Shown: in pieces, positions 1 through 64,000 of the stretch
Numbering within the stretch: position 1 is the stretch's first letter
Layout of the letters: each line of letters begins with the position of its first letter
From: Escherichia phage UPEC03
Length of the DNA: 64,000 bases
Sequence record: MW250785
Reading direction: 5' to 3' (one strand)
The notes under the pieces: generated by a model
Told to the model about the DNA's origin: nothing
The model's database searches: none
The model's input: only the letters and a program-made list of their open reading frames with translations
Made by a program: the position numbers and the translations under genes

Positions 1-1
1 T

Positions 2-2119
2 GTCGTTGACCTGCTTCGTGATGGTATGACTACCAAACAGATCCAGGCTGTAGCGATCAAGTATGCAGCGGATCGAATCTCCGCAAAAGAACCTGACTGG
101 CAGTATGTAGCGGCTAACCTCGAAATGTTCGCCCTTCGTAAAACCGTTTACGGGCAGTTTGACCCGATTCCGTTCTACGACCACATCGCTAATCTGGTTC
201 TCGCTGGGAAATACGATAAAGAAATCCTGGCAAAATGGACTCCAGCGGAGATTGATTATCTGGAATCGAAAATCAATCACGATAAAGATTTTGAATTTTC
301 GTATGCTGGCGTTCAGCAGTTGATCGGGAAATATCTGTTACAGGATCGCACGTCCGGCGACATCTACGAAACACCACAGTATGCATTCATGCTGATCGCG
401 ATGTGTCTGCATCAGGACGAAAAACACGCTGATAAAATCAGTCATGTGGTTGACTTCTATAACGCAATTTCGGATCGTAAACTGTCATTACCTACGCCTA
501 TTATGGCGGGTGTGCGTACTCCTACGCGTCAGTTCTCCAGTTGTGTTGTAATCGAATCTGGTGATTCTCTGGGTTCTCTGAACGCTGTTACGTCCGCGAT
601 CGTGAAATATATCTCTCAACGTGCGGGTATCGGTGTCAACGCCGGACACATTCGCGCTATGGGTTCAAAAATCCGTGGTGGTGAAGCAGTCCATACAGGC
701 GTTATCCCGTTCTGGAAACACATTCAGACGGCGGTTAAATCCTGTTCACAGGGCGGTGTTCGTGGTGGTGCAGCAACCCTGTATTATCCGATCTGGCATC
801 TTGAAGTTGAAAACCTGCTGGTTCTGAAAAATAACCGTGGTGTTGAAGAAAACCGTATTCGTCACCTGGACTATGGCGTACAGCTTAACGATTTGATGTA
901 TAAGCGTTTAATCAATAACGATTACATCACCCTGTTCAGCCCTGACGTTGCAAACGATCGCCTGTATGACGCGTTCTATCAAGCGGATCAGAGTGAGTTT
1001 GAAGAACTCTATACCAGTCTGGAAAAAGACCCAACGGTACGCAAGAAACGCATCAAAGCGGTAGATCTGTTCCAGTTGCTTGTTCAGGAACGCGCACAGA
1101 CCGGACGCAAATACATTTTCAACAGTCATCACGTAAACCAGCAGGGTAGTTTCTCTGTTCCGGTTCGTATGTCGAACCTGTGTTGTGAAATCGCGATCCC
1201 AACTTCACCACTGGACGACGATGATAAACTGGCTGGCGAAATTGGACTGTGTACGCTTATGGCGATCGTTCTCGATAATGCCGATATAAGCGAATTCCCA
1301 GCCCTTACACGCATCGCAGTACGCGCACTGGATAACCTGCTGGATTATCAGAACTACCCTGTTGCAGCGGCTCTGAAAGCCAAACAGCGTCGTTCTCTGG
1401 GTGTTGGTATTACTAACTATGCATCATGGCTGGCAAGCAACTATTGCGACTACTCCGAAGCATACGCCGGAAACGTTCATGAGTTGATGGAAGCGTTTCA
1501 ATTTAACCTGCTGGTTGCCTCTATGGAACTCGCACAGGAACGCGGTGCATGTGGACTGTTCCACGAAACGAAATATGCACAAGGGCTGTTGCCTATTGAC
1601 TGGTACTGCAAAAACGTTGATGAACTGGCAGCGCCTGTGTATAACTGCGACTGGGAATGGTTACGCGGTGAAATTAAAAAACACGGTTTGCGTAACTCAA
1701 CGCTTTCTGCTTTAATGCCTTGTGAAAGTAGCTCGCAGGTAAGTAACTCAACTAACGGGATCGAACCTCCGCGCGGCCCTGTGAGTGTGAAATCTTCGAA
1801 AGAAGGTTCATTCAATCAGGTAGTACCAAACCAGAATAATCAGATTGACTTCTATGATTATCTCTGGACAATGGCAAAACGTGGAAACAAAGGTTATCTG
1901 TCGCACGTAGCGGTTATGCAGAAGTTTGTTGATCAGGCTATCTCTGCAAACACAAACTATGATCCGGCTAACTTCCCAGATGGTAAAGTGAAATCTGAAA
2001 TCATCCTTGAAGATCTGCTGTATGCAAACTATTTCGGCATCAAAACGCTGTACTACCACAACACCCGTGACGGTGCAGGTGAGGAAGAAGCGGAAGATTG
2101 CGAAGGTTGCAAAATTTGA
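2..2119 (+). CDS. nrdA: Ribonucleotide reductase class Ia large subunit NrdA (5' end cut by window edge)
   Basis: Frame is open from nt 2 with no stop before the ATG at 26. Contains the SNLCCEIAIPT active-site loop and a C-terminal CEGCKI tail. Followed by nrdB as in T4. Confidence 0.95.
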   Translation, partial: VVDLLRDGMTTKQIQAVAIKYAADRISAKEPDWQYVAANLEMFALRKTVYGQFDPIPFYDHIANLVLAGKYDKEILAKWTPAEIDYLESKINHDKDFEFSYAGVQQLIGKYLLQDRTSGDIYETPQYAFMLIAMCLHQDEKHADKISHVVDFYNAISDRKLSLPTPIMAGVRTPTRQFSSCVVIESGDSLGSLNAVTSAIVKYISQRAGIGVNAGHIRAMGSKIRGGEAVHTGVIPFWKHIQTAVKSCSQGGVRGGAATLYYPIWHLEVENLLVLKNNRGVEENRIRHLDYGVQLNDLMYKRLINNDYITLFSPDVANDRLYDAFYQADQSEFEELYTSLEKDPTVRKKRIKAVDLFQLLVQERAQTGRKYIFNSHHVNQQGSFSVPVRMSNLCCEIAIPTSPLDDDDKLAGEIGLCTLMAIVLDNADISEFPALTRIAVRALDNLLDYQNYPVAAALKAKQRRSLGVGITNYASWLASNYCDYSEAYAGNVHELMEAFQFNLLVASMELAQERGACGLFHETKYAQGLLPIDWYCKNVDELAAPVYNCDWEWLRGEIKKHGLRNSTLSALMPCESSSQVSNSTNGIEPPRGPVSVKSSKEGSFNQVVPNQNNQIDFYDYLWTMAKRGNKGYLSHVAVMQKFVDQAISANTNYDPANFPDGKVKSEIILEDLLYANYFGIKTLYYHNTRDGAGEEEAEDCEGCKI

Positions 2120-2125
2120 TTCAAT

Positions 2126-2144
2126 GCCCCTTCGGGGGCTTTTT
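2126..2144 (+). terminator. Rho-independent terminator/attenuator between nrdA and nrdB
   Basis: GCCCC-TTCG-GGGGC hairpin followed by TTTTT. Confidence 0.6.
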
Positions 2145-2157
2145 ATAAGGTAAATCC

Positions 2158-3333
2158 ATGTTAACTGTAATGAACACAAACCCAGATCACAAACACTTAG
2201 AACAGCCTATGTTCTTTGGTGAGGATACGGGCGTAGCACGATACGAAGAACAGAAACACCGTGTATTCGAAACCCTGACTGAAAAACAACTGTCATTCTT
2301 CTGGCGACCGGAAGAAGTGGATCTGTCGATCGACCGTATGCAGTACGCGAAAATGCCGGAACACGAAAAAATCATTTTCGATTCGAACCTGCAATATCAA
2401 ACCCTGTTGGATACCATTCAGGGGCGCGGCCCTAACCTGGCTTTCCTCCCTATCGCTTCCGATGTCTCAATGGAAACGTGGATCGAAACATGGGCGTTCA
2501 GTGAAACAATTCATAGCCGCAGTTATACGCACATTCAGCGCAATTTACACATCGACCCGTCGAAAGAGTTCGATAAAATTCTGCGCAACGAAGCGATCAT
2601 GAAACGTTCGGCTTCCATGACAAAATACTACGATGACCTGATCGCAGAATGTCACGAACTGAAAAACATTGTGCTCAAAATCGAAATGTTAACGTCCCAC
2701 GGATACCCAGACGAATCGATCGCAGAGTACGAAAAGAAACGCAAAGAGCAAATGCGTAAATGCAAGGTTGCTCTATACCTGTGTATGCACGCTGTCAACG
2801 CTCTGGAAGCGATCCGCTTCTACGTGTCGTTTACCTTCACGTTCAACTTTGCCGAACAAGGCAAGATGGAAGGTAACGCGAAGATCATGCGTCTGATTGC
2901 CCGTGATGAAGCACTTCACCAGAAAGGCACTCAAAGCAAGATCCGACTCTGGCAGATGGGTAAAGATGACCCAGAAATGGCGGAAATCGCTTACCAGTAC
3001 GAAGAGGAAGCGACAAAGATTTTCCTGGAAGTATACGAACAGGAAAAAGAATGGGCTGAACACCTGTTCTCTATCGGTGATGTAGACGGCGTATCCCTGA
3101 AAAGTACGATCGCTTATATCGAACACCTGACAGATCAGCGTATGCGAGCGGTTGGCTTGCAGTCTCCATTTAAACCAACGCCGAACCCGTATCCGTGGAT
3201 GAACAAATGGTTGAAGTCTGACAACGTACAGGTAGCCCCACAGGAAGTAGAAGTGAGTTCTTACCTGGTTGGCAACCTCAACACCGAGATCAGCGACGAA
3301 TCCTATGCAAAATGGCGACAAAAATACGCTTGA
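2158..3333 (+). CDS. nrdB: Ribonucleotide reductase small subunit NrdB (no intron)
   Basis: 391 aa. Diiron/ferritin-like motifs (SETIHSRSY, IARDEALH). N-terminus MLTVMNTNP resembles T4 NrdB as recalled. Confidence 0.95.
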   Translation: MLTVMNTNPDHKHLEQPMFFGEDTGVARYEEQKHRVFETLTEKQLSFFWRPEEVDLSIDRMQYAKMPEHEKIIFDSNLQYQTLLDTIQGRGPNLAFLPIASDVSMETWIETWAFSETIHSRSYTHIQRNLHIDPSKEFDKILRNEAIMKRSASMTKYYDDLIAECHELKNIVLKIEMLTSHGYPDESIAEYEKKRKEQMRKCKVALYLCMHAVNALEAIRFYVSFTFTFNFAEQGKMEGNAKIMRLIARDEALHQKGTQSKIRLWQMGKDDPEMAEIAYQYEEEATKIFLEVYEQEKEWAEHLFSIGDVDGVSLKSTIAYIEHLTDQRMRAVGLQSPFKPTPNPYPWMNKWLKSDNVQVAPQEVEVSSYLVGNLNTEISDESYAKWRQKYA

Positions 3334-3616
3334 TTGTCGCGTCGTAAACAAGTATAAAGGTAGCTGGGATGTCGATATTCAGAGAGGTACGAAATTCGGC
3401 AATCCCTTCTACAAGGGAACACGGGCTGAAAACATAATGAACTTCATCCCGTATTTCCAAAACTTGATTCGAACTGGCGTGATCACAATCGACGAACTGA
3501 AAGCATTGGACGGGAAGCGGTTAGGATGTACATGCAAACCTCTACCGTGCCACGGTGATTATATTGCTCACTGCGTCAATGTGTTGACCGGAAAGGTGAA
3601 TAAGTTGGATATATAA
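3305..3616 (+). CDS. DUF4326-like small protein
   Basis: 103 aa from ATG 3305, overlapping the nrdB 3' end. Contains GNPF and a C-x-C-x4-CHGD signature. Confidence 0.6.
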   Translation: MQNGDKNTLDCRVVNKYKGSWDVDIQRGTKFGNPFYKGTRAENIMNFIPYFQNLIRTGVITIDELKALDGKRLGCTCKPLPCHGDYIAHCVNVLTGKVNKLDI

Positions 3617-4014
3617 TGGACGATGTAACATTTGGTGTAATATTTCCTTTGCGTCTGGGTTCAGACAAGAGGATAGACCGGAGTTTCGTTAAATGTGGCG
3701 AATTCCGGCATTGTGTGTATTTTATTGAAATTGACGGTCGGATAGTGTATGTTGGAAAATGTCGTGATTTGTGGAAGCGGTTAGACACATACCGCAATTC
3801 GAAATACTGGCGGGAAGCAAACCCCAGTAATATTCTGAAAACCGCACGTCTGGAAATGGCAATCAAAAAACGTAAGCGTGTAAATCTTATCGTGACAACA
3901 CACGATGAAGACACATATCATGATTTTGAAATAAACATGATCCGAAAAATCAATCCTGAATGGAACAAACAGCACTATGACAAAGCTAACCAAAAATCAG
4001 AAAACCCTCTTTGA
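3616..4014 (+). CDS. denA: GIY-YIG nuclease, endonuclease II (DenA)-like
   Basis: 132 aa. GIY-YIG-like core VYFIEIDGRIVYVGK..R..E..N. Same size and position (between nrdB and gene 63) as T4 denA. Confidence 0.6.
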   Translation: MDDVTFGVIFPLRLGSDKRIDRSFVKCGEFRHCVYFIEIDGRIVYVGKCRDLWKRLDTYRNSKYWREANPSNILKTARLEMAIKKRKRVNLIVTTHDEDTYHDFEINMIRKINPEWNKQHYDKANQKSENPL

Positions 4015-5134
4015 CCAGTTGATGAAACTGTGTAACGAAAGCGAATGCTTCTACTTCATTGATCAAAAAACTGTGATGCAAACCAATGTTCGCATCTTTA
4101 ACTATCGCATGGCGAGCTATTCCGACTGGTTAAAACCTGGTGCGCTGGAATGTCGCGGCATCATGTTTGTAATGGATGGGGATACCCCCGTAAAACTCGC
4201 CAGTCGCCCTATGGAGAAGTTTTTCAACTATGCCGAGGTAAAGGCATGGGAAGCGCTGAAAGCCTCTCCTGTGACGATTGGTGAAACCGTAGTGGATGTG
4301 ATGATTAAGGAAGATGGTTCCCTGATCTCCACCTTCTGTGATTCCGGCTATCTGGGCGTTAAGTCTAAAGCATCCGTTCAATCTGAACAGGCTATGGACG
4401 CTATGAGCGTGATCCAGACTAACCGCGCATTGTTCGACCGCCTGACCGAACTGGTTAACGATGGTTTCACAGTCAACATGGAATACGTCGCACCGACAAA
4501 CCGTATTGTAATTGGCTATCAGGAACCAGCAGTGGTGATCCTGAACATCCGTAATAACGACACGGGCGAATATGTCGATTATCAGGATATCTTCGCAGAT
4601 GGTGTATTACGTCCGTTCCTGGTTGAGCGCGAGAAAATCGAAATCACCGATCTGGATGCGTTCATTACCGAAGCCTACACGAAAGAAGGTTTCGAGGGTT
4701 ACGTGATCAAAACTGATAAAGGTTTTGTGAAAGCGAAAACCAACTGGTATGTAAACCTTCACCGCACTAAGGATAGCATCAACAATAATAAGGATCTGTT
4801 CTTAAATATTGTTGAAAATACCGTCGATGACCTGAAACAAATGTTCCTCGATGATATGTACGCACTCAAGAAGATCGACGCGTTCGAAACGTTATTCCTT
4901 GATAGTCTGAATCGTCTGACTGCAAAAGCATTCCAGGCAATCGAAGACACGAAAGGCAAATCACGCAAAGATTACGCGATCGCCCTGAGCGCTGACTTAA
5001 CCCCTGACGGTCGTATTATCTTCGGGCCTATGATGCGTTATTTCGATGATACCGATAAGCAAAAGCTGGTCGATAACATCGTTGCATTAATGGCGAAGAA
5101 CTACGAACAGTTTATACCGGAAGAATATAAATGA
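3977..5134 (+). CDS. rnlA: RNA ligase 1 (gp63/RnlA)
   Basis: 385 aa. Lysine-adenylation motif IKEDGSL. Blocks ALECRGIMF, SRPMEKFFN and VAPTNRIV are collinear with T4 Rnl1 as recalled. Confidence 0.9.
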   Translation: MTKLTKNQKTLFDQLMKLCNESECFYFIDQKTVMQTNVRIFNYRMASYSDWLKPGALECRGIMFVMDGDTPVKLASRPMEKFFNYAEVKAWEALKASPVTIGETVVDVMIKEDGSLISTFCDSGYLGVKSKASVQSEQAMDAMSVIQTNRALFDRLTELVNDGFTVNMEYVAPTNRIVIGYQEPAVVILNIRNNDTGEYVDYQDIFADGVLRPFLVEREKIEITDLDAFITEAYTKEGFEGYVIKTDKGFVKAKTNWYVNLHRTKDSINNNKDLFLNIVENTVDDLKQMFLDDMYALKKIDAFETLFLDSLNRLTAKAFQAIEDTKGKSRKDYAIALSADLTPDGRIIFGPMMRYFDDTDKQKLVDNIVALMAKNYEQFIPEEYK

Positions 5135-5457
5135 CATTACCAGCCTTTCCAAAGTTAACTTCTTTGGTGTGGCCTGTCATTGTAGCCCTGTCTTTGGCAG
5201 GGCTTTTGTACATGACAATCACGCTAAAGAGCGAAAACGATCAATTGGCTAAAGATATCAAAGAGTTACAGGCTGATATCAAAAAAGTCAAAGAGACAAA
5301 CAACACCAATACGGTGATCTATGTCGAACAGAAAGCGAAGGATCAGCAGTTGGTCAAGGATGCCGGACGTAAAGACCTGCTGTTCAAGAAACCAGGACTG
5401 ATCGAAATCAAGATCAACAAGTCCTTCGAAGAGTATATGGCGGAGTACGACAAATGA
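5131..5457 (+). CDS. i-spanin (PseT.3-like)
   Basis: 108 aa with an N-terminal TM helix and a charged coiled-coil. ATGA-coupled to the following lipoprotein gene. Sits next to pseT as in T4. Confidence 0.65.
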   Translation: MTLPAFPKLTSLVWPVIVALSLAGLLYMTITLKSENDQLAKDIKELQADIKKVKETNNTNTVIYVEQKAKDQQLVKDAGRKDLLFKKPGLIEIKINKSFEEYMAEYDK

Positions 5458-5771
5458 AAATTGCAACGATAGCCCTTGTTCTGGGCGTTCTGTTGGTTGG
5501 GTGTGCGGAGAAGCCCCCAGAAAAGATTTTGCCTACACTCCCCGCTAAGGTGAATCCGGTGAATGTGAAATGGAAAGTGGTTGCAGAAGTCCGAGAGATT
5601 GACGGTAAAAAATACCTTGTCATGCCTTATGACGGAAACCCATACGTTGCCCTTTCATATCCCGATTCGTTAATCTTCCGTAGCTGGATGAATGACGTTA
5701 AGCGTCAGAAAGACCAGACGGATAACATTCTGTGTACCGTGGGATACCCTGAGAAATGCAAGTCAAAATAA
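5454..5771 (+). CDS. o-spanin lipoprotein (PseT.2-like)
   Basis: 105 aa. Signal peptide with lipobox LLVGC. Follows the i-spanin candidate. Confidence 0.65.
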   Translation: MKIATIALVLGVLLVGCAEKPPEKILPTLPAKVNPVNVKWKVVAEVREIDGKKYLVMPYDGNPYVALSYPDSLIFRSWMNDVKRQKDQTDNILCTVGYPEKCKSK

Positions 5772-5929
5772 TCAAGTCATTTTTCCGTGACATAACCGAA
5801 GGAAAGGTTTATGATGCGAAGAAGGACAAAGAAGGTCTCTGGATCGAAAATGACTGGAACCGTGATATGTGGCTCAATCTAACGAATGAGCATAACAAAG
5901 AACTGATTGAATATGAGATTGTGAAATGA
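5756..5929 (+). CDS. Hypothetical protein (57 aa; below ORF-track cutoff)
   Basis: Open frame MQVKIIKSFFRD...EYEIVK fills the gap to pseT. Its stop overlaps the pseT ATG (ATGA). Weak SD. Confidence 0.4.
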   Translation: MQVKIIKSFFRDITEGKVYDAKKDKEGLWIENDWNRDMWLNLTNEHNKELIEYEIVK

Positions 5930-6813
5930 ATCTGTTTATTACTGTAGGCGTACCAGGTAGCGGGAAAACTACATGGGCGAAAGAAAAAGCGCGTCAACTG
6001 GGGAACACGCTGACTGTTTCCCGTGACGATATCCGCAAAACCCTTTACTGTGCTGGCGGTGATCTGACTAACTACCGATTCACCGAAGAGAAAGAACTGT
6101 TTGTTTGCCGTGTGCAAGAAGATACAGTTCGTAATGCCCTGGCGAGTGGAAAGAACGTTATCGTTCACAATACCCATTTACACCAAAAAGATCATGATGT
6201 GTGGCGAGAGATCGCGAAAGAGTTCAATGCTGATTTCCATATCGAATGGATTGATGCCGATATCGTAGAACTCCTGAAACGCAACCATAAACGCGGTGTG
6301 AATGCTCTACCTGTTTCCCGTGTCTGGGCGATGTTCGAACAGTACCGTAAACTCCGTGGCTGGGTTCCGGCTATGAGCTATGCAGATCCGAGCAAACCGA
6401 AATGCGTTATCTTCGACGTTGACGGGACATTAACCAAAGTTGGACAACGTAGCCCGTATGACTTCACGAAGGTTATCAACGATCCGCCTAACCCTCCTGT
6501 TCAAGAACTGTTCAGGATGTATAAGGCCGCTGGTTATGCCTGTGTTGTTGTGTCTGGGCGTGAGGGTACTGCACAGTGCGCACATGATACCGCTGCAAGC
6601 CTGATCGGGTACGATATTGACCTGAGTGATGGTATCTACATGCGCGAAGAAGGTGATCATCGTCACGATTTCCACGTAAAAGAGCAAATACTTGTTGAAA
6701 AGATTCTCGATAAGTATTATCCTGTTCTTGCAGTGGACGACAGGGATACACCAGTCGGGATGTGGCGAATGAACGGTATCCCATGTTTCCAGGTTGATTA
6801 CGGCGACTTCTAA
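5926..6813 (+). CDS. pseT: Polynucleotide 5'-kinase / 3'-phosphatase
   Basis: 295 aa. P-loop GVPGSGKTT kinase domain plus DxDGT phosphatase motif VIFDVDGTL. C-terminal end ..CFQVDYGDF resembles T4 Pnk. Confidence 0.92.
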   Translation: MNLFITVGVPGSGKTTWAKEKARQLGNTLTVSRDDIRKTLYCAGGDLTNYRFTEEKELFVCRVQEDTVRNALASGKNVIVHNTHLHQKDHDVWREIAKEFNADFHIEWIDADIVELLKRNHKRGVNALPVSRVWAMFEQYRKLRGWVPAMSYADPSKPKCVIFDVDGTLTKVGQRSPYDFTKVINDPPNPPVQELFRMYKAAGYACVVVSGREGTAQCAHDTAASLIGYDIDLSDGIYMREEGDHRHDFHVKEQILVEKILDKYYPVLAVDDRDTPVGMWRMNGIPCFQVDYGDF

Positions 6814-6819
6814 AAACAG

Positions 6820-6856
6820 TTGACAGTGAAGTGCGGGTGTGATAAGATACCCGCAC
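6820..6856 (+). promoter_or_regulatory. Sigma70-type early promoter with -10 inside a stem-loop
   Basis: TTGACA (6820-6825), 17 nt spacer, TAAGAT (6843-6848). An 8-bp stem GTGCGGGT/ACCCGCAC (6831-6838 / 6849-6856) encloses the -10. SD AAGGAG and ATG 6874 lie downstream. Confidence 0.7.
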
Positions 6857-6873
6857 AAACAAAGGAGAATATT

Positions 6874-7140
6874 ATGGTTATTCGTGAAAATGAAAATGTG
6901 ATGGTTGAACTGGGTGATCGTGTTAAAGTTGAGAATCCTGTTGAACTTCAACTGAAACTCAACCAGTTAGGCCAGCGCATTGCTGATAAAATTCCTGCTG
7001 GTTATACAGTGAAGATTGTCCGCGATGGTCAGTTCTCCTTCCTCCTGGGTATTTTGAGTCAACGCAACATCGTTGAACAACAGTTCGGGATTCAGTGGAA
7101 TCCGGTAACTAAATTCGTAACATGGGCGGCAGTATTATGA
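6874..7140 (+). CDS. Hypothetical protein (88 aa)
   Basis: ATG preceded by AAGGAG; the track ORF start at 6820 lies inside the promoter. Confidence 0.6.
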   Translation: MVIRENENVMVELGDRVKVENPVELQLKLNQLGQRIADKIPAGYTVKIVRDGQFSFLLGILSQRNIVEQQFGIQWNPVTKFVTWAAVL

Positions 7141-7391
7141 GTGACAAAATCAGAAAGATCCATCAAGCATGGTTCTGTACTGAACCAACGATGCTTCGGT
7201 ATGGTTGTGTGTTTGGGTTGGTTGATAATGATCCGCAACAGGACATTGCAACAAGTCCGGTTGTTGAATACGCGATTCCGGCGAACAAATCGTTTGTTGA
7301 AGTAGTGACACGTTCAGGTACTACGTATCACATCGTTAACCCTGATAACGATTTCATCAAAGACATTCTGAAATATATGGATGACCGTTAA
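7137..7391 (+). CDS. Hypothetical protein (84 aa)
   Basis: ATGA coupling to the upstream ORF and TAATG coupling to cd. Confidence 0.55.
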   Translation: MSDKIRKIHQAWFCTEPTMLRYGCVFGLVDNDPQQDIATSPVVEYAIPANKSFVEVVTRSGTTYHIVNPDNDFIKDILKYMDDR

Positions 7392-7921
7392 TGAAATTCA
7401 AAGTAATGAATATGCTGAGAGCAATCGATCGGAGTCAACGTTCTCAATGTATTTCGAATCGTGTAGGTGCTATTATCGCGATGGGTGGTCGTGCCGTCGC
7501 GTGGGGAGAAAATAATACGGTTGACCTTGATTGTCGTTGCAACTCATGCAACAATCATATGGTGAATGATGACGGTAAACTGAAAGCGGTTGATCGTCCT
7601 GAACATTCAGCGTGGTCAAACGATAACGAAATTCATGCAGAAATGAAAGCGCTATTGAGTGCGCACACAAGAGGTGTTATACTCAAAGATGCAGCACTTT
7701 ACACAACTGCATCGCCTTGCCCTAACTGCGCGAAACATATCGAATGGTATGTTGCTAGCGGGGCGATTACATCGGTGTATTATCTCGATAAATACGATCG
7801 TGGTAATGATGAATGGATTTCACGCTTGCAGAAATATGGCTGTGTCGTGGAACAAATTAAACGGGAAGAGTTAGAATCGTTTATCGACTTTTCCAAAGTA
7901 GTGTTTAACAACAATGAGTAA
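7391..7921 (+). CDS. cd: dCMP deaminase
   Basis: 176 aa. Zinc motifs HAEMKAL and PCPNCAKHI. T4-like position between pseT and gene 31. Confidence 0.9.
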   Translation: MKFKVMNMLRAIDRSQRSQCISNRVGAIIAMGGRAVAWGENNTVDLDCRCNSCNNHMVNDDGKLKAVDRPEHSAWSNDNEIHAEMKALLSAHTRGVILKDAALYTTASPCPNCAKHIEWYVASGAITSVYYLDKYDRGNDEWISRLQKYGCVVEQIKREELESFIDFSKVVFNNNE

Positions 7922-8270
7922 AGAAATGTCTGAACTGAAAGTAAAAGCATCCGGCGAATATGTGATCATCGAAGCTACTGCGCGTCCGCAGGGTTCCGAA
8001 ATCAAATCTGAATCTGGTATCGTGGTTGGTGTACGCCAGCACGGGGAACAACCTTTTTATGGTAAAGTTGTTTCTGTAGGCGTAGACGTTCCAGCAGAAG
8101 CGGCAGAACGAATCCTGGGTAAATATATCCCACTGCCAAGCGCTCACATGGCGAATGTTCCTGACCCTGATCTGGTTGCGGGTTACATTTCCGAAAAAGA
8201 AGCAAAAGAGAAGGAAACAAAATACGTTTCCGCACATTACAAAGCAATCCAGGCAATCTACGAGATCTAA
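7914..8270 (+). CDS. 31: Head-assembly co-chaperonin gp31 (GroES-like)
   Basis: 118 aa. GEYVII, VSVGVDVP and the C-terminal HYKAIQAIYEI resemble T4 gp31 as recalled. Confidence 0.85.
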   Translation: MSKEMSELKVKASGEYVIIEATARPQGSEIKSESGIVVGVRQHGEQPFYGKVVSVGVDVPAEAAERILGKYIPLPSAHMANVPDPDLVAGYISEKEAKEKETKYVSAHYKAIQAIYEI

Positions 8271-8272
8271 AA

Positions 8273-8524
8273 ATGGCTAAATCAATTCAAGCAATTATCG
8301 CTGATACCGTCAGCAAATCCAAAAAGCTGTTCGACAAAGGCGAAATTCTGGAAGCCCCGACGCGTATTGACGTAATGACATCAATGATCATTGATGCGCA
8401 TCAGGGTAAACTAAAATCCCGTGCCGATGAAGTCATGGCGTACATCGTCCAGTTCGAAGACGTATGTAAGTACGCGAAAGATGTTGATCCGCTGGTTCGC
8501 GAAATCTATCGCAAACAGTTCTAA
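8273..8524 (+). CDS. rIII: rIII-like lysis-inhibition accessory protein (by position and size)
   Basis: 83 aa, immediately after gene 31 as in T4. No motif-level proof. Confidence 0.4.
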   Translation: MAKSIQAIIADTVSKSKKLFDKGEILEAPTRIDVMTSMIIDAHQGKLKSRADEVMAYIVQFEDVCKYAKDVDPLVREIYRKQF

Positions 8525-8531
8525 AAATTCC

Positions 8532-8608
8532 GGCCCTTTAGCTTAATTGGTTAGAGCGGGTGACTCATAATCGCGCGGTTGCTGGTTCGAATCCAGCAGG
8601 GGCCACCA
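8532..8608 (+). tRNA. tRNA-Met (anticodon CAU; could also be a lysidine-type Ile)
   Basis: Hand-folded cloverleaf. Acceptor GGCCCTT/AGGGGCC, anticodon loop CTCATAA, T-arm GCTGG-TTCGAAT-CCAGC, encoded CCA. There is one G-G mismatch at the top of the anticodon stem. Confidence 0.85.
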
Positions 8609-8613
8609 AATAC

Positions 8614-8689
8614 GCAGGTGTAGTTCAATTGGTAGAATATCTGGTTTCCATCCAGATTGTTGAGGGTTCGAGTCCCTTCACCTGCTCCA
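8614..8689 (+). tRNA. tRNA-Gly (anticodon UCC)
   Basis: Acceptor GCAGGTG/CACCTGC, anticodon stem TCTGG/CCAGA with loop TTTCCAT, T-arm GAGGG-TTCGAGT-CCCTT, encoded CCA. Confidence 0.9.
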
Positions 8690-8838
8690 ATTCGGGTGCG
8701 TAGCGCAATGCCGTTAAATGGTTCGGAATATGCAACCTTATCGTATGCGATAGGCTCTGTTGGTATCCGGTAATAGGTTCCCCGGAATGCGGGGTGAAGT
8801 AAAGAAACTTCCAGCCCACAAATTTAAAAGAGAAAAAT

Positions 8839-9258
8839 ATGAAAGGTCTCCAAAAGCTGTTTGAGTTAACCCCAAAAATTCGCGAAATCGTCGCTGCATC
8901 AACTGAAAAAGAAATCAACGGTAAATTGATGAAACTGTTTACCGAAGAAATCACTGATTTCGATAAAGAATATCGTAAAGCGTTCGATGCGTATTCTGTT
9001 GATGGTTTCTTTGCATCACCGCAGGTGAATAGCAAACATGAATATCATCGACGATTCTTTGACTGGTCGATCGTCAATATCGTTCGACGAACTGATATCG
9101 AACCTACGAACCATCAGTTGATCTCTATGGATTCTTCTGTGTTCTTTATCCAGTATCTTATTACTGGTGGATTTAAAGCAGAAGGTATTCCGTTCTACAA
9201 CGAAGCTCTGGAAGAAGAATTCGCAGAAGCGTATAAGTATATCAAAGCAGTTCGTTAA
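8839..9258 (+). CDS. Hypothetical protein (139 aa)
   Basis: ORF with an A-rich leader, followed by a strong terminator. Confidence 0.6.
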   Translation: MKGLQKLFELTPKIREIVAASTEKEINGKLMKLFTEEITDFDKEYRKAFDAYSVDGFFASPQVNSKHEYHRRFFDWSIVNIVRRTDIEPTNHQLISMDSSVFFIQYLITGGFKAEGIPFYNEALEEEFAEAYKYIKAVR

Positions 9259-9263
9259 TCAAC

Positions 9264-9289
9264 AGGCTATCTTCGGATAGCCTTTTTTC
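9264..9289 (+). terminator. Rho-independent terminator
   Basis: AGGCTATC-TTCG-GATAGCCT followed by TTTTTT. Confidence 0.8.
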
Positions 9290-9300
9290 TGGAGAAGCAC

Positions 9301-9870
9301 ATGCGCTTTTTAAAATACGCAAGCTGGTTTGTACTGGTTCCCCTGGATATTCTGTCCGGTGTTCTGGCTATTCTGCTGGCTCCTTTCGTGGTTCCGTTCT
9401 ACAGTGACGAAACAGGACATTTGCCTAAAGGGTTCCGTTGGATGGAAACATTCGATAACCCGATCGATGGTGATGGTGGACATATCCGGCGTTGGGCTAA
9501 CATCCGGTATCACTTAGGCGCTCTGGGTGTGTATGCGCAGCGTGTAGGCTGGTTGTGGCGTAACAAGGCGTACAACTTCGCTTATAACGTCTTAGGGCGT
9601 GAAGCACAATCAGACTTCGACTGGAAGGGAAACCCGAAAACAGAAGGTGGTTCCGACCCATCACGTCACGGTTATCTGTTGATGTGGAATGATTCGGCAT
9701 GGGGGCTTTATGTCTTCAAACCGTGGCTTAAAGTCGGAAAGGTTCAGTTCTGCTTACGCGTGTATTGCGGGTGGAAACTGAAACAGGAAGTAACTGACCC
9801 TAACGGGCTGGATCGTGCAATGCTGGCGTTCCATATCAACCCGTTACGTTATTATGTCGTAGAAAGGTAA
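9301..9870 (+). CDS. Membrane-anchored hypothetical protein (189 aa)
   Basis: SD GGAG upstream. N-terminal hydrophobic helix [23 protein letters not shown]. Confidence 0.6.
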
Positions 9871-9874
9871 TACA

Positions 9875-10237
9875 ATGAAAGCATATCAGATTTTAGAAGG
9901 TTTACACACTGGTACAATCTACCTGGAAGAAGGTAATGATGTTCGTGTGGTGGTATCCAAAACCCTCGAAATGGATTCAGTGATCGGTAAAGCTCGCGTT
10001 GCTCCATTCGCAAAACGTGAAGTCGATATTGAATTTCAACCCACTGTTAAAGTGGAAGGTGGACAACACTTAAACGTAAACGTGTTGCGCCGTGAAACTC
10101 TGGAAGACGCTGTGAAGCATCCAGAAAAATACCCACAGTTAACGATCCGTGTGTCCGGCTATGCAGTGCGTTTCAATTCACTGACTCCTGAACAACAGCG
10201 CGACGTTATCGCCCGAACCTTTACAGAGAGTCTATAA
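9875..10237 (+). CDS. grcA: Autonomous glycyl-radical cofactor (GrcA/YfiD-like)
   Basis: 120 aa. The C-terminal ~60 aa ([61 protein letters not shown]) match E. coli GrcA as I recall it, including the glycyl-radical motif RVSGYA. The N-terminal half is unrelated. Confidence 0.85.
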
Positions 10238-10518
10238 TGGCGATTGAAGACGTACAGGGCTATAAGCCCCATTCAAAAGAAAAGATCGACAAAGTAAACC
10301 ACATCAAGGCCGCTGAAATTGCCCTGGGCGAAATCTTCAAAGAACTGGATGAAGAGTATTCAAGCGATTACGCGGTATCAGATACCGATTCATTCACCAC
10401 AGAAGAACTCGATGCGATGCTTGAACGTGTCCATCAAATCCAACTGGCGAAAGACCGACTGAAAGAAGCCTCTATGTGGGCGTGTCGTGCGGTGTTCCAG
10501 CCAGAAGAAAAGTATTAA
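10237..10518 (+). CDS. Acidic hypothetical protein (93 aa)
   Basis: TAATG coupling to the grcA-like gene. Confidence 0.55.
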   Translation: MAIEDVQGYKPHSKEKIDKVNHIKAAEIALGEIFKELDEEYSSDYAVSDTDSFTTEELDAMLERVHQIQLAKDRLKEASMWACRAVFQPEEKY

Positions 10519-10523
10519 AATCC

Positions 10524-10552
10524 AGCCGTTGCCGAAAGGTAGCGGCTTTTTT
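10524..10552 (+). terminator. Rho-independent terminator
   Basis: AGCCGTTGCC-GAAA-GGTAGCGGCT (two G-U pairs) followed by a T-run. Confidence 0.65.
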
Positions 10553-10573
10553 CGTTTTTATGCAAAATAATGC

Positions 10574-10602
10574 TTGCACTGAATCAGGCTTTCTTGTATC
10601 TT
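10574..10602 (+). promoter_or_regulatory. Sigma70-type early promoter
   Basis: TTGCAC, 17 nt spacer, TATCTT. The upstream AAATAATGCTTGC is shared with the promoter at 14957. Confidence 0.5.
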
Positions 10603-10643
10603 TAACCACGTAGGCAAGACAACTTAACTTTGAGGATGACATT

Positions 10644-10937
10644 ATGAAAACTTACAACATGAAAGAACTGGTTTGCTTCAACACTCGTCGTGAAGCCCGT
10701 GCGTATGTTCTGGCGGCTGGTAAGAATACCTCTGCTGTAATCGACCTGGGTACTGATAAAGCTGTTGGCGCACGTTGGGCTGCTGTTGTGGTTATCGCTG
10801 CTCCTGTGACTCCTGTTAAAACTCTGGTTCTGGGTGCGCGTAAAGCCGAAACTCTGAAAACCAGCACTTGCGGGGCGGGTGGTGTTCATAATGTTACGGT
10901 CATTCGAAAAAGATCTTTTAATCGAGTCGGTGTATGA
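10644..10937 (+). CDS. Hypothetical protein (97 aa)
   Basis: SD GAGGA 8 nt upstream. The N-terminal 45 aa look protein-like; the Ala/Val-rich C-terminal half is less certain. Confidence 0.5.
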   Translation: MKTYNMKELVCFNTRREARAYVLAAGKNTSAVIDLGTDKAVGARWAAVVVIAAPVTPVKTLVLGARKAETLKTSTCGAGGVHNVTVIRKRSFNRVGV

Positions 10938-11027
10938 AGGTATACGGGGAAAACATAAAGAACAATCTCCGAAGAGATTGATGTAATCAATGAATTTCTA
11001 TGTAGACCATACGTTAAGAGAGTTATT

Positions 11028-11468
11028 ATGAATATTGGTAGTGGTGATTCATACCCATCATGCGCATTGAGCAACTTCGCCCCGCATCCGTTTACGTTTG
11101 ACGGGGTAGAATGTGCATCAATGGAGGGCTTTTTACAAAGTCTGAAATTCAGCAATCCAGATATGCAAGCGCATGTGTGTACGCTGGTTGGTAAAGCCGC
11201 CAAGTTCAAAGGCAAGAAAAAGAAATGGTATCGCGATCAGACCCTATACTGGAAGGGTATGCCGATTCACCGTGAATCAGAAGCATATCAAATCCTGATT
11301 GAAAACGCGTACAATGCTCTTTTCCTGAATGACGGGTTCCGCCGTGCGCTGGCTGCAACCGGAAAAAGTACCTTGACTCATTCAATGGGAAAGAATAAGA
11401 TGAATGAAACGGTACTCACTGAACGTGAGTTTGTCCGAAATTTAACCCGATTGAGAGATCTGTTATGA
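11028..11468 (+). CDS. NADAR / YbiA (DUF1768)-like domain protein
   Basis: 146 aa. LSNFAPHPFTFDGVECASMEGFLQSLKF matches the N-terminal NADAR signature (SNF..PF..DG..Y.S.EH.FQA.KF). Confidence 0.6.
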   Translation: MNIGSGDSYPSCALSNFAPHPFTFDGVECASMEGFLQSLKFSNPDMQAHVCTLVGKAAKFKGKKKKWYRDQTLYWKGMPIHRESEAYQILIENAYNALFLNDGFRRALAATGKSTLTHSMGKNKMNETVLTEREFVRNLTRLRDLL

Positions 11469-11743
11469 TAGGTTATAAAGATTATGATGAAAGAGTAGAA
11501 TGCGCGTTCCTGTTCAAAGGCGCGATTAACCCGTTGGCATTACTCCACGCACAGGGTGCTTTGAGTTCTACCCTGATTATGGGTGTTATCTACAAAGCAG
11601 GTGTGTATTACGTTACCATCGGCGCAAACAACATTAACGTGATCAACAGCTACGTTGAAAAATGTAAGCTGAAAGATATTGTGTTCGATAAAGTCGAAAT
11701 GGATGTTCCAGGCTTCGACGCTGTTTATATGTACAAGGGCTGA
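11465..11743 (+). CDS. Hypothetical protein (92 aa)
   Basis: ATGA coupling to the upstream ORF. Confidence 0.55.
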   Translation: MIGYKDYDERVECAFLFKGAINPLALLHAQGALSSTLIMGVIYKAGVYYVTIGANNINVINSYVEKCKLKDIVFDKVEMDVPGFDAVYMYKG

Positions 11744-11745
11744 TA

Positions 11746-11991
11746 ATGAGTTACGTAATTTATTTCGATTGTTCGGATCTTGATCCTTTCGTTCTGCAAC
11801 AGGCAAAGAAATATCATCAAGATATCACTGGTATCAGTGTCACGAACGATGATATGCTGTGCATCGAATTTGATTATTATCGTACATTTGAGCGTGACAA
11901 ATTCCTTGCGGATATTGAAGCGTTTAAAGTACCCTTTTCTTTGATCGTTATGAGGTTAAATCTTGAAACCAGTTATTCTTACCGACATTGA
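11746..11991 (+). CDS. Hypothetical protein (81 aa)
   Basis: Starts 2 nt after the upstream stop. Confidence 0.5.
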   Translation: MSYVIYFDCSDLDPFVLQQAKKYHQDITGISVTNDDMLCIEFDYYRTFERDKFLADIEAFKVPFSLIVMRLNLETSYSYRH

Positions 11992-12568
11992 CGGGATCGC
12001 CGTAAAATGGCAGTCGGGGTTGCCGTTCTTTTTGTCTAAACACAACATGCCGACCGATATCGCGCTGGATATGGTTACGGATGAAAAGTTCCGCGATATG
12101 ACCGAAATCTTCGGGTGTGATCACCAACTGGCGAAAATTCTCATGGAAGAATACAACAACAGTTCGTTTATTCGCTATCTAAGCGCGTATGACGATGCGT
12201 TAATTGTTATCAACCGTCTGAAAGCCAAATATGATTTTGTGGCTGTCACGGCGCTGGGAACCACTCCTACGGCAAGCCTTAACCGTATTGCAAACCTGAA
12301 CACGCTGTTCCCTTCTGCATTCAAAGAGGTTTGTGTTGTCGGTCACGGCGAAACGAAAGTACATCGTTACCTGGAAGCCAAAGCAAAATATGGCGATCGT
12401 TTAGTATGTTTCATTGATGACCTTGCAGTAAACTTGAATGAGTGTCATAACGTCATCAGTCAGTTGCCGTTATTCCATATGTTGCGTGGCGAACGTAGTG
12501 AACCGAGTGTACCTCATACTAAAGTGAATAACTGGCATGAAATTGAAAAAGCAATTGAGAACTCTTGA
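11963..12568 (+). CDS. HAD-superfamily hydrolase (5'-nucleotidase-like)
   Basis: 201 aa. TTG start with SD GAGGT. Motif I ILTDIDGI and motif IV CFIDD. Confidence 0.6.
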   Translation: MKPVILTDIDGIAVKWQSGLPFFLSKHNMPTDIALDMVTDEKFRDMTEIFGCDHQLAKILMEEYNNSSFIRYLSAYDDALIVINRLKAKYDFVAVTALGTTPTASLNRIANLNTLFPSAFKEVCVVGHGETKVHRYLEAKAKYGDRLVCFIDDLAVNLNECHNVISQLPLFHMLRGERSEPSVPHTKVNNWHEIEKAIENS

Positions 12569-13088
12569 TGAAGAAACGCAAGGTATAGAAAACCTACTAC
12601 AATGTATTCGAGTAGAACCAGAAACCGGAAAATGTTTCTGGTTGGAAAAGAGAAGTAATAAAATTCCTGCTGGAAGTGAAGCAGGTTCTTTTCATAAATC
12701 AAGTGGATATACGCGAATAAAATTCGAAAATGCGATGTACATCCGGTCACGGGTGATATTTTATTACGTTAATGGTTATCTTCCAGTGATGGTTGACCAT
12801 GTTCACGGTGTTGAATGCGGTGATATGATTTCTAATCTAAGGGAGTCCAATCAGGTAACAAATCAACAAAACCGCACACGGAATAAAAATAATACCGTTG
12901 GGTTTAAGGGCGTGTCATTCAACAAGAAATCGCAAAAATATAGCGCCAAAATCACTTTACATGGAGTGACTAAGTGGTTAGGATTTTATGATTCTGCCGA
13001 GGAAGCAAGTGAAGCATATAAGGCCAAAGCACTCGTTTCCTTTACACATAATGAAAGGTACTTAAATGATCTTACAGATTCTAAATGA
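12537..13088 (+). CDS. Free-standing HNH homing endonuclease with AP2 DNA-binding domain (paralog 1 of 3)
   Basis: 183 aa. HNH core VDHVHGVECGDMISNLRESNQVTNQQN and AP2-like FKGVSF..KYSAKI..LGFYDSAEEASEAYKAKA. Overlaps both the HAD 3' end and the ligase 5' end. Confidence 0.8.
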   Translation: MKLKKQLRTLDEETQGIENLLQCIRVEPETGKCFWLEKRSNKIPAGSEAGSFHKSSGYTRIKFENAMYIRSRVIFYYVNGYLPVMVDHVHGVECGDMISNLRESNQVTNQQNRTRNKNNTVGFKGVSFNKKSQKYSAKITLHGVTKWLGFYDSAEEASEAYKAKALVSFTHNERYLNDLTDSK

Positions 13089-14589
13089 ACTCGCTTCGAC
13101 TCTGAAAATTTCAGAGAAGGAAGCGATCCTGAAACGTAATGCAGGTAATGATCTGCTGAAAGAGATTTTCCGCATTACGTACACGAAACAGATTATGTTT
13201 CACATTAAGAAGTTTCCGCAGGTGGACGGTAAGCCAGGCACAACCCCGCTATCGAATGCTATCGCGGATTTGATGTCTGATTTGGCAACGCGAAAATATA
13301 CGGGCAACGCAGCCCGTGATCGTCTGCTGGATATCGTATCATCGGTGAACGAGAATGATCGCGAAGTGCTTCGCCGTATCATTAACCGCGATCTGGAATG
13401 TGGTGCTGGTACAACGTTACCGAACCGCGTATGGAAGAAACTCATTCCAGAACAGCCTCAATGCCTCGCTACGCCGTTTAGTGAGAAAGCCTTAAAACGT
13501 ATTCGCTTCCCTGCTTACTCGCAGCTTAAAGCCGATGGTGCGCGTTGTATGTCCGATCTGTTAGAGAATCAGATCCGCAAAGCAACCCGCGCGGGAAATG
13601 AGTATGAAGGTTTGGTGAATCTGGACAAGGATCTGAAAAAGATTCGTGAATATCTGGGTTATGATGTTGTACTTGATGGAGAACTGATTTATGTCCCTGC
13701 TGAAAAAACTGCTGTCGTTCCTTCAAACAGCGTTCCATTTAGTCTTGCTGGGTTTATGGGCGATGACGACGATTCTGTTTCTGACCTTGTGGCAGATGTT
13801 AGGCGGGAAGCTACCGAGAACGAGACACAAGCGGAAGCGAAACGCGAAGAGGGCAACGGGATTGTAAACAAATCCCTGAAAGGTACTATCAGCGACGAAG
13901 AACAGCGCAATATCGTTTATGTTGTCTGGGATATCGTACCGTATGAAGTATACTATGGCGATGCTCCGAGTGTTCAACCATATTGCGATCGTTTCTCTAT
14001 CCTGGAAGGTGCGCTGGCTGGCTCTGGTGTAACATCGGTTAAGTTGATCCCTTCTATCCTGGTGCAGAACTACGCGGAAGCGAAAAAGGATTACAACAAT
14101 TACCGCAATGACGGTAAAGAGGGTTCAATCCTGAAAAACGTTGATTTCAAATGGAAGGATTCACGCGTTGCGGATCAGGTGAAGTTGAAGAACAAAACCC
14201 CGATTGAACTGCGAATCATCGACGTGTACGAACACACCAAAGAAGCTCATAAGGTCGGAGGGTTCGTGGTTGAGGACTTATCAGGAGAAGCCAGAACAAA
14301 CACAGGTTCCGGTCTGACTGATACGGACTACCGATACGATGAAGACGGTATTAACCGCGTGTACATCCCGTTAGAAGAACGTGGTGAACTGGATCGCGAA
14401 TACATCATGGCGAACAAAGATGACTATATCGGCGCTATCGTCGAAATGGAAGTTGACGGACTCCAGAAGTCTAAAACGCGTAAGAAGGGCGAACCTGAGT
14501 TCAGTTTCTTCTTGCCAATCATCAAGAAGATCCGACGCGATAAGACCGAACCGGATGATATTCACGTTATCTTCGCTGATCTGTTTTAA
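13066..14589 (+). CDS. 30: ATP-dependent DNA ligase (gp30)
   Basis: 507 aa. N-terminus MILQILNELAS and AQLKADGARC (KxDG) resemble T4 ligase as recalled. Has an acidic insertion around residues 225-270. Confidence 0.92.
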   Translation: MILQILNELASTLKISEKEAILKRNAGNDLLKEIFRITYTKQIMFHIKKFPQVDGKPGTTPLSNAIADLMSDLATRKYTGNAARDRLLDIVSSVNENDREVLRRIINRDLECGAGTTLPNRVWKKLIPEQPQCLATPFSEKALKRIRFPAYSQLKADGARCMSDLLENQIRKATRAGNEYEGLVNLDKDLKKIREYLGYDVVLDGELIYVPAEKTAVVPSNSVPFSLAGFMGDDDDSVSDLVADVRREATENETQAEAKREEGNGIVNKSLKGTISDEEQRNIVYVVWDIVPYEVYYGDAPSVQPYCDRFSILEGALAGSGVTSVKLIPSILVQNYAEAKKDYNNYRNDGKEGSILKNVDFKWKDSRVADQVKLKNKTPIELRIIDVYEHTKEAHKVGGFVVEDLSGEARTNTGSGLTDTDYRYDEDGINRVYIPLEERGELDREYIMANKDDYIGAIVEMEVDGLQKSKTRKKGEPEFSFFLPIIKKIRRDKTEPDDIHVIFADLF

Positions 14590-14604
14590 ATAGCACTTTT
14601 TGCT

Positions 14605-14643
14605 AAAAAGCCCCTTGCATGAGTAAGGGGCTTTTGTTATATT
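14605..14643 (+). promoter_or_regulatory. PeSL-type terminator/early-promoter stem-loop (class A)
   Basis: Hairpin 14609-14632 with T-run. -35 TTGCAT (14615-14620) sits in the loop, then a 17-nt spacer and -10 TATATT (14638-14643). Downstream: leader CATCGAAACGAAAC, SD AGGA and ATG 14681. Confidence 0.75.
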
Positions 14644-14680
14644 ACAAACATCGAAACGAAACAGACAAAAGGAACATCCC

Positions 14681-14953
14681 ATGCAAATCACTAAAGAACT
14701 CGAAGGCAAAGTAATCGTTCTGGTAAATGAAGACCGTTTGGCACAACTGGGTAACGGTGGTGAAAAACTGCCAGCGGACGCACTCGAAAGCCTTTCTAAA
14801 ATGCGTGTGATGCGTGTTACTGACGGTTGGGTTACTTGTCTGCCTCTGAACGACGAAGACAAAGCCGTATACGATGCACAAGCGGATTCATGGGATATCG
14901 AAGTACCTCTGGTAAACATCGAAGTTGAAGAGTGCTACGAAATCGAAAAATAA
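14681..14953 (+). CDS. Hypothetical protein (90 aa)
   Basis: First ORF after the PeSL. Confidence 0.6.
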   Translation: MQITKELEGKVIVLVNEDRLAQLGNGGEKLPADALESLSKMRVMRVTDGWVTCLPLNDEDKAVYDAQADSWDIEVPLVNIEVEECYEIEK

Positions 14954-14956
14954 TGC

Positions 14957-14989
14957 TTGCTTACTGGGTAATGTAGTGGTACATTACCC
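14957..14989 (+). promoter_or_regulatory. Early promoter overlapped by a perfect 10-bp stem-loop (class B)
   Basis: TTGCTT (14957-14962), 17 nt spacer, TACATT (14980-14985). Stem GGGTAATGTA/TACATTACCC (14966-14975 / 14980-14989). Leader TATCGAAACGAAAGGAG. Confidence 0.6.
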
Positions 14990-15014
14990 ATATCGAAACG
15001 AAAGGAGAAACATC

Positions 15015-15194
15015 ATGAAAATTATGCACACTGCAAATCAACTTCAAAACGGCAACTACGCTATCCACGATGCTATCGGTGCGCTGGTTGGGGTTTATCT
15101 TCATGGTATCAAACTCCTTGAAGTAAGTGGGAATACCTTTTATGGTGTTGAAAACATCGAAGCAGCGATGGAAATTATCGGTGACCTGAAATGA
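15015..15194 (+). CDS. Hypothetical protein (59 aa)
   Basis: ATG 15015 preceded by AAAGGAG. The track start at 14925 runs through the promoter. Confidence 0.55.
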   Translation: MKIMHTANQLQNGNYAIHDAIGALVGVYLHGIKLLEVSGNTFYGVENIEAAMEIIGDLK

Positions 15195-15382
15195 GTAAGA
15201 AACTCGAAATATTCGAAACTATCAGCGAAGACCCTAATCATCGCTGGTGCTGTGCGAAAACTGGTTTTGATGCTGCATGGGGTGATACTCCAGAACAGGC
15301 GCGTAAAAACTGGGAACACCAACAATTGTTTTTTGCCTGTCGGGTTCCTACCAATTATGAGGGGAGTCAATTGTTAGCATGA
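15191..15382 (+). CDS. Hypothetical protein (63 aa)
   Basis: ATGA coupling. Confidence 0.5.
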   Translation: MSKKLEIFETISEDPNHRWCCAKTGFDAAWGDTPEQARKNWEHQQLFFACRVPTNYEGSQLLA

Positions 15383-15675
15383 AAAATAAAGAATATGACC
15401 CAATAGAAGTTAAAGAGCGGTTATCGGTAGCAAGAAGATTCCTTGAATCTATCGACCCTGATAAACTTGGAAAATGCCCTGATACGATTTGCCTTAATTG
15501 TGGGCGATCCGTAATGGTTGGAAAGTGCTGTGATAATCAGAATATCGTTATCATGGACAGGAAAGAAGTTTCACCGGAAGTATGGGATCGGATTCAAGAG
15601 ATCATCAAAAACCCACCTGAACCGACGAAACGTTTACGCGAACTTATGAGCAGGAAACCACGTTATGAAAAATGA
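15379..15675 (+). CDS. Hypothetical zinc-ribbon protein (98 aa)
   Basis: ATGA coupling. Cys cluster CPDTICLNCG...CC. Confidence 0.5.
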   Translation: MKNKEYDPIEVKERLSVARRFLESIDPDKLGKCPDTICLNCGRSVMVGKCCDNQNIVIMDRKEVSPEVWDRIQEIIKNPPEPTKRLRELMSRKPRYEK

Positions 15676-16039
15676 ACCAAGTAAAACTATCCGCCTGATC
15701 CGTTGGGAAGGGCAAGAAATCCGTTATGAAGACGACGACCGCGAATTCGTCCATGAAATGCTTGCGCATAATCTGGGATTCAAAAACGCCGCACTGGTGA
15801 TGATGCAACAAACCAGCGATGAAGACACCTGGCAATGCGTCATTCTCGATCTGGACAAAAACAAGGAATACACCGAAGATGAACTGTTTGCGCTCACAGA
15901 GAACGCTACAGCGCGTCAGAAGTGCTTCATGATCGATATGCCTCGCGAGAACTACGAGAATATCAAGAAAGCCCGTAAACAGAACAAGAACAACGTGTTC
16001 GACCTGTTCATGGGCTATCATGAAGAAACTACGGCCTAA
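15665..16039 (+). CDS. Acidic hypothetical protein (124 aa)
   Basis: Overlaps the upstream ORF by 11 nt. Its stop codon overlaps the stop of convergent gene 27. Confidence 0.5.
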   Translation: MKNEPSKTIRLIRWEGQEIRYEDDDREFVHEMLAHNLGFKNAALVMMQQTSDEDTWQCVILDLDKNKEYTEDELFALTENATARQKCFMIDMPRENYENIKKARKQNKNNVFDLFMGYHEETTA

Positions 16040-17139
16040 GCCTCACTTGTTTTGCTGGTGTCGTTAGTAGCCGCTGCCACCTGTACACATTCCAATGTTT
16101 GCAGGTGGAAATCTTTTGATACGTCGCGGACACATTCAACGATCAGATACTTCCCTGAATATTCATCCCCTAACACCTCAATCAATGCCCCCACTTTAAC
16201 ATCCATTCGACCCTGATTGATATCAAACCGAATACGTTTTTCATAGCTGGATAACGTCTGACACTTCACAGCCTGGAACGGTTGACCCTGTTTGTCTGGG
16301 TTCTGGAAGTTGTTCTCATATACCGCGTTTCTGTTCATGGTGATCCATGCGTTTTCAATATCGGTACTCGCAAGGATATCACTATACAGTTTTTTATCCG
16401 TCATCGAGAAACTAAAGAAACTTGCATCCCCTAACAGGGTAGTGTTATCCTTATGGGTAATGTATTCACCTTTCGTGAATACCAAAGCGTCACCTAAAAA
16501 CGGGTTACTTACGTTGAACTTGTAAGCCTTTAACGGGGTTTGTGCGAGGATCTCCGTATTGCTTTTCATAAAGATACCGGAACCATCTTCCCACAGATAA
16601 CAGAAGTCAGACGAATCTACGCTCTGCCCGTTGTCACGGATGTAATCAAACACGGTTTCATACGTCCCGCTCAGGCAAGCCGGAGGAATACGCACGTTTG
16701 ATGCGTCGATATGCGGCGTGATCAACTTCATATCGTTATACAGTGCCGTCATGCACTCTGTAATCGTCTGTACGGCGTTGTTACTGAACGAACGGGAAAA
16801 CTTACGACGAAACACCGTATGCACCGGAGAAAGGTTTAGGCGCAGTATAGAGCGGTTCATATCATCGGTTTCGACGTTTGAATACAGAACACCGTAGTAA
16901 TGCTGTTCTAACGTTTCGTTATACTGGAAGGATACCTGAATAATCGGTTTTTCTGTCAACTGATAGATTAACTGGTTATCATAGATCTGCATCAATGTTT
17001 CAGAAGTACCGTTAATGATGGTTTTCTCACTCATTGAGACAAGGGCAGGTAACAATTCAAGATAGACGTTATCAGCGAACTTTTCATATGTTGGATATAA
17101 TTTAACCGACACGACGCGGTTTATAACTTTACTGGACAT
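16036..17139 (-). CDS. 27: Baseplate hub subunit gp27
   Basis: 367 aa. N-terminal VSVKLYPTYEKFADNVYLEL..MQIYDNQ..IIQVS and C-terminal YLIVECVRDVS are collinear with T4 gp27 as recalled. Confidence 0.7.
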   Translation of the reverse strand: MSSKVINRVVSVKLYPTYEKFADNVYLELLPALVSMSEKTIINGTSETLMQIYDNQLIYQLTEKPIIQVSFQYNETLEQHYYGVLYSNVETDDMNRSILRLNLSPVHTVFRRKFSRSFSNNAVQTITECMTALYNDMKLITPHIDASNVRIPPACLSGTYETVFDYIRDNGQSVDSSDFCYLWEDGSGIFMKSNTEILAQTPLKAYKFNVSNPFLGDALVFTKGEYITHKDNTTLLGDASFFSFSMTDKKLYSDILASTDIENAWITMNRNAVYENNFQNPDKQGQPFQAVKCQTLSSYEKRIRFDINQGRMDVKVGALIEVLGDEYSGKYLIVECVRDVSKDFHLQTLECVQVAAATNDTSKTSEA

Positions 17140-17160
17140 TAGACATCCTCCCTTTATATT

Positions 17161-17175
17161 CTATTTACTAAATAG
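17161..17175. promoter_or_regulatory. Divergent late-promoter motifs in the 27/28 intergenic region
   Basis: Palindrome CTATTTA-C-TAAATAG. The + strand reads CTAAATAG (17168-17175), 27 nt before ATG 17202. The - strand reads GTAAATAG. Confidence 0.5.
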
Positions 17176-17201
17176 TAAATATCGGGATACTTGAGGCGAT
17201 C

Positions 17202-17780
17202 ATGAAAGAGAAGAAAAACACACTTGATAAATTTATGGTTACGCGTTTAAACATCAAGAACAGCAAAAATAAAGTAGTCACGTTGCCTACTGGTGAACAG
17301 GTTACGATCCCCCGTCTGGGCTATCGTCATTTCACCCAGATTAAAGCAATGAAAGACCCAATGCAGTTGCTTGAGTATATCATCAAAGAGATTCAACCGC
17401 GCGAATTAACCGCAGCAGAAACCGAATTCCTTTTGATTCACCTGCATTATCACAATGACGATAAAGCAATGGCGATACTGAAAGAGATCGGTATTAATCT
17501 GGATGATATGAAAATCAGCGAAGCTAAGTATGAACATACTTTTGATAACCTTCGATTGGTCTTCAATAAACCGACCCTAATGCTGGATGATCTGGCATTA
17601 CTGCTTAAAGAAGCGTATGACAACGGGAAGCCGATCGAACTGACGGACGAAAACCGTATTCAATTAATTAACTGCCTGTATCGTTATGAATATGACGATG
17701 TAAAACGTGGCGTACTCCAGGAAGTCTATATTGTGCATGAGGGGAAAACCATTAAAGGGCTTAACATCATCGGTGAATGA
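17202..17780 (+). CDS. 28: Baseplate hub distal subunit gp28-like
   Basis: 192 aa, directly upstream of and ATGA-coupled to gp29. Assigned by size and position. Confidence 0.5.
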   Translation: MKEKKNTLDKFMVTRLNIKNSKNKVVTLPTGEQVTIPRLGYRHFTQIKAMKDPMQLLEYIIKEIQPRELTAAETEFLLIHLHYHNDDKAMAILKEIGINLDDMKISEAKYEHTFDNLRLVFNKPTLMLDDLALLLKEAYDNGKPIELTDENRIQLINCLYRYEYDDVKRGVLQEVYIVHEGKTIKGLNIIGE

Positions 17781-19525
17781 TAATGGCTAGCAATCCATAT
17801 TTTAACGAAGAACAACGTCGCCGGATGCAGAATCCACCAAAACCACAGGCGCAACCGACTGTTCGTAAGATCCAGGCAACGTTAGATAAAGATTCGATGC
17901 GCGAGTTAAAGGATATCAATGATAATACCCTTGAAACCGCGCTGAATACACTGGACATCAAAGACAGTGTGAAATCCTTTGAGGATCGTTTCAAAGAGAA
18001 ATTCGCTGGCTTCCAGGAACAATACGAACAGGATCAGCAACCACTTGCTGAACAGTTGCCCGATTTTGTTGGGCCAGCGCGTCCACCATCATTAACAGAC
18101 AACAGCACAACCAGTGTTGATAACTCCGTCAGTGTATCGAACCAGCATAACCCATTTGCGAAAATCGAAACATACACCGGAACGATTGCAGAAGCAATCA
18201 CCAAGTTTATCGAACTCGCTGAAAAGAAACCAGCCCCCGCGCCGGAACCTGAACCAGTACCGGAAGAGGAACCGGAGGTCGATCGGGACAAGAAGAAGAT
18301 CCGCGATAAGGATAAAGACGAGAAGAAATTCAGCAAGAAAGTATTGTCTTTGCTGGGTGCAATCAAGGATAATACATCCGGTCTTCTGGCTCGCTTTATC
18401 GGTTATTCTCTCGAAGCGCTGGCGAAGTTTGCAAAATGGACTCTGATTATCGGTAGTATCGTATTTGCGATCGACGTACTGAGTAAGGTTGTTCAGAAGT
18501 GGTTCCAGGATATTCTTGCAGAGGGTGAAGCCTCGAAAGATTTGTTTGGTTCATACTTCGGGAATATCAAAACCCTTGCTGAGAAAATCAACGAAGGTCT
18601 GCAAAACTTTGATATGAGTAATTTGGGCGAATCGCTGAAAAACTTGTTCCTTGAACCGTTTAAGGTTCTGGGCGATACCATCAAAACCGCAATCACGGAA
18701 GGTATCGGTAATCTGATTTACGCTCTGGGTGAATATACCGGATCTGAAACAATTACCAACGCCGGACGCGGAATGAAAGTATCAGCACTGCGCGACAAAC
18801 AAAAATACGGTCTTGAAATTGATCCCGATGACCTGATTCTGCTGAAACAGCAGGAGATCCAGGATCAGAATGATAAAGTGGTTGAGGCACGTTCTAAGGT
18901 TGTCGAACAGGTTAAGGCTACCCAGGGCGCATTCTCATATAGTTTCGGACAGCAAACAGACGCACAGAAAGCATTGTCTAAGCAATTGGAACAGATGCGC
19001 GATCGTGTGGCTATTGAAGAAAAGATCACCGAAGAGAAGAAGAAAGAACTGAAAGCATTGCAGGAAAACCCCGCACTGTTACAGGCTGAGGTTGATAAAG
19101 AGAATACCGCTAATCGTAAGCGCGTGGACGAAACCAAACAGATCGAAGCCGCGCAAGCGAAAGCGAAACCTAAAGCGGATAATGAATTCGATCAGGGCGA
19201 TGAAATCCTGAACAAAGACAATCTGACGGGCAACGATAAAAAGGTAATGGAAAAACTCATAGAATCGCTTGAAGAGAAAAACAACTCCAAGAAACTTGAC
19301 GAAGACGATAGCGAACGATTCCGCTCAATGCTTGACCAGTGGCAGAACAAGATCGCCGCAGTACCGGAAAGCAGTGCAAGTATTGACAAGCAACCGGAAG
19401 CAGTGAAAGCCCCTGTTCAGCCTACAACGCCTAACAGCGTTCAGGTCAACAACAAAACAGTAAACAACACGGTTCAGCATTCAGTACAACGAACTGACCG
19501 TAAATCATTGATTGCATTAGCTTAA
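17777..19525 (+). CDS. 29: Baseplate hub / tail-length determinator gp29
   Basis: 582 aa (T4 gp29 is about 590). Low-complexity acidic/Pro-rich N-terminal third and long coiled-coil regions. Position 28-29-48. Confidence 0.7.
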   Translation: MIMASNPYFNEEQRRRMQNPPKPQAQPTVRKIQATLDKDSMRELKDINDNTLETALNTLDIKDSVKSFEDRFKEKFAGFQEQYEQDQQPLAEQLPDFVGPARPPSLTDNSTTSVDNSVSVSNQHNPFAKIETYTGTIAEAITKFIELAEKKPAPAPEPEPVPEEEPEVDRDKKKIRDKDKDEKKFSKKVLSLLGAIKDNTSGLLARFIGYSLEALAKFAKWTLIIGSIVFAIDVLSKVVQKWFQDILAEGEASKDLFGSYFGNIKTLAEKINEGLQNFDMSNLGESLKNLFLEPFKVLGDTIKTAITEGIGNLIYALGEYTGSETITNAGRGMKVSALRDKQKYGLEIDPDDLILLKQQEIQDQNDKVVEARSKVVEQVKATQGAFSYSFGQQTDAQKALSKQLEQMRDRVAIEEKITEEKKKELKALQENPALLQAEVDKENTANRKRVDETKQIEAAQAKAKPKADNEFDQGDEILNKDNLTGNDKKVMEKLIESLEEKNNSKKLDEDDSERFRSMLDQWQNKIAAVPESSASIDKQPEAVKAPVQPTTPNSVQVNNKTVNNTVQHSVQRTDRKSLIALA

Positions 19526-19536
19526 AGGAAATTTAA

Positions 19537-20622
19537 ATGAAAATTACAGTATTGCAAGACACTGTACAATCATTTGCTGAAATCAAAAATGCTGGCATCC
19601 CCTCTGGGGGTGCTGCAACAACTAAAAACGCGTTGACTCAACCGATCGTAACAGCGGAATTTCCTTCCCAACGTGCAGCAGGTATTGATAACGCTTATAA
19701 TGCATCAAGCCTGTATAATAACGGCTTGCTGTTCACAGCATATGATTTCACGGGTGGACTTGCACCAGGCAGTAAAGACAACTACCGCTCATTACGTCAG
19801 GCAGCACAGAACGCGCAACAGATCCTTAGTGCCAACACTGGGAACGTTCGATACAAACAGGTTTTGAATACCCGTACTATGGGTACACTTAACCCCATTT
19901 GTCAAATACTTTTACCGCGAAGCCTGAACGATAACGAAGTGAACTCACACCGTTATCAGGATGCAACCGATAGTATTGTTGCTAAAGGTTTATCCCGTGC
20001 GGTATCAAACGTTATCTGGGGCGCTGTAGAATCCGTTTCTGGTGGTATTCTGGCAGACCGTAGGGAAGCAATCGACATCGGTACGAAAGCAGCGTTTCAA
20101 GGCTCTGATAAGCGCACAAAGATGTATTACAATACATTCGTTATCGAAAGCCGTTATGACCTGCTGGAACTGATTAAAATCTATTACCTGTTCACGGTGC
20201 TGGGTTATGGTACTACTTCTGGCGGTACTCCAGCAGAATTAGCCGGACTGGTTAAACAAGCGTATAATTCCAGCGCTTCGAAGGTTGCAAACGTTTTTGC
20301 ACCATCAACAAACCAGACGACAGCAAGCGATTTCAACGGCAGCATCGGGGATCAGATTGTTGACTTCGTATCGAACGTTGAAGTTATTAAATCGCCTCCT
20401 GTGTGGTTTATTCGTGACTTCCAGACAGGTGACAGTTTGCGGTTCCCTCATTCCACGTTCGGGCCAGCAGGTATTACCAGCGTTCGTTTCGGGCGTACAA
20501 TGGACAACATTGTAAATACGTTGAGAGAATCACCGAACACCCCGATCGCAGTTGAAATCGAAATTCAGTTTATGGAACTGATCGATATGCGTCAGGATTC
20601 GATTTTTGATACGCAGTATTAA
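19537..20622 (+). CDS. 48: Baseplate tail-tube cap gp48
   Basis: 361 aa (T4 gp48 is about 364), between 29 and 54. Confidence 0.65.
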   Translation: MKITVLQDTVQSFAEIKNAGIPSGGAATTKNALTQPIVTAEFPSQRAAGIDNAYNASSLYNNGLLFTAYDFTGGLAPGSKDNYRSLRQAAQNAQQILSANTGNVRYKQVLNTRTMGTLNPICQILLPRSLNDNEVNSHRYQDATDSIVAKGLSRAVSNVIWGAVESVSGGILADRREAIDIGTKAAFQGSDKRTKMYYNTFVIESRYDLLELIKIYYLFTVLGYGTTSGGTPAELAGLVKQAYNSSASKVANVFAPSTNQTTASDFNGSIGDQIVDFVSNVEVIKSPPVWFIRDFQTGDSLRFPHSTFGPAGITSVRFGRTMDNIVNTLRESPNTPIAVEIEIQFMELIDMRQDSIFDTQY

Positions 20623-20631
20623 GGGGGAACA

Positions 20632-21495
20632 ATGTTCTATAGCGTAGATGAATTTTTGTCAGGAATGGCAAATAGAGACTTTCAGCGAAGCAACCTGTTT
20701 AGTGTTGTATTCGCAACCAGTCCTGCATCACGCATTCTCGACAGCACGATCGGGAGTATCCGCGATACTTTAATAGATGGTACTATGAGTTCCATTAACG
20801 CGAATAACCCGAACGAGTTCATGAACGCTATTACAGGGGGCGTAAGCAAGCTATTCAGCTATACAGTTGATAAAGCTATTATGTCCCTGAACAAAACAGG
20901 TTTCAGTAAAATCATGGGGGCGTTAAGCCCTCGTTTAATTACTTCCCTGTTTGGTGATAGTGTTTACGGACAGATGCTAACAGAATTCCGTGACAAAATG
21001 ATGTATAATATGGGGTTGAGCATCGTTGGTGTTCAGTTGCCTGGCAAAACGCTGGGTTATGAATACGTGTATAATGGCGGTGTACCCCAGATCCGATTCA
21101 CCCGACCGGAGAATGGAGAATTATCACTAACGTTCCGTGTGGATTCAGAAGCGCGTAACCTGAAAGTATTCAACGAATGGTTATCGGCTATTCGCGATGA
21201 TATTACAGGCCAGTTCGCATTCATTGATGAAGTATCAAGCGCGATCCAGGTAAACTTACACAATCGCGATGGTGTCCCGCACAGCACGTATGTATTCCAG
21301 AAGTGTTTGCCTGTTAAAGTCAGCAACCCAGAACTGAGTTATGAAAGCAATAACGAAATCTGGACATTCACTGTTGACTTTGCATATAAAACAGGCTGGC
21401 TTGTCGAAGCAGATAAAGAAGGTTGGGACGGATTCAAACAATCACTTATCGAAGGGGCAGCAATTGCCGTTCGTGGTGTGGTTACAGGACAATAA
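20632..21495 (+). CDS. 54: Baseplate tail-tube initiator gp54
   Basis: 287 aa. MFYSVDEFLSGMANRDFQRSNLFSVVFATSP matches the recalled T4 gp54 N-terminus (gp19-like fold). Confidence 0.85.
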   Translation: MFYSVDEFLSGMANRDFQRSNLFSVVFATSPASRILDSTIGSIRDTLIDGTMSSINANNPNEFMNAITGGVSKLFSYTVDKAIMSLNKTGFSKIMGALSPRLITSLFGDSVYGQMLTEFRDKMMYNMGLSIVGVQLPGKTLGYEYVYNGGVPQIRFTRPENGELSLTFRVDSEARNLKVFNEWLSAIRDDITGQFAFIDEVSSAIQVNLHNRDGVPHSTYVFQKCLPVKVSNPELSYESNNEIWTFTVDFAYKTGWLVEADKEGWDGFKQSLIEGAAIAVRGVVTGQ

Positions 21496-21513
21496 GGGGC
21501 GAAAGCCCCTTTT
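21495..21513 (+). terminator. Hairpin with T-run after gene 54 (attenuator)
   Basis: AGGGGC-GAAA-GCCCCT followed by TTTT, inside the late operon. Confidence 0.45.
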
Positions 21514-21522
21514 GAGGTTAAA

Positions 21523-22266
21523 ATGATTGACATAATCCGCGTAAAACTCCCAGGTGGAGTGAAGCGATTCCCTATGTTTACCGTGCGCGATCAATTGAGT
21601 TTCTTACTCACAAGCGCGGACATGGAAGGGAAGACGCTCACAGAACAGCAAGAAATGCTGGATGAAATTTTAGATATTCTGTATCCGGGTTATTCCCGCA
21701 CCGAACAGGAAAACATTTTCACTAAGGTGTATTGTGTATCGTTCGGTAAGAACGCAATCAAGATCCGAATCAAAGGCAGCAGCGGACAATCAGAAGCATT
21801 CATGCATGTAACTGATTACGTTTTGCAAAATGAATATGCCCTTGATGATTCGCTTACTCTGGGATTCAAATTCCCGAAACATCGTAACAACAGTGAACAA
21901 TTATTCCTTGAATGTATCCAGTATGTCAAGCAGGACGGCGAAAGATACGAATGGAATGCATTAGACGAGGATACAAAGAACGCGATCCTGGATCTGGTGT
22001 CTATTGAAGATATGGAAAATATCGTTAAACTGTTACGCAAGTCCTGTCATGTTACCGTGCGTGATATTGAGTTCAGCGACTTATTGACACTGTACAAAAT
22101 CCTGTTCAACAAATCAGAACTGAATGAGTTCTTCAAAACCAACTATTTGTTAAATAAGAATACCGTACAGATTGAACCTATAATGAATGGAAGCCCGATG
22201 GAACGTTCAATTTACGTTGCATTGCTGGCAGAAGACTTGAAACGAAAAGAGAATGCAAATGCGTAA
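21523..22266 (+). CDS. Baseplate hub assembly protein (gp51-like by size and position)
   Basis: 247 aa (T4 gp51 is about 249), in the late operon between 54 and 25. Confidence 0.4.
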   Translation: MIDIIRVKLPGGVKRFPMFTVRDQLSFLLTSADMEGKTLTEQQEMLDEILDILYPGYSRTEQENIFTKVYCVSFGKNAIKIRIKGSSGQSEAFMHVTDYVLQNEYALDDSLTLGFKFPKHRNNSEQLFLECIQYVKQDGERYEWNALDEDTKNAILDLVSIEDMENIVKLLRKSCHVTVRDIEFSDLLTLYKILFNKSELNEFFKTNYLLNKNTVQIEPIMNGSPMERSIYVALLAEDLKRKENANA

Positions 22267-22816
22267 ACATACCCCCCGACATATCCCAAAATATAATGTG
22301 ACTTATCGCCCGTTAACCATTGGCGATCTTGATGATACGGATAACTTCATCATTGAAGGTGATGTGTTCAGGCATCAGCGCGATTATGTTTACATTATGG
22401 CTCTGTTCGACAGTATCAACAAAGAGACTGTAGATCTCCAAATCAAATGCCCTGAATGCGGGGAACTGATTAAGTTTGTGCTCAACCGTCATCATATCAT
22501 GGTGGATGAATACGAAGAAAAGCTGTATGGCAATGAGATCAAGATTTCAGTTGAACCACGTCGCACCGGAAAGGAAGAGTTACCCGAACTGATTAAGTTT
22601 GTTGTCATCGACGGTGAACAAATCTTATGGGATGACTGTAAAGAGTCAGAGAAAGAAGCCGTTCTGGATAGTATCGACTATCCGGTCTTTAAATCAATAA
22701 ATAGCGCCCTGGATAAGCCAGCAATCGTTGCAAACATTCCGGTAAGGTGTTCGTGTGGCTACGAGCATATCGTTGCACTGAGAGGCTTAGAGGCGTTTCT
22801 AAAGGTGGTTGGATAA
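22253..22816 (+). CDS. Baseplate hub protein (gp26-like by position) with zinc ribbon
   Basis: 187 aa, adjacent to gene 25 as gene 26 is in T4. Contains CPECG...CSCG. Confidence 0.4.
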   Translation: MQMRKHTPRHIPKYNVTYRPLTIGDLDDTDNFIIEGDVFRHQRDYVYIMALFDSINKETVDLQIKCPECGELIKFVLNRHHIMVDEYEEKLYGNEIKISVEPRRTGKEELPELIKFVVIDGEQILWDDCKESEKEAVLDSIDYPVFKSINSALDKPAIVANIPVRCSCGYEHIVALRGLEAFLKVVG

Positions 22817-22817
22817 A

Positions 22818-23210
22818 ATGGGTGTTAACCTTCGCTTACTGTATAGCGATATCGATCCCAACTTAACAAAAGACTGGAACAATGACGTAACCGCCTCGAA
22901 AGGGGCGGCAGCGGTAAAGAATAGTCTGATCGGTATCGTAACAACACAAAAAGGCACACGGCCTTTCGATAGCAACTTTGGTTGTGAGATCGGGGAACAG
23001 ATTTTCGAGAACATGAACCCGCTAACAGCGGAAGCAGTAAGGACTTCGATTGTCTCCGCGATCCGCACATACGAACCCCGTGTTTACAATCTGGATGTTG
23101 AAGTGATTCCGCAGTATGACGAAAACGCAATCACCGTGACGATTTACTACAGCATCATTGATGAACCGGAAGAAGTAGAAAGAATCAAACTCCAGCTATC
23201 ATCCTCATAA
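22818..23210 (+). CDS. 25: Baseplate wedge subunit gp25
   Basis: 130 aa from ATG 22818. LYSDIDPNLTKDWNNDV..TRPFDSNFGC..YEPRV..IKLQLSSS is collinear with T4 gp25 as recalled. Confidence 0.9.
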   Translation: MGVNLRLLYSDIDPNLTKDWNNDVTASKGAAAVKNSLIGIVTTQKGTRPFDSNFGCEIGEQIFENMNPLTAEAVRTSIVSAIRTYEPRVYNLDVEVIPQYDENAITVTIYYSIIDEPEEVERIKLQLSSS

Positions 23211-23212
23211 CA

Positions 23213-23234
23213 AAAAGCCCCTTTCGGGGCTTTT
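23213..23234. terminator. Bidirectional terminator between convergent late (+) and early (-) units
   Basis: AAAAGCCCC-TTTC-GGGGCTTTT, with A/T runs on both sides. Confidence 0.8.
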
Positions 23235-23235
23235 C

Positions 23236-23733
23236 TTATTCCATCACGATCCAGCCCATTAGCTGTTGATATCGCAATTCGAACGGGGTGATGAAAGAGC
23301 GGTTATTGATAACCTTCGTCCCGTTGTAGGACTTAATCACTTCTTCACCACGAAGTACATATTCGTATACTTCGTCCATAGTGTCGTAACGCACTTCTTC
23401 GACTTCGAAGCAGAAGTTGGAATATTCAATCATCCCGATCTTGTTCGCGTAACGACGTTCGATACAACCCTGTTTTTCAATCTGAGTAATCGCAGTATCA
23501 ATGAACTGCGCAAGTGCTTGCATGAAATTACCACATTCGACTTCACGGCCCCCGCTTGAGATAGCCAGGTAAACGCGGTTCAATCCATCATTACCGATGT
23601 AGCCGATGCAATCGCCACCGATATTAACAGCCCACACTTTACCCATTGGCCCCATACCCATTCTGTTCTCACTACGAGAAACACCTTTCAGTAACAGTGC
23701 CATGATACCGCCGCGAACGTAATTCATTTTCAT
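23236..23733 (-). CDS. Hypothetical protein (165 aa)
   Basis: SD AAGGGG upstream. Confidence 0.6.
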   Translation of the reverse strand: MKMNYVRGGIMALLLKGVSRSENRMGMGPMGKVWAVNIGGDCIGYIGNDGLNRVYLAISSGGREVECGNFMQALAQFIDTAITQIEKQGCIERRYANKIGMIEYSNFCFEVEEVRYDTMDEVYEYVLRGEEVIKSYNGTKVINNRSFITPFELRYQQLMGWIVME

Positions 23734-23743
23734 GATAAGCCCC

Positions 23744-23974
23744 TTATTTTTTCAGGTTGATTAACCAAGATGGTTGGGTTTCTAAACTAACCGCTTTCCA
23801 AGCATATGCAACACTATAACCGGAATACGTCTGACATACAACAGCATTTTCATTTAAATATTTCACTTTGTGATTTGCCTCTTGTTCATCCAGGGCAGCA
23901 CACACGATATTCTTTTCATACACCCCGCCGTTTGGCTGGATAATGGTTTCTTCAATCAGATAAACGCTGTTCAT
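23744..23974 (-). CDS. Hypothetical protein (76 aa)
   Basis: ATGA coupling. Confidence 0.55.
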   Translation of the reverse strand: MNSVYLIEETIIQPNGGVYEKNIVCAALDEQEANHKVKYLNENAVVCQTYSGYSVAYAWKAVSLETQPSWLINLKK

Positions 23975-24186
23975 GCTAATTCCTTCTCGATTGCTTCGAT
24001 GATGTGGAGAACGTAACCGTTCAGTTCTTTTGCTTTATCAGCGGCTTCAACCATACCGTAACGAGGAACTTCTAAAACGTTCGCACCTTCGAGCAGGTTG
24101 CTTTCGATGTCTACGATTACGTAGCTCTCACCGATTACTGCGCCTTTTCTCCAGTCTTTTACGAACTTCATCATTTTAGCTTTCAT
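23971..24186 (-). CDS. Hypothetical protein (71 aa)
   Basis: ATG 24186 preceded by AAAGGAACGAGAAC. The longer track ORF reads through the PeSL. Confidence 0.55.
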   Translation of the reverse strand: MKAKMMKFVKDWRKGAVIGESYVIVDIESNLLEGANVLEVPRYGMVEAADKAKELNGYVLHIIEAIEKELA

Positions 24187-24224
24187 GTTCTCGTTCCTTT
24201 TGGCTGTTCCGTTTCGATATGTGT

Positions 24225-24263
24225 AATATAACAAAGCCCTCACCGAGAGGCAAGGGCTTTTTT
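24225..24263 (-). promoter_or_regulatory. PeSL-type terminator/early-promoter stem-loop (class A)
   Basis: - strand: hairpin 24260-24233, -35 TTGCCT (24253-24248), 17 nt spacer, -10 TATATT (24230-24225), leader ACACATATCGAAACGGAAC. Confidence 0.7.
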
Positions 24264-24266
24264 GAT

Positions 24267-24557
24267 TTAATGCATAAAAGATTTGACGTACTTCACGATT
24301 TCTTCACGACACATATCGACCGGAGTATCCTCTGCAATAGCAGCATGACAGAAGATTTCACCATCCAGCCAGAACGATAGCATGTACTGAATATCCCGAC
24401 CTTCGTTTTCTTTCTGGTGTTTCTTGATGCGATCAAATGCATCATCCATACTTTCGGTAGCTGTAAGCATTTCAGATTCACCCGCTACAGCAGCCATTTC
24501 CCCAGCTTCATCACTGAATTCGCTTTCCAGTTCTTCCCAGTATACTATCGTTATCAT
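24267..24557 (-). CDS. Acidic hypothetical protein (96 aa)
   Basis: Last ORF of the coupled array, followed by the PeSL terminator. Confidence 0.55.
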   Translation of the reverse strand: MITIVYWEELESEFSDEAGEMAAVAGESEMLTATESMDDAFDRIKKHQKENEGRDIQYMLSFWLDGEIFCHAAIAEDTPVDMCREEIVKYVKSFMH

Positions 24558-24560
24558 GGA

Positions 24561-24701
24561 TTACCCCAAACAGATTTTACATTTACAGAGAGGACATTCC
24601 GCCTCTTTAACGCGCAAGCGCTTTGTTGCTGTTCGCTTCGCTGTGTTGTGATCATACACATGCAAACAGCGATAACAGATCACCAATCGTTTAGCCGTCA
24701 T
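24561..24701 (-). CDS. Small zinc-ribbon protein (46 aa; below track cutoff)
   Basis: MTAKRLVICYRCLHVYDHNTAKRTATKRLRVKEAECPLCKCKICLG. Has CxxC...CxxCxCxxC. The ATG overlaps the upstream stop by 11 nt. Confidence 0.5.
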   Translation of the reverse strand: MTAKRLVICYRCLHVYDHNTAKRTATKRLRVKEAECPLCKCKICLG

Positions 24702-25164
24702 AACCACCACCGCAACGAACATCACCTTCAATGAACAGTTCGCGGTTATCTCTCAGGAGATTGTATTTCTTTTCGAGTTCCGGCCCGAATGCGTCCGCGT
24801 CGTCATACCAGTCATAGTTATAACTTCCGGTTTCCTCGTCGTATTCCGGTTCGTCGCCGCACTCATTGAAGTGAACGATTTTAACATCATCCAGATTCAG
24901 TTCTTTCAGCTTGTCCCAGATGCGGGTTATTTCGACGCTATTACATCCGAACGCTTCCAGTGTGATTGTACCGTCATCATGTACTTGAGGAACACCCCAG
25001 CGCGGACGATGATGAATTTCGGTGATCATATCCATCAGCGATTCAACGTTTGACTCACCGTAAATCTTTGCAACTTCCTGTTCTTTACCAGGGCGGACAA
25101 GTCCTATCCCGATAATGAAACTACTGCTTGAGCTATTGCTCACGAACCCAGAACGGATCTTCAT
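24691..25164 (-). CDS. SNSSSSSF-motif protein, paralog B (157 aa)
   Basis: N-terminus MKIRSGFVSNSSSSSFI is identical to that of the ORF at 28599-29111. Acidic/aromatic C-terminal half. ATGA-coupled. Confidence 0.75.
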   Translation of the reverse strand: MKIRSGFVSNSSSSSFIIGIGLVRPGKEQEVAKIYGESNVESLMDMITEIHHRPRWGVPQVHDDGTITLEAFGCNSVEITRIWDKLKELNLDDVKIVHFNECGDEPEYDEETGSYNYDWYDDADAFGPELEKKYNLLRDNRELFIEGDVRCGGGYDG

Positions 25165-25352
25165 CGCCTTGCCTCGTATTTCGCGTTATCTGCGATTTTC
25201 TCATGATACAGGTTGTATGACAACACCAGCGGGATACAAGCTACTATAAGCCCGATGATAGCCAGTTGATATTCGCGTTTATCGAACGCCATGAATGTAA
25301 TCGTAGCGCCCAGAATAAACACACCTAACGCAATGATGAAGAATAATGTCAT
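25161..25352 (-). CDS. Small two-TM membrane protein (63 aa)
   Basis: Two hydrophobic helices. ATGA coupling on both sides. Confidence 0.6.
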   Translation of the reverse strand: MTLFFIIALGVFILGATITFMAFDKREYQLAIIGLIVACIPLVLSYNLYHEKIADNAKYEARR

Positions 25353-25975
25353 TTTGGCAGGGTATCCATTTCACGAGATTTTGCTTTCAGGATGTCAATC
25401 ACAGTAGTCATCGCCTGTTCTACATCACCATCATAGTGAACCAGGAATGTTTTGTGAAGTCCCATGATCAGACGATTGATGATATAAGCCATTTCTGACG
25501 GTAACAGTTTACCATTCTGGCGATCGTACTTTCCAAACAAGCGGTAGAGTTCTGCGCTGTTGCCTGGCTTCTCAATGCTGAAATTATGCATCCCAGACAG
25601 AATACCATCCAGATACAGAACAGTTTTGTTATCACTACGCAGGTGTCCGCCGACCTTGTAGTAGTTGCTGAATACATACGGTTTTTCGCGGATATCTTCG
25701 ATATCGAAATCACCATGATCTTCGATGTTGCCAACATGGGCGAAGAAATGATGATCTTCCAGTTCGAGAAGGATTGCACCCTTTTTGTATGGGAATCCGA
25801 CTAAATCGATCTGCCAGCCATTTTCACCGACAAAGACATCATCGACAACCACGAAATCCGGCAGCATAGGCGCGTATGCGTGGTTCTTTTCGTTGTTTTC
25901 ACGATAGGCTTGTGGTTCGGACAGATACAGGATATCGCCTTTTACAACTTCACCCCAGAATACGTTACGTGACAT
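25349..25975 (-). CDS. Hypothetical protein (208 aa)
   Basis: ATG 25975 preceded by GAGGAAAATAAT. The track start at 26014 lies inside the hairpin. Confidence 0.6.
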   Translation of the reverse strand: MSRNVFWGEVVKGDILYLSEPQAYRENNEKNHAYAPMLPDFVVVDDVFVGENGWQIDLVGFPYKKGAILLELEDHHFFAHVGNIEDHGDFDIEDIREKPYVFSNYYKVGGHLRSDNKTVLYLDGILSGMHNFSIEKPGNSAELYRLFGKYDRQNGKLLPSEMAYIINRLIMGLHKTFLVHYDGDVEQAMTTVIDILKAKSREMDTLPK

Positions 25976-25992
25976 ATTATTTTCCTCAATAT

Positions 25993-26008
25993 GCCCCCTT
26001 TCGGGGGC
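25993..26008 (-). promoter_or_regulatory. Intercistronic GC hairpin after the vWA gene
   Basis: GCCCCC-TTTC-GGGGGC with no strong T-run. Candidate RNA-stability or attenuation element. Confidence 0.4.
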
Positions 26009-26016
26009 GGTCATTG

Positions 26017-28263
26017 TTAGATTTTGACTTCTTTTTCTTCCAGGACGATTTCACATTCGAATGATGTGGTTTCCCAGACTTTCCAGAAATCGGATGGAAT
26101 ATTATCTTCTTTCGGAAGAATATCTTTTGCAGCGATAGAAACTTTGGTTTCTTCGAAGTCCAGATCCGCGAACCATGCATGGGCTACTACAACACCGTAC
26201 ATTACGCGACTTAAACGGGCATTCAGTTTACGGACTTCCTGAATCGTTGCCTTTGTCTGCTTATCAAGATACTCGACTACCTGATCTTTGTCAAGCGCAT
26301 CCAGTTCAGATTTCACCTGATCGTAAGCCCACAGGATAATCAGGTCGCCGTTGTTCAGTTTCTTCTTACCTTCGTCACGTTTCGCGACGGTAGCCGCTAC
26401 AGCAGGAAGGGAGGAAACACCCTTGACTTTCACGTTCAGTTCTTTCGACATGTAAACATCAGTCGATTCTGTGCGCTCAACCTTCGGAGAGAACCCGTAA
26501 TCACGAATATCCTGTTCAGACAGCCATTCACCCGCTGCATCACCAAAGCGCTGTTTCAGCCCTTCTGCGTTGCGCAGTCCGATCGCGTTGTCACGGAAGA
26601 ACTTCATAACCTTCTGACGGCCTTTCAGGATTTCCAGACGCACGTTATCAGTCACGAACTCTTTACCGCTTAACCCGCGAGTCATGCCACGGTTAACCAG
26701 AGGCAGAGAGGTAAAGTCTACCAGTACCGACATACGGTCATCACCGATTTTTTCCAGCGGCTTGATAGTCAGGCCAGAAGCGCGAAGGTTTTTCAGTGTC
26801 GGAATATCAGTTTCCAGCGGCAGAACTTTCACGTTCACGATACCATCTTTAACGATGGTGAAGTTACGCACCTGCTTAGTTTCGATTTTTTCCGGCAGAC
26901 CGAATTCTTTCTGTTTGCTTTCTGGGATAGTCACATACCCTTCCAGATCCGTGTTGATGGAAATGTTAGGACGGGAACTGTTACCCACCAGATGTTTAAC
27001 CGATACTTTGGTTGTGGTCTGGGTAAATTTCGGTGTCCAGACTTCATGCGCTACCATTTGCGCCGCCAGTGCTTTACGTTCTTCTGGGATTGCAGCGTTT
27101 GCGATCTGTTCGGTCAGTTGATCCAGTGTATCATCTTCTTTCTGTACAGTCTGACGGCCTGTGCGGTTATACGCCCAGTGCTCAGAAGACAGGTCGATCA
27201 CTGTGTCAGTTTGTGCCAGCAGTTCGAGCGCATCAACCAGAGTGAACGCGTTTTCGTCTGGAACCATGTTGTAATCAATACCATCAACGAAACGCTGTGA
27301 TGGATCTACAACAGCCTGTGCAATCAGGTCTTTCGCGTTGGAGTAGTCCTGTTTGGTAAAGCAGTTGTCATACGCCTTGATCAGACGGACATCACCCAGC
27401 TTTTGAAGCACTTTCCATGCCAGATCAGGGTTCATTGTGTGCAGTGCATGATAAAGCACGACATACAGAACTTGCTGTTCGCTGGCGATGTTCGGATCGA
27501 ATCCGTCAACATCATTAATCGCGTTTTCACCCAGCGCCCAGATGTTTTTGATGTGTTCTGGAACTAGCACAACACCGTTTGCAGCGTTCAGGACATACAC
27601 GCACCCTTCGTCCAGGTAGATCGCATGGGTAGCATCAGCAACTTTGACTTCGATACGCGCGGAAGTCTGCGCGGTGATGATTTCGTTAAATGCTGGTTCG
27701 TATGCGTCGAAACCTTCAACGAATTTGTGCAATGCGTTGGTTGCTTCTGCCATTTTTTCCAGCAGAGGACGGTTTACATAATAACCGTATTCCAGGAACG
27801 CGATACTGTTGAAAGTCAGTGGCAGAACCGCACACGCTTTCAGAATATCATCGGTACGCCAGCAGTTATCATAACCATCAGTCAGGAAGATCAGGCTGTT
27901 CAGGTTGCCGTTTTCAGATTGCAGATCGGTAGCGATTTCCGCAGCCAGATTCAACGGCTCAACAAAGCCAGTACAACCCGTAGGTTTCAGGTAACGGTCG
28001 ATAGCCGCGCAGATGTTAGACAGGTCAGAGACATTGCTAACCTTCTCACCACGGAACACCGTGCCGTAATCGCCTTTGCTGGAGAAGTACAGGATCGAAA
28101 CGGTGTCATCCTGTTTAACCAGACTCGCCAGATTTGCTTTCAGGTGTTTACGGATCTTAGGCAGTTCGTTGTACATTGAACCGGATACGTCACACACGAA
28201 AACGTGGTTTGTCGGGGTTGGCTTCGATACAGCGTTTTTGAATTCGATATTTGTGATTGACAT
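26017..28263 (-). CDS. von Willebrand factor A (vWA) domain protein with complete MIDAS motif
   Basis: 748 aa. N-terminal vWA with DVSGSM (DxSxS), TGCTGF (Thr) and IFLTDG (Asp). About 550 aa of unassigned C-terminal sequence. Confidence 0.8.
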   Translation of the reverse strand: MSITNIEFKNAVSKPTPTNHVFVCDVSGSMYNELPKIRKHLKANLASLVKQDDTVSILYFSSKGDYGTVFRGEKVSNVSDLSNICAAIDRYLKPTGCTGFVEPLNLAAEIATDLQSENGNLNSLIFLTDGYDNCWRTDDILKACAVLPLTFNSIAFLEYGYYVNRPLLEKMAEATNALHKFVEGFDAYEPAFNEIITAQTSARIEVKVADATHAIYLDEGCVYVLNAANGVVLVPEHIKNIWALGENAINDVDGFDPNIASEQQVLYVVLYHALHTMNPDLAWKVLQKLGDVRLIKAYDNCFTKQDYSNAKDLIAQAVVDPSQRFVDGIDYNMVPDENAFTLVDALELLAQTDTVIDLSSEHWAYNRTGRQTVQKEDDTLDQLTEQIANAAIPEERKALAAQMVAHEVWTPKFTQTTTKVSVKHLVGNSSRPNISINTDLEGYVTIPESKQKEFGLPEKIETKQVRNFTIVKDGIVNVKVLPLETDIPTLKNLRASGLTIKPLEKIGDDRMSVLVDFTSLPLVNRGMTRGLSGKEFVTDNVRLEILKGRQKVMKFFRDNAIGLRNAEGLKQRFGDAAGEWLSEQDIRDYGFSPKVERTESTDVYMSKELNVKVKGVSSLPAVAATVAKRDEGKKKLNNGDLIILWAYDQVKSELDALDKDQVVEYLDKQTKATIQEVRKLNARLSRVMYGVVVAHAWFADLDFEETKVSIAAKDILPKEDNIPSDFWKVWETTSFECEIVLEEKEVKI

Positions 28264-28599
28264 TTAAATTTTCTCGTATTTGAATTTTTCTAAAATTTCG
28301 TTAACTTTATTGCTTACTGCTTCGACTGTACGATCACACCCGAACTTACGCGCCAGGAGTTCAACGTATTCATCCATCGTAGTGAGTTTGGATTCTGCAA
28401 CGTCAAACGCAAGCGCATACATTACTGGATTCAATACTCGAACGATTTGGAGAGTATACTCGTTCAGTTCAAAACGTTCAAGATATTTTCGCAGAGAAAA
28501 TACATCAAACGGTGCGGGGCGATCCTGGCTAAAGGGGATCGACTCCCCTAATGCATAGCGAGGCATAACAACACAGACTTCGGTTTTTAACTTATCCAT
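28264..28599 (-). CDS. Hypothetical protein (111 aa)
   Basis: TGATG coupling upstream; TAA-ATG abutment with the vWA gene. Confidence 0.6.
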   Translation of the reverse strand: MDKLKTEVCVVMPRYALGESIPFSQDRPAPFDVFSLRKYLERFELNEYTLQIVRVLNPVMYALAFDVAESKLTTMDEYVELLARKFGCDRTVEAVSNKVNEILEKFKYEKI

Positions 28600-29111
28600 C
28601 AGTGATGACTCTTTGATGTGTGTTCAAGGTTACGGAAGATGTTTCCATGTTCCAGTTGAGTTCCGATCGGGCCGCATTCATCGGAGTACGTGAATTCATA
28701 GATAAACACGCCGTCCTGATTGCCATACTTCGTGTTGTACTCTTCATACAACCACATTTTGATCAGAGCGTCTTTCTCTTCTGTGTCCAGATCGTACCAG
28801 TCTCGCCCGTCATACGCAAGCGCAATTTGAGGGTTTGAACGGTAGCGGGTTTCTGCGCTTTCTTCGGTTTCCCAGTCATAGCGTTTATCGTCGTAGAACG
28901 ATTCAAAGCTATTACCCAGATGACCGCCTAAGTCACGGTGAACATGATTGACCACTTCTTCCGCTGTTAACGGAGGATTGTAGTAACCGCAGTTCGGAAC
29001 GCAATCACCCATCATTTCGCGCAGGTTGTCGATATTAGTCGGATCTTTCGGGAACCGGACGATGAAACTACTTGATGAACTGTTGCTCACAAAACCAGAA
29101 CGGATTTTCAT
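28599..29111 (-). CDS. SNSSSSSF-motif protein, paralog A (170 aa)
   Basis: N-terminus MKIRSGFVSNSSSSSFI. Acidic/aromatic C-terminal half. ATGA-coupled. Confidence 0.75.
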   Translation of the reverse strand: MKIRSGFVSNSSSSSFIVRFPKDPTNIDNLREMMGDCVPNCGYYNPPLTAEEVVNHVHRDLGGHLGNSFESFYDDKRYDWETEESAETRYRSNPQIALAYDGRDWYDLDTEEKDALIKMWLYEEYNTKYGNQDGVFIYEFTYSDECGPIGTQLEHGNIFRNLEHTSKSHH

Positions 29112-29341
29112 TTTACATCCTCAAATTGTAAGTTTTCTTTGGTTGCGTTCGCAATGGCTTTTTCGTTGCTCAGTGTTACTATGCGCAGACGTTCTCCAGT
29201 AAAGCCGTCGCATTCAGTGATACTTACCCAGTCAAAAGGTTTAGCCATTTCAATCGCACGTTCCAGCGATACGGTAGAACCGACCAAATCACTAAATGTA
29301 TAGTAATCTTCGCTTAAACTTTCAACAGTATAAATTTTCAC
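29108..29341 (-). CDS. Hypothetical protein (77 aa)
   Basis: Starts MKIYTVESL, similar to MIYTVECL of the ORF at 29577-29849. ATGA coupling. Confidence 0.55.
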   Translation of the reverse strand: MKIYTVESLSEDYYTFSDLVGSTVSLERAIEMAKPFDWVSITECDGFTGERLRIVTLSNEKAIANATKENLQFEDVK

Positions 29342-29580
29342 GATACTTTACCTTTTGTTTCAGATTTCAGGACGATGTTACTGTAAGGATCTTTTGCTAC
29401 CAGTTCCCACAGGTCGCCAGGATGTTCCCCGCTACGGTAGACGGATGAACGGATGATTTCGTTAAACTTGCTCAGGGCTTCGTCTATGTCGTCATACCCG
29501 CATTTGAGAGGCTTACGGTTGCAACGAATGAAGAACATTTCGTTGGTATTCTCCCAGCGTTCGGCGTTTTTAACCTTCAT
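29338..29580 (-). CDS. Hypothetical protein (80 aa)
   Basis: ATGA coupling. Confidence 0.55.
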   Translation of the reverse strand: MKVKNAERWENTNEMFFIRCNRKPLKCGYDDIDEALSKFNEIIRSSVYRSGEHPGDLWELVAKDPYSNIVLKSETKGKVS

Positions 29581-29849
29581 ACCGCCTCCATTTTACCAAT
29601 GACTTCTTCGTATGTCACAGGGTTAGGTTCATAGCCGTTAGCGCCTATTGTATCGCCTACTCTGTTTCCTACTAAAGAAGCAACCGCAACTTTCTTGCCG
29701 TCTTTCCACGCAGTGAAATGCAGATTATCCGCAACATACGGGAAGGTTTCGTGATTGTTCACCGCGTCGATGCAGTCCATAACGGTATCAGACGCGCAGA
29801 TCAGATTACCAGGTTCATAATCAACCAAACATTCAACAGTGTAAATCAT
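29577..29849 (-). CDS. Hypothetical protein (90 aa)
   Basis: SD GAGGAAATTATT upstream. First gene of the coupled array. Confidence 0.55.
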   Translation of the reverse strand: MIYTVECLVDYEPGNLICASDTVMDCIDAVNNHETFPYVADNLHFTAWKDGKKVAVASLVGNRVGDTIGANGYEPNPVTYEEVIGKMEAV

Positions 29850-29864
29850 AATAATTTCCTCACG

Positions 29865-29885
29865 AAAAAGCCCCTTTCGGGGCTT
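29865..29885 (-). terminator. Rho-independent terminator
   Basis: - strand AAGCCCC-GAAA-GGGGCTT followed by TTTTT. Confidence 0.7.
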
Positions 29886-29891
29886 GATTAA

Positions 29892-30170
29892 TCAGTGTCC
29901 GAACACACCACGAATAGACTCTGCGAACGCGTACAGTTCAGGGTTTTTCGCTTTCACTGTTTCGATTTGTTCCAGGATGTAATCTGGTTTGTATTTCGCA
30001 CCGAACCAGCAGTAAGAGAAAGAACGATCCCACATGAACACGTTGTAGTATTCACCGTTACGCACTTCAACCATCACGTAACCTGGATTAGAACCCAGCG
30101 GGTAATCTTTCAGTAGATTAAATTTCGCACCAGCGCCAGTACATCCGTTAAACAGGTCATTAAAAGTCAT
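29892..30170 (-). CDS. Hypothetical protein (92 aa)
   Basis: SD AAAGGAAC upstream. Confidence 0.6.
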   Translation of the reverse strand: MTFNDLFNGCTGAGAKFNLLKDYPLGSNPGYVMVEVRNGEYYNVFMWDRSFSYCWFGAKYKPDYILEQIETVKAKNPELYAFAESIRGVFGH

Positions 30171-30205
30171 GGTATGTTCCTTTTCAGTTTCGTTTCGGTA
30201 AAGCT

Positions 30206-30234
30206 AATGTATCACTATCCTGGTCAGTATGCAA
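30206..30234 (-). promoter_or_regulatory. Sigma70-type early promoter; -35 lies in the last codons of the HNH gene
   Basis: - strand TTGCAT (30234-30229), 17 nt spacer, TACATT (30211-30206), leader ACCGAAACGAAAC. Confidence 0.6.
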
Positions 30235-30760
30235 TGTTTAATTTTGCAAATTTACCAAAATGTTTTATCGCTTCCCGATCGTATGCTTTTGCAGCCTCGT
30301 ATTCGTCACGATAGGAACCGATATGTTTAACCTTGCCGTCAATCTTTATCTGTGCAATGTAACGTATTCCAGTAGGTTGATCACGTACACATACACCCTT
30401 GAATCGACTGGTTGCTACTCTTCGTTTAGTCCGGTTCTGACAGTTTCGGGATTGATCCGCTTCACGCAAGTTATCAATCCCGTCGCCAGCCTCAACACCA
30501 TTTTTATGATCAATCACATCAGGCAGTTTTCCGGTTGCAACGTAGTAGATGATTCGATGACGTAGATATCCTTTGCTTTTGAAATAAACGCGGGTATATC
30601 CTCCTTTAATCTTCGAACCTACTTCCTTTCCGATCAAGTCAGAACGTTTGTGTGACGTTCGTATAATTGTCCCCGTTTGTATATCAACAGAAACAGTTTT
30701 AAGGAATTCGTCAATTCCTTTCTGTTCTTCTTCGATTGTTCTTAGTCCGTTGTGTGACAT
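30224..30760 (-). CDS. Free-standing HNH homing endonuclease with AP2 domain (paralog 2 of 3)
   Basis: 178 aa. IDHKNGVEAGDGIDNLREADQSRNCQN and FKGVC..RYIAQIKIDGKVKHIGSYRDEYEAAKAYDREA. Overlaps the methyltransferase 3' end by 19 nt. Confidence 0.8.
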   Translation of the reverse strand: MSHNGLRTIEEEQKGIDEFLKTVSVDIQTGTIIRTSHKRSDLIGKEVGSKIKGGYTRVYFKSKGYLRHRIIYYVATGKLPDVIDHKNGVEAGDGIDNLREADQSRNCQNRTKRRVATSRFKGVCVRDQPTGIRYIAQIKIDGKVKHIGSYRDEYEAAKAYDREAIKHFGKFAKLNIAY

Positions 30761-31665
30761 AACACCTTCTTGATTTGTTTTGCTATAGCCTCGATTACTG
30801 GTATTGAAACAGAATTACCTGCTTGTTTATACGCTTGCATCTTGCTTTTGTTGATAATAAACGAATCTGGGAAACCCTGCAAACGAAAACACTCACGGGG
30901 AGTAAGTCTTCGGGGGTTCTTTCCTTCCTGCAATACCAGACATTGAACACCATCTTTATAGTAATTTGCAGTGATAGTCCCAGTGTGCGTAGAATCGCTT
31001 GTGACGGCCTGATAACCGAAACCCTTACCGTTTGCCTTATTTCGTTCCTTACGCTCTCTAAAGCCCTTCCATGCGTTATCTGACAGGGTGAACGAATCAT
31101 CAGCATCTTCGAGGATGTCGCCTACGCGTGTAGGGGTACGCGGGGGAACCGGAAACGAAAAGAATACATCATCCAGGAAGCAGACAATAAACACGCGTTC
31201 CCGTCTTTGGGGTAGTCCGAAATCCTTTGTGTTCAGGCGTTGATAGAATACGTTATATCCTTCGGCCTCCAGAAGCCCGTAAATCGTTTTAAACGTCTTC
31301 CCCTTGTCATGGGTTAGCAGTTCAGGCACGTTCTCAAAGAACAACACACGGGGCTTTTTAGCGCGTATAATGCGGAGGATTTCGAAGAACACCGTACCGC
31401 GTACATCATCAAAGCCCAGTTTCAATCCGGCTTTACTGAACGCCTGACACGGGAACCCCGCGAGCAGGATATCATGATCAGGTACTTTGTTTTCATCAAT
31501 GGCGAATAGATCACCCTGTAGGTTATCATCGCCCCAGTTTTCGATATATGTTTGCTGTGCGAACTTGTCGATTTCAGACGTTAAAAGGCATTCGACACCG
31601 CCGAACGCCTTATCAAATCCTAATCGAACCCCGCCCACACCAGCGCAGAGGTCAATTATTTTCAT
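30742..31665 (-). CDS. DNA (cytosine-5)-methyltransferase
   Basis: 307 aa. Motif I DLCAGVGG, IV GFPCQAFS, VI FFENV, VIII QRRERVFIV, X GNSVS. Confidence 0.9.
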   Translation of the reverse strand: MKIIDLCAGVGGVRLGFDKAFGGVECLLTSEIDKFAQQTYIENWGDDNLQGDLFAIDENKVPDHDILLAGFPCQAFSKAGLKLGFDDVRGTVFFEILRIIRAKKPRVLFFENVPELLTHDKGKTFKTIYGLLEAEGYNVFYQRLNTKDFGLPQRRERVFIVCFLDDVFFSFPVPPRTPTRVGDILEDADDSFTLSDNAWKGFRERKERNKANGKGFGYQAVTSDSTHTGTITANYYKDGVQCLVLQEGKNPRRLTPRECFRLQGFPDSFIINKSKMQAYKQAGNSVSIPVIEAIAKQIKKVLCHTTD

Positions 31666-31931
31666 ACGTCAAAATCAATCTCGTCGATTTTGTATGAGTT
31701 TTCGTCAATGTCCGCCCATAGGGTTACATTAACGTGTTTGCTATCTTCGTACAACTGGCGACCATCAATCCCGCCCGTGTAATTGCTTTCGGTACGTTCA
31801 GTAACTTCCAGTCGGAGGCTATCGCGCATGATCTGAACAACAGCCTGTTCCAGTGTAACTGCGTCTGGGTTTTTGGTATCGCCCAGTACAACATCTTTAA
31901 CGTTCAAAATAATATCAGTCATTAGTGCCAC
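31662..31931 (-). CDS. Hypothetical protein (89 aa)
   Basis: ATGA-coupled to the methyltransferase gene. Confidence 0.55.
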   Translation of the reverse strand: MALMTDIILNVKDVVLGDTKNPDAVTLEQAVVQIMRDSLRLEVTERTESNYTGGIDGRQLYEDSKHVNVTLWADIDENSYKIDEIDFDV

Positions 31932-32164
31932 TCCGTTTTAATACCATGTCGGTATGCGTCAATCCCCAGCGGGGTAATCAGCAACCATGCTTTCGAATTA
32001 TCGTGATAGCCCGTTACCCTTCGAGCGTAACCTTTTTGAATCAGGGCATCACGCCCTGATTTGCTGGGTACGTCATCGAAATCTAAGTCTAGCACCTTAG
32101 TTGCATATCCGTAAAGTTTATACAGAACATCAATTTCAGCGCCGGACAATTTAGGATACATCAT
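31922..32164 (-). CDS. Hypothetical protein (80 aa)
   Basis: ATGA coupling upstream. Confidence 0.55.
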   Translation of the reverse strand: MMYPKLSGAEIDVLYKLYGYATKVLDLDFDDVPSKSGRDALIQKGYARRVTGYHDNSKAWLLITPLGIDAYRHGIKTEWH

Positions 32165-33162
32165 TTGTAATACCCCACAACATGATCGCGGTATACGCGT
32201 TCGATGAAATCGTTCCAGAATTCGCGGTCAACTTCTTTCGGATATGTTGAAATCGCTGCAAGCCGTTCGACTTCGCCCATGACTTCTTCCAGCTTTTCCT
32301 GTACGGTTGCGAACGGTACGCCGCCAGCTTTAACCAGTTTCAGGAATGCGCTATCAGGCAGAGGATAAACGATATCACCATCTTTGTAAATCTGGATCAA
32401 CTGCATACCACCGCGCAACGCGTGACTTAAAGCCTTCCAGTCGATGCCGTTGTTGGCTTCTGCTTGTCGTGCGCGTTCTCCGTATTCATCCCAGAGTTTG
32501 TACACTGACTTACGCATTTCATCGGCTTTGATCGTGAACTGGAATTTACGCCCCAGCACTTCATAGAAGTCCTGACAACCAGATTTCATTGTCGTGTCGG
32601 TAACGAATCGGCAGAACTCGTTTGTAGGGAAACGATTCTTGATGTCAGACACTTTCACTTCACGCGTATAGCGTTTCATATCTGGTGTGAATTCCTGAAT
32701 ACCACCGATCGTTTCGGTTTCTTTCAGTACATCGACAACTTCGCGCAGTGCAGCCAGTCGGGAACCTTTCACACCATATTTTGCGGCTTGCTTGCGAACA
32801 TAACCGAACAGGCCAGTTAGTTCAGTGGTGTAAAAACGCCAGCGGTTAGCGCGGATATACTGCCAGATTTCAGAGTTAGCGATCAGCTTGTCATCCGAAG
32901 CGTGAAGCATATCGAGCGCTACGGTATCACCATCACACGCAAGGCTGATAAACTTAGTCAGACTATACAACTGACGATCAACGTCGTCTACGGTGTTTTT
33001 AGAGCTTTTATCGCCCGTGCTGGTGTCGATAGACTTCTTCGCAGTGCCTAACAGGATTTCGCGAGGATGAGGGAGATAGATCCCTTTGTAGTCTTTATCG
33101 CTTGTTGGTGTTTCCAGTCCGTAAAGATGGGATCCAAAAATCATTTCAGTAATCATTTTCAT
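32161..33162 (-). CDS. Pol-beta-superfamily nucleotidyltransferase (RlaP / PF10127-like)
   Basis: 333 aa from ATG 33162. N-terminal GSHLYGLETPTSDKDYKG matches the GS..YG...SD.D nucleotidyltransferase signature. Confidence 0.6.
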   Translation of the reverse strand: MKMITEMIFGSHLYGLETPTSDKDYKGIYLPHPREILLGTAKKSIDTSTGDKSSKNTVDDVDRQLYSLTKFISLACDGDTVALDMLHASDDKLIANSEIWQYIRANRWRFYTTELTGLFGYVRKQAAKYGVKGSRLAALREVVDVLKETETIGGIQEFTPDMKRYTREVKVSDIKNRFPTNEFCRFVTDTTMKSGCQDFYEVLGRKFQFTIKADEMRKSVYKLWDEYGERARQAEANNGIDWKALSHALRGGMQLIQIYKDGDIVYPLPDSAFLKLVKAGGVPFATVQEKLEEVMGEVERLAAISTYPKEVDREFWNDFIERVYRDHVVGYYK

Positions 33163-33920
33163 TATACAAATCTCCAATAAAACCCTTTATGAGTTTTTCT
33201 TTTACCGTTACAGCATGAACTTACATGCCCTTTGTTATACCCCATTTCAACGGCTTCCACAATACCACCATTTAAAATAGTTTCTCTTTCTGTTTTGATA
33301 CATTTCATAATCAAAGGTTTTATCAATTCCGTCTTCTTTTGTGAAATATTAGCTAATGCAATTACATTTCTGATATCAGATTCACTCATTAAATCAGAAA
33401 TCTTCTTTCTTAACCATACATAGCCTTGACTTTTGGCAAGTTTGCCGGAGCAACATTCATGAATATGACTAGGGTTAAATCCACGCAATTTCATTTCTTG
33501 CCGACCGCCTAATATGATAATCTCGTCTCCTGTTTCAAGGTTGAATCCGACAACTGGAATTATTTGCCGTTCCGACATTTTCTTTCTCGCTTCTTTCGTG
33601 AATATTGTAAGAGATTTTAATTTTCTCGCGTCGCTCATTTGCGAAGATGTCGTTTTGTATTTCTTAGTATTATGAGACATACGGAAAAAAGCATATCTCA
33701 TTTTATCACCAGCATACTTAGCAAGTAGATGATGAGCAAGATAATGCTCTTTATATGTTAAATATACTAAATTTTCGGGTTCATCAGTACCACCTAATGA
33801 CTTAGCAACGATATGGTGTATATCATAACCGCGCTTTCTATACTTTTTCGAGTAACCTTTAGGTATATCTCTTCTTTTTGCCAATGTAATTAGTTGGTCG
33901 TAAATACGCTTATAGTTCAT
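33162..33920 (-). CDS. Free-standing HNH homing endonuclease (Mob-like) with repeated C-terminal DNA-binding modules
   Basis: 252 aa from ATG 33920 (SD AGGAG). HHIVAKSLGGTDEPENLVYLTYKEHYLAHH. Two repeats of CC(S/N)GK..K.(Q/H)G(Y/F).W. Paralog of 61728-62396. Confidence 0.8.
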   Translation of the reverse strand: MNYKRIYDQLITLAKRRDIPKGYSKKYRKRGYDIHHIVAKSLGGTDEPENLVYLTYKEHYLAHHLLAKYAGDKMRYAFFRMSHNTKKYKTTSSQMSDARKLKSLTIFTKEARKKMSERQIIPVVGFNLETGDEIIILGGRQEMKLRGFNPSHIHECCSGKLAKSQGYVWLRKKISDLMSESDIRNVIALANISQKKTELIKPLIMKCIKTERETILNGGIVEAVEMGYNKGHVSSCCNGKRKTHKGFYWRFV

Positions 33921-33947
33921 ACACTCTCCTTTAGGCGTATTTATCAC

Positions 33948-33983
33948 TTAAAATCCGAACACGGTTTCCATAATCATTTTCAT
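33948..33983 (-). pseudogene. Duplicated 5' fragment of the RlaP-like gene upstream of the HNH gene
   Basis: - strand ATGAAAATGATTATGGAAACCGTGTTCGGATTTTAA (MKMIMETVFGF*) against the real start ATGAAAATGATTACTGAAATGATTTTTGGATCC (MKMITEMIFGS). The first 13 nt are identical. Confidence 0.55.
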
Positions 33984-34050
33984 CAGAATTCAACCTTTAA
34001 TGTTTTTGCGATCCCGCGCAATTCCGCGGTAGTAATAACAGGGATCATAA

Positions 34051-34323
34051 TCATTTCCTCACAGTTTCAAATTCTTCGTCAGATTTCCAGTACACGTTAA
34101 AGTTACGGCAATCGTGGTCGGAAGTCAACGTATATTTTTCTTTTGTTTTCTCGTCGGTGATCACCATCGTTTCATTCTCGATCGAGTCCACACCATAGAC
34201 GAATACTTTATCACCGCGTTTATTCAGGAACGCTTCACCTGTTTCAACCAACTGCCAGCAGTTGACGGGTAAACCACCCGCACAGATCGGACGGTTTACG
34301 AGGCAGTAAGGACGTTTAATCAT
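34051..34323 (-). CDS. Hypothetical protein (90 aa)
   Basis: ATGA coupling. Confidence 0.55.
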   Translation of the reverse strand: MIKRPYCLVNRPICAGGLPVNCWQLVETGEAFLNKRGDKVFVYGVDSIENETMVITDEKTKEKYTLTSDHDCRNFNVYWKSDEEFETVRK

Positions 34324-34514
34324 TTAAATTCTTCCATTGCATAGGAAGTAAGATCTTTGAAATACCTTGCGGTGTTGCCTTCTGGGTTGTTTGTAATCTC
34401 CATCAGGATAACAGCACCATCAACTCCTGCTTTCTTAGCCATGAATGAAATGGCTTCGGTAGCAATAATCGTTGCTTTCATAACATCAGCTTTAGAAACG
34501 TTGATCGTATTCAT
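34320..34514 (-). CDS. Hypothetical protein (64 aa)
   Basis: SD AAAGGAAG upstream; first ORF after the PeSL. Confidence 0.55.
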   Translation of the reverse strand: MNTINVSKADVMKATIIATEAISFMAKKAGVDGAVILMEITNNPEGNTARYFKDLTSYAMEEFK

Positions 34515-34550
34515 TTTTCTTCCTTTTCATTATTCATGCGGTATGTGTAT

Positions 34551-34590
34551 ATAATACAAAAGCCCTCACGCGAACGCAAGGGCTTTTTTA
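34551..34590 (-). promoter_or_regulatory. PeSL-type terminator/early-promoter stem-loop (class A)
   Basis: - strand hairpin about 34587-34558, -35 TTGCGT (34579-34574), 17 nt spacer, -10 TATTAT (34556-34551). Confidence 0.65.
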
Positions 34591-34598
34591 ATCTTTTA

Positions 34599-35654
34599 TC
34601 AGAGTCCCGTGAAAGCTACAACGATTTGATAGTGGTCATCGAAGAATTCCCCTTGTCGTTGTACGACCTCATGTAAGGGCATCCAGAACGCCTCTAACGC
34701 ATCGTCAGAACCGCCCATAATGCGGGGCAGACTACCATCATTGTTAGGCTCTAACTTGATGTACTGCGCCACAGTCGGTTTTGAGAAGTGTACGGAACGC
34801 TTCGGATGATCGAACAACATCGAATTGCGGATTGAACCACGGATAACCTTTTCAGGAACCTTGATCCGTACCTCTTCGAGCAGTTCGCGGATCGCACAAT
34901 CCAGGAACGTTTCATTTGCGTTTTTGTGTCCGCCGGGAAGGGCTAACGCGTCTTTACCTGGGGCGAACTTACGACGAATTACCAGCAGGTGATTGTTGCA
35001 CACAACCACACTATCACCCGTGCAACAGTTTAGCGCGTCGGGGTATGGGTAGTTTTTGAATTTCTCCAATTCGCTTTCCCATTTCTCGTATTCGTAGAAT
35101 AAACGCCAGAACGTGTCTTCCATCATCCATTTGTCGATATAATCAACGGTTGCTTGAGGAACAAAGCGCAACAGTTTCTTATCCCACCCGTTTTTATGGT
35201 TAAAGATAATCGGACGCAGATCGGTTGCTGATAGATCCTTGCCGTTAATCTGGACAGGTGGAACTGGTACGTGTGTCCATCCGAACGCTTTAAGCCAGTA
35301 TGAACCTGCATCTTTTTCGTAACCGTAGATAGCGATTTTGTCGCCTTTGGTTTCCCTGATAGCAGTACGAACAGAGGTTTTCCATTTCTCTTCGTTGTAA
35401 AGATAATCTGGAATGTGCTCAAACTGAACACGAACAACATCTTCGATCGGGAAGTTAGCGTTTAACCATGAGAAGATCATGGTTTGACGCTCACGCGCCG
35501 TCAGCGGGTTTAAAACGTTAGGGTAAGCATATGCTGAACCCAGAAGGATGTAAACGATCTTTGCTTCTCCGAGTGCTTTACGCACCATTGCTGCATGACC
35601 ATTATGGAAGGGTTGGAATCTGCCAATTACGACAGCTTTATCAAATTGTTTCAT
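34599..35654 (-). CDS. natV: Bifunctional NMN adenylyltransferase / Nudix hydrolase (NatV-like)
   Basis: 351 aa from ATG 35654. N-terminal GRFQPFHNGH (HxGH nucleotidyltransferase motif). C-terminal Nudix box GGHKNANETFLDCAIRELLEEV. Confidence 0.8.
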   Translation of the reverse strand: MKQFDKAVVIGRFQPFHNGHAAMVRKALGEAKIVYILLGSAYAYPNVLNPLTARERQTMIFSWLNANFPIEDVVRVQFEHIPDYLYNEEKWKTSVRTAIRETKGDKIAIYGYEKDAGSYWLKAFGWTHVPVPPVQINGKDLSATDLRPIIFNHKNGWDKKLLRFVPQATVDYIDKWMMEDTFWRLFYEYEKWESELEKFKNYPYPDALNCCTGDSVVVCNNHLLVIRRKFAPGKDALALPGGHKNANETFLDCAIRELLEEVRIKVPEKVIRGSIRNSMLFDHPKRSVHFSKPTVAQYIKLEPNNDGSLPRIMGGSDDALEAFWMPLHEVVQRQGEFFDDHYQIVVAFTGL

Positions 35655-35679
35655 AACGTGCTCCACGTTTAAAGGTTAA

Positions 35680-35778
35680 TCATAAAACAGACGCAATCAC
35701 CAATACACCAAGAAAACCGCCAATAAAGCCGAAGAATAGCGAAATGAAGATAGTAAGGATGATCTGTTTTATGTTCAT
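35680..35778 (-). CDS. Small hydrophobic protein (32 aa; below track cutoff)
   Basis: MNIKQIILTIFISLFFGFIGGFLGVLVIASVL, a single TM helix. Confidence 0.35.
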   Translation of the reverse strand: MNIKQIILTIFISLFFGFIGGFLGVLVIASVL

Positions 35779-35798
35779 TGTAGTATTCTCGTTCGGAG

Positions 35799-35821
35799 AA
35801 AGCCCCCGCTCTGGGGGCTTT
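35799..35821 (-). terminator. GC hairpin after the SPFH gene
   Basis: AAAGCCCCC-(5 nt)-GGGGGCTTT with a weak T-run. Confidence 0.45.
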
Positions 35822-35827
35822 AAACCC

Positions 35828-36754
35828 TTATTTACGAGAATCGAAAATCACTTTACCAGCGTAATCAGAACCCATGACAGTTTGAGGTACACCGCCCTGA
35901 TATTTTTCCGCGATGGTCTGCTGAACATCAAGTTCTTTCCAGCGAATCATTTCTGGTGTAATGGTACGCTGCAACACGGCGTTCGCTTCGGCTTCTTTCT
36001 TAGCCGCATACAGACGGGCATCAGCATCACGCTCGTTAGCCTGTGCAGCATTGCTACGGGCTTCTTTATCGGCAATTGCCTGAACAACTGCCTGTTGAGC
36101 GATTTGCTCTTTACGTGCCAGTTCTGCTTTCTCTGCGTTCACCTGTTCTTCACGAATTTTCGTGTTTTCAACCTGCTTCTTGATCGCTTCCGGCAGGTCG
36201 ATATCCTGCAAGAATACCTGTTTCACGGTGTAACCGTAAGGGCGGGCATACTCTTCAACTTCCTGCTGGATCGCGATCTGTAGCTGGCTTTGAACTTCTG
36301 CATTATACAGATCCTGTGCTTTCGGTACAGATTTACCGAACTCACGGACAGTTGACAGAAGTTTTTCAGTCACATATTTATCCAGCGCCTGATCCTGACT
36401 ACCCGCATTGATACGGTTGATCGGGGCTTTGCTACCATCGAACTGTAACATCACGGTCATATCCACAGTGGATTTGAATTTATCCTGGGACGGAACCTGC
36501 AATTTGTCAAACTTCATTGCGATGTCTTTGGTGTTGAACACCTCGAAATCAGCCAGTGGATTTACCAGGTGGAAACCAGGCAGAACAGGCTTCGGTGAAA
36601 CTTTACCCATGAAGGTTTGAGTTTTTACCGTACCATCCTGAACGATAGTGTACGAGTTCGGAACCAGCCACAGAGCGGCGATTACGCCCAGAGCGATCAG
36701 TGTGGTTTTCTTCGGGTTGTTTACGATAGTGTTTAAGTTCATCATTATTTCCAT
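35828..36754 (-). CDS. SPFH / band-7 (prohibitin/HflC-like) membrane protein
   Basis: 308 aa. N-terminal TM helix, SPFH core and an Ala/Glu-rich coiled-coil tail. Start could be 36745 or 36742. Confidence 0.75.
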   Translation of the reverse strand: MEIMMNLNTIVNNPKKTTLIALGVIAALWLVPNSYTIVQDGTVKTQTFMGKVSPKPVLPGFHLVNPLADFEVFNTKDIAMKFDKLQVPSQDKFKSTVDMTVMLQFDGSKAPINRINAGSQDQALDKYVTEKLLSTVREFGKSVPKAQDLYNAEVQSQLQIAIQQEVEEYARPYGYTVKQVFLQDIDLPEAIKKQVENTKIREEQVNAEKAELARKEQIAQQAVVQAIADKEARSNAAQANERDADARLYAAKKEAEANAVLQRTITPEMIRWKELDVQQTIAEKYQGGVPQTVMGSDYAGKVIFDSRK

Positions 36755-36780
36755 TGGGTTTATGTTTCAATTCGATAGTT

Positions 36781-36808
36781 ATTCTATCATCACTTTTTCG
36801 CTTGTCAA
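36781..36808 (-). promoter_or_regulatory. Sigma70-type early promoter
   Basis: - strand TTGACA (36808-36803), 16 nt spacer, TAGAAT (36786-36781). Confidence 0.6.
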
Positions 36809-36815
36809 ACTCTTT

Positions 36816-37205
36816 TTAAGAAAGTTTTGTCAGCTTGTAAATCGTTTGATAGCACAAGCCTTTGATCTCGTCCAGGACGTTCTTCAATGAACTATCTACT
36901 GAATCATAGATTTCGTTGGCTTCATCGGCTATTTTACGGAGATACGCGACCGTGTCAAGCACATTTTCTGTTTTTAATACGGGTTTGTATCGACCAGTAA
37001 TGCCTATATGGATTTCGGTGAATTTATCAACCAAATCCTGCATATCTTCGTAAAACCCTTCAAATGCTTTATGCTGTGAATATGAACCAGTCGCAAAATG
37101 TGCGCTGTGCATATAGGTTACAGACATTAAGCAAGTGCCAATAAAGGCATCAATTTTACTCGCGGTATCGCGTTCTGTTACTTCGTTAAACGTCTGCATC
37201 TTCAT
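36816..37205 (-). CDS. Dps/ferritin-like four-helix-bundle protein
   Basis: 129 aa. HSAHFATGSYSQHKAFEGFYEDMQDLVDKFTE fits the Dps pattern H..V.G..F...H..FE..Y. Confidence 0.45.
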   Translation of the reverse strand: MKMQTFNEVTERDTASKIDAFIGTCLMSVTYMHSAHFATGSYSQHKAFEGFYEDMQDLVDKFTEIHIGITGRYKPVLKTENVLDTVAYLRKIADEANEIYDSVDSSLKNVLDEIKGLCYQTIYKLTKLS

Positions 37206-37208
37206 CCC

Positions 37209-37493
37209 TTATGAACGATGAATAGCGGCGAATTCACTTGCAACCCGTAGCCCTAAACGTTTACATTCGGGTTCGGATTTACATTGCTTCTGCTGCCATT
37301 TTCGTTCCATGTAATTATAGAATAGTTCACTGATATTTACGCTGGGAGGGATGGTGTCAAGATATACCTGTAGCGCCGCATTGATATAGTAATCGAACTC
37401 TTTGGCGACTACTGACCTATCATCAGCATGTGATGACGGAGACAAGATTAACAAACCAAACATCAGCGCTTTAGATATGCGTTTAATGTTCAT
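37209..37493 (-). CDS. Secreted small protein (94 aa)
   Basis: Signal peptide MNIKRISKALMFGLLILSPSSHA|DDR. The same HADDR junction occurs in the ORF at 39930-40250. Confidence 0.55.
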   Translation of the reverse strand: MNIKRISKALMFGLLILSPSSHADDRSVVAKEFDYYINAALQVYLDTIPPSVNISELFYNYMERKWQQKQCKSEPECKRLGLRVASEFAAIHRS

Positions 37494-37543
37494 AAGCAAT
37501 TCTCTACGTGCTTACGGATCAACAATAGATCCGTTCCTGTATA

Positions 37544-37551
37544 TATTTATA
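37544..37551 (-). promoter_or_regulatory. T4-type late promoter TATAAATA
   Basis: Exact TATAAATA on the - strand just after the terminator, 50 nt upstream of ATG 37493. A 7-bp hairpin ACGGATC/GATCCGT lies in the leader. Confidence 0.55.
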
Positions 37552-37553
37552 GC

Positions 37554-37576
37554 AAAAAAGGGGCGATTCGCCCCTT
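37554..37576 (-). terminator. Rho-independent terminator
   Basis: - strand AAGGGGCG-AAT-CGCCCCTT followed by TTTTTT. Confidence 0.75.
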
Positions 37577-37600
37577 ATGTAAAATTAGTCTAAAAATACA

Positions 37601-37993
37601 TCAAGTTATCTCATACCAGCATAAGCTACGCTCAAAAGCGCGGATCTTATTTGCGTTCTCGATATTTTCATCCCATCCAATCACGCCAGCTTTCATCCGG
37701 CGTAACTCCTGACGCATTTTAGCGCGTACTTTCGAATCAATCTTTTTGACTGCGATTGAAAGCATCGCGGAGATATCACGATGAGCTTTGTTACCGTCGC
37801 GATTCAGGTTTTTATCGAACCGGATATATGCACAACCTGATTTGTGTTTCCAGTTGGTTGAGTACCAACGAATACCATCAGGGCTTTCTCCGTGCTGTGC
37901 ATAATACTGTGAAAATGCTTTTGTCTCTTCGATTTGTTCGATAGAGGACTTATCACGGACTGGAACATATTTCTTACGGTAAGTACGGCTCAT
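37601..37993 (-). CDS. Basic hypothetical protein (130 aa)
   Basis: SD-like AAAGGAGAAC upstream. Confidence 0.6.
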   Translation of the reverse strand: MSRTYRKKYVPVRDKSSIEQIEETKAFSQYYAQHGESPDGIRWYSTNWKHKSGCAYIRFDKNLNRDGNKAHRDISAMLSIAVKKIDSKVRAKMRQELRRMKAGVIGWDENIENANKIRAFERSLCWYEIT

Positions 37994-38023
37994 AGTGTTC
38001 TCCTTTGTTTGTCTGAATACACC

Positions 38024-38608
38024 TTAACAGTTCAGACCAACATTATCAAGAAGTTTTTCGTGATAATGTTTGCGACAGAGCGAAACGTATTTGTCTTCGG
38101 CTCCGATCTCAACCTGCGCCCCTTCGGTTACGAAGTTGCCTTGTGCGTCGATACGTGCAACCGTAGTTGCTTTACGCCCACAGTGACACATTCCGCGCAG
38201 TTCTCGGATCTCGTCTGCCCAGGCCAGCAACCAGTAAGAACCCTCGAACAGATTCAACTGAAAATCAGTACGCAGACCGTAAGCCATTACAGGGATTTCG
38301 AGTTCATCAACAACGCGACATAGATCGAAAACGTTTTTCTTCGAAAGGAATTGCGCCTCGTCAACGAAGATGCAAGCAATTTTATTCCGGCGCTGAATGT
38401 CCCAGAACAGATCCATATCAGGCGCAATCAATTCACACTTTTCGTTCAGCCCGATACGCGAACTCACTGTGTTTGATGTGCGGGTGTCGATTGCTGGCTT
38501 ATAGATTACAACTCGCATACCGCGCTCTTTGTAATTGTGCGCGTCCGTCAATAGTCGCGCACTTTTGCCAGCGTTCATGGATGCATAGTGATAATACAAT
38601 TTAGCCAT
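38024..38608 (-). CDS. tk: Thymidine kinase
   Basis: 194 aa from ATG 38608. MAKLYYHYASMNAGKSARLL, VDEAQFL and CHCGRKAT..CRKHY resemble E. coli Tdk and T4 Tk. Confidence 0.92.
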   Translation of the reverse strand: MAKLYYHYASMNAGKSARLLTDAHNYKERGMRVVIYKPAIDTRTSNTVSSRIGLNEKCELIAPDMDLFWDIQRRNKIACIFVDEAQFLSKKNVFDLCRVVDELEIPVMAYGLRTDFQLNLFEGSYWLLAWADEIRELRGMCHCGRKATTVARIDAQGNFVTEGAQVEIGAEDKYVSLCRKHYHEKLLDNVGLNC

Positions 38609-38831
38609 TGACACGCTCCACAAACTTAATATGATTCTGGAATTTGCCCTCACCTTCATGGTTTTTGCATGTTTTGTTTGAACAGTATATCCACCAATCC
38701 CACTCGTCGTAAGGGGGTTTGTCAATGTTCATGACGCAAATCAAAGGAAAATGACAATCCCGACAACGAACTTTTTCTATAATGTGTGCGTTAGCCAATT
38801 GAAAACCATCCTTTACCCATGAGTTTTTCAT
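38601..38831 (-). CDS. Cys-rich hypothetical protein (76 aa; start uncertain)
   Basis: CRDCHFPLIC...YCSNKTCKNH. Overlaps the upstream ORF; an alternative TTG start near 38794 is possible. Confidence 0.45.
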   Translation of the reverse strand: MKNSWVKDGFQLANAHIIEKVRCRDCHFPLICVMNIDKPPYDEWDWWIYCSNKTCKNHEGEGKFQNHIKFVERVNG

Positions 38832-39006
38832 TATGTCGCGCAAGATGCTCTTTGATTTCCGGTATCTGGATAGCAATATCATACTCTTCTTTCGTCATAG
38901 TATGATTTGCGCAACCCATACACCCGCACACCTGCGCGTTACACCAACGGAGTGTTCCGTATGTCGCAATCACCTTCATTGCTTTAGCTTTGATTTTGTC
39001 AGTCAT
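38791..39006 (-). CDS. Cys-rich hypothetical protein (71 aa)
   Basis: WCNAQVCGCMGCANH cluster. Confidence 0.5.
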   Translation of the reverse strand: MTDKIKAKAMKVIATYGTLRWCNAQVCGCMGCANHTMTKEEYDIAIQIPEIKEHLARHNEKLMGKGWFSIG

Positions 39007-39211
39007 GATTAGCTCGCTCCACCGCTACCGCATCACGAACAGCATCGGTGATTTCATTTTCAACGAAATCCAGGATATCCGCTGTAATATCGTCGATACA
39101 GGATTGATTGTAGTTACGTGAATCAGGATCATCATCTTCGGCATAATCCTGATACGCTTCGCCCAGTTGTTTCAGCTTGTGTTTTAACAGCTTTTGTTCT
39201 TGCGGTCTCAT
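38999..39211 (-). CDS. Acidic hypothetical protein (70 aa)
   Basis: ATGA-coupled to the macro-domain gene. Confidence 0.5.
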   Translation of the reverse strand: MRPQEQKLLKHKLKQLGEAYQDYAEDDDPDSRNYNQSCIDDITADILDFVENEITDAVRDAVAVERANHD

Positions 39212-39705
39212 GATAAATCCGCCTTATGTGGATCAACCGATGGATCGAAGTGAACAACGATGATTGGATAATCACCCGTACACTCGTCGATAATGGCGCT
39301 AATACGCAACCAATCGCCACCAGCAAGCCCCGCACCGATAAGAGGGGTAATGATAGGCAATTTTTCAGGAAACGCACTGGCGCGTTCTACGGCGCTCACA
39401 AAGCATGATCGGATTGCGTCATAATCCACTTGCGGGCCAGTACCCCAGAATTTAAACTGAGTGTAGGCATTGAAGACAATCTGACCTTCTTCCGTCATGT
39501 AGATGGAGTTAGTGCCTAACTTACGCTGGTCTCCTTTCATCGTCAATGCATCAATTTTGAACGCACCAGGGATTTTGTGCTTCACTTCTTTAGCAATACC
39601 CGCACCCATGTTGCAATAACAGTTACACCCATGAATCAAGTGTACTTTTCGTTTCAGGAACAACTCTACAGCGTTCCCTTTGATTTCTTTAATAATCATT
39701 TTCAT
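39208..39705 (-). CDS. Macro domain (ADP-ribose binding/hydrolase) protein
   Basis: 165 aa. HGCNCYCNMGAGIAKE and PLIGAGLAGGDW match the macro-domain phosphate-binding loops. Confidence 0.75.
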   Translation of the reverse strand: MKMIIKEIKGNAVELFLKRKVHLIHGCNCYCNMGAGIAKEVKHKIPGAFKIDALTMKGDQRKLGTNSIYMTEEGQIVFNAYTQFKFWGTGPQVDYDAIRSCFVSAVERASAFPEKLPIITPLIGAGLAGGDWLRISAIIDECTGDYPIIVVHFDPSVDPHKADLS

Positions 39706-39787
39706 CACCTGTATAGTGGCGGTAAGCCAGCACAGCCAGCCCCGCGATCACAACAATAACACACATTAAGATATAACCTGTGTTCAT
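39689..39787 (-). CDS. Small TM protein (32 aa; below track cutoff)
   Basis: MNTGYILMCVIVVIAGLAVLAYRHYTGDENDY. ATGA-coupled to the upstream mini-ORF. Confidence 0.3.
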   Translation of the reverse strand: MNTGYILMCVIVVIAGLAVLAYRHYTGDENDY

Positions 39788-39930
39788 TTAAATTGGTCAT
39801 CCCATCTTTGCCACGCTTCCAACTCGTCATCATATACAGGGAACGAGCTTTCGTTTGGCTTTTTAACGTAATACCAGATAATGATTGCAGCAGCAATCAC
39901 ACACCCATAAAAGATCACTAATCCCAACAT
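39784..39930 (-). CDS. Small TM protein (48 aa; below track cutoff)
   Basis: MLGLVIFYGCVIAAAIIIWYYVKKPNESSFPVYDDELEAWQRWDDQFK. TGATG-coupled upstream. Confidence 0.4.
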   Translation of the reverse strand: MLGLVIFYGCVIAAAIIIWYYVKKPNESSFPVYDDELEAWQRWDDQFK

Positions 39931-40250
39931 CAGTATAATCCTATACCAGCGTTATATTCTTCAACCAGGTAAGTACGGAGTTTTTCACAACGTTCCTTAT
40001 TTGGCGCTTTGGTGCAGAGGTTCATCATCGGTTCAGACTGCAAAAACTCACGCTGTTTAACCAGCTTCTGACGCTTGAAGAGGTGCGCATTTTCTTCGCC
40101 CCATACATAAGCCGCGTCCAGTTGTTCAGCGATTACCTGTTCACATACCGCAACGTCTTTAATGTCACGATTATTGCAGAGTTCAGCCAGTCGATCATCA
40201 GCATGAGCAAAGCCAGCAAACAGAGTGAGTAACAGCGCAAGTTTTTTCAT
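39930..40250 (-). CDS. Secreted small protein (106 aa)
   Basis: Signal peptide MKKLALLLTLFAGFAHA|DDR. Confidence 0.6.
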   Translation of the reverse strand: MKKLALLLTLFAGFAHADDRLAELCNNRDIKDVAVCEQVIAEQLDAAYVWGEENAHLFKRQKLVKQREFLQSEPMMNLCTKAPNKERCEKLRTYLVEEYNAGIGLY

Positions 40251-40259
40251 CGTTTTACC

Positions 40260-40871
40260 TTAGTATGAATCGTTTTCGATAGGGGTATAATAATGGGTTT
40301 CGCAGACATAAGCAAGCACTGATCGCAAACTATCGCTTTCAAATTCTGGCTTTTGATTGAGTTCCAGACTCCAGCCAGTGAAGCACATCCAGCGTTCTTC
40401 TGCAACGTCAAAGGCTAACCAATACATGTTGAACTGTGAACATGTATGTTCGAAGATGTCGAATAGTAGTTTACCGCCGATCGGTTTCACATATGGTTTC
40501 ACGCGTTGAAGCGATTTCAGGACTGTTTCGAGGTTACTGCGATCCTCATTCATCGCGATACGAAGAATATGCTGATTGGTTTCTGGGTTGTATCCATCAA
40601 TCCCCAACCCCATATCCTGGAAGAACTTAGTCGCATCATGGAAAATCTCTCGTCCGCTGTTCGGGGAATTGATGTAAAACTTAATGCGTTGTTTTGGAGT
40701 CATCGCGCGGACACGGGAAGCGGTTTTGTGATCGATCTCTTCTTTGATGTCTTTGCGAGCGTTCAGAAGTTTATTCAGCTTTTCCTGGTAAGGTTTCATT
40801 ACCGCCCTGATCTCGTCGATACGTTCATCAACGATCGCTAACTGCTGTTCCGGTGTCAGTTTAGTTTCCAT
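40260..40871 (-). CDS. Hypothetical protein (203 aa)
   Basis: Tightly packed with its neighbours. Confidence 0.6.
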   Translation of the reverse strand: METKLTPEQQLAIVDERIDEIRAVMKPYQEKLNKLLNARKDIKEEIDHKTASRVRAMTPKQRIKFYINSPNSGREIFHDATKFFQDMGLGIDGYNPETNQHILRIAMNEDRSNLETVLKSLQRVKPYVKPIGGKLLFDIFEHTCSQFNMYWLAFDVAEERWMCFTGWSLELNQKPEFESDSLRSVLAYVCETHYYTPIENDSY

Positions 40872-40872
40872 G

Positions 40873-41277
40873 TTAAGCCCCTACGCACACAAAGCGATCT
40901 TCAATTGCATCATTAACACATTCGTAAATGCTAACGTCATTCGGGACGTGCTTACGAATACCCACTTTCACGATATCCATGATCTCTTTGTTGCTGCCCC
41001 ACACGTTCAGGTTGAAGTAAACACCGCCGCTATGAATTGTGCTGTTGCCAACATCAAGATACGTATCTTGACTTTCGCAGATAAACAGTTTGCGTTTTTC
41101 TTCTCCGTATGCGAAGTAGATACTGAACGATTCCATACGATGACGATCGACCGTGATGGTTTCCACTTTAACCTTTGGATCTTTGTTCAGTTCATCTAAC
41201 ACACCCTGAATGATGTGCAGCATGTTCGGCTTGATGATAGTCGGATGACTGGTGATAACTCGATGTGATGTGCTCAT
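40873..41277 (-). CDS. Hypothetical protein (134 aa)
   Basis: SD GAGGA upstream; first ORF after the PeSL. Confidence 0.6.
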   Translation of the reverse strand: MSTSHRVITSHPTIIKPNMLHIIQGVLDELNKDPKVKVETITVDRHRMESFSIYFAYGEEKRKLFICESQDTYLDVGNSTIHSGGVYFNLNVWGSNKEIMDIVKVGIRKHVPNDVSIYECVNDAIEDRFVCVGA

Positions 41278-41305
41278 AATTTAATCCTCAATAGTTGGTA
41301 CACAC

Positions 41306-41343
41306 ATAATAAAAAAGCCCCTGCGAAAATGCAAGGGCTTTTT
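41306..41343 (-). promoter_or_regulatory. PeSL-type terminator/early-promoter stem-loop (class A)
   Basis: - strand hairpin 41343-41312, -35 TTGCAT (41334-41329), 17 nt spacer, -10 TATTAT (41311-41306). Confidence 0.65.
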
Positions 41344-41344
41344 A

Positions 41345-41992
41345 TCAGATAATGCGTTTTTCTTCTAACAGCTTCGCGGTATGGTTAACCATGCGAGCAT
41401 AATCACGGGCTTCTTTCTTTGAATACTTGAACCCCGCGTTGTAACTCGCCAGCGCCTTTTTCAAGTCGCCTTTGTGGTAATCAAGCCAGTATTCCAGTTC
41501 GTGAAGTGCGTACTTGGAACCACCCCGAAGGGTTTCGAGCTTATTGATTACTACGCGTTTGGAATATGATTTATCCATTCGTGCGGACGCGCTACGGGCT
41601 GTTACTTGAAAACAACCATAAGCATGATGATTCTTTTTGCCTTTCCCTACGTTCTCACATGCGCGAGACTCGATCCAGGCAATAGCCGCTAAATGATATC
41701 CCAAACGTTTCGATGTTTCCGATTCAACTGGCTTTGCAGTTTTGAGATCGTATTCGTTACCGATCCTGAAAGCGTACTCCAAAACCTTTTTCTGCTTTGG
41801 TGTAATATCATCCAATTCCTTAACATAGCTGAGGGCATTGGCTGGCGCTTTCTTCATTACTGTTGCTTGTTGTAGCGGTAAAGTTGACTTCACAGAAGGG
41901 AGTGTTTGGATAAACTCTCCTAACGGATCAGTCGCCGCGTTGCCAGAAAAAGAGCATAAGAAAATGCTGGCAGCAAAGATAATTTTCTTCAT
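41345..41992 (-). CDS. Secreted lytic transglycosylase (SLT domain)
   Basis: 215 aa from ATG 41992. Signal peptide MKKIIFAASIFLCSFSGNAA. Contains AIAWIESR, YGCFQV and YNAG. Confidence 0.75.
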   Translation of the reverse strand: MKKIIFAASIFLCSFSGNAATDPLGEFIQTLPSVKSTLPLQQATVMKKAPANALSYVKELDDITPKQKKVLEYAFRIGNEYDLKTAKPVESETSKRLGYHLAAIAWIESRACENVGKGKKNHHAYGCFQVTARSASARMDKSYSKRVVINKLETLRGGSKYALHELEYWLDYHKGDLKKALASYNAGFKYSKKEARDYARMVNHTAKLLEEKRII

Positions 41993-42043
41993 TGTAATAC
42001 CTATTTGTAACAAGAGAGGGCTATGATACCCTCGTCTTATTAT

Positions 42044-42613
42044 TTATGCAACGATTTTACGCTGTTTTGCTTCGGTCAGCTTTTTCTCGATGAATTCAGC
42101 AATGTTATAGTTTGAAATTGACGCAATCGGATCGTACAGCGCTATGATTTCATCAAACGATACCCGAACCACATGTTTAAAGTAAACGCTCCAGCTTGTC
42201 GTAAAGATTTCGCTGTGATCAAATCCACAATTAGGACTGAACAAGGCGCGGTATTGGTATCCGCTGTATTTGGTCAGACGGCTTGTGCTGTGCGCGTTAC
42301 TGGTGATGAGGAATTTCCCTGTGTGAGTCTCAACCACGAAGAAATAACCCAGACGTTCTTTGTTGTCCAGCATCGTTTCAAACTTACGATTGTTTTCTTC
42401 GCGCTCAACACGGGTTTCGATCATCTTCCAGACCTGTTCATATTCAGGCCAATCATGCTCGACAACAACCCCTTTTATGGGTTCTTTGCCTTGCTCTTTA
42501 CGATAGCGATCAATTTTATTCACTACCGCAGAGAGAAGCAGTTTGTCGCTATCACTTAACGCCGCATCAATATCCGCATATTTAAGCACTGCATAACGTT
42601 CTTCGCGTTTCAT
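42044..42613 (-). CDS. Hypothetical protein (189 aa)
   Basis: ATGA-coupled to the upstream mini-ORF. Confidence 0.6.
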   Translation of the reverse strand: MKREERYAVLKYADIDAALSDSDKLLLSAVVNKIDRYRKEQGKEPIKGVVVEHDWPEYEQVWKMIETRVEREENNRKFETMLDNKERLGYFFVVETHTGKFLITSNAHSTSRLTKYSGYQYRALFSPNCGFDHSEIFTTSWSVYFKHVVRVSFDEIIALYDPIASISNYNIAEFIEKKLTEAKQRKIVA

Positions 42614-42780
42614 ACTACTACATCCTTATCACAGACTGGACACCGGATCACACGATACACATCACGACCGCCAGTGTAATCAGTAGATACCTTTTCTTTG
42701 ACATCCTGCGCAGTGTATGACAGAACAGCACCACAACGACAGGCAGTTTGTTTTGGGGTAATGCTTACAACTTGAACCAT
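42610..42780 (-). CDS. Small zinc-ribbon protein (56 aa; below track cutoff)
   Basis: MVQVVSITPKQTACRCG...RCPVCDKDVVV. SD GAGGT upstream. Paralog of 42788-42982. Confidence 0.55.
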   Translation of the reverse strand: MVQVVSITPKQTACRCGAVLSYTAQDVKEKVSTDYTGGRDVYRVIRCPVCDKDVVV

Positions 42781-42787
42781 AATAACC

Positions 42788-42982
42788 TCACAAAAATAGT
42801 TTCACTTCGCTACCGCATTTCGGGCAGACGATATGTTTTTTCACGATGTAATCAGCAGCACGGAAGAAACCGTTGTAGAACACTTCGTTTTTCTTCTGTA
42901 CATCAGACAATTCATACTCTAACCCACTTTTGCAGTTAGCGCAAACGGTAATTAGCTTTGGACTAACAATAACGCTGATCAT
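42788..42982 (-). CDS. Small zinc-ribbon protein (64 aa)
   Basis: ATG 42982 with SD GAGGT. MISVIVSPKLITVCANC...VCPKCGSEVKL. Confidence 0.55.
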   Translation of the reverse strand: MISVIVSPKLITVCANCKSGLEYELSDVQKKNEVFYNGFFRAADYIVKKHIVCPKCGSEVKLFL

Positions 42983-42993
42983 GTATACCTCAC

Positions 42994-43017
42994 GAAAAAG
43001 GGGGCCGAAGCCCCCTT
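42994..43017 (-). terminator. Rho-independent terminator after phoH
   Basis: - strand AAGGGGGC-TTCG-GCCCCCTT followed by TTTT. Confidence 0.75.
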
Positions 43018-43019
43018 GA

Positions 43020-44366
43020 TTAAAAGTTCTCTTCGACGAATGCAGCCAGTCGCCCACGATATACGGTATCCAGGATCACATGACTTGAATGACCGTACTC
43101 TTTAAGTTTTTCAACCGCATACACAAAGCCGTTGTTAACAGCAGTGTTGCGCGGGTTGTCAATCTGTTTAATGTTCCCGCATAGTATCAGAAGGGTGTTC
43201 TCACCGCAACGGGAAATGATGGATTTGATTTCGTGATTGCTCAAGTTTTGACATTCATCAACAATCAGAACCGAACCTTTACCCGGATCAGGATGCCCGA
43301 TTGAGCGCCCACGGAAGTAATACAGGCTAGGGAACTGGACAACGTTTTTCTCCAGCAGCCCTTCTACGTATTTGTCAACTTCCGGTTGATCCTTAAACAG
43401 AATGTTCAGGCTCGTAATACATGGTTCTACAGCAGGACGCAGTTTTTCGCCAAGAGTACCAGGTAAGAACCCGATTTCGCCCGACAGAGGGCTATCTGCC
43501 TTGACATACATCAGGTTTGCGAAGTGTCCCGCGTTTACCATGTGCATTGCACCAGCAACAGCCAGCATGGTTTTACCTGAACCCGCCGCGCCCATGATGG
43601 TCACAACGTCATTGTTTTTGTCCAGAATAGCATCAACGAATGACGCTTGCAGAGCATCGCGAGGCTGAATTGTTTTCATCAGCTTACGCTTTAACGCCTG
43701 TTCGTGCTTAATAGGCAACACTTCAAGCTGAAACTCTCCAGCATTCACCACACGCCCTACAATCTCACCACACGATAGAATGTATTGGTTAGGGTAGAAA
43801 TCCGCGTCAGGAAGCGATGAATACGTTATAACGGCAACAGGCCCGACATACTCCAGGACTTCAACAGTTTCCCAGAACAGAGGCAGGTCGATATAACCTG
43901 AATACAACACATCACTATCTTTCAGCGAGTCATCGCCAGTGTATTGAAGAACCGAACAACCTTTAGACATCGCGATCAACAGCATGTTAATGTCACGAGT
44001 CACCAGAGTTGCGCCCTGCTGAATACAAGTTGCAATGATCCGCGCATCCTGTTTATCCAGAGGGAATTCTTCGGTGCCGTCATAATCGACGATTTTCAGT
44101 GTTACGCTTTCCGGTACTGCTGGGTTCGATAAGTTTAACGAAACCCCTGTTTGGGTAATTGCTTCATAATTTTGTCCCAGGATTGCTTTGGACAAAAGCC
44201 GGATCGCCAGTCGTGCTTCATGAGCGGTTCGCTCTTTGCTTTTCAGGTGATCCAGTTCTTCCATCGTTGCAGCGGTGATAATGATTTCGCTGTCAGGTTC
44301 GATGTAAGAATAGATTGAATATGGGTTACTAATCAAAACATTGGTGTCTAATACGTATTTTGACAT
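43020..44366 (-). CDS. phoH: PIN-domain / PhoH-like ATPase fusion
   Basis: 448 aa. N-terminal PIN (YVLDTNVLI). Walker A GAAGSGKT and Walker B LIVDECQN. Confidence 0.85.
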   Translation of the reverse strand: MSKYVLDTNVLISNPYSIYSYIEPDSEIIITAATMEELDHLKSKERTAHEARLAIRLLSKAILGQNYEAITQTGVSLNLSNPAVPESVTLKIVDYDGTEEFPLDKQDARIIATCIQQGATLVTRDINMLLIAMSKGCSVLQYTGDDSLKDSDVLYSGYIDLPLFWETVEVLEYVGPVAVITYSSLPDADFYPNQYILSCGEIVGRVVNAGEFQLEVLPIKHEQALKRKLMKTIQPRDALQASFVDAILDKNNDVVTIMGAAGSGKTMLAVAGAMHMVNAGHFANLMYVKADSPLSGEIGFLPGTLGEKLRPAVEPCITSLNILFKDQPEVDKYVEGLLEKNVVQFPSLYYFRGRSIGHPDPGKGSVLIVDECQNLSNHEIKSIISRCGENTLLILCGNIKQIDNPRNTAVNNGFVYAVEKLKEYGHSSHVILDTVYRGRLAAFVEENF

Positions 44367-44375
44367 ACATTAACC

Positions 44376-44900
44376 TTATGTGGTTTCGTTAAAAAATGTG
44401 CCGAAAACCTCTTTCGCTTTCCGGTCATAAACGGCTTTTGCTTCTTCTGGAGTGGTATAATACCCCAAAAATTTTCTTTTTCCATCTATGTTTATCTGCG
44501 CTTTATACTTCCCATTTGCTTTGTGATAAGAAACACCTTTCAACCCCGTACTGCTGTTTGAATTACATTTCTTTTTCATCGCGTTTTGTTGGTTCGTCGC
44601 TTTCTGTAGATTTCTTGCTGTATCTCCATTTTCAACACCATACACATGATCTACGATAGGAGGAAGATAACCATTCTCAACGTAAAACACTATTCGGTGT
44701 CGCAAATACATAGAACCTTTAAAATGAATTTGGGAATACTCGTTCTTGCTTCCGGCTTCACTTCCAGGAGACATAGGGCCGCGCTGAATTTTCCAATACA
44801 CTTTTCCCGTAGATGTATCAACATCTACATAACTCAGAAGAGACTCAATCCCTTGAATCTCTTCCTGTATGGTTCTTGATGAATAACCATGACTTTTCAT
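44376..44900 (-). CDS. Free-standing HNH homing endonuclease with AP2 domain (paralog 3 of 3)
   Basis: 174 aa from ATG 44900 (TAATG coupling). VDHVYGVENGDTARNLQKATNQQN and LKGVSYHKANGKYKAQINIDGKRKFLGYYTTPEEAKAVYDRKA. Confidence 0.8.
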   Translation of the reverse strand: MKSHGYSSRTIQEEIQGIESLLSYVDVDTSTGKVYWKIQRGPMSPGSEAGSKNEYSQIHFKGSMYLRHRIVFYVENGYLPPIVDHVYGVENGDTARNLQKATNQQNAMKKKCNSNSSTGLKGVSYHKANGKYKAQINIDGKRKFLGYYTTPEEAKAVYDRKAKEVFGTFFNETT

Positions 44901-45370
44901 TACATACCCAAACGGATAATATGGATATATGGGAACGGGTGAAGATGACTTGAACGCATACACAAGGTCAGTGTTTTTGCCAGTTCAAACCGTTCGTCGA
45001 TCGTCATGTCGCATTCATCGAAAATCAGGTTGATTGCCTGATACTTGATCGTTTGTCCACGGAAAATGGTATTCAGATCTTGACGTTTCGACAGAATGAA
45101 AGACGAATCAGCGCCCTTATCCATTCCATGTTCTGCCGCAGCACAAATACCCATTTGCTTTGTCGGCGCAACGTAGATATTCAGTGTCCCTTTCGACTGC
45201 TTGATGATATCGAAAGCCGCTTTGGTTTTACCCGACATCCGGCCCATATCCAGCGCAGTTTCGAAAATAGACACACCGCCGCATTCTTGCCCCCAACGCC
45301 CATCAATGATTCGCGCAAGGTGCAGGTTACGTGACTGCTTTACAGCGTCAACATAGAATTGTGAAATCAT
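44900..45370 (-). CDS. Small P-loop NTPase-like protein (156 aa)
   Basis: Walker A-like GRMSGKT and Walker B-like LIFDECD. Confidence 0.5.
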   Translation of the reverse strand: MISQFYVDAVKQSRNLHLARIIDGRWGQECGGVSIFETALDMGRMSGKTKAAFDIIKQSKGTLNIYVAPTKQMGICAAAEHGMDKGADSSFILSKRQDLNTIFRGQTIKYQAINLIFDECDMTIDERFELAKTLTLCMRSSHLHPFPYIHIIRLGM

Positions 45371-45379
45371 GTTGTCGCC

Positions 45380-45775
45380 TTATGCAAGTTCAACGTGTGG
45401 TGCGTCGATAAATTTCGTTTCAATAGGAAGATTTGGATCGTTCTTCCAGTTGATACCGTAACGCAGTTTTACACCCTGTTCACCAGCGGCTTGTTTCACT
45501 GCATTCAGGACAGGCAACCACACTTTCGGGTTAGTCTGCCAGCCAGCAGGGAGAACGCTAGGATACAGATCCACAGCATCACCAGTGATGTGTTTTGAGT
45601 TCATGGTCTGGGAAACACCCTTGCGGACGTTCTCGCGCTGTTGCTCTACGGTGCGCAGACCTTCGCGTACACCAAAATCAACAGGCGAGAGTTCCAAAGC
45701 ACGTTTTACCACCTTAACCAGTTCCGGCTTCACGCCTTGCAGGTTGTTCAGGCTTTTCTGACTAAATTTAAACAT
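45380..45775 (-). CDS. Endolysin, L-alanyl-D-glutamate peptidase (peptidase M15 / VanY-like)
   Basis: 131 aa. Zn ligand pattern SKHITGDAVDL ... DAPHVEL, as in T5-type endolysins. Confidence 0.8.
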   Translation of the reverse strand: MFKFSQKSLNNLQGVKPELVKVVKRALELSPVDFGVREGLRTVEQQRENVRKGVSQTMNSKHITGDAVDLYPSVLPAGWQTNPKVWLPVLNAVKQAAGEQGVKLRYGINWKNDPNLPIETKFIDAPHVELA

Positions 45776-45842
45776 ACATACCTCTTTATGAAAATACCCT
45801 ATGGGCTACACAGGGTATTTACGGTTTAAGAGGCGCAACGTT

Positions 45843-46241
45843 TTACATGTAACCCCAAATTGCATCTTCCGCGCGATCGCGTTTCCAGCGAATCGTCATT
45901 TCAACACTCTCCTGTTTGTCATCAGGAGGAAGTTTATCATTATTGATTTGTTCAATATATGCTTGCGCATCTGCTTCGCTACGGAACAACGCATGGAAAT
46001 TATAATGGTTGCGCCCAGTTACGTTACGATCATCCAGAGAGAATTGACCTTTATTTTCCCAATCATCATACACAGTGATTCCGTTAACAAACAGCCCCAG
46101 CCCACGATGTTCACGCGGGAAGCCAGTGATGATATGTTTTCGACCCATCTGTGCCTTTTCACCAGTGATACTGATTACTTCGTACAGGATTGCGCCAGGT
46201 TTGATATCTTTCAGGACAGCACGTTTTTCAAAAGCGTTCAT
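45843..46241 (-). CDS. Hypothetical protein (132 aa)
   Basis: ATG 46241 preceded by GAGGAATACATA. Confidence 0.55.
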   Translation of the reverse strand: MNAFEKRAVLKDIKPGAILYEVISITGEKAQMGRKHIITGFPREHRGLGLFVNGITVYDDWENKGQFSLDDRNVTGRNHYNFHALFRSEADAQAYIEQINNDKLPPDDKQESVEMTIRWKRDRAEDAIWGYM

Positions 46242-46296
46242 AATGTATTCCTCACAATTAGTTTTCATATACAGATTACCACAATCTGTTTTGATG

Positions 46297-46617
46297 TCAA
46301 CAAGGTCTATCGTTTTTATTTGGGAAAGTTAACTGGAACAGGCGATCGTGTAATCCCTCGATCCGCTCATACGCTTGTTTCAGGATCGTCTTATCTTCTG
46401 GGTTCGTTGTCTCGATACAGATCAGTTCGTCCGAGTCGATAGCGATCACATCATCCATCAGTGAAGCGAATACGTTCACGTCAGGGTGAGTCAATTCCTT
46501 TATCTCCGCTTCCATCCCGTCATGCTGGGATAACAGTTCGATGATATCGCGCTGTAGATCTCCCTGGTACGGGAATCCGGTTTGAAGATGGTTAATAATT
46601 CTTTCTGCTTTGGTCAT
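46297..46617 (-). CDS. Hypothetical protein (106 aa)
   Basis: First ORF after the terminator at 46628-46650. Confidence 0.55.
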   Translation of the reverse strand: MTKAERIINHLQTGFPYQGDLQRDIIELLSQHDGMEAEIKELTHPDVNVFASLMDDVIAIDSDELICIETTNPEDKTILKQAYERIEGLHDRLFQLTFPNKNDRPC

Positions 46618-46627
46618 ATTTCACCTA

Positions 46628-46650
46628 CAAAAAAAGCCCCTTTCGGGGCT
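46628..46650 (-). terminator. Rho-independent terminator
   Basis: - strand AGCCCC-GAAA-GGGGCT followed by TTTTTTT. Confidence 0.8.
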
Positions 46651-46654
46651 GGGA

Positions 46655-46918
46655 TTAAATGTCTTTGCACTGGCAAACACCGTATTTGGTGAAAGGCTTG
46701 TCACCGCTCAGGTAAGACCAGAAATCGCAAGCCTGTTCAGCGGTTTCGAAGATTACAGCATCATAGAAGCCGTGTTCTTCGTTACCATCTTTATTGAGGA
46801 ACACAGGAAGCCAGCTTTGCGGTTTGAAGCAGTCAGTAACAACTACCCAACCTTCTTTCGCTTTCATTGCTTCTTTGTTCGCTTCAACCATTTCCAGCAT
46901 TTCGTTCAGTAAGTTCAT
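46655..46918 (-). CDS. Hypothetical protein (87 aa)
   Basis: SD AAGGGGA upstream. Confidence 0.55.
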   Translation of the reverse strand: MNLLNEMLEMVEANKEAMKAKEGWVVVTDCFKPQSWLPVFLNKDGNEEHGFYDAVIFETAEQACDFWSYLSGDKPFTKYGVCQCKDI

Positions 46919-46959
46919 TTCAATCCCCTTGTTTATCTGTTTCGTTGTCTACGAGAGAG

Positions 46960-46987
46960 ATATTATCACAACGGGGATTAGTGTCAA
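46960..46987 (-). promoter_or_regulatory. Sigma70-type early promoter
   Basis: - strand TTGACA (46987-46982), 16 nt spacer, TAATAT (46965-46960), leader ...GACAACGAAACAG. ATCCCC (46979-46974) can pair with the SD GGGGAT (46928-46923). Confidence 0.65.
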
Positions 46988-46990
46988 CAG

Positions 46991-47254
46991 TTATTCGAAA
47001 CGAATTGTGCTATTTTTGAAAAACATTCCAGAGCACACAGATCCTTTGATCTGCTTGCCGTTCACACCAGTTGCTTCGAATCCGGTTGAGTATGTGTCTT
47101 TTTCAGAACATGCAAACCACTTGTAACCCGTGAACTGGATGTTCGTATAACCCTGTGCTTCCAGGATACGCTGTGCCTCTTTCTCGTCAGTACAGCTTGA
47201 CTGCAAGAACACAACAACGACAACCATCAAAATACACACAACAATTTTCCACAT
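46991..47254 (-). CDS. Probable lipoprotein / signal-anchored small protein (87 aa)
   Basis: MWKIVVCILMVVVVVFLQSSC. Hydrophobic N-terminus with a lipobox-like LQSSC, which is not canonical at -3. Confidence 0.5.
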   Translation of the reverse strand: MWKIVVCILMVVVVVFLQSSCTDEKEAQRILEAQGYTNIQFTGYKWFACSEKDTYSTGFEATGVNGKQIKGSVCSGMFFKNSTIRFE

Positions 47255-47257
47255 AAT

Positions 47258-47686
47258 TTATACTCTTTTAAGGTTAGTTTTGCTGGCTTCGATCCAGCTT
47301 ACTTGGTTAGATCCAATATCACCCAGACATACAGTTGTATGACTAAATGTGTTCGGTAAAGAAACACCATCAGGAGATAACAACAAATCATGTACACTTA
47401 CGCTGGTTGCATACAAATAACCACCGGACGTATACAGTGTTTTTATGAAATCATATGAATCGTTGGGCCACTTGAAACGGTATTTCTGGTTCCAGAGTTC
47501 AACTTCATGCACATCATATTCATCGAACAGGGGATCGTTGCCCTTTGTCGCTTCGTAAAGCGCACCGCGCCATTCAACTAAATCCGCTTCGATATCACTT
47601 ACACAAAACTCTTCTTTTGCGCTCAGTTTATCAAGCATCATTTCAATAGTGCGGATAGCCATGCTTAATTCACGATCGAGTTTCAT
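47258..47686 (-). CDS. Hypothetical protein (142 aa)
   Basis: ATG 47686 is ATGA-coupled. The track start is an upstream non-ATG extension. Confidence 0.55.
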   Translation of the reverse strand: MKLDRELSMAIRTIEMMLDKLSAKEEFCVSDIEADLVEWRGALYEATKGNDPLFDEYDVHEVELWNQKYRFKWPNDSYDFIKTLYTSGGYLYATSVSVHDLLLSPDGVSLPNTFSHTTVCLGDIGSNQVSWIEASKTNLKRV

Positions 47687-48045
47687 ACAATACCCTCTTC
47701 TTCGAGCACTTCCCAGATCAGGCGATCCAGGTGCATCAGGTTCCACATAACGGAGTCATACGAACCCAGCGAGCGGGAGTAAATCACTCCCCATGAACGA
47801 TAAGCCTTTTGGAATGATTCAGCACTGTTTTCATCGTGCGGCATATCGTCACCCGAAGCGATCAGCAGTTTCAGAACCATCAGGCTATTGAGTGCCTTTG
47901 GTGTGAATTCCTGTTCGCTTAACTTCATCGCGTAGCGTTCGATGATCGCGATTGACTTCGGATCTTTAATACGCCCATCTGTACGGCGCGTTTTAAACGC
48001 TCTCATTAATTCATCAACTACGGCGGTACACTTCATATGCTTCAT
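47683..48045 (-). CDS. Hypothetical protein (120 aa)
   Basis: ATG 48045 preceded by AGGAAAAGG. Confidence 0.5.
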   Translation of the reverse strand: MKHMKCTAVVDELMRAFKTRRTDGRIKDPKSIAIIERYAMKLSEQEFTPKALNSLMVLKLLIASGDDMPHDENSAESFQKAYRSWGVIYSRSLGSYDSVMWNLMHLDRLIWEVLEEEGIV

Positions 48046-48391
48046 CCTTTTCCTGTACAGACATCCGATTATAGCGGATCTCTTCGCGCTGTTCAACTTC
48101 TCTCACTGCTTCGGCTTTCTTTTCAGCGGTGAGTATGTGATGTACTACAGCGTTTCGGATTTCCCAGAGATATTCAATCATCTGCATATCTTCAACGGTG
48201 TGGTAGCCTTTCATATCACATTCAAATACAATTTCATCGCGTTCTGCCATTGCCACCTGTGCGGTAGAAGGACAAATAACCATTCCAGAGTATTTTTCAA
48301 TCAACGATTCCAGTGTACGCGGTTTTGCTGGAATGTCAATAGATACCGGAACCATTCGCATCGTTGAATCATTATGGGATTGGTAAATCAT
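48014..48391 (-). CDS. Hypothetical protein (125 aa)
   Basis: TGATG-coupled upstream. Confidence 0.55.
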   Translation of the reverse strand: MIYQSHNDSTMRMVPVSIDIPAKPRTLESLIEKYSGMVICPSTAQVAMAERDEIVFECDMKGYHTVEDMQMIEYLWEIRNAVVHHILTAEKKAEAVREVEQREEIRYNRMSVQEKDEAYEVYRRS

Positions 48392-48684
48392 CAGAATGTG
48401 ATCTCCGCAAACTGCATTCTACGCTCAATCGCATGGATAGCGTTATCACGCTGTTCTTTGTTTTCATATCCAGCCCAGGTAATCGGAGTTGAACAGATCA
48501 GGTGAAAAGTGATTGCTGGGTGTCTCTTCCCTTCAACAACGATTGTTGCATCATCTTCGATCCAGGTTACGTGATCCAGATTCACCGGATAGTTTCTTAC
48601 GGTAACAGTTTCACCAACCATAGGCGACACGTCCAGAATATCACGATCACGAACGTATGATTTAATACGAGATACGATTAACAT
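48391..48684 (-). CDS. Hypothetical protein (97 aa)
   Basis: TAATG-coupled to the radical SAM gene. Confidence 0.55.
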   Translation of the reverse strand: MLIVSRIKSYVRDRDILDVSPMVGETVTVRNYPVNLDHVTWIEDDATIVVEGKRHPAITFHLICSTPITWAGYENKEQRDNAIHAIERRMQFAEITF

Positions 48685-49838
48685 TATTTCAACTCCACTG
48701 CATATACATCGGTTTCAGGGGCTTTGTGTACGCGCATATCTTTACCACATACCGCATAAGCCGGACAGTTACGGCAACCGTTATGATCCTTGTTGCCCGT
48801 CAGTTCTTTACGGAACTGTTTTGTTTTCGGGTGTTCCCAGATATCCTTCACAAAATCTTCGGCTTCCAGAACATCCAGACCTTCTTCCCAGCCACCTTCA
48901 ACCCAACGTTCGGTAAACGAGCAAGGGAAGAACTGACCACGTTCATTAATGTAAGAGCTAAACATCGTCGCTTCACAGTCTTCGGCGTATTGCTTGTACT
49001 GTTCGAAGTTCGGGTGTCCCTCCATCGCTTCAACGAAAGCGGGGGCTGAACAGCTATCGAATCCAAATCCTACACCAGAATCGAGGCAATATTCAACAAG
49101 TTTTTTATATTGTTCGCGGGTAACGGTGTCCCAGTTCTTACCGCGTCCTTTTTGTTTCAGTCCCAGGAACACGATCGCGTTGACTTGTTTCAGGCGCGGA
49201 TCATTCTTCACGGCATCAACCACGTTAAACGCATCATCATAGGTTTTCGAGCTAACCATGAAGTGAAGGTTGATTTGCTGTTGTCCGGCTTCTGTCAGGT
49301 TCGCTACTGAGTCGAAAGCGACATCAAAACCAGCGTGTTTATAAACCGATACCGCAACAGCCCCAGCAACCGCCGCTAAACGCGCTGCAACGTCTTTTGA
49401 TACGTCAGCAATGGTAAGGTTCGGTACAATGCCTTTAGAACGCGCATACGCCATCATATCGAACATATCAGGGTTTGTTTGCCCCTGTGCATCAGCACCG
49501 AGTGCGCATTGAGTCAGCCAGGGCATTTTGTCGATGATTTTTTTGAAGTTGGCAAGATCCATGTTGAACCCGTTAGGGTTATTGGACTTGTAGCAGAACC
49601 CGCAGAGTTTACCAGCGGGACCATTACATTTGGTAGTGATCTCAACATCCAAGATTTCTGGGAATGGGGCATAGGTAGGATCAGTTTCGAACGATGTTCC
49701 CCAGCGAGCAAACTCACCAGTTTTAACGTTGAAATTGTAGTTGTACCAATTAGAGCGAGCGAAGCGCATATTACCCTGCTGGTAAATCATTAGCGAAGGG
49801 GCTTTCATTACAGTCTGTGCGCGGTCAATAATATCCAT
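48684..49838 (-). CDS. Radical SAM-like enzyme with atypical CX7CX2C cluster and SPASM/twitch-like C-terminal Cys motif
   Basis: 384 aa. ITTKCNGPAGKLCGFCYKSN has the T..CN..C..CY context with a 4-residue insertion. C-terminal GCRNCPAYAVCGKD (CxxCx5C). Confidence 0.6.
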   Translation of the reverse strand: MDIIDRAQTVMKAPSLMIYQQGNMRFARSNWYNYNFNVKTGEFARWGTSFETDPTYAPFPEILDVEITTKCNGPAGKLCGFCYKSNNPNGFNMDLANFKKIIDKMPWLTQCALGADAQGQTNPDMFDMMAYARSKGIVPNLTIADVSKDVAARLAAVAGAVAVSVYKHAGFDVAFDSVANLTEAGQQQINLHFMVSSKTYDDAFNVVDAVKNDPRLKQVNAIVFLGLKQKGRGKNWDTVTREQYKKLVEYCLDSGVGFGFDSCSAPAFVEAMEGHPNFEQYKQYAEDCEATMFSSYINERGQFFPCSFTERWVEGGWEEGLDVLEAEDFVKDIWEHPKTKQFRKELTGNKDHNGCRNCPAYAVCGKDMRVHKAPETDVYAVELK

Positions 49839-49849
49839 GTATATAGTTC

Positions 49850-50056
49850 TCAGAATTTAATGTGGGATTGGAAAACAGCACGAGCAAGTGTTTCGCTATC
49901 GAACGGGATTGATGTTCCCTGGTCTTTGCTGTCAATGTTAACGCGCCAGAACTCACTAGACCCGTTTTTGGTGGAGTAATGCATCAGCGTTACCGTCTTA
50001 TTCTTTTCCAGGAAGGTGCGTTTATCAATCTCTGTTTTTATTTCGTGCTGCATCAT
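49850..50056 (-). CDS. Hypothetical protein (68 aa)
   Basis: ATGA coupling. Confidence 0.5.
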   Translation of the reverse strand: MMQHEIKTEIDKRTFLEKNKTVTLMHYSTKNGSSEFWRVNIDSKDQGTSIPFDSETLARAVFQSHIKF

Positions 50057-50313
50057 TTTACACTCCGTTTCAGTTTACGTTCGTCAGCCAGTTCTTTTTT
50101 GTACGTTTTGATGTACTTCCCGTTAAGGATGCGAAGCTGTTGGAAAACTTTGTTGCACAAAGCACGTTTTGCTTTGTATTCCTGCGTATTACGGATTGAT
50201 TCGACCGTCATACCCATTTCGTTTTTAGGGTACGCGCTCAACTCCCTGCCGATCTCTCTGTGCCAGTTGCTTAACTGATCACGCTGTGCTTTGTACTCTT
50301 CAAAAGTTAACAT
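50053..50313 (-). CDS. Basic hypothetical protein (86 aa)
   Basis: SD GGAG upstream; first ORF after the promoter stem-loop. Confidence 0.55.
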   Translation of the reverse strand: MLTFEEYKAQRDQLSNWHREIGRELSAYPKNEMGMTVESIRNTQEYKAKRALCNKVFQQLRILNGKYIKTYKKELADERKLKRSVK

Positions 50314-50337
50314 AACAATCTCCGGTTTCGTTTCTAT

Positions 50338-50372
50338 GTGTGTAAGGTATCATTACCCTACACACAACGCAA
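50338..50372 (-). promoter_or_regulatory. Early promoter overlapped by a 12-bp stem-loop (class B)
   Basis: - strand TTGCGT (50372-50367), 17 nt spacer, TACCTT (50349-50344). The stem 50365-50354 / 50349-50338 has one pair that is G-U only on the - strand RNA. Leader ATAGAAACGAAACC. Confidence 0.55.
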
Positions 50373-50379
50373 GCGATTT

Positions 50380-50580
50380 TTATTTTCCGTAAAGAACACA
50401 ATATTCTTTATATTTTTCACGGGCTTTTTCTTCATTACTAAAGGAAACTCCCATTCCAAAATCAGAACCTTCGAACGTAACATCCCACGATTCATACCCA
50501 TCTTCCGAATAATAGGAAAGTGTTATTTTACGATCTTCAAGAACAAGTTGTTCAACAACAATATCAATTTCAGTAGTCAT
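50380..50580 (-). CDS. Hypothetical protein (66 aa)
   Basis: ATGA-coupled to the upstream 48-aa ORF. Confidence 0.55.
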   Translation of the reverse strand: MTTEIDIVVEQLVLEDRKITLSYYSEDGYESWDVTFEGSDFGMGVSFSNEEKAREKYKEYCVLYGK

Positions 50581-50723
50581 AGTTCATTTCCATAATCTTT
50601 TGCTGCATCTTCGGGGGTTGCGTCCAGTCGGTAAAGCTCAACGGCTAACGGACTGGGTTTGATTTCGCGGTTCAGGATCTCACTGATACCGCGAAGGAAT
50701 TCGATATAAGGACGGAATCTCAT
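50577..50723 (-). CDS. Hypothetical protein (48 aa; below track cutoff)
   Basis: MRFRPYIEFLRGISEILNREIKPSPLAVELYRLDATPEDAAKDYGNEL. ATGA overlaps at both ends fill an otherwise 139-nt gap. Confidence 0.55.
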   Translation of the reverse strand: MRFRPYIEFLRGISEILNREIKPSPLAVELYRLDATPEDAAKDYGNEL

Positions 50724-50971
50724 TTGATACGTACCGCGTTAAAAGCCTGGTTGCGCAGTTCATAAGCCTGTTCAAGCTGTTCTGTAGTGAACAGAGGACT
50801 ATCGGTGTTAGTGGTGAAACTGCAAATGGTTTTGTTGTCGGCGTTAACTTCTTCAACAACGATTTCATAACCCCAGATCCCGCTGTACTCACATTTCACG
50901 TTACGGTACTTGATGTAAACCGCAGCAACATCTTCTTTTTTGTAGTTCCGGCTTTTGTAGATGATTTCCAT
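50720..50971 (-). CDS. Hypothetical protein (83 aa)
   Basis: ATG 50971 preceded by GAAGGAGGATATC. The longer track ORF reads through the PeSL. Confidence 0.6.
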   Translation of the reverse strand: MEIIYKSRNYKKEDVAAVYIKYRNVKCEYSGIWGYEIVVEEVNADNKTICSFTTNTDSPLFTTEQLEQAYELRNQAFNAVRIK

Positions 50972-50998
50972 GATATCCTCCTTCGTTTCGATGTGTGT

Positions 50999-51037
50999 AA
51001 TATAACAAAACCCCTCACCATAGACAAGGGGTTTCTT
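50999..51037 (-). promoter_or_regulatory. PeSL-type terminator/early-promoter stem-loop (class A)
   Basis: - strand hairpin 51034-51008, -35 TTGTCT (51027-51022), 17 nt spacer, -10 TATATT (51004-50999), leader ACACACATCGAAACGAAGGAGG. Confidence 0.7.
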
Positions 51038-51053
51038 TAACAAAAAGTGCTAT

Positions 51054-51656
51054 TTAATAGTATCCAGGATCTTTGAAGTGTGCTTTCATATATCGCAGAA
51101 TTTCACGCAACATCTGGGTTTGCTCATGTCCACACTGTGAAGCCATATCGATCATGACGCGAGTCATTTCGACGTTCTCCAAGCTGGTTATACGCTGTTT
51201 TAAGGCTTTGTTTTCCTCTTCCAACTCAACCATACGGTCATATGCTTTGATGCGCTCCAAAGGCATATCAGGGCGCTGTTTGAGGACACGGGCGCGTGAC
51301 ACTTCGCATTCGTGATTTGCTTTCCAGTGATCACGTTCACCAGCAATTTTATCATTCTCCTGGTGTAGACGTACAATCTCTTTAAGGAGGCGTTCAGTGG
51401 TATCGGGATCAAACGAAACCATGTATTGCATCAGGGATTGCAACCACAGATCCTCTTGTACCGCCTGTAACGCTTTAGGCCCAATAATGGTAAACTCGCG
51501 TTTCTTCATGTTGCTACCGCAACCGTAGTTAACGTTACCCGCAATCGAACCTGGTTGATTAGTACCATCCCATTTGTCACCGATAACAGGTTTTACTTGC
51601 TGAATAGCACGATTCAGCATTTCGAATTCTTCATCTAAAATCATTTCATATCCCAT
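51054..51656 (-). CDS. Coiled-coil hypothetical protein (200 aa)
   Basis: The central RDHWKANHECEVSRARVLKQRPDMPLERIKAY segment recalls prophage ead/Ea22-like proteins. That is memory only and unverified. Confidence 0.55.
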   Translation of the reverse strand: MGYEMILDEEFEMLNRAIQQVKPVIGDKWDGTNQPGSIAGNVNYGCGSNMKKREFTIIGPKALQAVQEDLWLQSLMQYMVSFDPDTTERLLKEIVRLHQENDKIAGERDHWKANHECEVSRARVLKQRPDMPLERIKAYDRMVELEEENKALKQRITSLENVEMTRVMIDMASQCGHEQTQMLREILRYMKAHFKDPGYY

Positions 51657-52045
51657 AATTCATATTGTGAGCGAAGGATAGCGTAAAGGCTACCGATATG
51701 GATTGTGTCTACCGGACACTGGAAAAGATCCCCGCGCATCATGTTAAACTCGATATCGTTACGTTCAACATAGTTACCGATCATTGATGTCCAACCCATC
51801 ACCAGGTTATAACCATCTTCTGATAACCCATAAGCCAGCCTAACCATGATACAACGCTTATCAGCCAGTTCTACGCGCATATGGGTACTGGTATGAGTGA
51901 CCTTGTTCGGGAATCTGCGAAACATTTTAGTAAGGAGTTTGGCGGTTTCAATATTGAACGCCAGTTCTTGATCCTTACTGGTCTGGTTGTCATGACGGCG
52001 ATTCAGATACTTTTCCATTTTTGGGTTGAGATTCACATGTTGCAT
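51641..52045 (-). CDS. Hypothetical protein (134 aa)
   Basis: Overlaps its neighbours by 13-16 nt. Confidence 0.55.
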   Translation of the reverse strand: MQHVNLNPKMEKYLNRRHDNQTSKDQELAFNIETAKLLTKMFRRFPNKVTHTSTHMRVELADKRCIMVRLAYGLSEDGYNLVMGWTSMIGNYVERNDIEFNMMRGDLFQCPVDTIHIGSLYAILRSQYELWDMK

Positions 52046-52224
52046 AATATATTCCTCACAGGTTTAAAGCGTTCTTTTCCGGTTCCATTACATGAACTGC
52101 ATTTCGGAGATCGGTCGCTATCATATCGCCCAGATCCATTACATGCAACACATTTCCGTAATTTCCAGCCATACACGAACCGCATATAATCGGTTCGTGC
52201 GGCCTTGCGTTCGTGGAAGTTCAT
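52033..52224 (-). CDS. DnaJ-type zinc-finger mini-protein (63 aa)
   Basis: ATG 52224 is ATGA-coupled. Two CxxCxGxG repeats (CVACNGSG, CSSCNGTG). Confidence 0.55.
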   Translation of the reverse strand: MNFHERKAARTDYMRFVYGWKLRKCVACNGSGRYDSDRSPKCSSCNGTGKERFKPVRNILCNM

Positions 52225-52424
52225 ACTTTGTTGTAAACCTGAACAACCCACATTTCGATGTTCGGTGAGTAAGTAACGTTCACCATCGGCATAGTGCGGT
52301 ATTTGTATGCGGCTTTGTACGCATCGAGTTCAGTCGGAACACAGAAAGAGAAACCGTTGTCATAACGTTCTGCGTTAGAAACTTCACAACCAACTACAGA
52401 AGCAATGTTTTTGTTCATGTTCAT
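52221..52424 (-). CDS. Hypothetical protein (67 aa)
   Basis: ATG 52424 preceded by AGAAAGGAAAACATC. The longer track ORF reads through the PeSL. Confidence 0.6.
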   Translation of the reverse strand: MNMNKNIASVVGCEVSNAERYDNGFSFCVPTELDAYKAAYKYRTMPMVNVTYSPNIEMWVVQVYNKV

Positions 52425-52460
52425 GATGTTTTCCTTTCTCTGTTTCGTTTCGATGTGTGT

Positions 52461-52499
52461 AATATAACAAAGCCCCTGCATTGCTGCAAGGGCTTTTTT
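52461..52499 (-). promoter_or_regulatory. PeSL-type terminator/early-promoter stem-loop (class A)
   Basis: - strand hairpin 52496-52469, -35 TTGCAG (52489-52484), 17 nt spacer, -10 TATATT (52466-52461), leader ACACACATCGAAACGAAAC. Confidence 0.7.
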
Positions 52500-52503
52500 C
52501 ACT

Positions 52504-52812
52504 TTAATCGAATTTTTCTGGCAACTGGTCTACAAGTGCTTGAGTTTGATGAAGTTCTTCACTCAATTTATCACGATAATGAACCAATTCGCGGGTTCTT
52601 GATGCGGAATAGCTAATGAGTTTATCAGCGGTAGCGGTGTAACCGTAACCAGCACACGCGATTTCCAGTTTTGCGTTATCGCCGTTAGGTACGCGGATAT
52701 GAGCATACGCCAGCAAGTTTTTAACCGCTTGCAACAGTTCATGATCTTCTTTGCCGATGATAAACTGGTTTGGTTCTGCTGAATCCATATACAGTTCTTC
52801 GTCTTTGTTCAT
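52504..52812 (-). CDS. Hypothetical protein (102 aa)
   Basis: ATGA-coupled to the DUF262 gene. Confidence 0.55.
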   Translation of the reverse strand: MNKDEELYMDSAEPNQFIIGKEDHELLQAVKNLLAYAHIRVPNGDNAKLEIACAGYGYTATADKLISYSASRTRELVHYRDKLSEELHQTQALVDQLPEKFD

Positions 52813-53342
52813 TTTGCAGCCTTATACATTTCCAGGACGCGGTTCATGTGATCTTGAGATTGAGGCACACCCGCGAAGTTCAGTTTGATGAAGAATTCCA
52901 GACGATCCTTTTTGGTGCATTCATCCAGCCCCAGGGCAGGTAATGAAATGTTTTCAAAGGCTCGTTGTTCGTGTCGTGGTATTTCGTCCCAGAACAAACG
53001 GGAACCGTCCGGCATAGGAATCCCAATTTCACCTTCGTAGACTTTGATAATCGTCGTCAGGCGTTGTTTGCCGTCGATCACTTCTACCCAATGGGTTTCG
53101 TTGAACTGACTATCAACCGCGATCGCAATGATACCGCAAGGGAAACCACTGATCAGGGTAGTCAGAAACGCATCTTGCTCTTTCTGCGTCCACACATAGG
53201 GGCGCTGGTAAGATGGATTCAGATCCAGATCTTTATTCTTCCACCAATGCAGATAACTCCCAACCATGATCGCGTGATCGCGACTGCGAAAAGTTAACTG
53301 ATCGCGGATACGGTTATGAACCGGAATATCATCTTTAGACAT
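52809..53342 (-). CDS. Stand-alone DUF262 (ParB/GmrS-like NTPase) domain protein
   Basis: 177 aa. NPSYQRPYVWTQKEQDAFLTTLISGFPCG and VIDGKQRLTTI (DGQQR motif). No DUF1524/HNH nuclease half. Confidence 0.7.
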   Translation of the reverse strand: MSKDDIPVHNRIRDQLTFRSRDHAIMVGSYLHWWKNKDLDLNPSYQRPYVWTQKEQDAFLTTLISGFPCGIIAIAVDSQFNETHWVEVIDGKQRLTTIIKVYEGEIGIPMPDGSRLFWDEIPRHEQRAFENISLPALGLDECTKKDRLEFFIKLNFAGVPQSQDHMNRVLEMYKAAK

Positions 53343-53664
53343 GATTCACCACCCAGCCCAACAAACCAGTATTGATAGCCGCAACGGTAAGGCAAATCAC
53401 CGCCAACACCCGCGCGTTATGAACTTTGGTTTTCAGTTCTGCGATCTCCTGATCATTTTCACTTTCGAACTCTTCACGGGTTCCATAGTAACCAGGATCA
53501 GCAGCGGTTGCCGGACGAACTGCATCTTTTTCAACGATGGTTGCATAACCGCTCGTTACTTTCGTTGCTCCGTACCAGTCACCGCGATCGTTATTGATGA
53601 TCAGGTGATCACCCTTCGCGTTATGCTTCGACTTACCAATGACAACTACACGTTCACCATTCAT
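53335..53664 (-). CDS. Tail-anchored membrane protein (109 aa)
   Basis: C-terminal TM helix VLAVICLTVAAINTGLLGWVV. Confidence 0.55.
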   Translation of the reverse strand: MNGERVVVIGKSKHNAKGDHLIINNDRGDWYGATKVTSGYATIVEKDAVRPATAADPGYYGTREEFESENDQEIAELKTKVHNARVLAVICLTVAAINTGLLGWVVNHV

Positions 53665-53671
53665 AATATAA

Positions 53672-53932
53672 TCACTCTTTCACGTTTTGTTGTAAGAACT
53701 CTAACAGCTTTCCTTCGGCCTGTAAAGCATAAAGTTTATTCAGCTTTGCGATATTTTCAAAGTCTGATTTTTCGCTGAACGACCAGACCCCATCATCGGA
53801 AACCAGCGCACCGATTGATACGCCAGTTTCAGGATCACGCGTCAACGCCAGCCCCAGGGGATGCAGGATATCTTTATTGATTTTCCAAATCAGCCCCAAT
53901 TGAGATAAGGTGTTGAAATCAACGTGACTCAT
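53672..53932 (-). CDS. Hypothetical protein (86 aa)
   Basis: ATGA coupling upstream. Confidence 0.55.
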   Translation of the reverse strand: MSHVDFNTLSQLGLIWKINKDILHPLGLALTRDPETGVSIGALVSDDGVWSFSEKSDFENIAKLNKLYALQAEGKLLEFLQQNVKE

Positions 53933-54315
53933 TTAGGCAATGCCCCGAAAGACAGCAGCCCCATACGATGATCGTTATCTGATTCACCAGTGCTGAATTC
54001 AAATTCTTCACCGCTGATACTGATAGCGCGGAAACCGTCTTTCAGGTATGGCAACAGATACAGAGGGATCAGCATCATGTTTGAATCGTCGCTCCACTTA
54101 CGGAAGCCCAGATTTTTCATTTCTTCCAGCGTCAAATCATTCGGATCGACGGGTTCGAAATCAGGGGAAGCGTAAAGGCGTCCAGGCAGATCGCGAATAT
54201 TTTTCACGGTGAATGAATCACCCCAGGACTGATACACGGTAGGTTCAGCGGCGCGGGTTGCGGTAGCCAGGAGGATCATTTGACAGATTTGAAAAGTTGT
54301 TGCTTTTGGTTTCAT
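53929..54315 (-). CDS. Hypothetical protein (128 aa)
   Basis: ATGA-coupled to the Nudix gene. Confidence 0.55.
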   Translation of the reverse strand: MKPKATTFQICQMILLATATRAAEPTVYQSWGDSFTVKNIRDLPGRLYASPDFEPVDPNDLTLEEMKNLGFRKWSDDSNMMLIPLYLLPYLKDGFRAISISGEEFEFSTGESDNDHRMGLLSFGALPK

Positions 54316-54725
54316 GATGTATATCCCACAAGTTTAGTCAGTAAATTCCCCATAGTCTTACGCGCATGATCGCGGATCTGGCTATACGGAACATATTTGA
54401 AGTCATCCATTTCAGTAATGGTTCGACCATTTTTAACGAAGGTTGAAGCACAAACACATTTTTCTGCTTCGGGGTAATTATTACCCACATATACGAATAA
54501 CACAAGCTCTTTTTTACTCGTATAATCAATCAGACCCAGGCTCAACAGTTCGTGTTGTTCAACTACAACGCCCGTTTCCTCGAAGCATTCACGGATAGCA
54601 GCATTGATCGGGGATTCGCCTTTTTCGATATGCCCCTTTGGGATGTCCCAATGAGGCGTTTCGGTTGCGTGGCCCATTAAAACGCTGCCGTTATTCAGGA
54701 AGAGAATACCAGCAGACCGTTCCAT
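54312..54725 (-). CDS. Nudix hydrolase
   Basis: 137 aa. Nudix box GHIEKGESPINAAIRECFEETGV. Confidence 0.85.
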   Translation of the reverse strand: MERSAGILFLNNGSVLMGHATETPHWDIPKGHIEKGESPINAAIRECFEETGVVVEQHELLSLGLIDYTSKKELVLFVYVGNNYPEAEKCVCASTFVKNGRTITEMDDFKYVPYSQIRDHARKTMGNLLTKLVGYTS

Positions 54726-54970
54726 TACTGTGCTCCGAACTTACGATCGTATGCTGCCAGCGCTTTATCTGCTGCATCAACTGCCTGAGTGTGTTTGTTA
54801 GCGGATTTCTCGCTGAACACTTCGCGGTAAATGGCAACCCAGAGGGATCGGCGGGTCTGTTCGCTTTCTTCATTGACGCGAGAAGCCGCAAAAGCGTTAT
54901 GTTCTTTGATCAGTTGTGCGAATTCAGCATCATGATCAATGGTTTGTTGTTGAATAGCTGTAGAAGTCAT
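54725..54970 (-). CDS. Hypothetical protein (81 aa)
   Basis: TAATG/ATGA coupling on both sides. Confidence 0.55.
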   Translation of the reverse strand: MTSTAIQQQTIDHDAEFAQLIKEHNAFAASRVNEESEQTRRSLWVAIYREVFSEKSANKHTQAVDAADKALAAYDRKFGAQ

Positions 54971-55245
54971 AATTCACCTATTTCTTTCAGTTCAGTTTTG
55001 AGTTTTTCGAGAGTCGATTGGTACTGAATGCCGTTTTCTGGATTTGGCAGACGGGCATAATACAGCGTACCAGTTTTGTTGATGTCTGACAACACCTCTT
55101 GATCGAGGGTAGCCGGATCGATGCCAAAAGCCATTTTAAACATGGTTTCCGCGTCTGGGGCGAATCCGTGAGAGAATGCAAACCCCAGCTTTTTATCAAA
55201 CTGCATCAGGGATACTTTGTTACCCATTGATATCTTATTCCCCAT
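54967..55245 (-). CDS. Hypothetical protein (92 aa)
   Basis: ATG 55245 (or 55227) instead of the track's upstream start. Confidence 0.5.
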   Translation of the reverse strand: MGNKISMGNKVSLMQFDKKLGFAFSHGFAPDAETMFKMAFGIDPATLDQEVLSDINKTGTLYYARLPNPENGIQYQSTLEKLKTELKEIGEL

Positions 55246-55531
55246 AATGTTCTTCGTAATCCTCGCATTCTGGGAGATAGGTTTCGCAGAACATACACAG
55301 CGTGAAGAATGTAGGCTGGCGAATTCCGATATTATCGGGTAAGTACATCCAGAACGTGTTAGCAAACACGATGAACGTTTTCAGGTTTTCAACGGTTACG
55401 GTACTGACACCATCATAACCGGATTGAGCAATTGCGCGTTCCAGGGGAACAGGGTATTGCTCGCAGTAATCGACGTAATGATCGCTTGTTACAAGCGCAT
55501 TAGCCGCTTTTACGAGATCGGTAATTTTCAT
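55235..55531 (-). CDS. Hypothetical protein (98 aa)
   Basis: ATGA coupling upstream. Confidence 0.55.
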   Translation of the reverse strand: MKITDLVKAANALVTSDHYVDYCEQYPVPLERAIAQSGYDGVSTVTVENLKTFIVFANTFWMYLPDNIGIRQPTFFTLCMFCETYLPECEDYEEHYGE

Positions 55532-55794
55532 TCAATATATCCCCAACGAATTTTTACGTTATCTTCTGACGCCGGACTTGTAGGAGTTGGGTATGGATAA
55601 CTTTGCGCTTCCCACAGATAAACAATGGCGTGTTTTGTCAATTCTTCGATAACTTCATCGAAAGTACCGACACTGGTTTGTAAAGGCAACGAGAAAGGTT
55701 TATCGTTGGTTTCTACTTGAGCGATTGGCCCATCTACCAAGATAACACGAACCGTTGTGTGCTCAGACATATGAGCATAGATTTTGTTTTTCAT
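55528..55794 (-). CDS. Hypothetical protein (88 aa)
   Basis: ATGA coupling upstream. Confidence 0.55.
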   Translation of the reverse strand: MKNKIYAHMSEHTTVRVILVDGPIAQVETNDKPFSLPLQTSVGTFDEVIEELTKHAIVYLWEAQSYPYPTPTSPASEDNVKIRWGYIE

Positions 55795-56129
55795 GCGGGT
55801 ACATATTCCACTTTGACAGGTTTTGCAATAAGGCGTTCTTTGGTGAAGCCTTGCCCGTTACAGATATCACAAGTAACGTTGAAGTCTTCCATCTGATCAA
55901 CCCAGCCAGAATCCGGTAAGCCAGAAGGATACGTGTTAACACGCACAACTTCGAACCCTTTACCATCGCATTTCGGGCATTTGTGCGGGTACTGGGATTT
56001 AACCATACTCAGCAGTTGCCCCAGCGTTGTTGAACGATCGAAGCGTTCGACCAGTGCCATTACATCAGCAATACGAATCGAACCAGCATCAATAACGGTA
56101 TACAGGTTTTTCGGTACATTTGAGCGCAT
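55791..56129 (-). CDS. DnaJ-type zinc-finger protein (112 aa)
   Basis: ATG 56129. Two CxxCxGxG repeats (CPKCDGKG, CDICNGQG). Confidence 0.55.
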   Translation of the reverse strand: MRSNVPKNLYTVIDAGSIRIADVMALVERFDRSTTLGQLLSMVKSQYPHKCPKCDGKGFEVVRVNTYPSGLPDSGWVDQMEDFNVTCDICNGQGFTKERLIAKPVKVEYVPA

Positions 56130-56139
56130 AGTATATTTC

Positions 56140-56280
56140 TCACTTAAAAATTTTTTTGATGAAAGAGAGGAACAATCCACCACCGAACATGATCCAGTAT
56201 CCCGCGCCGTCACCGTTAAACAGGACATACACAGCGACACCATAGCAAAAGATTTCCGCGATATTCAGTAAGTTTCTCAT
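56140..56280 (-). CDS. Small membrane protein (46 aa; below track cutoff)
   Basis: MRNLLNIAEIFCYGVAVYVLFNGDGAGYWIMFGGGLFLSFIKKIFK. Strong SD GGAGGGAG upstream. Confidence 0.55.
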   Translation of the reverse strand: MRNLLNIAEIFCYGVAVYVLFNGDGAGYWIMFGGGLFLSFIKKIFK

Positions 56281-56306
56281 AACTCCCTCCTTTGTCTACA
56301 CCAGGT

Positions 56307-56334
56307 ATTTTACCAGAAAGTAGATTACTGTCAA
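56307..56334 (-). promoter_or_regulatory. Sigma70-type early promoter
   Basis: - strand TTGACA (56334-56329), 16 nt spacer, TAAAAT (56312-56307). Confidence 0.65.
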
Positions 56335-56369
56335 CAACAAAGTTTTATCAACCCACTTATCACCAGTCA

Positions 56370-56510
56370 TTAGTAATCCCCTACAGGTTGAGAAGATGCA
56401 ACGCTCAGTATACGGAAAGAGCATTCATTCCATTTGCAATAAGTTTTCGCACAGTGAACAGTGCCTTTCATTACAAACCCGTTTGAGAACACCAGCCAGT
56501 AAAGTTTCAT
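56370..56510 (-). CDS. Hypothetical protein (46 aa)
   Basis: ATG 56510 preceded by AAAGGAGGCAATC. The longer track ORF reads through the PeSL. Confidence 0.45.
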   Translation of the reverse strand: MKLYWLVFSNGFVMKGTVHCAKTYCKWNECSFRILSVASSQPVGDY

Positions 56511-56537
56511 GATTGCCTCCTTTGTTTCGACACCCCT

Positions 56538-56576
56538 AATATAACAAAAGCCCCTGCACGAATGCAAGGGCTTTTT
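56538..56576 (-). promoter_or_regulatory. PeSL-type terminator/early-promoter stem-loop (class A)
   Basis: - strand hairpin 56574-56547, -35 TTGCAT (56567-56562), 18 nt spacer, -10 TATATT (56543-56538), leader ..GTCGAAACAAAGGAGG. Confidence 0.65.
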
Positions 56577-57134
56577 TCAAATATTTTTCAACATGTGTAG
56601 TTGAGGCGGACAATCTTTTGAAGCAATCAGGCGATCCAGGCGTGACATAACGCGTCTGTAGCCGTCATACTCGAACTTGATTTTAGGTGCGATGTAATTA
56701 ACATGGATCGCGTTTCGCGTGTTCAGGCTCAATGTATACTCAGGGATAACGGTTCGGAATCGTACAGCAATCACTGGCTTTTCGTGAGCAATAGAATCAT
56801 CCATGTTTTCAAACATCTGGACGGTGAACGCACAGGCAAACACTTTGCCATTGATCCGGCGATATGCAATGACTTCCTGCATACCTTCGTTTTTCGCTTT
56901 CACCGCGTAATGCAGAACGTTACACGAATAATGTTTAGCGAGACTATTAAGAATTTCACTGTAGATCGCAAAGTCTTTTTTGACTGACGCGGAACGATCC
57001 AGGAATCGGTCTGCGATGTGATCTGTAGTCATTGAAACCTTTGTCACATACCAATCACTTAACGCTTTACTGAAATTTTGGTTAACTTCTCTGCGTAAGT
57101 TATTGATAACATACATCAATCGTGCTCTGTTCAT
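56577..57134 (-). CDS. Hypothetical protein (185 aa)
   Basis: Follows the 57B-like gene after a 3-nt gap. Confidence 0.6.
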   Translation of the reverse strand: MNRARLMYVINNLRREVNQNFSKALSDWYVTKVSMTTDHIADRFLDRSASVKKDFAIYSEILNSLAKHYSCNVLHYAVKAKNEGMQEVIAYRRINGKVFACAFTVQMFENMDDSIAHEKPVIAVRFRTVIPEYTLSLNTRNAIHVNYIAPKIKFEYDGYRRVMSRLDRLIASKDCPPQLHMLKNI

Positions 57135-57137
57135 AAA

Positions 57138-57761
57138 TCACCCATTATGTTTGAAGTATTCGATCTGACGCAGACGTTTTTCTGCTGCCTCTTTCGAATC
57201 ATATTCACCAAGTTCTTTCGTGCGATCATGGTTCAGCACAACCCACTTATCGCCGCGATGTTCGATGTGCTCCGTGATGTCTTCAACTTTCTTATCAAGA
57301 TCCAGCGGTTCAGCATCTTCCTCGATAATAGTCAAATCTACGGGCAGTGTCAACAGTCTTTTAACTCCGCTGATATCTTCGATGCGGGAATCATATGCGA
57401 GCGTTACGTGTGGTTTGTAATCGTCATAATCGTATGTTGCTCCAGCATCCATTGCATCTTTGAAGCGGCTATGGAGATAATCAGATTCCAGAACGCCCAC
57501 GATCGTATTACCGTATTTCGTTTCCCACTTCTCCACGTCAACCAGTCGGGCAGGTTCAGAGATACCGGAGGCAGGGAACAGATCAACCGTCTTACGGCTA
57601 TACACAATCGTTGTATGCAGTTTTGCAGCGGAAACAGGATTCTCTACACCCAGAAGTTTTTGCACCTTCGCGAGCGCTTCACAGGAAGCCTGATCGAACT
57701 TCGCACACATATAGATCCCCGGATCAACTACGGGTTTCGCTACTTCAATAAAACTTTTCAT
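57138..57761 (-). CDS. 57B: 2H phosphoesterase, gp57B / Acb1-like, with ~55-aa C-terminal extension
   Basis: 207 aa. Two H-x-T motifs (LHTTIVYS, PHVTLAY). Lies directly downstream of 57A as in T4. The extra C-terminal segment is GDKWVVLNHDRTKELGEYDSKEAAEKRLRQIEYFKH. Confidence 0.6.
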   Translation of the reverse strand: MKSFIEVAKPVVDPGIYMCAKFDQASCEALAKVQKLLGVENPVSAAKLHTTIVYSRKTVDLFPASGISEPARLVDVEKWETKYGNTIVGVLESDYLHSRFKDAMDAGATYDYDDYKPHVTLAYDSRIEDISGVKRLLTLPVDLTIIEEDAEPLDLDKKVEDITEHIEHRGDKWVVLNHDRTKELGEYDSKEAAEKRLRQIEYFKHNG

Positions 57762-57775
57762 GTGTACTCCAAATG

Positions 57776-57795
57776 AAAAAGGGGCTTTCGCCCCC
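57776..57795 (-). terminator. Hairpin with T-run between 57A and 57B-like gene
   Basis: - strand GGGGC-GAAA-GCCCC followed by TTTTT. Confidence 0.6.
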
Positions 57796-57819
57796 AGTGG
57801 TTAAACGCCTAAGCGTTAA

Positions 57820-58086
57820 TTATGCTTTTGATGCATCAATCGCTTCATTATCACCAGCGATTTCTACTGTTGCTGGCAGAAGTGCTTTGATCGCGCCGAT
57901 CAGGGCATCAGGGGATACACCCTGCGAACCGTCGATTTCCAGAAGACCGCAAATCTGGCCTACGAGTTGACGGTGATTTGCCAGTTCTTGTTCTTTACCC
58001 TGAATGATTTCGTTCAGGTCGAATACACGGGCTTTCAGGATCAGGACATCGTTTTGAAGCTGTTGGGTTTGGTTTTGTTCAGTCAT
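57820..58086 (-). CDS. 57A: Tail-fiber assembly chaperone gp57A
   Basis: 88 aa coiled-coil. MTEQNQTQQLQNDVLILKARVFDL resembles T4 gp57A as recalled. Position next to gene 1. Confidence 0.75.
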   Translation of the reverse strand: MTEQNQTQQLQNDVLILKARVFDLNEIIQGKEQELANHRQLVGQICGLLEIDGSQGVSPDALIGAIKALLPATVEIAGDNEAIDASKA

Positions 58087-58089
58087 TGT

Positions 58090-58758
58090 TTACACTCTTA
58101 AAAGATTGAATACATTAAGCACGTTGCGTTTCAAATCGTCTAACGTACCATTATTTAGGATTGTATAATCACTCAAGCCAGGTGTCAAACCTTTCTCCGT
58201 TGAATGATTATCTTCAATACCAGTTTCACGTTCAAGGAACACAAAGCGAGTCCCGAACTTGCTCAGGTATTTATATTCGTGCGGTTGACGCACATCGGTA
58301 ATGATAAAGTGATCCGCGTAGGATTTCAACATTTTTTGAAGCGCAATTGAAGTCCAGATAGACGGATCTACTTTACAAACAATATCAGTCCCGAACACCT
58401 GCATCAAACGGCGAATCGTCCAGGGCTGGGTGTTTTCTTCGCAAATTTTATGAGCGATAACATCTGCGTTACTCATGAAGAACCCGCGAGAACTTAATTT
58501 TTTGATACCGCTAGAAAACAGCGTGTATGCATCGTTATTGGACATCACCAGCGGGGCTTCACGATCACCCTCATAGAATGGGTTCTTCGCTGCCAGCGCT
58601 CGCAATTGCGTGTTATCGTGATGTTCCATAGAACGTTTCAGGATAGCTTTGATTTCGTCGGCTAACGCGATAACTTCAACATTGCGGAAGTTATGCACAA
58701 CCATTTGAGCAACGGTATCTTTACCCGTTCGCTTTTTACCACAAATACCATAAATCAT
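58090..58758 (-). CDS. 1: Deoxynucleoside monophosphate kinase (gp1)
   Basis: 222 aa. GKKRTGKDT P-loop variant, WTIRRLMQVFGTD, ITDVRQPHE and a C-terminal NNGTLDDL block, as in T4 gp1. Confidence 0.85.
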   Translation of the reverse strand: MIYGICGKKRTGKDTVAQMVVHNFRNVEVIALADEIKAILKRSMEHHDNTQLRALAAKNPFYEGDREAPLVMSNNDAYTLFSSGIKKLSSRGFFMSNADVIAHKICEENTQPWTIRRLMQVFGTDIVCKVDPSIWTSIALQKMLKSYADHFIITDVRQPHEYKYLSKFGTRFVFLERETGIEDNHSTEKGLTPGLSDYTILNNGTLDDLKRNVLNVFNLLRV

Positions 58759-59294
58759 TTTTGCGTTTTCCGTGGAGTAGGCACGATCACCCGTCCGTCG
58801 ATCTCAATTTCCATGTGAGCGAAGTTGAACATCGTCATACAGGATACGGCTTCATCCGAATCATTGGTATACATAAGCTCAAGCTCTCCGAGGTTGGAGG
58901 GCCAAGCGCCATAGAAGCGAAATGTCGCTACAGTTTTTGACTGCGAGTTATCCAGGATATGCAAAGCCATTGCCTGTTGTGGTTCACTCCAACGCACGGA
59001 ATCGAAGGTGTTAAAATCGACAGTACCGAGCATCCAAAGGTAAACCCCAAGATACGATCGCAGTTCTTCATCAACAGCAAAACGAATAGTCAGTGGATCG
59101 AACTCCATTGCAGATCCTGGGATCTTCCCTCGAATCATTGGGTTCAGTGGGACATCCGTAATTGGAATGTTGATAGAAGGTAGTGTAACACCCTGAACTT
59201 GTAGTTTCAACCCTTTTACATAATCATTGTCAGGAATATCTAACATGAAGTTAGTAGGTGAAATCTGGTTCAGGATCATAGCAGTTGTATTCAT
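58755..59294 (-). CDS. 3: Tail completion / tube terminator protein gp3
   Basis: 179 aa from ATG 59294 (SD GGAG). gp19-family pattern (MEFDPLTIRF...WPSNLGELEL). ATGA-coupled to gene 1. Confidence 0.65.
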   Translation of the reverse strand: MNTTAMILNQISPTNFMLDIPDNDYVKGLKLQVQGVTLPSINIPITDVPLNPMIRGKIPGSAMEFDPLTIRFAVDEELRSYLGVYLWMLGTVDFNTFDSVRWSEPQQAMALHILDNSQSKTVATFRFYGAWPSNLGELELMYTNDSDEAVSCMTMFNFAHMEIEIDGRVIVPTPRKTQK

Positions 59295-59313
59295 GATGAT
59301 CTCCATTTTATAG

Positions 59314-59321
59314 ATATTTAG
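59314..59321 (-). promoter_or_regulatory. Late-promoter motif CTAAATAT upstream of gene 3
   Basis: Same 8-mer as at 62432-62425. Lies 20 nt upstream of ATG 59294. A canonical TATAAATA also lies at 59395-59388 on the - strand. Confidence 0.5.
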
Positions 59322-59332
59322 ATCAAGACCGT

Positions 59333-59489
59333 GAGCGAAGCGAACACACGAACGAAGTGAGTGTTATGTACGATGTACTGTTTATAATATTTATATTTTA
59401 TATATAGAGAAAACAGTACATTTCCGTATACTTTTTATACAATCGTTAACTATCCGTCTTCGCTTCGCTTGACGGAACTCGCTTCGCTC
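59333..59489. repeat. Inverted repeat GAGCGAAGCGA / TCGCTTCGCTC flanking an AT-rich core
   Basis: Arms at 59333-59343 and 59479-59489, each next to a GATC. Further CGAAGCGAA-type sub-repeats lie in both arms. Confidence 0.7.
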
Positions 59490-59517
59490 GCGATCTAATT
59501 TTTAGTTGATCTATTCA

Positions 59518-59540
59518 ATAAATAGGTATATCATACCTAT
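59518..59540 (+). promoter_or_regulatory. Late-promoter-like ATAAATAG followed by an 8-bp palindrome
   Basis: ATAAATAG (59518-59525). ATAGGTAT-ATC-ATACCTAT (59522-59540). About 38 nt upstream of ATG 59563. Confidence 0.45.
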
Positions 59541-59562
59541 ACTTTCAAAAGAGATTGAAAAC

Positions 59563-60348
59563 ATGAAATCATTCAAAGAACTACTTTCTGAATCTGTTCA
59601 GAACAAAAAATTTGCTAAGACCGTTGATCTGGTTGACCGTGGTAACGCTGCAAAAGGTCAGATCGGTTTCCTGCATTTTGCACATGGTGCTGATTACGAT
59701 GTGTATGCGCCGGACTCCCACGATCTCGCTTACTTCGGTAAAGGTGTTGTCCGCCTGAAAGGTAAAACCACTGGTAAGACTCAGGCAGCGTATATTGACT
59801 GGGCGAAAGGCACTGTTTCATTCTACAGCGGTGATCCTGCTGACGATCTGAAATTTGACAAGCCACTGAAATTCAAAGGCGCTTCCCTGTACAAAGAAGC
59901 CGAAGAAAACCTGGATCTGTACAATCAGTTGGCGGAAGATTTCGAGATTGATCTGCCTCTGGATGAAGCATTGGTGAAAGGAAAGGTGTACAAGCTCCCA
60001 AGTAACGATATGTGCTTGCTGTATACCGGACGTACCAAAACCAAAGAAACAGGTGAATACGCCGTGTTTACGGTTGTAGATGCCTCTGGTAAGCCTCGTC
60101 TGGTATCGGGTAAACGCTTTACCCAGGAATACAAAGGTGATGTTCTGTCTAAACTGGTTCTAGCTGAATCAGAAGATTTGAACGAAGCCGCTAAAGATAT
60201 TCGCGAAAAAGTTATTGCGGTGTTGGTGAAACGTGGGTTTAACGAAAAAGACGCAGAAAAGATGGTTGATAAAAACCTGAAAGATGCGATGAAGGTTCGA
60301 CCTGGCGCAACCCCTGGCAAACTCGCGGAAATCGTGAGTATCCTGTAA
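59563..60348 (+). CDS. Internal head protein-like protein with capsid-targeting-sequence-like N-terminus
   Basis: 261 aa from ATG 59563. MKSFKELLSE|S mirrors the T4 IP capsid targeting sequence MKTYQEFIAE| (prohead-protease L/I-x-E site). Lys-rich body. Confidence 0.6.
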   Translation: MKSFKELLSESVQNKKFAKTVDLVDRGNAAKGQIGFLHFAHGADYDVYAPDSHDLAYFGKGVVRLKGKTTGKTQAAYIDWAKGTVSFYSGDPADDLKFDKPLKFKGASLYKEAEENLDLYNQLAEDFEIDLPLDEALVKGKVYKLPSNDMCLLYTGRTKTKETGEYAVFTVVDASGKPRLVSGKRFTQEYKGDVLSKLVLAESEDLNEAAKDIREKVIAVLVKRGFNEKDAEKMVDKNLKDAMKVRPGATPGKLAEIVSIL

Positions 60349-60352
60349 AAAT

Positions 60353-60383
60353 AAAGCCCCTTCCTTTCGGTTGGGGCTTTTTT
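60353..60383 (+). terminator. Rho-independent terminator
   Basis: AAAGCCCC...GGGGCTTT followed by TTTT, between convergent genes. Confidence 0.75.
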
Positions 60384-60384
60384 G

Positions 60385-61239
60385 TTAATATCTGTTCCAA
60401 ACTTTCTTCGCGCTGTATGGTTTTCCTTTGGACTGGAAAGCCTGTGTAGGCAACCAAACTGCTTTCGCCCAATCTTTTGGGGCGATCTCTGCAAGTGGTG
60501 AACGTAGATGGGCTGGCAGATAGGCTTTGATCATTTGATCAGCCCCGCGCATTCCCTTCACGTTGTTCCAGTTGATTTTCAGTCTGGTTTTGTTAGAAAG
60601 TCGATCTGTTGATCCGTAGCCACGTTTCAGGAGTTCTTCTAAAAACTCTTGACGTGCTCGCGGTGGCGCATAGTGCAAGTTCAGCCCGTAAAGAACCAAG
60701 TTACCCGCTTTCGAACGTCCTGAACCCAGGAAAATGATCAGCGGGAACCGATCCCAGTATGGCAGGGTGTCTTTGTATTTCGCATCGTAGATGAACGTAT
60801 ACAAACGACCCGTTGCTGGTTTCGCAACCCTGTGCGTCTTAATGCTGGTTTTGATGAAATCACCAAACCAATCGGTCGAATCTTTCTGACGTTTCGCAGC
60901 GGTTACACCAACAGTCATTTTCTTCAAACTGTTGCGGAAATCGTTTACGATATCAACCGCGTGTTTTTTGCGATAATCATTACGTTTGCGTCGGGCTTCG
61001 GTTTCTGCTTTACGGCGTTCGATTTCATCATCAATCTGCTGCTTATAGCGGTGCATAGACTTTGTGAACGTTGCGTATGCAATCCCGTTTTCGTCCGCGA
61101 ACTTTTTGGCTGTCATGCCTTTTAATTTTGCGCGTCGGAATTTGATACCAAGTTCAACCCATTCACCCAGCTTTCGCTTCGGTGGTGGTTTTGGCTTGTC
61201 TTCTTCTGCGATGATCTCGAACTCAAAAATAAAACTCAT
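60385..61239 (-). CDS. 2: DNA end-protector protein gp2
   Basis: 284 aa. YDAKYKDTLPYWDRFPLIIFLG and LNLHYAPPRAR are typical of gp2 as recalled. Confidence 0.8.
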   Translation of the reverse strand: MSFIFEFEIIAEEDKPKPPPKRKLGEWVELGIKFRRAKLKGMTAKKFADENGIAYATFTKSMHRYKQQIDDEIERRKAETEARRKRNDYRKKHAVDIVNDFRNSLKKMTVGVTAAKRQKDSTDWFGDFIKTSIKTHRVAKPATGRLYTFIYDAKYKDTLPYWDRFPLIIFLGSGRSKAGNLVLYGLNLHYAPPRARQEFLEELLKRGYGSTDRLSNKTRLKINWNNVKGMRGADQMIKAYLPAHLRSPLAEIAPKDWAKAVWLPTQAFQSKGKPYSAKKVWNRY

Positions 61240-61260
61240 AATTCCCTCCGTTTAGGGTAT

Positions 61261-61728
61261 TTATTGCCCTTTCCATCCGAACACACGTTTCAATGTGTCC
61301 TCTGTGATGATCTTGAACTCCCAGCCCTTTTGTTTTGCTGCTGCATTCGCGGCTTTCCATTTGTCAATGTTTACTGCATACGTATACAGTGCATCAACGA
61401 ATTTCTTTTTGTTGTGAACGTTGTTGTTCGCTGGCTTAGGTGGGGGCAACGTTTCTTTCATCGGTTTGACTTCCCAAAGGTAGGTCACTCCATTATCCAT
61501 TTCGACATAGAAATCCATGAAGTAACGCCGTCGCTTTCCGTCTGCGTTGCTGAAATAAGGGATCACAACGCATTCTGAATTCCACCTCTTTACGTGGGGA
61601 TTTCGGTCTAACCAATTCATTATATATTTTTCCCATGAAGAACGATATGTTATTTTTCTGGGATCTCCTTTATACTTTTCTATCTGTTGTGGCATAAAGG
61701 AACCTTTGTATGTCTGTCTTCCAGTCAT
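61261..61728 (-). CDS. 4: Head completion protein gp4
   Basis: 155 aa. KYKGDPRKITYRSSWE..VIPY..YFMDFYVE..WEVKP resembles T4 gp4 as recalled. Confidence 0.8.
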   Translation of the reverse strand: MTGRQTYKGSFMPQQIEKYKGDPRKITYRSSWEKYIMNWLDRNPHVKRWNSECVVIPYFSNADGKRRRYFMDFYVEMDNGVTYLWEVKPMKETLPPPKPANNNVHNKKKFVDALYTYAVNIDKWKAANAAAKQKGWEFKIITEDTLKRVFGWKGQ

Positions 61729-62396
61729 TATTTCACCTTACAATTATCAAAATGCCACCTATACATTGCTCTGGGGTTTCCTTCTTTTCCGCAATGTGGA
61801 CATATTACAGGTTTCGTGTTTTTAGCTGAGTCGCGCATCTTTTGTTTTGCTTCTTCGCTAATAATTCTTCCTGTTAACGAAGCGCTAAGGTTATCTCTAT
61901 GCTCTTTAGAACGGTTTGACGCAACTCTACTCATTTTTTGTTTGAATTCATCACTTCTCTTTATTCCGGTCATCCCTTCGGAAATACTTTTCTTGTGTGC
62001 TTCTGATAGCGGTTTCCCTTTTATTGATTCTCGTCTTTTTCGTTTCCAATCATCGCTACGTGGTGGGTGTTTAGTCCCTATAGAATTGATTCGATTTTGT
62101 TCGGCTACTTTCTCTCTGATCCATCCGTAAGTTCGAGAAGTCATTCTTCCAGAATGAAATCTTGATGCCATTGACATCATCTTACACGCGTATATAAGTT
62201 TTCCGTTTGTTGGGTACATTTTGACGAGTAGTTGATGGGCGAGATAGTGTTCTTCGGCAGTGAGACAAACGATATTTTCGGGTTCGTCCATTCCTCCCAT
62301 ACACCGAGGGATGATGTGATGGTTTTCTGAATACCCGCTTATAGTTCTTGATTGTGCTCTTTTGATAAGAAGTTCATAGTGTTTGCGGTAATTCAT
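61728..62396 (-). CDS. Free-standing HNH homing endonuclease (Mob-like)
   Basis: 222 aa. HHIIPRCMGGMDEPENIVCLTAEEHYLAHQ plus basic repeats (SEAHKKSISEG.., SKEHRDNLSAS.., EEAKQKMRDS..). Paralog of 33162-33920. Confidence 0.8.
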   Translation of the reverse strand: MNYRKHYELLIKRAQSRTISGYSENHHIIPRCMGGMDEPENIVCLTAEEHYLAHQLLVKMYPTNGKLIYACKMMSMASRFHSGRMTSRTYGWIREKVAEQNRINSIGTKHPPRSDDWKRKRRESIKGKPLSEAHKKSISEGMTGIKRSDEFKQKMSRVASNRSKEHRDNLSASLTGRIISEEAKQKMRDSAKNTKPVICPHCGKEGNPRAMYRWHFDNCKVK

Positions 62397-62405
62397 GCGT
62401 ATTCC

Positions 62406-62432
62406 CTAAATAGTAGTAATATTCATATTTAG
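62406..62432. promoter_or_regulatory. Divergent late-promoter motifs (CTAAATAG + strand, CTAAATAT - strand)
   Basis: CTAAATAG at 62406-62413, 31 nt before GTG 62444. CTAAATAT on the - strand at 62432-62425, upstream of ATG 62396. Confidence 0.55.
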
Positions 62433-62443
62433 GAGAAGCCATC

Positions 62444-62998
62444 GTGTTGTTCTCATTCTTTCCACCAGTTGATTACAAAGGCACACCAACTACTGATATC
62501 TACCGCGATTATCGTTTTTACTTTAACCGCGTGATCAGGAATTATAAGCCGCGTACATATCAACTGACAGGTTCATTAAGACCCGAACAATTAGCGGAAA
62601 CGCTATACGGAAACCAGCAATACTACTGGGTTATCCTGATGCTTAACGATAATTACGATCCGTTTTACGGATGGATTACCGATCAGGAAACGGCTTATCA
62701 ATGCGCTATCCAGCGTTATTCAAAAGCAGGTGGTGAACAGGTTCTTTATCATATGGATGGTAAGGGCAACCGTTATTACAATTTGGTTGAAGACCCTACG
62801 AATCCCGGTCATTGGTATGACAAAGGCGATAAGAACATGCGTTATTTGCAGTACCAGGGAACATTAGTCCCTGTAGATATTTATGAAGATGCGGTGCTTC
62901 AAAATGAAGCAAAACGAACCATCAAGATTATTAACCCCTCTGATATTCAATCATTTGTAAGTGATTATATCAAGGAAATGGAAAAGGCAAACCTATGA
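62444..62998 (+). CDS. 53: Baseplate wedge subunit gp53
   Basis: 184 aa. GTG start with SD AGGAG. MLFSFFPP.., YGNQQYYWVILMLNDNYDPFYGWIT matches T4 gp53 as recalled. Confidence 0.88.
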   Translation: MLFSFFPPVDYKGTPTTDIYRDYRFYFNRVIRNYKPRTYQLTGSLRPEQLAETLYGNQQYYWVILMLNDNYDPFYGWITDQETAYQCAIQRYSKAGGEQVLYHMDGKGNRYYNLVEDPTNPGHWYDKGDKNMRYLQYQGTLVPVDIYEDAVLQNEAKRTIKIINPSDIQSFVSDYIKEMEKANL

Positions 62999-64000
62999 AA
63001 TACGGTGGAAATAAATACTCCCCTTTCTTTGAGGGGGTGGTCGAAGAAGTCGATGATCCTCGTCTATTGGGGCGTGTTCAGGTGCGTGTATTCGGTGAGC
63101 ATCCGGCACAGAAACAAAAATCTGAAACTATCGGTATTCCGGTTGAGGAATTGCCGTGGATGATGCCTATTCAGGATATTCGCAGCGCCGCTATTTCTGG
63201 TGTTGGTTTTTCCCCGACTGGTATCACGCGCGGTAGTTTCGTTATCGGTTACTGGCGCGATAAATGGCACCAGGACGGCGTTATACTGGGAACCTTTGCG
63301 GGTGAGTACCGAGAGAAGCCGGACACCCAGAAAGGCTTCTGTGACCCGTTTGGTGAGTATCCTCGTTATGTAGGTAACGATGTCAACGTACTGGCTCGCG
63401 GTGGCGCAGAGGGGCGCGGTTCTTCAAGCGTGATTATTCGTGATGCTAACAGTTCGTTAGCTGTCAATCCAGATGATCGCCCACTTGACGAGATCCCAGA
63501 AGATAACCGACCTGATACTGGTGGGTTTACGATAGAAAAAATGATCCGTGGTGATGAAGGTATTAGATTGACGTGGTATTATGATGTTAAAGGTTATACC
63601 ATCGGGATCGGGCACTTTTTCTTAACCGCACCACAAGGAACAGACCCAGCAGTTGTTAACGCTGCGTTATCTAAACAAATTGGCAGAACGGTTACTGGTG
63701 TTCCTGGATCAATCACTGCTGATGAAGCGAGTGTTTTATTTCAGCAGGATTTAGCTAAAGTTCATAACGATATTCAGAATAATAGCAAAGTTCGCGAAGT
63801 GTATGTGACGTTAAACCGTCCTCGTCAAATGGCTATTGAAAATATGTGCTTCCAGATGGGTGTTGGTGGTGTCGCCAAATTTACGAATGCTCTGGCTGCT
63901 ATGAAGCGTCAGGACTGGCAAACCGCTTACAACGAACTGCGAAACTCTACATGGGCTAACCAGACGCCAGGACGTTCTTCACGCGTATCTAAAATCGTTC
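62995..64000 (+). CDS. 5: Baseplate hub + tail lysozyme gp5 (3' end beyond window)
   Basis: ATGA-coupled to 53 and open to the window end. GRVQVRVFGEHP (OB-fold), NPDDRPLDEIPED and the lysozyme block DEGIRL..GYTIGIGH..RQMAIENMCFQMGVGGVAKF match T4 gp5. Confidence 0.92.
   Translation, partial: MKYGGNKYSPFFEGVVEEVDDPRLLGRVQVRVFGEHPAQKQKSETIGIPVEELPWMMPIQDIRSAAISGVGFSPTGITRGSFVIGYWRDKWHQDGVILGTFAGEYREKPDTQKGFCDPFGEYPRYVGNDVNVLARGGAEGRGSSSVIIRDANSSLAVNPDDRPLDEIPEDNRPDTGGFTIEKMIRGDEGIRLTWYYDVKGYTIGIGHFFLTAPQGTDPAVVNAALSKQIGRTVTGVPGSITADEASVLFQQDLAKVHNDIQNNSKVREVYVTLNRPRQMAIENMCFQMGVGGVAKFTNALAAMKRQDWQTAYNELRNSTWANQTPGRSSRVSKIV

What the first reader, a model, noticed from the sequence alone, without database searches (positions are those of the whole stretch)
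57138..57761. 57B/Acb1-like 2H phosphodiesterase carrying an extra C-terminal module
Two H-x-T motifs (LHTTIVYS, PHVTLAY) and the position immediately downstream of 57A identify the counterpart of T4 gene 57B, the anti-CBASS cyclic-oligonucleotide nuclease Acb1. T4 Acb1 is about 150 aa as I recall. This protein is 207 aa. It has an acidic linker and a ~40-aa tail, GDKWVVLNHDRTKELGEYDSKEAAEKRLRQIEYFKH, that looks like an independent small domain. The extension could alter substrate range, add a sponge or binding function, or mediate localisation.
Basis: partly seen in the sequence, partly recalled or inferred. Interest (0 to 1): 0.6.

Follow-up and report, generated by a model that had tools for sequence, protein, structure and literature searches.

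The report
Acb1 nuclease fused to orphan phage module
This phage gene encodes the known anti-CBASS nuclease Acb1 joined to a small, strongly conserved extra domain that belongs to a very large family of phage mini-proteins whose function nobody has described.

Summary
Window 57138-57761 (minus strand) is a 207-aa ORF directly downstream of 57A in an RB43/GAP161-like Pseudotevenvirus. Residues 15-158 are a clear Acb1 domain (Pfam E 3.8e-49). Both HxT motifs, E151 and three of the four base-stacking aromatics are kept, but the lid Trp is Lys157. T4 Acb1 is 152 aa, so residues 164-207 are extra. They fold on their own as three strands plus a helix. The tail is not a curiosity of this gene. It belongs to phrog_3684, on the fringe of Pfam DUF2188, with 3,879 sequence clusters. 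Members are mostly free ~50-aa phage proteins, 8 of 9 inspected inside tRNA gene arrays. The module is also fused to portals, prohead proteases, other 2H enzymes and phosphatases. In this clade the tail is more constrained than the nuclease (95% versus 62% identity at saturated synonymous sites). One close relative lost it by a clean in-frame deletion, and a T4-like Acb1 lineage gained it independently. No function is known for the module. My best reading is a canonical cyclic-oligonucleotide nuclease carrying an autonomous binding or tethering handle. It is a new variant of a known kind, of moderate interest.

The parts
57138..57761 (-). Whole ORF, 207 aa (stop codon 57138-57140): Acb1/57B orthologue with a C-terminal module
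   Evidence: It is 100% identical to the Cronobacter phage leE protein and 94% identical to RB43 gene 57B, which is also 207 aa.
57288..57719 (-). Acb1 2H-phosphodiesterase domain, residues 15-158
   Evidence: Pfam PF23474 E 3.8e-49, profile positions 2-142 of 144. PDB 7t26 E 4.5e-25. The AF2 model has pLDDT 84-97 over this range. Foldseek top hits are 7t27 and 7t26.
57609..57617 (-). First catalytic HxT motif, H49-T50-T51 (T4 H44/T46)
   Evidence: H49 and T51 are invariant in alignment A1. The catalytic tetrad is defined in PMC9117128.
57402..57410 (-). Second catalytic HxT motif, H118-V119-T120 (T4 H113/T115)
   Evidence: H118 is invariant and T120 is conserved in at least 90% of sequences in A1.
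57273..57311 (-). Lid-equivalent segment, residues 151-163 (EPLDLDKKVEDIT). E151 corresponds to T4 E141, and K157 sits at the position of the T4 lid residue W147.
   Evidence: Compared by eye with the T4 sequence EPLKLDWADDLK. The segment is shared with tail-less relatives that end ...LDLDKxxxDIT. The lid function is described in PMC9117128.
57141..57272 (-). C-terminal module, residues 164-207 (EHIEHRGDKWVVLNHDRTKELGEYDSKEAAEKRLRQIEYFKHNG): three strands plus a helix; phrog_3684, DUF2188-like
   Evidence: phrog_3684 E 1.5e-11. AF2 strands at 165-169, 172-176 and 183-187, helix at 190-206. The family profile scores E 3.4e-26 here, and this is the only copy in the window. Purifying selection is shown.
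57144..57269 (-). Segment (codons 165-206) that three codons (N-E-K) replace in the 90%-identical tail-less relative L009, a net 117-nt in-frame indel
   Evidence: DNA alignment A4. The exact edges are ambiguous by a few bases.
57780..57795 (-). Terminator-like GC hairpin plus T-run between the 57A stop and the acb1 start
   Evidence: Consensus scan and the sequence. This is a pattern match only.
56577..57134 (-). Downstream 185-aa ORF (phrog_7718, unknown function). It starts 3 nt after the acb1 stop and is a constant neighbour of both tailed and tail-less Acb1.
56546..56575 (-). Terminator-like hairpin that closes the two-gene acb1 / 185-aa unit
   Evidence: 13-pair stem. This is a pattern match only.
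57820..58086 (-). 57A tail-fibre chaperone, the upstream neighbour that anchors the synteny
   Evidence: phrog_1002 E 4.8e-25. T4 gene order.

Best explanation
The gene encodes a two-part protein. Part 1 (residues ~15-163) is an orthologue of T4 gp57B/Acb1. This is a metal-independent 2H phosphodiesterase that opens 3'-5' bonds of CBASS cyclic di- and trinucleotides through an HxT/HxT tetrad, with a short C-terminal lid. Part 2 (residues 164-207) is an autonomous 44-aa module of three strands and a helix. It is attached directly after the lid, with no spacer. It belongs to a very large, uncharacterised phage family (phrog_3684, at the edge of Pfam DUF2188). An in-frame gene fusion added it in the common ancestor of the Pseudotevenvirus/Slopekvirus 57B genes. 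The likely source is a small free-standing gene lying downstream in the same early-gene and tRNA region, as still seen in Yersinia phage TG1. The module has since been kept under stronger constraint than the nuclease itself. Proposed mechanism: the Acb1 domain does the catalysis, and the module is a non-catalytic binding handle that tethers the nuclease to a partner. I think the most likely partner is a nucleic acid (RNA/tRNA or phage DNA) or a virion or early-infection protein. In this reading the module is not part of the substrate pocket. What is shown: domain identity, module autonomy, distribution, selection, and the gain and loss events. What is inferred: enzymatic activity (by homology) and the binding role and its ligand (from domain architectures and gene context only).
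For: Acb1 identity:
- Pfam 166.6 bits against a 27-bit cut-off; PDB 7t26 E 4.5e-25; Foldseek 7t27 E 7.9e-14, target TM 0.79.
- H49/T51/H118/T120, Y17, W79, Y112 and E151 align with the T4 residues H44/T46/H113/T115, Y12, W74, F107 and E141 that PMC9117128 defines.
- Synteny 3-1-57A-57B.

Module autonomy:
- Modelled alone it gives pLDDT 85.5 as strand-strand-strand-helix.
- Free 51-66-aa homologues exist.
- The same module sits at the N-terminus of a 470-aa head-module protein and at the C-terminus of HExxH proteins P0023 and P0025.
- An exhaustive profile search finds 3,879 clusters at E<=1e-3 and 598 at E<=1e-10. Among the newly returned top hits, 33 are free. In the longer proteins there are 34 N-terminal, 25 C-terminal and 60 internal copies, up to three detected per protein in that scan.

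Functional constraint:
- Window versus P0007: the nuclease domain is 62% identical (pN 0.273) and the tail 95% identical (pN 0.036), while the tail's synonymous sites are saturated (pS 0.82).

Gain and loss:
- The tailed clade is monophyletic, with the tail-less P0006 nested inside it.
- P0006 differs by a clean 117-nt in-frame indel with conserved flanks.
- P0214 is a T4-like Acb1 (50% identity to T4, 40% to the window). It carries the other sequence subtype of the module at the same 57A-linked locus, so it is an independent fusion.
- In TG1 a tail-less 57B and a free module gene lie 3.6 kb apart on the same strand.

Binding-handle reading:
- The module is promiscuous. Its partners are portals, prohead proteases/DUF2213, a MuF-like 'DNA pilot', 2H/Acb1, a HAD/PNK-like phosphatase, InPase, a nucleotidyltransferase, cREC and ART-PolyVal.
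- Free copies lie inside tRNA arrays in 8 of 9 loci.
- Conserved Lys/Arg and Trp sit on the sheet, and the mean core charge is +2.6.
Against: - The window's own tail does not reach any Pfam threshold.
- The AP2 link fails a profile-profile test (hhalign probability 24%, 16 columns). A DNA- or RNA-binding role is therefore only suggested.
- The tail of this particular protein has net charge 0.
- Ackermannviridae have the module but no detectable Acb1, and P0006 lost the tail cleanly. The two parts therefore do not depend on each other. The fusion could be a by-product of gene proximity with no functional coupling.
- The module follows the lid directly, so an effect on lid closure cannot be excluded.
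- Cyclic-nucleotide cleavage by this protein is inferred, not measured, and the lid aromatic W147 is replaced by K157.
Confidence: 0.55

Rival explanations
1. The module is a virion-delivery handle. It docks the nuclease inside the capsid or onto packaged DNA, so that Acb1 is ejected with the genome and destroys CBASS signals from the first seconds of infection. This is the logic of 'polyvalent' injected proteins.
For: - The module is fused to portal proteins (PF06381 in 4 proteins, e.g. P0224, and P0171 together with InPase), to prohead proteases/DUF2213, to a 'minor head protein and DNA pilot' family and to major-head-protein families. It often occurs in 2-3 copies.
- It heads a 470-aa protein in the capsid module of Salmonella phage ST44.
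- Acb1-like 2H domains are themselves fused to portals, for example the cyanophage Pam3 portal 8hds, residues 482-592, and the large multidomain (polyvalent-type) proteins P0219 and P0187.
- Iyer et al. 2017 predicted that such 2H domains are injected.
- As a lead only: an 'RNA ligase' gene product, at the position expected for 57B by gene numbering, gave 17-18 spectra from CsCl-purified Jiaodavirus virions (PMC13119998).
Against: - Most family members among the top hits are free 50-aa proteins in early-gene and tRNA regions, not in head modules.
- From general knowledge, T4-type phages target internal proteins by an N-terminal cleaved signal, not by a C-terminal domain.
- Portal fusions need no docking domain.
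- No proteomic data exist for RB43-like virions.
- The Jiaodavirus lead concerns a tail-less 57B in a sample that also held about 150 proteins, many of them non-structural.
Confidence: 0.15
2. The fusion is accidental and the two functions are unrelated. A deletion between two neighbouring same-strand genes joined Acb1 to a small protein that keeps doing its own job, whatever free copies do, for example something linked to phage tRNA arrays or another anti-defence activity. There is no tethering benefit for the nuclease.
For: - In TG1 the free module gene lies 3.6 kb downstream of a tail-less 57B on the same strand.
- Nearly every phage genome has one module copy (497 records, 498 places). In RB43-like phages the fused copy is the only one found.
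- Ackermannviridae carry the module without Acb1.
- P0006 lost the tail and kept an intact Acb1.
- The second fusion (P0214) is at the same locus, so proximity could explain recurrence.
Against: - A 2H domain and the module also share one polypeptide in the large proteins P0219 (GIY-YIG?/HAD + 2H + module) and P0187, which are not T4-like 57B genes.
- The junction has no spacer and lies right after the lid.
- The fusion has been stable across Pseudotevenvirus and Slopekvirus through saturating synonymous divergence.
Confidence: 0.2
3. The tail is an extended or replacement lid that changes substrate range, for example by admitting larger cyclic oligonucleotides or RNA 2',3'-cyclic-phosphate ends, or by compensating for the lost lid tryptophan.
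For: - The module begins immediately after the lid segment, and the lid residue W147 of T4 is K157 here.
- P0214 also lacks the lid Trp and joins the module directly.
- The module carries a nearly invariant aromatic, W173.
- Lid position governs activity in other viral 2H PDEs (preprint 10.1101/2025.08.21.671373).
Against: - Tail-less sister proteins (P0009-P0017) also lack the lid Trp, so its loss is not tied to the tail.
- The same module occurs with dozens of unrelated partners and alone, which is not the behaviour of an active-site element.
- W173 lies in a strand that packs against the helix in the model and may be a core residue (this is inference).
Confidence: 0.08
4. The tail is a nucleotide-signal sponge or a direct inhibitor of a host defence protein, so the protein carries a second anti-defence activity.
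For: - Bacterial DUF2188 proteins, the nearest Pfam family, occur in predicted defence operons with nucleotide cyclases, cNMP-binding TIR proteins and CapH/CapP-like regulators, and beside CBASS and Thoeris loci.
- The P0023/P0025 architecture pairs the module with an HExxH domain. This echoes the DUF2188-metallopeptidase linkage mentioned.
Against: - A 44-aa monomeric module offers little pocket for a cyclic nucleotide.
- The DUF2188 link is marginal for this sequence.
- The literature statements are gene-context predictions, not experiments.
Confidence: 0.05

Closest known systems
T4 gp57B / Acb1 and Erwinia phage FBB1 Acb1 (Pfam PF23474; PDB 7t26/7t27; Hobbs et al. 2022, PMC9117128)
   Same: It has the same gene position after 57A and the same 2H fold. 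It keeps the HxT/HxT tetrad, the adenine-contact Glu and three of the four base-stacking aromatics. It is 41% identical to T4 57B over the domain.
   Different: It is 207 aa rather than 152 aa. The lid Trp (T4 W147) is Lys157. A 44-aa folded module follows the lid. Activity is not measured.
Free-standing phrog_3684 mini-proteins, e.g. Shigella phage Ag3 gp184, Aeromonas phage Aeh1 ORF165c, Yersinia phage TG1 gp262
   Same: They share the GDKW-V...K-LG-(H/Y)-(D)-(S/T)K..A...L..IE..K pattern and are 44-57% identical to the tail. They have the same predicted three-strand-plus-helix fold.
   Different: They are separate 51-66-aa genes, mostly inside tRNA gene arrays. The window tail belongs to the minority 'LGEYD...KRLRQIEYFKH' subtype. 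That subtype is otherwise seen in siphovirus head-module proteins and in the HExxH proteins.
Pfam DUF2188 (PF09954)
   Same: 32 of 50 module-family members hit the model at E<=1, with a best E of 5.1e-6. A few carry the precomputed assignment. BFVD lists a DUF2188 protein among the structural neighbours.
   Different: The window tail itself gives no DUF2188 hit even at E<=10. DUF2188 has no known function either.
Polyvalent and portal-fused 2H phosphoesterases (Iyer et al. 2017, PMC5512222; cyanophage Pam3 portal, PDB 8hds)
   Same: A 2H nuclease is combined with other modules in one phage polypeptide. The same small module occurs in such proteins (P0219, P0187, P0171, P0224).
   Different: This protein has only two parts. 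It is not fused to a portal or MuF domain, and it sits in the T4-type 57B slot rather than in a head-morphogenesis gene.
AP2/ERF DNA-binding domain (PF00847)
   Different: Profile-profile probability is only 24% over 16 columns. Homology is not established.

Membership tests
Acb1 (PF23474, 2H phosphoesterase) | Profile match above the curated threshold | tested here: met
   166.6 bits against a 27-bit cut-off, E 3.8e-49, residues 15-158.
Acb1 (PF23474, 2H phosphoesterase) | HxT/HxT catalytic tetrad (T4 H44, T46, H113, T115) | tested here: met
   H49, T51, H118 and T120 are present. H49, T51 and H118 are invariant and T120 nearly so in 22 homologues.
Acb1 (PF23474, 2H phosphoesterase) | Compact 2H fold like the FBB1 Acb1 structure | tested here: met
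   AF2 pLDDT 84-97 over the domain. Foldseek 7t27 E 7.9e-14 and 7t26 target TM 0.82.
Acb1 (PF23474, 2H phosphoesterase) | Base-stacking aromatics Y12, W74, F107 and adenine-contact E141 | tested here: met
   Y17, W79, Y112 and E151 sit at the aligned positions.
Acb1 (PF23474, 2H phosphoesterase) | C-terminal lid with stacking Trp (W147) at the end of the protein | tested here: not met
   The lid segment is present (EPLDLDKKVEDIT), but Lys157 replaces W147 and the chain continues for 44 more residues. Tail-less sister proteins also lack the Trp.
Acb1 (PF23474, 2H phosphoesterase) | Gene immediately downstream of 57A in a T4-like genome | tested here: met
Acb1 (PF23474, 2H phosphoesterase) | [quoted passage not shown] | not testable with these tools
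   This needs a biochemical assay or phage genetics.
phrog_3684 module family | Profile match of the tail alone | tested here: met
   E 1.5e-11 for residues 147-207. My own family profile A3 scores E 3.4e-26 on the ORF.
DUF2188 (PF09954) | Profile match above the gathering score (22 bits) | tested here: inconclusive
   The window tail gives no hit at E<=10. Ag3 gp184 scores 14.7 bits. 32 of 50 relatives hit at E<=1, best 5.1e-6.
AP2 DNA-binding domain (PF00847) | Profile-level homology | tested here: inconclusive
   5 of 50 relatives hit at E<=1, best 0.0052. PDB WRI1 E 0.0041. hhalign probability is only 24% over 16 columns.
Polyvalent injected proteins (Iyer et al. 2017) | Several disparate domains in one polypeptide, linked to portal/MuF or virion packaging | not tested
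   This protein has two domains only. It is not fused to portal or MuF, and virion presence is unknown. Other carriers of the module do fit the definition.

The most novel reading that the evidence does not exclude
The small module may be a previously unrecognised nucleic-acid-binding unit, possibly specific for tRNA or RNA ends. Phages would place it free inside their tRNA gene arrays and bolt it onto end-processing enzymes (2H, HAD/PNK-type phosphatase, cREC, nucleotidyltransferase) and onto DNA-associated virion proteins. In RB43-like phages it would then retarget or tether the Acb1 nuclease. Possible targets are cleaved tRNAs or RNA ends with 2',3'-cyclic phosphate, or the incoming genome. 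On this reading gp57B is more than a free cyclic-oligonucleotide scavenger, and the free mini-proteins are a new class of phage factor tied to tRNA-based counter-defence.
Probability: 0.15. Interest if true: 0.75.

Novelty: new variant of a known kind. Interest (0 to 1): 0.5.

Why it matters
Acb1 is the reference anti-CBASS nuclease, and all structural and biochemical work has used the ~150-aa single-domain form. A whole branch of T4-like phages of Klebsiella, Enterobacter, Cronobacter, Citrobacter and E. coli carries a version with a second domain that is more conserved than the enzyme (at least 183 phage records cover at least 80% of this protein). That domain belongs to one of the larger uncharacterised families of phage mini-proteins: 3,879 clusters at 50% identity. 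The fusion gives a convenient experimental handle on that family. Full-length protein can be compared with a natural-style truncation, and nature has already made the deletion once. If the module proves to be a tether to RNA, DNA or the virion, it would show how phages position signal-degrading enzymes. It would also explain the conserved small ORFs inside phage tRNA arrays. If it proves irrelevant to Acb1, the finding reduces to an ordinary gene fusion.

Tried and rejected
1. A word-index homologue search with the 51-aa tail alone returned nothing. The query was too short for the index. The alignment query worked.
It was redone with session proteins.
3. The afdb50 fold library was unavailable, so BFVD was used instead.
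4. The tail alone gave only noise against Pfam and PDB sequences: FAM25 E 0.05 and GroEL E 0.6.
5. AP2 homology looked attractive from the shared LGTxDTxEEA motif, but hhalign gave 24% probability. I do not claim it.
7. I considered that the tail might be an annotation or read-through artefact or a decaying remnant. I rejected this because pN is 0.036 at saturated synonymous sites, and because the tail is conserved in many independently sequenced genomes.
8. I considered separate expression of the tail from the promoter-like site inside the gene (57325-57353). No in-frame start codon precedes the module, so I rejected it.
9. Literature: no paper in the library mentions Acb1 together with RB43. 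Burroughs & Aravind 2020, cited for DUF2188 in defence, is not held. The polyvalent-protein and jumbo-phage papers do not name this module.
10. Virion proteomics for RB43-like phages was not found. The Jiaodavirus data are only a weak lead.
11. The genomic context of the HExxH+module protein P0023 was uninformative.
Full report
**The object.** Window 57138-57761 holds a 207-aa ORF on the minus strand. On the same strand, just upstream, lie a phrog_1002 tail-fibre chaperone (57A, 57820-58086), a dNMP kinase (gene 1, 58090-58758) and gp3 (58755-59306). This is the T4 order 3-1-57A-57B. The region is 98-99% identical to Enterobacter phage phi5, Cronobacter phage GAP161 and related phages. GAP161 and RB43 are classified as Pseudotevenvirus, Straboviridae. 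RB43's annotated gene 57B is likewise 207 aa and 94% identical.

**The N-terminal part is Acb1.**
- Residues 15-158 match Pfam Acb1 at E 3.8e-49 (166.6 bits, cut-off 27), covering profile positions 2-142 of 144.
- They match the FBB1 Acb1 crystal-structure sequence at E 4.5e-25.
- An AlphaFold2 model (mean pLDDT 85.8) finds 7t27 and 7t26 as top Foldseek hits, at E 7.9e-14 and 2.5e-13.
- Hobbs et al. (PMC9117128) define several key residues: the HxT/HxT tetrad H44/T46/H113/T115, the stacking residues Y12, W74, F107 and W147, the adenine contact E141, and a lid formed by residues 145-152.
- Aligned to T4 57B (152 aa), the window protein has H49/T51/H118/T120, Y17, W79, Y112 and E151. Most are invariant or nearly so in 22 homologues.
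- The lid segment is present as EPLDLDKKVEDIT, but Lys157 stands where T4 has W147. Tail-less sister proteins share that substitution.
- Enzymatic activity is inferred from this conservation, not measured.

**The tail is a separate domain.**
- T4-type Acb1 proteins align only to residues 15-156. Only 183 of 1,650 phage records with a match cover at least 80% of the query.
- Close relatives of 157-177 aa (63-90% identical) stop at ...LDLDKxxxDIT.
- Residues 164-207 give no Pfam or PDB sequence match, but they hit phrog_3684 (unknown function) at E 1.5e-11.
- In the full-length model, and in a model of the tail alone built on 50 homologues (pLDDT 85.5), the tail forms three short strands and a C-terminal helix.
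- Free-standing homologues of 51-66 aa exist in Ackermannviridae (Ag3 gp184, KpS110_105, FKP14) and in T4-like phages of Aeromonas and Yersinia.
- The same module opens a 470-aa protein in the head module of Salmonella phage ST44. It closes two ~197-aa proteins that carry an HExxH motif (P0023, P0025).

**Size and make-up of the family.**
- A profile of tails found 613 proteins in the word-indexed database. Nearly all of the top 120 were 43-66 aa long.
- An exhaustive HMMER search of 1.84 billion cluster representatives found 3,879 clusters at E<=1e-3 and 598 at E<=1e-10.
- Of the 139 top hits new to the session that I analysed, 33 were free-standing. The 106 longer proteins held 34 N-terminal, 25 C-terminal and 60 internal copies, up to three detected per protein in my scan.
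- Structural partner families: phage portals (4 proteins), DUF2213/head-maturation proteases, a 'minor head protein and DNA pilot' family and major-head-protein families.
- Enzymatic partner families: Acb1 (2), 2'-5' RNA ligase-type 2H (3), cytidylyltransferase-like (3), polynucleotide-kinase/HAD-type phosphatase (3), InPase, ART-PolyVal, cREC, lysozyme, kinase and GNAT.
- Several of these are signature domains of the 'polyvalent' injected proteins of Iyer et al. 2017. That paper also noted 2H domains fused to portal and MuF.
- P0219 combines a HAD motif, a 2H/Acb1-like domain (533-626) and the module (676-717). P0171 is portal + DUF5661 + module + InPase. P0224 is portal + module.

**Family affiliation.**
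- 32 of 50 family members hit Pfam DUF2188 at E<=1, with a best E of 5.1e-6. The window tail itself does not hit it.
- DUF2188 has no known function. Papers mention it only as a neighbour or predicted component of defence loci.

**Evolution of the fusion.**
- In a neighbour-joining tree of the nuclease domains, the tailed proteins (Pseudotevenvirus, Slopekvirus and metagenomic relatives) form one clade. Their sisters are tail-less.
- The tail-less P0006 (90% identical) is nested inside the tailed clade. Its locus differs from the window by a clean in-frame 117-nt indel, with conserved flanks and the same downstream gene. This indicates secondary loss.
- The tail is under stronger constraint than the enzyme. 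Between the window and P0007 the nuclease domain is 62% identical (pN 0.273), while the tail is 95% identical (pN 0.036). Synonymous sites in the tail are saturated (pS 0.82), which also rules out recent transfer as the cause.
- A second fusion, P0214 (190 aa), sits after 57A in another T4-like contig. Its nuclease is closer to T4 (50%) than to the window (40%). Its module is of the majority 'LGxH...QLRAIEANK' subtype rather than the window's 'LGEYD...KRLRQIEYFKH' subtype. I read this as an independent fusion.
- Yersinia phage TG1 shows a plausible precursor arrangement. A tail-less 57B and a free module gene lie 3.6 kb apart on the same strand.
- Phage genomes nearly always carry a single copy (497 records, 498 places). 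The window contains only the fused one.

**Context of free copies.** In 8 of 9 loci examined, the free gene lies inside a tRNA gene array, often immediately before a tRNA-Gly or tRNA-Asn/Ser. Three of these are metagenomic contigs with 12-22 tRNAs in 6 kb, two of them from contigs of 313 and 350 kb. The lineages are not independent, and I picked large genomes. Even so, the linkage spans Ackermannviridae, two Straboviridae genera and unclassified large phages. Within its 64 kb, the window has only tRNA-Met and tRNA-Gly, 49 kb away.

**Interpretation.**
- Shown: this is an Acb1 orthologue with an added, autonomous, selectively maintained module from a huge uncharacterised phage family.
- Inferred: the module's promiscuity suggests a binding or tethering unit rather than a piece of the Acb1 pocket. 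It occurs alone, at either end, internally and in tandem, with structural and enzymatic partners alike.
- The ligand is open. The tRNA-array context, the RNA- and nucleotide-end-processing partners, the conserved Lys/Arg/Trp sheet and the AP2-like topology point to nucleic acid. The portal, protease and pilot fusions point to the virion interior.
- The counter-view is that the fusion is a neutral product of gene proximity with no coupling. The TG1 layout, the module-only Ackermannviridae and the clean loss in P0006 support that view.
- Because the module follows the lid directly, and the lid Trp is missing, an effect on lid closure cannot be excluded. However, tail-less sisters lack the Trp too.

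**Novelty.** RB43 57B has been public for years, and viral 2H enzymes with extra domains have been noted in general terms (13 of 75 in preprint 10.1101/2025.08.21.671373). I found no paper that mentions Acb1 together with RB43, and none of the papers I read names this module. I rate it a new variant of a known kind. It is moderately interesting in itself. It is more interesting as an entry point to the module family.

Noticed in passing
L001 2947-3144; L002 3019-3210; L006 2426-2620; L007 2468-2629; L008 2468-2626; L019, L020, L022 3001-3159: Free-standing ~50-aa copies of the tail module lie inside tRNA gene arrays in 8 of 9 loci inspected. They are often followed within 1-10 nt by a tRNA (Gly, Asn or Ser). 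Three metagenomic contigs hold 12-22 tRNAs per 6 kb. L021 is the exception.
   Followed up: partly
PDB 8hds_A residues 482-592 (match to window protein residues 28-133): The portal protein of cyanophage Pam3 carries an Acb1-like 2H domain with both HxT motifs near its C-terminus (E 4.9e-4). This is a solved example of a virion-borne Acb1-type domain.
   Followed up: no
P0023 and P0025 (locus L018 6001-6600): These ~197-aa proteins carry an HEATH (HExxH-like) motif in an N-terminal domain with no Pfam match. The same subtype of module as the window tail sits at the C-terminus. They lie directly after a 753-aa ORF in a ~47-kb contig.
   Followed up: partly
window 57780-57795 (-) and 56546-56575 (-): Terminator-like hairpins bracket acb1 and the downstream 185-aa ORF as a two-gene unit. 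The first lies between the 57A stop and the acb1 ribosome-binding site.
   Followed up: no
window 57325-57353 (-): A near-consensus sigma-70-like promoter (TTGACA-17-TATTAT, 11 of 12) lies inside acb1, just upstream of the tail-coding part. No in-frame start codon follows, so it more likely serves the downstream gene, if it is functional at all.
   Followed up: partly
window 56577-57134 (-): A 185-aa protein (phrog_7718, no known function) always sits immediately downstream of this Acb1 type, tailed or not. It occupies the slot that T4 uses for internal protein I.
   Followed up: no
L014 (Klebsiella phage CPRSB) 1501-2136 and neighbouring genes: This record has a frameshifted end of the acb1 tail (...RQIRILQKSVRII), and its gp3 and dNMP kinase genes are split into fragments. 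This probably reflects sequencing or assembly errors rather than biology.
   Followed up: no
L016 2277-2774: In the contig encoding P0004, an HNH_3-type (homing-endonuclease-like) ORF is inserted between the tailed acb1 and the usual downstream gene.
   Followed up: no
PMC13119998, Table 3: In CsCl-purified Jiaodavirus virions, an 'RNA ligase' gene product (gp165/162) gave 17-18 peptide spectra. It is numbered four genes from the gp2 DNA end protector, as expected for 57B. This is a possible hint that tail-less Acb1 co-purifies with virions. The identity of the gene is inferred from numbering only.
   Followed up: no
window 8532-8689 (+): The only tRNA genes in the window are tRNA-Met(cat) and tRNA-Gly(tcc), 5 nt apart. 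No module-like ORF lies next to them.
   Followed up: partly

Follow-up and report, generated by a model that had tools for sequence, protein, structure and literature searches.

Does a solitary plus-strand gene, lodged between the minus-strand genes 3 and 2 of a T4-like phage, encode a protein that travels in the phage head and enters the host with the DNA? The question is raised by the N-terminus of its product, MKSFKELLSESVQ, which the initial annotation read as a capsid-targeting sequence of the T4 type on an internal-head-protein-like protein. The gene lies in a stretch of 64,000 nucleotides (the window) belonging to a Pseudotevenvirus genome (RB43 group, T4-like, Straboviridae), the taxonomy being taken from the record of phage leB. 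Over 2.6 kb around the gene, the identity with Cronobacter phages Cronuts and leB, Enterobacter phage PF-CE2 and others is 99.0–99.5%. The features of the locus are collected in Table 1.

Table 1. Features at the gene 3–gene 2 locus, in window coordinates (an arrow marks a cleavage site)
Feature	Coordinates	Strand	Remarks
Gene 3 (tail completion/sheath stabiliser)	58755..59306	-	Divergent left neighbour; annotation in 99%-identical relatives
Quasi-palindromic repeated intergenic cassette	59326..59496	.	One of three copies, upstream of the 261-aa gene; carries the gene 3 late promoter
Sigma-70-like promoter TTGATC-N17-TATCAT	59506..59534	+	Overlaps the late motif; hexamers conserved upstream of the distant homologues read
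Late-promoter motif AATAAATA	59517..59524	+	Context tcAATAAATAgg; 38 nt 5' of the ATG
261-aa coding sequence, including stop codon	59563..60348	+	Begins with ATG at 59563; last base of the stop codon at 60348; PHROG 7322
Leader MKSFKELLSE, codons 1–10	59563..59592	+	Predicted prohead-protease cut after Glu10 (L-S-E↓S), from motif and conservation
Conserved β-rich N-domain, residues 11–125	59593..59937	+	Motif DSHD..YFGKGVVR...DW.KGT..F...D..F..P.KFK; no known family
Middle domain, residues 126–205	59938..60177	+	Lower model confidence; missing in some shorter homologues
C-terminal three-helix module, 48 residues (211–258)	60193..60336	+	phrog_9411; replaced, lost or duplicated in relatives
Bidirectional intrinsic terminator	60353..60386	.	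Hairpin 60353–60380; common to the 261-aa gene and convergent gene 2
Gene 2 (DNA end protector)	60385..61239	-	Convergent right neighbour; annotation in 99%-identical relatives

An old gene between genes 3 and 2

The coordinates and the annotation of the relatives confirm that a plus-strand gene separates two genes on the minus strand. Its product matches PHROG 7322 (E = 1.6e-171), a family of unknown function that carries no other family name, and almost all of the phage records listed label the gene a "hypothetical protein". No paralogue was found within the 64-kb window. The missing functional annotation is the one circumstance that would favour reading it as an open frame arisen by chance in a long stretch between genes. 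Against this stand the length of 261 residues, a protein identity of 66–100% where the match is full length among 177 matching phage records, conservative substitutions with the domain structure retained, a promoter and terminator of its own and the E value of the PHROG match. We conclude that the ORF is a real gene; the probability left to a chance frame is negligible, and that reading is already excluded.

The 177 phage records were identified by tblastn. In Pseudotevenvirus, the gene always occupies the slot between genes 3 and 2, and its position is no different in Slopekvirus KP27 (80% identity), in Pantoea phage Phynn (66%) and in a 94-kb metagenomic contig. The orthologue of Morganella phage vB_Mm5 is 35% identical; the record begins at the gene, so that the gene 2 side alone is visible. 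The gap between genes 3 and 2 measures 106 bp in T4, nothing lies between the two genes in Aeromonas phage G2, Vibrio phage PVA23 and Acinetobacter phage PhT2, and Karamvirus KaAlpha carries a homing endonuclease there. Morganella phage MP1 has no orthologue, its gp3 and gp2 being adjacent. The family is small: HMMER, run exhaustively against 1.84 billion representatives, returned only 24 proteins at E ≤ 0.001, and a profile search with the distant N-domains produced no further relatives.

The initial annotation regarded the gene as an inserted cassette of the kind expected at a hypervariable locus, and proposed comparing the gene 3–gene 2 region across relatives. That comparison contradicts it, for the same gene occupies the same slot across genera down to 35% identity, in all lineages that carry an orthologue, and only the C-terminal third of the protein varies. 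From this conserved position we conclude that the gene is old and fixed in the RB43/KP15-type clade, rather than a recent insertion.

The upstream region carries signals of two types. The late motif AATAAATA occurs three times in the window, in each instance before a late gene; the other two copies, of the form cAATAAATA, precede gene 2 (61265, minus strand) and a baseplate-hub gene (22696, plus strand), and in leB the same sequence also precedes gp23 and gp232. A sequence (T/A)ATAAATA thus lies shortly upstream on the coding strand, and the substitution of A for T has a precedent: Nolan et al. (2006) reported either A or T at position -13 for most of their phages, RB43 included. The supplement to that study predicts a late promoter, Pl:103833(+), and an early promoter, Pe:103832(+), directly before the RB43 orthologue, whose start is at 103904. 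Distant homologues have a perfect TATAAATA at the equivalent upstream site. The late-type promoter assigned to the gene by the initial annotation is therefore well founded, its variant being common to gene 2 and leB gp23 and a late promoter having been predicted for RB43. A perfect TATAAATA is also present on the minus strand at 59395–59388 within the repeated intergenic cassette, where it forms the late promoter of gene 3.

The overlapping sigma-70-like element, TTGATC-N17-TATCAT, is present likewise in Phynn and in metagenome L012, and the Slopekvirus orthologue is preceded by two near-consensus sigma-70 promoters. Early in addition to late expression is no argument against a head protein, because ipI, ipII and ipIII of T4 are each preceded by an early-type GTTTAC-N17-TAnnnT; no TATAAATA was found within 130 nt upstream of any of these three genes.

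Downstream, the hairpin at 60353–60380 has a U-run on both strands, with folding energies of -17.1 and -16.4 kcal/mol and z-scores of -4.9 and -4.2. These values substantiate the terminator that had been proposed and show it to be bidirectional; a bidirectional terminator is annotated at the same place in KP27. A simple scanner misses the structure because of its 2 × 2 internal loop.

The amino-terminal leader

The decapeptide MKSFKELLSE fits the rule M-x-x-Φ-x-E-Φ-Φ-x-E for T4 head propeptides. Among the T4 sequences compared, IPII and IPIII start MKTYQEFIAE↓A, gp24 MAKINELLRE↓S and Alt MELITELFDE; the sole exception to the rule is IPI (MKTFKEFTST...ITE↓A), which has a longer propeptide. The context of the predicted cut, ELLSE↓S, resembles ELLRE↓S of gp24. 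Amber suppression experiments in T4 (Black's work, reviewed in PMC9026906) assigned targeting mainly to residues 4 and 7 and processing to residues 8 and 10, and Asp at position 10 blocks cleavage with targeting unaffected (PMC9026906). In our alignment of 17 homologues, Phe4, Lys5 and Glu10 are invariant, position 7 is Leu, Phe, Met or Tyr and position 8 is Leu or Ile. The aromatic or hydrophobic character of positions 4 and 7 is thus maintained, and at the level of the motif there is a protease site L/I-x-E in L8-S9-E10↓S11. The positions critical in T4 are those conserved in the homologues, so that both the proposed T4-type N-terminus and its conservation among orthologues, on which that proposal hinged, are borne out.

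Two orthologues depart from the canonical arrangement. In Slopekvirus, Met-Thr-His precedes the motif (MTHLKKFKEFLTE), and the ATG of this longer form has a good ribosome-binding site, AGGA, in front of it; in vB_Mm5 the motif is degenerate (MGFKSFIEK...SLDE↓S), the first L-x-E occurring at residue 27. In the AlphaFold2 model, the N-terminal helix (residues 4–13) is of low confidence, residues 1–13 having pLDDT values below 50.

The specificity of the motif was assessed on T4 itself. Among 1,484 six-frame ATG-ORFs of at least 40 residues, covering 94% of the genome, M..Φ.EΦΦ.E matches exactly five: gp24, Alt, IPII, IPIII and gp61.1. All but gp61.1, an uncharacterised protein of 54 residues, are head proteins known to be processed by gp21. 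An equivalent scan of the window (six frames, ATG-ORFs of at least 40 residues) returns the 261-residue ORF and no other, and the same single match is obtained from the whole leB genome. The genes for the maturation machinery fall outside the window and were read instead from leB, a 99%-identical relative whose complete genome (178 kb) encodes both a gp21 protease and a gp22 scaffold. The gp23 site LAE↓AEIAGDHGY is kept in leB, implying the same cleavage specificity. A second late gene of leB, gp232, encodes a zeta-toxin-like protein that starts MKSFKDFTSLDE↓A, like T4 IPI.

We next give the leader in a wider context. IMG/VR was scanned with a degenerate DNA pattern for M-K-[ST]-[FY]-x-E-Φ-Φ-x-E, yielding at least 128 matches on at least 120 stretches, and, as a control, with a permuted pattern of equal information content that also starts ATGAAA and has 76 matches in the whole of IMG/VR. 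Plausible ORF starts account for 116 of the at least 128 leader matches, as against 7 of the 76 control matches. Homologues of T4-type core genes are present at 68 of 120 leader loci among the matches listed, compared with 6 of 76 T4-like loci for the control (p = 7e-13, again for the leader matches listed). The motif (N)ATAAATA lies within 80 nt upstream of 27% of the leader ORFs and of 7% of other ORFs at the same loci (p = 3e-10, matches listed); it precedes none of the control matches. The leader-bearing proteins fall into at least 66 mutually unrelated clusters. We conclude from the enrichment in ORF starts, T4-like loci and late motifs over the permuted control that the leader is a real, portable module tied to the T4 superfamily. 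Many of the leader-bearing IMG/VR ORFs among the matches listed have replication genes as neighbours.

Judged by motif and conservation, then, the N-terminus of the 261-residue protein is a canonical copy of the T4-type capsid-targeting/propeptide leader, and it probably directs the protein to the prohead, with trimming after Glu10. The leader speaks for incorporation into the prohead and for processing, not for ejection, because gp24, a shell protein, has the motif too.

Architecture of the predicted mature protein

The mature protein would comprise 251 residues (~27.7 kDa, pI 7.65). Its division into three parts was read from the alignment of the 17 homologues. The mean pLDDT of the AlphaFold2 model is 67.6, with values of ~80 for the N-domain and ~72–85 for the C-terminal module. 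The initial annotation saw no recognisable motif in the body of the protein, and Pfam and PHROG searches agree in revealing no known domain. Neither the whole protein nor any of four segments passed the Pfam threshold, Nmad5, KIX and DUF7421 appearing as weak matches at E = 0.01–0.25; sequence comparison with the PDB, using either the protein or a profile of the C-module as query, gave no significant match. Fold comparison detected no similarity to capsid or scaffold proteins. A catalytic metal site formed by His38, His41, Asp44, Asp51, His53 and Asp54 was considered and rejected, since the three histidines are not conserved in vB_Mm5 and CC2.

The two ends of the mature chain differ in conservation. 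Across the 17 homologues, the N-terminal parts are conserved and the C-terminal third differs even between close relatives: some carry the 48-residue module of our protein, some another helical module of ~68 residues and some the two in tandem; others have a module of ~100 residues related to neither, and RB43 and a 204-residue form lack a module. The phrog_9411 module is found elsewhere too. In leB, a paralogue of 53 residues stands alone directly 3' of denV, without a leader; metagenomic proteins contain the module in other architectures; and two small metagenomic proteins (P0026 and P0032) consist of the leader and the C-module and nothing else. The N-domain, for its part, has a distant copy at the C-terminus of gp193 (305 residues) of Aeromonas phage CC2, which is without any leader and whose gene, in a run of small ORFs on the same strand, looks like part of an early gene cluster. 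The body of the protein may therefore act in the cytoplasm. A structural match to the N-domain was found in a 118-residue protein of Vibrio phage nt-1.

In the structure model, the fold of the C-module resembles the three-helix bundle of UBA domains and of RuvA domain III. The corresponding sequence matches are non-significant, and Pfam RuvA_C and UBA give no match. On the strength of the model, the C-module is most likely a protein-binding adaptor; that its partner might be RuvB is pure speculation.

Packaged cargo or resident of the cytoplasm

The reading that we favour, and hold to be fairly probable, is that the product is a head-internal protein specific to the lineage of RB43/KP15-type phages, packaged and ejected with the DNA. 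It would be transcribed with the structural genes from the gp55-type late promoter, and probably also from the overlapping sigma-70-type promoter. The leader, a ten-residue amphipathic segment, would guide the protein to the scaffolding core inside the assembling prohead, where a gp21-type protease would cut after Glu10 and free the ~27.7-kDa protein inside the head. By analogy with T4 IPI–III and Alt, we infer that the mature protein would be ejected along with the DNA when the next cell is infected and would act on a target in the host, combining a conserved N-domain with an exchangeable C-terminal part, here the putative UBA/RuvA-domain-III-like bundle.

The closest parallels are the internal proteins of T4. 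With IPII and IPIII, the protein shares a ten-residue leader of the form M-K-S/T-aromatic-x-E-hydrophobic-L/I-x-E, with positions 4, 7, 8 and 10 kept, a genome that in leB provides a gp21-type protease and a gp22 scaffold, and a lineage-specific occurrence that makes it dispensable in the wider T4 family. The mature parts are nevertheless without similarity in sequence or fold. They also differ in size (251 residues as against 90 and 183), in charge (pI 7.65 compared with about 9.6 for IPII/IPIII, and with 9.0–9.65 for IPI*, IPII* and IPIII* of T4) and in locus (genes 3–2 rather than denV–e). Moreover, the presence and position of our gene, which has its own late promoter, are conserved across genera, whereas the internal-protein genes are hypervariable. 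With T4 IPI, an injected inhibitor of GmrSD, the first seven residues are near-identical (MKSFKEL and MKTFKEF), and the T4 gene order ipI-57B-57A-1-3-2 places ipI at a distance of only four genes. The body, however, is non-homologous, the propeptide of IPI is 19 residues long and in leB it is gp232 that has the closer IPI-like leader. Outside the leader, blastp comparison of the mature part with IPI, IPII and IPIII gives E > 1, and hhalign of the C-module against IPII returns a probability of 0.4%; on these grounds homology to the T4 internal proteins was ruled out. What survives of the internal-head-protein-like assignment is therefore the T4-type leader; the protein is not homologous to the internal proteins, lies outside their loci and is neither small nor basic.

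Alt and gp24 share the generalised leader and in T4 are processed by gp21. The 261-residue protein resembles Alt in being a larger multidomain protein, unlike the small basic internal proteins, but neither an ADP-ribosyltransferase fold nor a capsid fold was detected in it. The Dar proteins of phage P1 are anti-restriction proteins that are packaged in the head and enter the cell together with the DNA, which they protect. They offer a functional analogy at most, there being no sequence relationship and the targeting mechanism being another one.

Could the protein instead belong to the head without leaving it, as a processed assembly factor or a core or shell accessory that is degraded or retained in the capsid? 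The vertex shell protein gp24 of T4 has the same motif, the mature protein is not basic and the gene sits among genes for head and tail completion (3, 2 and 4) in strict synteny across genera, an arrangement that suits a morphogenetic gene better than one engaged in an arms race. Yet T4, Karamvirus and the T4-like phages of Acinetobacter, Aeromonas and Vibrio build the same head in the absence of the gene. The C-terminal third, freely exchanged or deleted and wanting in RB43, is likewise unlike a structural component and is what would be expected of a protein that interacts with the host, and the folds of capsid and scaffold proteins find no echo in the model. We consider such a role very improbable.

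That the protein is a never-packaged cytoplasmic accessory, produced both early and late for host takeover or anti-defence, is also rather unlikely, though several observations suit this view. The sigma-70-like element over the late motif is conserved, and Slopekvirus has its two near-consensus promoters of this type; the N-domain of CC2 and the stand-alone C-module of leB are without leaders; many of the leader ORFs listed from IMG/VR are near replication genes; and gp61.1 of T4 is not known as a virion protein. The leader would then reflect an amphipathic first helix of a common kind, or a beginning that favours translation in AT-rich T4-like genomes. The permuted control speaks against a purely compositional or translational origin, however, and the positions conserved in the leader are exactly those for targeting and cleavage. 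Of the five T4 proteins bearing the motif, four are head proteins that undergo processing, and no cytoplasmic enzyme is known among the five; early-type promoters are also present at the T4 ip genes. We therefore retain packaging and ejection as the preferred reading.

In the searchable literature, we found no virion proteome for any phage that carries an orthologue, and none for Pseudotevenvirus or Slopekvirus. The KP15/KP27 paper contains none, vB_EcRAM-01 was analysed by SDS-PAGE only and the slopekvirus papers used mass spectrometry for bacterial identification only. A virion proteome exists for Morganella phage MP1, which is without the gene; the ValerieMcCarty phages are members of Jiaodavirus, a different genus.

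Cargo bearing capsid-targeting sequences is an established concept for T4-like heads, and the PHROG 7322 family has not been described in these terms; from its leader, the 261-residue protein is a plausible further example. A bolder picture, which we regard as quite improbable in its entirety, is that the protein belongs to a far wider and mostly overlooked system, in which the portable leader M-K-S/T-F/Y-x-E-Φ-Φ-x-E brings dozens of unrelated cargoes (at least 66 clusters) into the heads of T4-like phages of many hosts for delivery with the DNA. The cargo here would then be a modular effector with an N-domain of new fold and exchangeable C-terminal adaptors, the RuvA-domain-III-like module recognising a host AAA+ or recombination factor, for instance RuvB, as the DNA enters.

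Proteins injected with phage DNA are at work before phage gene expression begins, and IPI* of T4 and Dar of P1 are among the best-known anti-restriction factors. Phages of the RB43/KP15 type are widely isolated as therapy candidates against Klebsiella, Enterobacter, Cronobacter and Citrobacter. If the protein is packaged, its gene would be a defined candidate determinant of host range or anti-defence in these phages, and its leader would be a ready tag for loading foreign proteins into their heads. The motif controls, for their part, provide a simple and testable rule by which such cargo can be sought in any genome of the T4 type.

Proteins with CTS-type leaders

Scanning of IMG/VR (loci L021-L140) revealed the capsid-targeting (CTS-type) leader at the start of at least 116 ORFs belonging to at least 66 unrelated clusters; these counts are lower bounds, and the true number is larger. 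The majority of the leader matches listed come from T4-like contigs, and many of them adjoin the gp13-gp17 or gp20-gp24 modules.

T4 itself provides an example in the uncharacterised product of gene 61.1, whose N-terminus is a perfect leader of this type. Similar ORFs of 53 aa, MKSFKEVMNEDMVAGD, adjoin primase genes in IMG/VR contigs (loci L081 and L091), and proteins of the gp61.1 type may be unrecognised small head peptides.

In Cronobacter phage leB, a complete close relative of UPEC03, the nearest likeness to the T4 IPI leader among all ORFs is found at the start of a P-loop protein resembling zeta toxins (phrog_5268; Pfam Zeta_toxin, E = 4e-8), the N-terminus of which is MKSFKDFTSLDE|A. 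The first 17 nt of its gene are the same as those of the leader-bearing 261-aa gene in the window (59563-60348), the late motif cAATAAATA lies upstream and the mature protein has a pI of 9.4. We consider this protein a candidate for a second packaged protein.

Features in the window and in related phages
Feature	Record	Coordinates	Strand	Remarks
T4 57B homolog, 2H phosphoesterase, 207 aa	window	57138-57761	-	
Quasi-palindromic cassette, ~170 bp	window	59326-59496		gap between gene 3 and the 261-aa gene
HNH-type homing endonuclease, 222 aa	window	61728-62396	-	HHIIPRCMGG motif; between gene 4 and gene 53
Cassette copies	leB NC_048645	31.9-32.05 kb; 101.2-101.37 kb; 135.5-135.64 kb		
Stand-alone paralog of C-terminal module, 53 aa	leB NC_048645	10411-10572	-	outside window; directly downstream of denV
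Zeta-toxin-like P-loop protein, 277 aa	leB NC_048645	141792-142625	-	outside window
Gene 61.1, uncharacterised 54-aa product	T4 NC_000866	18966-19130	-	start MKTFKEFIKE
Two near-consensus sigma-70 promoters, TTGACC-N17-TATAAT and TTGAAT-N17-TATAAT	KP27 (L007)	1190-1350		upstream of Slopekvirus ortholog

Related modules and neighbouring genes

The three-helix C-terminal module of the 261-aa protein has a stand-alone paralog in leB, which is without a leader and occupies the position held in T4 by ipII. In the window, the 57B homolog, read from its first ATG, begins MKSFIEVAKP, similar to the leader in its first residues but without L-x-E; the counterpart of this homolog in a related contig has the Pfam assignment Acb1 (anti-CBASS nuclease). 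At the site of the homing endonuclease, no gene is annotated in leB, where the gap between genes 4 and 53 is only ~80 bp.

The quasi-palindromic cassette

Three copies of the cassette are present per genome, located between rnh and gene 55, between gene 3 and the 261-aa gene, and between gene 24 and uvsY. The outer arms are GAGCGAAGCGA..CACGAACGAAGTGAGTG and the inner arms ATGTACTGTTTATAATATTTATA / TATATATAGAGAAAACAGTACAT; the core of ~75 nt is near-identical in all three copies, and GATC-rich sequence flanks the cassette. In Klebsiella phage KP27, a Slopekvirus, the region upstream of the ortholog has the sigma-70 promoters and densely clustered GATC sites in place of the Pseudotevenvirus cassette. 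The T4 record annotates oriG beside rnh (in gene 34), oriE in gene 5 and oriF at uvsY. From the positions of the copies relative to these T4 origins (rnh, gene 5, uvsY), we suggest that the cassettes may be either origins of replication or mobile cassettes with a regulatory role.
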